Assembly: GCF_006345805.1 (NCBI RefSeq)
Contig: NW_021834687.1
Coordinates: forward strand, 1-45,384
DNA length: 45,384 nucleotides
Source: Octopus sinensis
Lineage: Eukaryota
Direction of reading: 5' to 3'
Of this stretch, positions 1 to 45,384 are shown one piece after another. The number at the start of each line of letters is the position of its first letter. Position 1 is the stretch's first letter. Under the pieces are notes generated by a model. It did no database searches. It was not told where the DNA came from and was given only the letters and a program-made list of their open reading frames with translations. The position numbers were made by a program, and so were the translations under genes.

Positions 1-131
1 TATTTATGTATGAGACAATGCTTTTTGAAAACAACCGGTGCTCGCGCGCACGCAAACACAAACACACAAATACACACAGAGGGAATTATACAATCACTTG
101 CATTGAAGGTAAGAAGATATATTTTACTTAC

Positions 132-238
132 TCCCGGATGGATCTTTCATAGGAATATCGTACTTTTCGACGTTTCCACTTTCTCTATAGGCTTCTAACG
201 TCCAATTGTTATCAAACTCGGCGCTAAAGTACGGGTAA
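132..238 (-). CDS. Gene A coding exon 4 (secreted PAN/apple-domain protein, paralog A)
   Basis: Acceptor ttagtttcag|, donor |gtaagt; 107 nt, phase 2 to 1; (N)YPYFSAEFDNNWTLEAYRESGNVEKYDIPMKDPSG; homologous to 28945-29048. The last exon is predicted just left of the window because base 1 aligns to ~28780. Confidence 0.85.
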
Positions 239-370
239 CTGAAACTAATATATTACAATTGATTAATTTAATTAACTTAAACATAAAGAAAACATTTTTA
301 CGACTTAATTTACAATAATCGGTTCAGTTTAATTAAATCAATGAGTTTATAATTTCATCTCTGATATTAA

Positions 371-664
371 TCTTTATATATAAAATTGAAGTTGTGTGAG
401 ACTCTGTCTCCTCTGATTTAGATTCCTAACTACTCCTACATTTTGCGGTGCAGTTTAACCAAAAACGGGTATCTTATAGCCGTGATTCATATCGAGCCCT
501 TCTGGGTATTAGTGCGCTTCTACGATGAGTCTACGATTAAAAAAAAAATTTTTTGCATTTTTAATGCATTTTTTGCTCGGTTTATATAAGGGAAGTAACT
601 CTCTAAAAATGCTTATATAGTTATTTCCCTTACAAACCCGAGTAACGCCGGGCGATACTGCTAG
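371..664 (+). mobile_element. Non-autonomous Helitron-like element
   Basis: A|TC start, subterminal hairpin cccgagtaacgccggg, CTAG|T end; same 3' end as 9880-10262; absent from the paralogous intron of gene B. Confidence 0.7.
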
Positions 665-683
665 TGTTTTATATACAATTTAG

Positions 684-770
684 GATCTTTTCGGTTTGAA
701 CGGCAGTTTTTTTCTAGCGGTGTCATATGAAATTGTCACCCATAATTATGACCCTAGTATCGATCTATAT
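684..770. repeat. Dispersed repeat fragment, second copy at 4908-~5260
   Basis: ggatcttttcggtttgaacggcag...gaccctagtatcgatcta is near-identical at 684 and 4908. Confidence 0.7.
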
Positions 771-967
771 TGCCGAAATCGATTTTGTCTTTTACATATG
801 TGGGGGATCGTTGAAATAATTACCAGTTGTCACTGTTACTGATGCAATCGACTACCCCCCCCCCCCCGCCCCCAACAAACTATCAGACGTTCTGCCTATG
901 GAAGAAATGATTATTATTATGGAACTATAATATTATACAACAATGGGATATAAAGTATATCTGTAAA

Positions 968-1238
968 GTTAACGTGGGCTGCGGGGTCACTCCGAAAAGC
1001 TCTATCTACGACGATTTCATCTCAATCGAAGGAGAGGGTCTTTCTCCGTCCGGGTTGCGGATCCGTGGAATAAGCTGCCGGACGAGATAGTAAAGATGCC
1101 GACGACCGCTCGGTTCAAAGTCTCTCTTGACCAGAAATGGCCTGAACTCTTTGTATGACCACCCTCCCTGTACATAACTCCCTATCCCCCTACATGGCCT
1201 TGCTTTTGCTCTTTGAGCCAATAAAAATTGAATTAAAT
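968..1238 (+). mobile_element. CR1/L2-type LINE 3' end (5'-truncated)
   Basis: Translates RGHSEKLYLRRFHLNRRRGSFSVRVADPWNKLPDEIVKMPTTARFKVSLD, a typical CR1 ORF2 C-terminus, followed by 3' UTR and short tail; absent at the equivalent site in gene B (~29490). Confidence 0.8.
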
Positions 1239-1326
1239 TATATACACACAGTGAAAGTGTTCAAAAGAATTACTTATGGAACAATTAGTTGAAGGTGTTA
1301 ATTATGAATAAGGAGTTTGTTTATAC

Positions 1327-1472
1327 TTCTTATTGAAAGTAAATTTCAGTATGTTCCAATGCGGATGTGAATTAAAAAGGATTTTCTCATTATGCAGCCA
1401 CGATGTAGAATTCATCCCTGTTCCATTGAAAGTTATAATATGATCAATTTTTATTGTCAACCGAAATTCCTT
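1327..1472 (-). CDS. Gene A coding exon 3
   Basis: Acceptor ttccatttccag|, donor |gtataa; 146 nt, phase 0 to 2; KEFRLTIKIDHIITFNGTGMNSTSWLHNEKILFNSHPHWNILKFTFNK; same length as paralog exon 29583-29728. Confidence 0.85.
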
Positions 1473-1499
1473 CTGGAAATGGAACATAAACTCGTATCA

Positions 1500-2413
1500 G
1501 TAACGAATATGAGAGAGTGAGGGAGGACAGAGTTGTAGGAAGAGAAACGAGACTAGGATGTGATATAAGGAGAGAGTAGGGGGGCGAGAAGGAGATAGAG
1601 AGGACAGTGGGGGAAAGAGTAAGACTTTGAGTGCAAGAGAAAAAGACAAGAGAATACAAGAGATAGGAGGAGGAGGAGGAGGAGGAGGAGGAGGAAGAAT
1701 AGGAGGAGGAGGAGAGGGAGAGAAGAAGAAGCGAAATGCAATGTAGTGTTAGAAGGGCAAAGCTAAGAGAGAGGGAGAGAAAGATTTTGGGTTTAGAAGG
1801 AAAAGATGGGTAACTTATAAGACAGAGAATCGGATTAAGCGCCAGGGAGTTATGATTTCGGAGTCTTTGCAAAAGTTTCGTTGCATTTGTGGGAAGTAGA
1901 AGACCCTGACAAAATCAGAAGAAAAACAAAAACAAAAGGTAAAAATAGCAAGAATCAATCCCACATCTATGTCACTTTGATGTCCTGTGGAGAAATGAAG
2001 TGAGACATCTGAACCGGAAGTAAAAGAGAAGTGAGATAACGTCAAGAAACGGGGCTTTTAAACAATCCTTTTCTTGATCAAGACTCTGAGATGAACGGAT
2101 GTAGGGAGCGGATGCCAGAAGGATTGTAGGTGTTGGGGGGTAGGTACGCGTGTAGGTAAGTCCATCATGTTCTTTTGACCCTGGTGGAGTGTACCTTTAT
2201 ACACTGTTCTCAAGTTCGTCTCGAAGGAGCAGCATTTTTATTTTTACCGTCCCGCAGGAGTGGCTGTGTGGTAAGTAGTTTACTTACCAGCCACACGGTT
2301 CTGGGTTCAGTCCCACTGCGTGGCACCTTGGGCAAGCGTCTTCTGCTATAGCCTCGGGCCGACCAATGCCTTGTGAGTGGATTTGGTAGACGGAAACTGA
2401 AAGAAGCCTGTCG

Positions 2414-2492
<79 letters not shown>

Positions 2493-3150
2493 CATGTATG
2501 TGTGTATATGTTTGTGTGTCTGTGTTTGTCCCTCTAGCATTGCTTGACAACGGATGCTGGTGTGTTTATTTCCCCGTCACTTAGCGGTTCGGCAAAAAGA
2601 GACCGATAGAATAAGTATTGGGCTTACAAAGAATAAGTCCCGAGGTCGATTTGCTCGACTAAAGGTGCTCCTCCAGCATGGCCGCAGTCAAATGACTGAA
2701 GCAAGTAAAAGAGTAAAAGAGAGAGAGAGAGAGAGAGAGTATCTACATGTTCACAAATTTCGACCTAAACTTCATCCTTCCACCTCTTCCTTTCAGACTT
2801 TAAGACAAACAGTTTTGCTTCCCGACACAGAACCTTCTCATAATCTCTCTCCGTCTTCCTCCAACTCATGTTTACTCAACCCTATACACCTACACTTATA
2901 AACACTCACCATTCTTATTTCAATCTTAACAGTTAAAACCCCATGTTGTTCTACTTCAAAATATTTATTCTTAATCGATCCAACTTCAGCTCGTCAAATT
3001 CCTCCTTACATTGCTTTTTTATTAGTTCCCATGCTCACAATCCCTTTCAACTCTTGCGGTCTTCCTACACCAACGTACCGATGACAAGAACGAATCATTC
3101 GATATTCTGATTCATTTGTTCAGTCTCCTTTGTAACCTAAAAGTATTCCT
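1500..3150. repeat. Old intronic sequence (possibly decayed TE) shared with gene B intron 29760-30880
   Basis: Collinear similarity with 29760-30880; interrupted by a SINE only in this copy. Confidence 0.6.
2253..2740 (+). mobile_element. tRNA-derived SINE family 1 with internal (TA)n
   Basis: Head gcaggagtggctgtgtggtaag...ggttcagtccc, tail caaatgactgaagcaagtaaaagag; multiple copies in window. Confidence 0.85.
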
Positions 3151-3159
3151 GTTGTTGTT

Positions 3160-3705
3160 TTTGTTTGTTCCTTCTCGAGCCCTGCCTGGTTCATAAGGGC
3201 CGGTTTCCCGGTTTCTTGGTGTATAGGTTCTCCACCTGGACGGGACGCCAGTCCGTTGCAGGTGAGCTGCAAGATGCAGGAGGGAAAAGTGAGAGAAAGT
3301 TGTGGCGAAAGAATCAGCAGAAATTTCGCCATTACCTTCTGCCGGAGCCGCGTGGAGCTTATGTGTTTTCGCTCATAAACACACACATCACCCGGTCTGA
3401 AATTCGAACCTGCGATCCCTCGACCGCGAGTCCGCTGCTATAACCACTAGGCCATGTGCCTCTCTGAAAGCCTAGCTAGGCTCATGGGCCCGGTTTCCCG
3501 GTTTCAATGGCGTATGTGTTCCCCAGCTGGACGGGACGCCAGTCCATCGCAGCGTTACTCATTTTCGCCAGCTGGAGTGGACTGGAGCAACGTGAAATGA
3601 AGTGTTTTGCTCAAGAACACAACGCATCGTCCGGTCCCGGAATCGAAACCACAATCTTACGATCATGATGCTGACACCCTAACCACTAAGCCACGCGCCC
3701 CCACA
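3160..3705 (-). mobile_element. Two adjacent tRNA-derived SINEs (3160-3462, 3470-3705)
   Basis: Minus-strand A/B-box heads (tggcctagtggtt...ggttcgaat; tggcttagtggtt...gtttcgattcc) and a shared 3' segment; head fragment repeated at 6117-6175. Confidence 0.75.
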
Positions 3706-3909
3706 AAGTATTCCTGGCCAAGACACCGATTCAATCTCCAAACATACTTAGTTATGTTGACGTCTATGAAATCCTCTCACTACGATCTGATGACGTCTGT
3801 CATATTATTTTATCGTCCCTAGAATGATGTAAATCAAAGGTAACCTCAACGGAACTTGAACTCAGAAAGTGAAGATCTGTAACTAAAAGCCACTAAACTA
3901 ACCATCTAG

Positions 3910-4260
3910 TCATTGTGACGGTCTTGAAGGAGCATCATAGCCATGTGTTGAGAGGGATTATTTGGGGATTGAATAATTCACCTCTGGAAACATGGGTGTT
4001 TCGTTCAACATCCTTAAACAACCCTTATTCAGGAACCTTTTGAGCGGGATGGGTTACTCGACCAGAAGAAAATCCTAACTGAGCCCCACCTGCAAGGTGA
4101 TGTGCTGTTTATCTTGATATGAGGTCACCATGTCGCACACATATGGTTGTGATGCATGTGCATGATGTACCCTTATCAGATGGGTAGTCATGATGGGTAT
4201 ACTGGGCTTTATATATTTTACCCCAGGGCCACTTTGATGGCATGCACTGCTTACTCACTC

Positions 4261-4333
<73 letters not shown>

Positions 4334-4335
4334 TA
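3910..4335 (+). mobile_element. Retroposon 3' end with (AAT)n tail
   Basis: gtcatgatgggtatactgggc...ctcactcaataataat also occurs at 31274-31350. Confidence 0.6.
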
Positions 4336-4554
4336 ATGATTAGGAGAAGAAGCAGAAGAAGAGGAAGAAGAAGAAGAAGAACTATCAACATAGGTGTAGG
4401 AGTGGCCCAAGGCTACAGTAGAAGACACTTGCCCAAGGTGCTACACAGTGGGACTGAACCCGGAACAATGTGGTTCGTAAGCATGCTACTTACCACAAAG
4501 CCACTCCTACGTTTATTAAATGCCGAAAATTTTGAAATTTCAAAAATTCTTTAC

Positions 4555-4646
4555 CTTTTCCATAGGAAATTTGTCACAGTATAAATAAATAAGACTTCTT
4601 GTAAATGAGTTTTCGGTCATTTTAAACATTCTCTGCCAGCTTGTAC
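4555..4646 (-). CDS. Gene A coding exon 2
   Basis: Acceptor gattcag|, donor AAG|gtaaag; 92 nt, phase 1 to 0; (G)TSWQRMFKMTENSFTRSLIYLYCDKFPMEK; same length as 33273-33364. Confidence 0.85.
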
Positions 4647-5257
4647 CTGAATCAGCAATAAATAGAAATCAACAATTTACATGTAAATGTATAGACAAGA
4701 TGTTAACCCTTAAATGGAAGGAACGAGTTACATAAATGTGTTGGACAAACTGGTAAAAAACGAAAAAATGTCTCTTTTGTTTCTCAGGGTAATATTTACA
4801 CTTACTTTCACTTTCATTTTGTACAAATACTAAAATAACTGTCAGTCTGTCGCAGAATAAATTTTAAAAACTCATCATTGAAAAGAGCCGTAAAGTATTC
4901 ACTTTCCGGATCTTTTCGGTTTGAACGGCAGTTTTTTCTAGCGGTGTCATATGAAATTGTCACCCATAATTATGACCCTAGTATCGATCTATTGCATTTC
5001 TATCTGTTTTAGGGTTAGGGTTAGTTAGGGGTAGGGGTAGGGAGGGTATCTTTTTTTCTTCACAAATGTAAATAAACCCAATCTGTTTCTTAAACGAGGG
5101 ACATATTCATACGGTACAGAATGTTTTCACCTCAAGAGACGTCATTGATTGATTGAAATTGCAGAAATTGAAGAACAACAACAACAAATATCTTACAAAC
5201 TATAGAATTTTCTCAATAAAGCCAAGAGAAAAAGATGTTTTATAAACACATTCTACC

Positions 5258-5641
5258 AGAGAGGACAAACAAGGACAGACAAAGGGATTAAGTCGATTAC
5301 ATCGACCCCAGTGCGTAACTGGTACTTAGTTTATCGACCCCGAAAGGATGAAAGGCAAAGTCGACCTCGGCGGAATTTCAACTCAGAATGTAACAGTAGA
5401 CGAAATACTTATTTCTTTACTACCCACAAGGGGCTAAACACAGAGGGGACAAACAAGTACAGACAGACGGATTAAGTCGATTATATCGACCCCAGTGCGT
5501 AACTGGTACTTATTTAATCGACCCCGAAATGATGAAAGGCAATGTCGACCTCGGCGGAATTTGAACTCAGAACGTAACGGCAGACGAAATACGGCTACGC
5601 ATTTCACCCGGCGTGCTAACGATTCTGCCAGCTTGCCGCCC
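5258..5641 (-). mobile_element. SINE family 2 with internally duplicated body
   Basis: ggcggcaagctggcagaa head, gttcaaattccgccgaggtcgac...ggggtcgat body repeated twice. Confidence 0.8.
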
Positions 5642-5702
5642 TCTTATTGATTAAAATATATCAAAATCAGAACATTATGCAAGAAAATGCTGATTTACAT
5701 AC

Positions 5703-6030
5703 CGTTTTCTGGGAACGAAATATACAATGAACAGTTGCAATCATAATCTTCGATTTCTTTGTCGTACCACAATCCATGTATATGACATGTACCTTTACAA
5801 TAGCTAAAATACTGGCATTCGTCTTGTGACATGCACCAACTCGAACATTCGATAGCAGACACCGTTTTTGCAGTTGTTATTCTCTGGTCACTTGTGCATT
5901 TTGAAGAAGAGATTTTTCTGAATAAACCATTTCTGTTCGCTGACTCTCCATGTATCGGAGTCACGAAAACTACAAGCGTCAAAGCTGGCAGCAACAGGAG
6001 AATCAAATGACATTGAATTGATGTTTCCAT
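5703..6030 (-). CDS. Gene A coding exon 1: signal peptide + PAN/apple-like domain
   Basis: tttttcag|GA-ATG; [28 protein letters not shown] hydrophobic leader; [26 protein letters not shown]-type Cys pattern; donor G|gtatgt, phase 1. Confidence 0.9.
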
Positions 6031-6487
6031 TCCTGAAAAATATCCAAGCATACAAGTATACAGCATACATTCGTTTCTGTTTATTTATCTCTCTCTGTCT
6101 CTTTCTCTATTTGTCTGAGATTCGAACCCGCGATCCCTCGACCGCGAGTCCGCTGCTCTAACCACCAGACCGTGGCTTTATACGGAATAAACTGTGTGAA
6201 TGTACCTGGTGTACGGGTCGCCTACGACCTCAGCAGGGTTTGAACTCCTAACGTAGAGCCGGAAGAAATGTCGCTACCCACTTCCTCAGTTTAGTATTAA
6301 GGAAAGCAAAGGCAGAGTATAATTTGAGAAATAGTGAGGGAACAGTTAACCATTTGCTCTACAAGGATGATCTGAAGCATTTTTTACTACGAATGAAAAA
6401 GAGATTGATTCCTTAATACTGACTATAAGATTCTTCAGCAAAGATACAGCCATGGAATTTGGCGTAGATATGTGTACAATATTATAT

Positions 6488-6902
6488 TTCTTTACTACCC
6501 ACAAGGGGCTAAACACAGAGGGGACAAACAAGGACAGACAAAGGGATTAAGTCGATTACATTGAACCCAGTGCGTAACTGGTACTTAATTTATCGACCCC
6601 GAAAGGATGAAAGGCAAAGTCGACCGCAGCGGATTTTCAACTCAGAACGTAGCGGCAGATGAAATGCCTATTTCTTTACTACCCACAAGGGGCTAAACAC
6701 AGAGGGGACAAACAAGGACAGACAAACGGATTAAGTCGATTACATTGACCTCAGTGCAAAACTGGTACTTAATTTATCGACCCCGAAAGGATGAAAGGCA
6801 AAGTCGACCTCGGCGGAATTTGAACTCAGAGCGTAACGGCAGACGAAATACGGTTAAGCATTTCGCCCGATGTGCTATAACGCTTCTGCCAGCTCGCCGC
6901 CT
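6488..6902 (-). mobile_element. SINE family 2 with internally duplicated body
   Basis: Same sequence and structure as 5258-5641. Confidence 0.8.
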
Positions 6903-6914
6903 TGTGTAATATTA

Positions 6915-7400
6915 GTCATGAGAAGGAAACAGGTTGTCAACAGTGAAGGCATCCATTTAACAGATGGCCAGACGTTAAAATCATAGAAAGGAGGAGAGAG
7001 TTATAAGTTTCTAGACGTATTAGAATCTGCCAGAGTACTATCTACAGAAATGAAAACGAAAATTGAGAAGGAGTACATCAGAAGGGTGAGGAAGCTATTG
7101 AAATCAAAGTAAATGGTTCGAATCTAGCGAAGGACGTAGATACTTGGGTCGTATCATTACTTAGATACTCAACAGCTTTTGTAGATTGGGGATAACTGAA
7201 TTAGCAAAGGTAGACAGAAGAACTAGGAAGGAATTCAATATGAATGGAGGACTCGACCCAAGGGCAAGAATAGCAAGATTATACATACCTAGAAAGGACG
7301 GGAGAGGGTTAATATAAGCAGAAGGCTGCGTGGGTTTGCTCGAGTAGATATAGACTCCTTTATAGGAAATAGTGAAGAAAGTTTATTAAGAGCTGCTAGA
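6915..7400 (+). mobile_element. Degenerate Dong/R4-type LINE fragment
   Basis: Broken frames resembling YKFL..LES...EKEYIRRVRKLLKSK...DRRTRK...RLYIPRK, homologous to 24977-25966. Confidence 0.7.
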
Positions 7401-7706
7401 GTCGTAAGCATATCATAGAATTATGAAGGCACTTGTACTGGAAAGGCATATCTGAGGGAATAAGTGGAATTCTAGGGATTAATACAGGTTCACCGCTTGC
7501 TTTACCAGTCAAAATTATTACCTCCAAGATTATAATACTAACTGCTATATTATACATTAGATAATGTAGTCCTAGATACACTATGCCTGAATGAAAGATG
7601 GGATGGTCACAGCTGGAACGTCCTTGATAATGGGTCTGTCTGGATCAGGACTGATCTTGGGCTAAACAACAACAACTTTCATTCTTAATATCATTAATTC
7701 ACTTAC

Positions 7707-8530
7707 CTTTAAGGTTTATGATTGTTACAGAGTTTGTTGAGGAAGCTTCACTTTTAGTTAAAAATCGACCAACCGGACAAATCTCACTGGAAACAATATC
7801 TTCTGCCTTTTAATGTTCCCTTTTCCTAGTCTCGATAAACAGGATTTCTATTATCTTCTTCGTTCTGACAATTTAAGAATAAACTCAGGATATTTCACAA
7901 TTCATTTTGTTTTGCTTTGGTTTCAAAAACATATCTCCTTAAAACAATATCTCCAGATTTATCTTTTGCACTCCCAATTAAGATAGATGTACAACTTGAA
8001 CTTTCTTTCCTTCTAACTCCAGGAGTTGTCGCCAGGTTATTTCATTTTTTCTTAAACACGTTCTTAAACTCGGAGTCTTCTGCCTTTTAATATTTCTTTT
8101 TTTCTAGTTTCGATAAACAGGATTTCTTTTATTCCTTTCTATTCTCTTCGTTCCGACAATTTAAGAATAAACTCAGGATATTTCACAGTTCAAACTTCAA
8201 GAAGATGATATCTCCTTAAAACAATATCTTCAGATTTTTTACTCTCTTATTAACATAGATGTACAACTTGAACTTTCTTTCCCTCTGACTCTAGAATTTG
8301 CCCGCAGGTTATTTCGCTTTTCTCAAATACGTTCGCAAACTTGAAGTCTTATATTGTCGTTGCTTTCTTTCCAAAGTACTTTGCTTTCATGATTATTTAT
8401 AAATTATCAGTTTCACTCTCAGCTTCGTTACTTTTCCAATCAATGACCGCTTCTATTCACCCGTCTCCGCAACAATACCTCTTGAAACAAGCTGCCTGTA
8501 TTTATAAGGTTAGCAATACATCGATAGCTT
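7707..8530 (-). other. Putative 5' leader exon/promoter module, copy 1 (diverged; internal ~280-bp tandem duplication)
   Basis: Donor AAAG|gtaagtga at 7707; homologous to the 12420, 19910 and 43535 modules; ATG changed to ATA; 7800-8075 repeated at 8078-8350. 5' boundary unknown. Confidence 0.5.
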
Positions 8531-8733
8531 TCGATTAATTTGTTTTGCCTTTTGACCTGGATATATCATATTTAATGTTGTTGGATGAAGTGCGGTCAAT
8601 CATAACAAGCAGAGATTTAAGACCTTGAATTAATGAAGGCTTGTTCATGTTTGTATTTCGATGTCAAGCGGATATTCATAATGTCTTTCGAGAAAAGTAT
8701 GGATGTTAACTAACAAACTTCACTGTTAGTACT

Positions 8734-8792
8734 AAATTGACCTTCGATCGATAAATTGACCTTCGATCGATAAATTGACCTTCGATCGATAA
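8734..8792. repeat. 19-bp tandem repeat x3
   Basis: (aaattgaccttcgatcgat)3. Confidence 0.95.
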
Positions 8793-8854
8793 AGCTGCTA
8801 ATAAAATATTAAAGTTGATTCACATTGACGTATCCTACAAACTTTAAACATATA

Positions 8855-9022
8855 GGCGCAGGAGTGGCTGTGTGGTAAGTAGCTTGTTTACCAACCACAT
8901 GGTTCCGTGTTCAGTCCCACTGCGTGGCACCTTGAGCAGGTGTCTTCTACTATAGCCTCGGGCCGACCAAAGGTTTGCGAGTGGATTTGGTAGACGGAAA
9001 ATGAAAGAAGCCCGTCGAATAC

Positions 9023-9066
<44 letters not shown>

Positions 9067-9225
9067 TGCAGGAGTGGCTATGTTGTAAGAAGCTCGTTTA
9101 CCAACCACATGGTTCCGGGTTCAGTCCCACTGCGTGGCACCTCGGGCAAGTGTCTCTACTACAGCCTCGGACCGACAAAAGACTTGTGAGTAGATTTGGT
9201 AGACGGAAACTGAAAGAAGCCCATC

Positions 9226-9272
<47 letters not shown>

Positions 9273-9484
9273 TGTGTGTGTTTGTGTTTCTTTGTTTGTC
9301 CCCCTAGCATTGCATGACAACCGATCTGGTGTGTTTATGTCCTCGTTACTTAGCCGTTCGGCATACGAGAACCGATAGAATAAGTACTGGGCTTACAAAA
9401 AGAATAAGTCCCGGGGTCGAGTTGCTCGATCAAGGTGGTGCTCCAGCATGGCCGCAGTCAAATGACTGAAACAAGTAAAAGAGT
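8855..9484 (+). mobile_element. SINE family 1: partial copy followed by full copy
   Basis: Heads at 8855 and 9065 separated by (TA)n. Confidence 0.85.
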
Positions 9485-9879
9485 ATATCACTCGTTAAAA
9501 AATAATAATCATGAATAACAAATAAAGTAGAATTAAAAGTCTAAAATATTTTTGAAATGAAGGACAAATGAGAAAGGATTTGAGGTAGAGTCAGCAGTTT
9601 CAGAGAAGTGTATGACCTCTTAACGGAAGGCAGCTTGGAAATTTGACATTGAAGGTTGCTGTTGTTTAGCCACAGGTTTCATTGAGCCTCGATTGAGTAG
9701 TTCTTTCTTAGTCAGAGAACTGCAGCCATTATCATACCATATTCAGACCGTGTGTTATAAGAACCACATTATCCAAACGTTTTTTATAAACGGTGAAGCG
9801 TCTCGTATGATAAATATTTAGAGGAGATTATATTTTGAGCAACTGTTCAGAGATTAGTCTCCCTCCTTTGTATGTAATA

Positions 9880-10262
9880 CTAGCAGTATCGCCCGGCGTT
9901 GCTCAGGTTTGTAAGGGAAATAACTATAAAGCATTTTTAGAGAGTTATAGCCCAAAAATAGCAAAAAAATGGAAAAAAAATTATGGTAAATTTTTTTTGA
10001 GAGTTAAAAAAGGTCGAGTTGCGTCCCCTAGTCAGTCTGTGGTTTGTGTTTCTGATTCTCGACCCCATGTCGAATTTATCGATTTTTTTCAGAACTGGGG
10101 GAACTTTTCAAATTTTTCGCTGCCTTAGTTTTGAATTATGACATTGGCGTGTGTGTCAAGTTTCATCAGAATCGGTTAAAGCAGTGGTCAGGGTGAGGGT
10201 ACAACCCGACAGACACACAGAAACACACACAGACAAACTGCCGTTTATATATAGAGAGAAGA
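9880..10262 (-). mobile_element. Non-autonomous Helitron-like element
   Basis: Minus-strand TC start, hairpin and CTAG|T end matching 620-664. Confidence 0.7.
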
Positions 10263-10319
10263 TAATAATGTATGGGGAATATAATACTGTATGCCGTACA
10301 TTATTTTATTGCTCTTTTA

Positions 10320-10528
10320 TGCTTTTACTTGTTTCAGTCATTTGACTGCGGCCATGCTGGAGCACCGCCTTTAGTGGAGCAAATCTACCCCAGGACTTAT
10401 TCTTTGTAAGCTAGTACTTATTCCATCAGTCTCTTTTGCCGAACCGCTAAGTTACGGGGACATAAACACACCAGCATCGGTTGTCAACCGATCTTGGGGG
10501 AACAAGCACAAACACACACATACACACG

Positions 10529-10560
<32 letters not shown>

Positions 10561-10718
10561 CATATATACGACGGGCTTCTTTCAGTTTTCGTCTACCAAA
10601 TCCACTCACGAGACTTTGGTCGGCCCGAGGCTATAGTAGAAGACGCTTGCCCAAGGTGCTACGCAATGGTAATGAACCCGGAACCATGTGGTTGGTAAGC
10701 AAGCTACTCACCACACAG
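10320..10718 (-). mobile_element. SINE family 1
   Basis: Reverse complement of 2253-2740. Confidence 0.85.
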
Positions 10719-10719
10719 C

Positions 10720-10721
10720 TA

Positions 10722-10778
<57 letters not shown>

Positions 10779-10791
10779 ATATATATATATA

Positions 10792-10835
<44 letters not shown>

Positions 10836-10912
10836 TATATATATATAAACGTACAGAGGGAGACAGATAGACATATAGACAGACAGACAGACAGACAGAC
10901 AGATGGATAGAC

Positions 10913-10954
<42 letters not shown>

Positions 10955-11011
10955 GTAGTTAGGTAGGTATGTATGTAGGTAGGTAGGTAGGTAGGTAGGT
11001 AGGTAGGTAGG

Positions 11012-11095
<84 letters not shown>

Positions 11096-11141
11096 AAGAT
11101 AGATAGATAGATACGTTGGTAGGTAGGCAGGTAGGTAGATG

Positions 11142-11229
<88 letters not shown>

Positions 11230-11230
11230 C
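10720..11230. repeat. Compound microsatellite (TA)n/(GACA)n/(GATA)n/(GGTA)n
   Basis: Direct reading. Confidence 0.95.
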
Positions 11231-12419
11231 ACCTGCCGCTGGTGCCACGCAGTGGGACAGAACCCGGAACTATGGGCTTGGAAAGCAAACCTCTTATTGT
11301 ACAGGAACACCTGCACCTAAAATCAGTGCCATTCCTGTGACGGGAATGGAACCCGTGGCGCCTGGATAAACAGCCAGGAATCCTAACTTCTATATCCTTA
11401 AATATTATTCATTATCTGAAACATAACTATTTTTACTCTGGTAGAAAACCAGGATTTTTCCTAAGCAAAGATATAAGATTGATTCGATGTTACTTAAGTT
11501 TCGTTCTCTCATTTCGTTGAAAACGAAAGTGAAAGTCGAATACATAGAGAATACATAGTGGAATTTTAATTCGAGAGAGGCTCATTGATTCTCTCATTCA
11601 CAGCTCTTTGTCTAAAAATTTCTTTTATGGACGTAAGAAACATACGAGACACATAGACGAAGTACAATATCCACCACGGTGGGATTCTAAAGAGAATGTA
11701 GAGGGACGTGACTGAATACTAAAGATATTTTATCAGTCGATTCATGATTTCTACAAATCCATCCCCGTCCTTTCCGTTCTCTGTGGAAATGTGAAATAAT
11801 AACTGTAAACCGAATGTAACGAAAGCACAAGTCAGCTACAGTATTCTAGATTATAGAATTATAAAAACAATTTCAGTAATAATCTCTCTTTATTGATTCA
11901 TATTATATGCCTCTTGTATGAATAAAATACTTACTCTATCAGGTCTAGTCAGAAAACCAGACTTGATAGGGAAAAACTGGAGTAAGTTTTGAATTTAGCC
12001 GGCAAAATCACTTGGAATTCATTGAAATATTCCAGGCACCAGACAAGAAAAAATTTTCCCAGTGTTATTAATTTTAATATTCAACAGCTCGCTAATCCTT
12101 ATCCTAAGACTTATTACCCTATTTTCATATCTATTTCTTTATTTTAAATCTGTCTATCTACATTAAATCCTAAATAACGGCAGAATTCTAAATAAGAACG
12201 TTAAGTTTCAAGACAGAGTAGAAAGGATAGTTGATCAGTCGATCCATGATTTCTACAAATCCATCTCCGTCCTGTCCATTTTCACTGGAAGTGGGAAATG
12301 AAAATGGTAAACCGAGTGTAATAAAAGCACAAGTCAGCCAATGTATTTTATATTATAGAATTATAAAAACAATTTCAGTAATTATCTTTTTTCATTCTTA
12401 ATATTATTAATTCACTTAC

Positions 12420-12860
12420 CTTTAAGGTTCATGACTGTTACAGGGTTGTTAAGTAAACTTCACTTTTAGTTGCAAAATCGACCAACAAGACGTGTCTCAC
12501 TGCAAACAATAAGTTTCTGCCTATTAATGTTCCCTTTTCCTAGTCTCGTTAAACAAGCTTTCTTTTATTTATTCCTATTCTCTTCCTTCTGATAATTTAA
12601 GAATAAATTCAGGATATTTCACAGTTCATTTCTTTTTGCATTGGCTTCGAAAAGACAATGTCTTTAAAACAATATCTCCCGAGTTCTTCCACTCTTTGCT
12701 CTTCAGAAGGTAAGTAAATTATCAGTTTTACCCGTAGCTATGTTAGGTTATCAACAGCAACTGTTTCTATCCATCGATCTTAGCATCTAAACCGCTTGAA
12801 AGAAGTCGACTGCGTTTGGATGCATCGTGAGCGAAACGATTTTATTTTAACTTGGCAATA
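12420..12860 (-). other. Putative 5' leader exon/promoter module, copy 2
   Basis: ATG AAC CTT AAA G|gtaagt (12432-12420); ~135-bp internal deletion at ~12695 relative to copies 3 and 4. Confidence 0.5.
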
Positions 12861-12944
12861 GATCGATCGCTTTGAAGTTGTAATTTTTACACTAGATAAA
12901 TTACACTAAATGCCCTCGAAAAACCTGTGGTCAACGAGTACAGG

Positions 12945-40521: not shown

Positions 40522-40748
40522 GATATATTAAAATTACTAAATCGCTATAAAAGAGATTACGGCAGCGTTTACTGGAAATTAATTGTTATCGCCATATTAA
40601 TATGACATTCTTATAGATATAAGAATAATCGCTGCCGCTGGTCAGCTCCATGAGGCCACCGCCATCAAGATAGCTATTGATACACGATCTGTATCCATTA
40701 TAACCTTCGAACAAGGGAGGTCAGCCGCTTCACACTGCCAGTCCAACA

Positions 40749-40790
40749 GCTACAGACGCGTTTCGGGGTATTGCTCCTTGTCAATGTAGC
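40749..40790 (-). ncRNA. Type I hammerhead ribozyme motif, copy 1
   Basis: gctaca-TTGACAA-ggag(caata)cccc-GAAA-cgcg-TC-tgtagc; stem I extends through an internal loop (gtctgac/gttggac). Confidence 0.75.
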
Positions 40791-41112
40791 GCAGTCAGAC
40801 CCGCAGGTGTCGCCAATGACGTCTCTGTTCGAAGGTTTCTATTTACCTAGTTTCAGTGGAATACATCCACTTGTTTTCAATAATAGAAATATTAAAATTA
40901 CTAAGTCTCTATAAAAGAGACTACGGCAGCGTTTACAGGAAATTAATTGTTATCGCCATATTAATATGGCATTCTTATATATATAAGAATAATCGCTGCC
41001 GCTGGTCAGCTCCATGAGGCCACCGCCATCAAGATAGCTATTGATACACGATCTGTATCCATTATAACCTTCGAACAAGGGAGGTCAGCCGCTTCACACT
41101 GCCAGGCCGACA

Positions 41113-41154
41113 GCTACAGACGCGTTTCGGGGTATTGCCCCTTGTCAATGTAGC
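41113..41154 (-). ncRNA. Type I hammerhead ribozyme motif, copy 2
   Basis: gctaca-TTGACAA-gggg(caata)cccc-GAAA-cgcg-TC-tgtagc; perfect stems I and II, palindromic stem III ACGCGT, GUC site. Confidence 0.8.
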
Positions 41155-41157
41155 GTC

Positions 41158-41197
<40 letters not shown>

Positions 41198-41203
41198 ATA
41201 TAA

Positions 41204-41279
<76 letters not shown>

Positions 41280-41371
41280 GATATAGATATATATAAGCAC
41301 ACACACTCATACGCATATATATATATACATATATATGCGTGTGAGTGTGTGTGCTTATATATATCTATATC

Positions 41372-41410
<39 letters not shown>

Positions 41411-41565
41411 CTCTATCTATTTATCTATCTATCTATCTATCAATCTATCTATCTACACACACACACACACACATGTATATATATATATTTATATAGACAT
41501 ATTACAGGGAAACTAGTATAGATCTAATTAAATTAATGTCTAATTTCTAAACCCTCATTTTAAAT

Positions 41566-41718
<153 letters not shown>

Positions 41719-42221
41719 GTACACATACACACACGCACGCACACACGCACACACAGACCTATATATATATAGCCCCTCATAACGTTTTGTTTTCATTTTG
41801 GAGAATTTTTAGAGAATTTTGGCGAATTTATATTCTATACCCGGAAATTCATCCGATTAACCAAAAACGAAAGAAAATATATTTTGGTGCGGGATTTAAG
41901 GCCTGATTAGCTGTTATTTTTATCAACTTTAACCACCACCTCATATGTCATATGTTTTGAAGCGTTCAAGAATAATACGTTGAATACGTTGAGAAATACG
42001 ACAAAAAATTGAGTCAATGAATGAGGAAAGAATTGTAGACAGGGGTGTGGTTTCAAATAATTAAAGGAATGAAAAGGTCTTTCATAAGTTTAGAAGAAAT
42101 TGTCAAAATAGAGAAAGTGAAAGTGAAAGCAAGAGAAACATCCGTTTGGAGATTTAAGGTGAAATGAACAGACTAAGTCGCTTGAGACCTTTCTGAGAGA
42201 AATCAGAAAAGTCTTTCTTTT

Positions 42222-42640
42222 ACTCTTTTACTCTTTTACTTGTTTCACTCATTTGACTGCGGCCATGCTGGAGCACCGCCTTTACTCGAACAAATCGACC
42301 CCAGGACTTATGCTTTGTAAGCCTAGTACTTATTCCATCGACTCTCTTTTGCCGAACCGCTAAGTTACGGGGACGTAAACACACAAGCATCGGTCGTCAA
42401 GCTATGTTGGGAGGACAGAGACAGACACACAAACACACACACACACACACACACATGTATATATATACATATATACGACGGGCTTCTTTCAGTTTCCGTC
42501 AAACAAATCCACTCACATGGCTTTAGTCGGCCCGAGGCTAGAGCAGAAGACACTTACACAAGGTGTCACGCAGTGGGATTGAACCCGGAACAATGAGATT
42601 GGTAAGCAAGTTACTTACCACACAGCCACTCCTGCGCCTA
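42222..42640 (-). mobile_element. SINE family 1
   Basis: Reverse complement of 2253-2740. Confidence 0.85.
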
Positions 42641-43047
42641 TAATTGCTTAATAATTATTTTTATTAAATGAAATACCTAAAGTTATATTTGTTATTCAAC
42701 AGCACCGTAATCATTACCCTAGGAATCATTACCCTATTTATATTTCAATTCATTCATTTGAAATCTATACAAATTAAATCCTAAATCCCAGCGGGATTCG
42801 AAGTCAAAATGTAAAGTTTCATGACTGAATACTAAAGATAGTTTATCAGTCGATTCATGATTTCTACAAATCCATCCATGTCCTTTCCGTTCTCTGTGGA
42901 AATGAGAAATGATAACTGTAAACCGAATGTAACGAAAGCACAAGTCAGCTACAGTATTCTAGATTATAGAATTATAAAAACAATTTTAGTAATGACCTCT
43001 CTTTATTGATTCATATTATATGCCTCTTATACGAATAAAATACTTAC

Positions 43048-43151
43048 TCTATCAGGTCTAGTCAGAAAACCAGACCTGATAAAGAAAAACTGGAGTAAGT
43101 TTTGAATTTAGCCGGCAAAATCACTTGGAATTCATTGAAATATTCCAGGCA
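43048..43151 (-). other. Putative non-coding 5' UTR cassette exon of gene B
   Basis: ttttttcttgtctag| ... GA|gtaagt, 104 nt; the copy at 11935-12038 has its acceptor changed to tgg. Confidence 0.4.
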
Positions 43152-43534
43152 CTAGACAAGAAAAAATTTGCCCAGTGTTATTTGTTTTAATATTCAACAG
43201 CTCGCTAATCACTATCCTAAGATTTATTACCCTATTTTCATATTTATTTCTTTATTTTAAATCTGTCTATCTACATTAAATCCTAAATGACAGCAAAATT
43301 CGAAATCAGAACGTTAAGTTTCAAGACAGAGTAGAAAGGATAGTTGATCAGTCGATCCATGATTTCTACAAATCCATCTCCGTCCTTTCCATTCTCATCG
43401 GAAGTGGAAAATGAAAATGGTAAACCGAATGTAATAAAAGCACAAGTCAGCTACAGTATTTTATATCATAGGATTATAAAAACAATTTCAGTAATTATCT
43501 CTCTTTTCATTCTTAATATTATTAATTCACTTAC

Positions 43535-44110
43535 CTTTAAGGTTCATCACTGTTACAGGGTTGTTAAGTAAACTTCACTTTTAGTTGCAAAATCGACCAA
43601 CAAGACGTGTCTCACTGCAAACAATAAGCTTCTGCCTTTTAATGTTCCCTTTTCCTAGTCTCGATAAACAAGCTTTCTTCTATTTGTTCCTATTCTCTTC
43701 GTTCTGATAATTTAAGAATAAATTCAGGATATTTCACAGTTGATTTCTTTTTGCATTGGCTTCGAAAAGACAATGTCTTTAAATCAATCTCTCCCGAGTT
43801 CTTCCACTCTTATAAAATCGATGGCCAACTTGAACTTTCTTTCCCTCTTACTCCAGAAGTCGTCGCCAGGTAATTTCACTTTTCGCTAAATAAGTTCTTA
43901 AATTCCAGGTCTTATATTTGTTTCTCTTTCTCTCCAGAATGCTTTGCTCTTCAGAAGGTAAGTGAATTATCAGTTTTACCCTTAGCTTCGTTAAGTTTTC
44001 AATAACAACTGTTTCCATCCATCGATCTTAGTAAATAAACAGCTTGAAACAAGTCGACTGCGTTTGTATGCATGGTGACCAAAACGATTTTTTTTTAACT
44101 TAGCAATATA
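43535..44110 (-). other. Putative 5' leader exon/promoter module, copy 4 (gene B)
   Basis: ATG AAC CTT AAA G|gtaagt (43547-43535), in frame with |GA ATG at 35829. Confidence 0.55.
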
Positions 44111-44204
44111 TCGATAGCTTTGAAGTTTTAATTATTACACTAGATAAATTACACTAAATGCCCTCGAAAAACCTGTGGTCAACGAGTACAGGGAAAGAAT
44201 CGAA

Positions 44205-44497
44205 ATCCAAGTCAGTGAATGTAGCGAAGATGAAGATCTTATCTGGTCACCAACCCCCAGATCTCAATATTATTGAACATTTATGGTGCATTATAGAAAA
44301 AACAATTTAGGAGTCGATATCCTCCACCATCATCTCTAGAAGAATTGTAGAATGTTTTAGCTGAAGCCATTCTTTTTGAAATTCCTTTCGAAGCGATTCA
44401 AACTTTGTACGCGTCTATACCTCGTAGAATTCAAGCTGTAATTATTGCCAAAGGTGGTCCTACATCATGTTTCCATTATTTGTGTTCAACACCCCAA
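44205..44497 (+). mobile_element. Tc1-family transposon 3' remnant (duplicate of 12945-13280)
   Basis: PDLNIIEHLW...YASIPRRIQAVIIAKGGPT. Confidence 0.85.
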
Positions 44498-45384
44498 CAT
44501 ATATACATACACACATACATACATGAATACATACACACTCATACATACATACATACATACATATATACATTACATACACACATACATACACACATTCATA
44601 CATACATGAATACATACACACACATACATATATACATACATATATACACACACATACATACACACATTCATACATATATGAATACATACACACACATACA
44701 TATATACACACACATACATACACACGTTCATACATATATGGATACATACACACACATACATATATACATACATACATATATACACACACATACATACACA
44801 CATTCATACATATATGAATACATACACACACATACATATATGCATACATACATATATACACACACATACATACACACATTCATACATATATGAATACATA
44901 CACACACATACATATATACACATACATTCATGAATACATGCACTCACATACATACATACACACATACATACATACACACATAGATACATGAATATATACA
45001 CACACATACATATATAGACACATATATACATATATACACACACATACATACACACATTCATACATACATGAATACATACACACACATACATATACACACA
45101 CATACATTCATGAATACATACACTCACTTACATACATACACACATACATACATGAATATATACACACACATCCATATATACACACATATATATATACACA
45201 CACATAAATACACACATTCAAACATATATGAATACATACACACACATATATTTATACACACATACATACATGAATATATACACACACATACATATATACA
45301 CACATTCATACATACATGGAAGCATGCTGTGTTACAGTTCGTCGCTTCATTCCCCATTTTTAAGGGATTCCTTGGCGGACGACC

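Follow-up and report, generated by a model that had tools for sequence, protein, structure and literature searches.

The window analysed here is a stretch of 45,384 nt of Octopus sinensis DNA (NCBI RefSeq assembly GCF_006345805.1, contig NW_021834687.1, positions 1 to 45,384 of the forward strand) that carries, between two (TA)n tracts, a minus-strand insertion of 1.75 tandem units (Table 1). The preliminary description of this DNA had placed a repeat with a 364-bp period at this site, and the period is confirmed by a direct repeat of 273 nt with 96% identity (40519-40791 and 40883-41155); the element amounts to 1.75 units and not to two full ones, with bounds at about 40519 and 41155. Both copies contain the hammerhead parts noted on the minus strand, namely a stem I (GCUACA/UGUAGC), the core UUGACAA, a stem II, the sequence GAA, the palindromic stem III ACGCGU and a GUC site, with U3-A8 in place of C3-G8 in the core. 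Stem II is GGGG/CCCC upstream; in the downstream copy it reads GGAG/CCCC, the mismatch already described being located at 40775. The predicted cleavage positions fall where they had been proposed, 364 nt apart. The three self-complementary segments pointed out within the monomer are perfect (12/12 and 8/8 pairs, and a 16/16 palindrome). A search against Rfam finds no hammerhead family at E≤1 in a scan of 39500-42500 and returns only microsatellite-driven miRNA matches; the source of these spurious matches is a 90-nt perfect-loop inverted repeat of microsatellite blocks (41236-41415, 97% complementary) just past the element. The loop-less U3-A8 variant may fall outside the Rfam hammerhead models, which could explain the missing match, and support for the motif is taken from copy number against controls and from covariation, instead of from Rfam or the folding of isolated hammerheads.

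Table 1. Features of the insertion and its borders, in positions of the window.
Feature	Position	Strand	Remark
Whole insertion, 1.75 tandem units	40519..41155	-	637 nt; 3′ end is family end-site B and merges into (TA)n
Upstream minimal type I hammerhead	41113..41154	-	supported by sequence and by covariation in the family
Upstream hammerhead, stem I	41154-41149 with 41118-41113	-	
Upstream hammerhead, core UUGACAA	41148-41142	-	
Upstream hammerhead, stem II	41141-41138 with 41132-41129	-	
Upstream hammerhead, palindromic stem III	41125-41120	-	predicted cut 41119/41118
Downstream hammerhead	40749..40790	-	anatomy like the upstream one; predicted cut 40755/40754
Cut-to-cut monomer, 364 nt	40755..41118	-	predicted to fold into a branched rod that has the hammerhead as one of its tips
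End-site A, internal copy	40940..40942	-	monomer 177-179; fixed 3′ end of family insertions
End-site B, internal copy	40880..40883	-	monomer 236-239; second fixed 3′ end
Tail between end-sites A and B, terminal partial unit	40519..40577	-	about 62 nt in the family
(TA)n tract at the 3′ junction	40449..40518		inferred target
(TA)n tract adjoining the 5′ junction	41161..41188		

The insertion in the window is truncated at its 5′ end at monomer position 328 and forms a single arm with a B end, leaving an upstream ribozyme that is cut off just above stem I. The stem II mismatch of the downstream ribozyme is private to this locus and absent from most family copies, and in a predicted circular fold the pair probabilities of this stem do not exceed 0.2. 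With this mismatch, the upstream truncation and no promoter known, the locus need not be a source of RNA; it is a slightly decayed copy and may be silent. The one reading frame lying inside the element measures 77 aa from stop to stop, and the element is without protein-coding capacity. A target-site duplication (>4 bp, counted as a retrozyme trait when present) is indistinguishable here since the junctions sit inside a (TA)n microsatellite. Two insertions identical to that of the window are found with matching flanks on another contig, 150 kb apart (G000:C27:17309857-17310493 and 17459464-17460100), and are a recent segmental duplication or assembly redundancy.

The insertion belongs to a large family in the 2.72-Gb genome. 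A DNA search produced 2,451 candidates, of which 40 were scored, giving 140 matches, while a 16-mer spanning the cut site has 2,057 exact matches and its control 1, and a degenerate hammerhead-core pattern matches 2,513 times against 5. The number of insertion sites is estimated at about 1,600, scaled from the 100 first listed matches, which represent 65 sites; the loci sampled are top matches together with first-listed matches on contig C1 and are not a random set. Complete cut-to-cut units (47 in 32 loci) measure 354-365 nt, within the 150-450 bp expected of tandem units with a type I hammerhead, and tandem arrays reach about ten units. The longest of those viewed, a ten-unit array at L217:1424-5020, has private variants that show a four-unit higher-order period. 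Clustering of 79 full units gives four subfamilies, 10-18% apart; a fifth, marked by an ACUAGU palindrome, was met by chance in locus L107 (40 pattern matches, 25 loci viewed). This variant was considered as one half of a heterodimeric unit, which was ruled out, as it represents an older subfamily with the same end sites. A hammerhead-like motif with a U3-A8 core and an AAUUUU stem III occurs twice per locus in the flanks of L030 and L249, possibly marking a further family. Among the sequencing runs listed, none recorded as RNA contains the repeat; contigs assembled from four other runs cover it in fragments too short to inform on strand, ends, level or circularity, and one contig joint in these runs goes back by 363, as expected from any tandem repeat. 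For runs under two further organism codes, the fraction of shared words is 0.35-0.50. The literature searched holds no description of an octopus or cephalopod retrozyme, although Repbase, Dfam and the supplements of retrozyme papers lay outside the search and may list the family.

Covariation was examined in 28 hand-picked hammerheads (27 distinct, one per locus, four motif classes) out of 117 loci. Across the 27 aligned sequences 93.4% of paired cells are complementary, compared with 86.0% in shuffles, none of 500 of which is as high, and with 26-44% in slid registers. Changes on both sides are seen in three of the six pairs of stem I, in two of the four pairs of stem II, where one subfamily has A-U at the base instead of the usual G-C, and in the centre of stem III, which swaps among the palindromes ACGCGU, ACAUGU and ACUAGU. 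The number of pairs with double changes (nine) is no higher than in shuffles (8.7; 291 of 500), and the covariation consists of few subfamily-level events only. The sequences have the layout of a minimal, dimer-type type I hammerhead (core N3 UGA N7 N8 A9 with a 3-8 pair, GAA, UH, stems I and II and a palindromic stem III): stems I-III are paired in 98-100% of cases and the 3-8 pair is U3-A8 in all 27 rows. Many loci were found by motif patterns, and the invariance of the core is in part built in. Judged from these pairings, the hammerhead fold is conserved across the subfamilies. PLE (Penelope-like element) hammerhead dimers are reportedly the subject of a study by Lunse et al., cited in PMC6765202. 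A palindromic stem III without a loop is unable to form inside a single ribozyme, so that two copies would be needed for cutting (PMC4209133, PMC7229834). The U3-A8 core is known from the Schistosoma PLE Cercyon, and minimal hammerheads of the PLE type cut poorly in vitro (PMC4209133); of nine Xenopus retrozyme dimers, eight did not cut (10.64898/2026.07.22.740005).

The monomer as a whole is highly self-paired, its predicted fold being more stable than all of 100 shuffles (z -6.85), and units of two other subfamilies among the three tested fold at z of about -7.2. The reverse complement folds well too (z -8.51), so the strand is not given by folding energy and its assignment depends on the ribozyme motif. 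Isolated hammerheads of about 60 nt fold no better than shuffles. In an alignment of 20 whole units, double changes occur in 6 of 93 consensus pairs.

The most informative feature of the family is one absent from the preliminary description, the Penelope-type anatomy of its insertions. A total of 161 loci were fetched, of which 99 are distinct, with 163 arms (L002, L003, L093 and L154 were removed as duplicates). The 3′ ends of 59 arms lie at monomer 173-179 (site A) and those of 82 at 235-240 (site B), about 62 nt away, leaving 22 elsewhere. Nearly all arms with an A or B end run into TA repeats (54/59 and 77/82, together 131/141), as do 7 of the 22 others, while the 5′ ends are scattered. 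Many insertions consist of two head-to-head arms, and when L222 and one repeated pair are also removed, 60 such pairs are counted: both ends could be classed in 47, giving 44 A+B, 3 B+B and no A+A, and 13 have an unclassed end. Among loci obtained from motif patterns or their match lists, all 22 classed pairs are A+B. Insertions of PLEs have been described as partial tandems, truncated at the 5′ end, in which one arm is inverted and one end carries a tail (10.1101/2021.04.23.441226). In vitro, this tail lies between two internal start sites for reverse transcriptase (RT), at which synthesis begins once AT-rich DNA has been nicked on both strands (PMC11167929). The octopus family matches this anatomy, with two internal 3′ ends bounding a tail, 5′ truncation, an inverted arm and an AT-rich target, and it is a dispersed multi-copy family with the signs of retrotransposition expected of a retrozyme. 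Site A lies in an AU-rich loop that is predicted to be single-stranded. The 5′ truncation points cluster at monomer 36-50 and 190-215 (19 and 18 of 160 ends in 20-nt bins), near two strong predicted stems, which suggests stalling of the RT or joining by microhomology. At L189:1143-1840 (G000:C1 near 14.279 Mb) both 3′ ends of a head-to-head pair are at about monomer 141, and the arms, in place of (TA)n, are joined to antisense sequence of a PLE ORF fragment, at an identical point in both; this locus is a retrozyme-PLE chimera or a later inverted duplication.

These observations make it highly probable that the repeat is a non-autonomous, PLE-mobilised family of the retrozyme type. Spread at the DNA level as a satellite or minisatellite, with the hammerhead as a dead relic, would agree with the periodic variants of long arrays, which point to some duplication of DNA, and with the broken stem II pair of the downstream copy in the window; it is very improbable given the fixed 3′ ends, scattered 5′ ends, TA targeting and A+B inverted pairs, which are marks of retrotransposition, and given compensatory changes between subfamilies 10-18% apart, which need selection on RNA structure. 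A more serious competitor, which we nonetheless regard as unlikely, takes the repeats to be the pLTR region, or tandem 3′ end, that belongs to an autonomous PLE, the loci being ordinary truncated tails and the full-length copies unsampled. The insertion anatomy is exactly PLE-like, the minimal U3-A8 hammerhead is of the PLE type (PMC4209133) and most PLE copies are truncated tails. However, arms measuring 2.1, 2.5 and 3.6 kb contain nothing but tandem units, and no upstream body is common to the 44 free 5′ flanks compared; five pairs of these share adjacent sequence, which we attribute to segmental or local duplication, to low complexity or to unit sequence left unaligned. No junction between a pLTR and an ORF is present among 123 loci, which are mostly represented by 1.5-kb flanks and make up less than a tenth of the roughly 1,600 estimated sites, a coverage at which a rare autonomous parent may have been missed. 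PLE protein matches occur in only 5 of the 123: three of these, on inspection, are independent insertions with TA tracts or unrelated DNA in between, a fourth is a chimera carrying a piece of ORF in antisense, and L005 was judged from coordinates only. Conversely, in 40 stretches around GIY-YIG matches (30 loci from 147 matches and 10 longer ones) the unit is found in one place (L047/L070), on the opposite strand. This L070 copy was considered as the pLTR of the adjacent PLE and ruled out, as it lies behind about 500 nt of TA repeats in addition to its orientation, and the copies at L151 and L134 were likewise ruled out as PLE pLTRs, being separate insertions. In the loci examined, the unit is not found with an RT and GIY-YIG ORF between pLTRs, as in an autonomous PLE, and is unattached to an autonomous ORF, as in a retrozyme. 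The retrozyme-type family proposed in the preliminary description stands on its thousands of copies, its tandem units, its stem covariation and the lack of a PLE frame attached as pLTR in the loci examined. That proposal was to be given up if the copies lacked stem covariation or were always attached to a Penelope RT ORF; stems I and II are kept by compensatory changes, and the 123 loci are free of such attachment.

The form in which the RNA serves as template is a separate matter. Among 160 5′ ends, only 2 are found no further than 2 nt from the cut, with 2.2 expected, and 153 of 156 cut junctions are of normal length, indicating that the RT did not usually copy cut linear monomers. An apparent pile-up of 5′ ends at position 1, which might have marked the ribozyme cut, was an artefact of the linear query and is gone with cyclic mapping. 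In polymorphic columns, opposite arms of a locus agree in 620 of 639 comparisons and neighbouring units in 876 of 899 (about 97%, against an expected 0.66); the divergence among units of one locus is about half that seen from locus to locus, and two opposite arms resemble each other as closely as adjacent units do. Common alleles are present in all copies of a locus 96 times, in all but one 7 times, in some 5 times and in a single copy 20 times. Since boundaries ignore the cut site and each insertion carries one haplotype, the template was likely an unbroken RNA, either a circle or an uncut multimer. The haplotype pattern is what rolling round one circular haplotype gives, and it also fits linear transcripts of young, uniform arrays. 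Mixed templates or recombinants do exist, as one arm at L107:1325-1935 has two hammerhead variants (ACAUGU and ACUAGU) 361 nt apart, and 6 of 88 loci are assigned to two subfamilies. The periodic variants of long arrays point to duplication at the DNA level.

We slightly favour a circle over an uncut linear multimer as the usual template. The competing account keeps the same family and PLE machinery and has RT copy an uncut linear read-through of a tandem source array, no circle being formed and the hammerhead being kept for another step, such as liberating a 5′ end or dimer-mediated folding. The disregard of 5′ ends for the cut site suits such a template, as do the mixed-variant arm of L107 and the periodic variants, and with an anole PLE in vitro ribozyme cutting is dispensable and uncut RNA is the main template (PMC11167929). 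It is nevertheless rather doubtful, because new alleles turn up in every unit and both arms of an insertion, which requires passage through one unit and re-expansion, and because 5′-truncated copies of a linear template cannot exceed the length of their source, yet multi-unit arms are found in several subfamilies. We regard the locus in the window, as the better-supported account, as a 5′-truncated copy of what is likely a PLE-mobilised non-LTR retrozyme with a predicted dimer-type hammerhead, copied into (TA)n by a Penelope-like RT/GIY-YIG protein, probably from a unit-length circular RNA.

A course of events that would produce such copies begins with transcription of tandem units on the hammerhead strand. 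By analogy with described retrozymes, the palindromic stems III of two adjacent hammerheads would base-pair, and cleavage behind GUC would release a monomer of about 362 nt, which a host ligase would close. A PLE protein may then nick both strands of a (TA)n tract, and its RT would be primed at the two AU-rich sites inside the unit, which lie 62 nt from each other, as a rule with one site for each strand; such ends are observed and the enzyme is presumed. Passing the cut site for less than one to several units and stopping at scattered points, a pattern seen in the genome that a circle would account for, RT would yield single or head-to-head arms of one haplotype, and a few arrays would later grow by duplication of DNA, as their periodic variants indicate. 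A bolder reading, offered tentatively, is that a protein-free RNA circle of viroid size is itself the replicating unit, with two priming loops for a Penelope RT dimer, one cDNA per nicked (TA)n strand (A and B) and rolling circles of a single haplotype, the subfamilies being RNA replicons with mutually exclusive dimerisation palindromes.

A candidate for the helper is present in the genome. The L063 family (L063:1674-5374, with relatives L061-L066 and L069) encodes a 781-aa ORF with RT and GIY-YIG, the RT scoring just under the Pfam cut-off, and a 479-aa upstream ORF of no Pfam family overlaps its start. At the 3′ end, the best 40 of 1,034 candidate copies show about 100% identity. The element gives way to (TA)n at its ends, a 37-nt tail is found in 2 of 30 loci, in one of them on an inverted arm opposite a tail-less end, and about 70 nt from the end there is a U3-A8 core with ACAUGU, whose stem I is poor or degenerate-looking. 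This young autonomous RT/GIY-YIG PLE with a U3-A8 core and a TA target is a candidate helper only, as the unit has no alignable homology to seven PLE end regions (the best score is equalled by 5 of 150 shuffles); an eighth region, from L067, is left out of this comparison, having been taken from the wrong strand. Further PLE families lie downstream of GIY-YIG matches at L043, L044, L045 and L049, with U3-A8 or A3-U8 and the palindromes AGCGCU or ACCGGU. Within the window, a reading-frame fragment directly after (TA)n at 35999-36406 (+) has a YIG motif and by eye resembles the GIY-YIG end of a PLE; it has no Pfam confirmation and a weak similarity to L063 (E 0.022).

Among known systems, the family is closest to the non-LTR retrozymes of animals (Cervera & de la Pena 2020, PMC7229834), with repeats of about 350-390 bp in the mussel Mytilus and 330/350 bp in axolotl. 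It shares with them tandem non-coding units of 150-450 bp that each bear a type I hammerhead, a self-paired monomer, a GC content below 50%, thousands of copies and the presence of PLEs alongside. It differs in its minimal U3-A8 hammerhead with a loop-less palindromic stem III, as retrozymes are credited there with canonical hammerheads, the minimal form being ascribed to PLEs, and in its copies being short dispersed (TA)n insertions with inverted arms and two fixed ends, which do not figure in the portion of its text available to us. Cleavage and circles have been demonstrated for those retrozymes, whereas the octopus family is known from its genome sequence. The plant LTR retrozyme, in which type III hammerheads lie in LTRs around an internal region, is a different arrangement, the octopus repeat having type I topology and a whole unit repeated head to tail. 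In giant squid, 235 Rfam hammerhead-1 loci have been reported as a count only, in the account available (PMC6962438).

With endonuclease-positive PLEs (Frangieh 2024, PMC11167929; Cervera 2014, PMC4209133; Craig 2021, 10.1101/2021.04.23.441226) the family has in common two internal start sites bounding a tail, 5′ truncation, partial tandems, an inverted 5′-truncated arm, an AT-rich or microsatellite target and a U3-A8 core. Unlike these elements it has no RT/GIY-YIG ORF, its tail is about 62 nt instead of 30-40, and the unit is the whole element. PLEs have been called a strong candidate for mobilising animal retrozymes (PMC7229834), and Li, Clavereau & Pollet 2026 (10.64898/2026.07.22.740005) conclude for the same partner, treating retrozymes as non-autonomous PLE derivatives, with the precise mechanism of mobilisation said to remain to be elucidated. 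Their criterion of two consecutive hammerhead-bearing units describes the locus in the window in outline. Their evidence is co-occurrence and pLTR homology in, as far as the available text goes, 31 vertebrates, 3 insects and 1 coral, with no mollusc, while that from the octopus is insertion anatomy without pLTR homology.

By its sequence, the family qualifies as a non-LTR retrozyme; it is not itself a PLE, but its integration resembles that of one. The class is already known; what is new is this member, with unusually clear genomic evidence of PLE mobilisation. The integration signature of a PLE is carried directly by the family, in countable numbers, which bears on the questions, left open in the literature consulted, of which enzyme moves animal retrozymes and whether it copies circles. 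Any account of how PLE proteins prime both DNA strands must also agree with the strictness with which inverted arms combine an A end with a B end. As the genome holds an intact young PLE with a matching target and the same unusual ribozyme core, the published PLE assay (PMC11167929) is applicable to the retrozyme RNA in linear and circular form. If the tentative reading of an RNA circle as replicating unit is true, the octopus family and its young, intact candidate helper would form the first retrozyme-helper pair that could be rebuilt in vitro.
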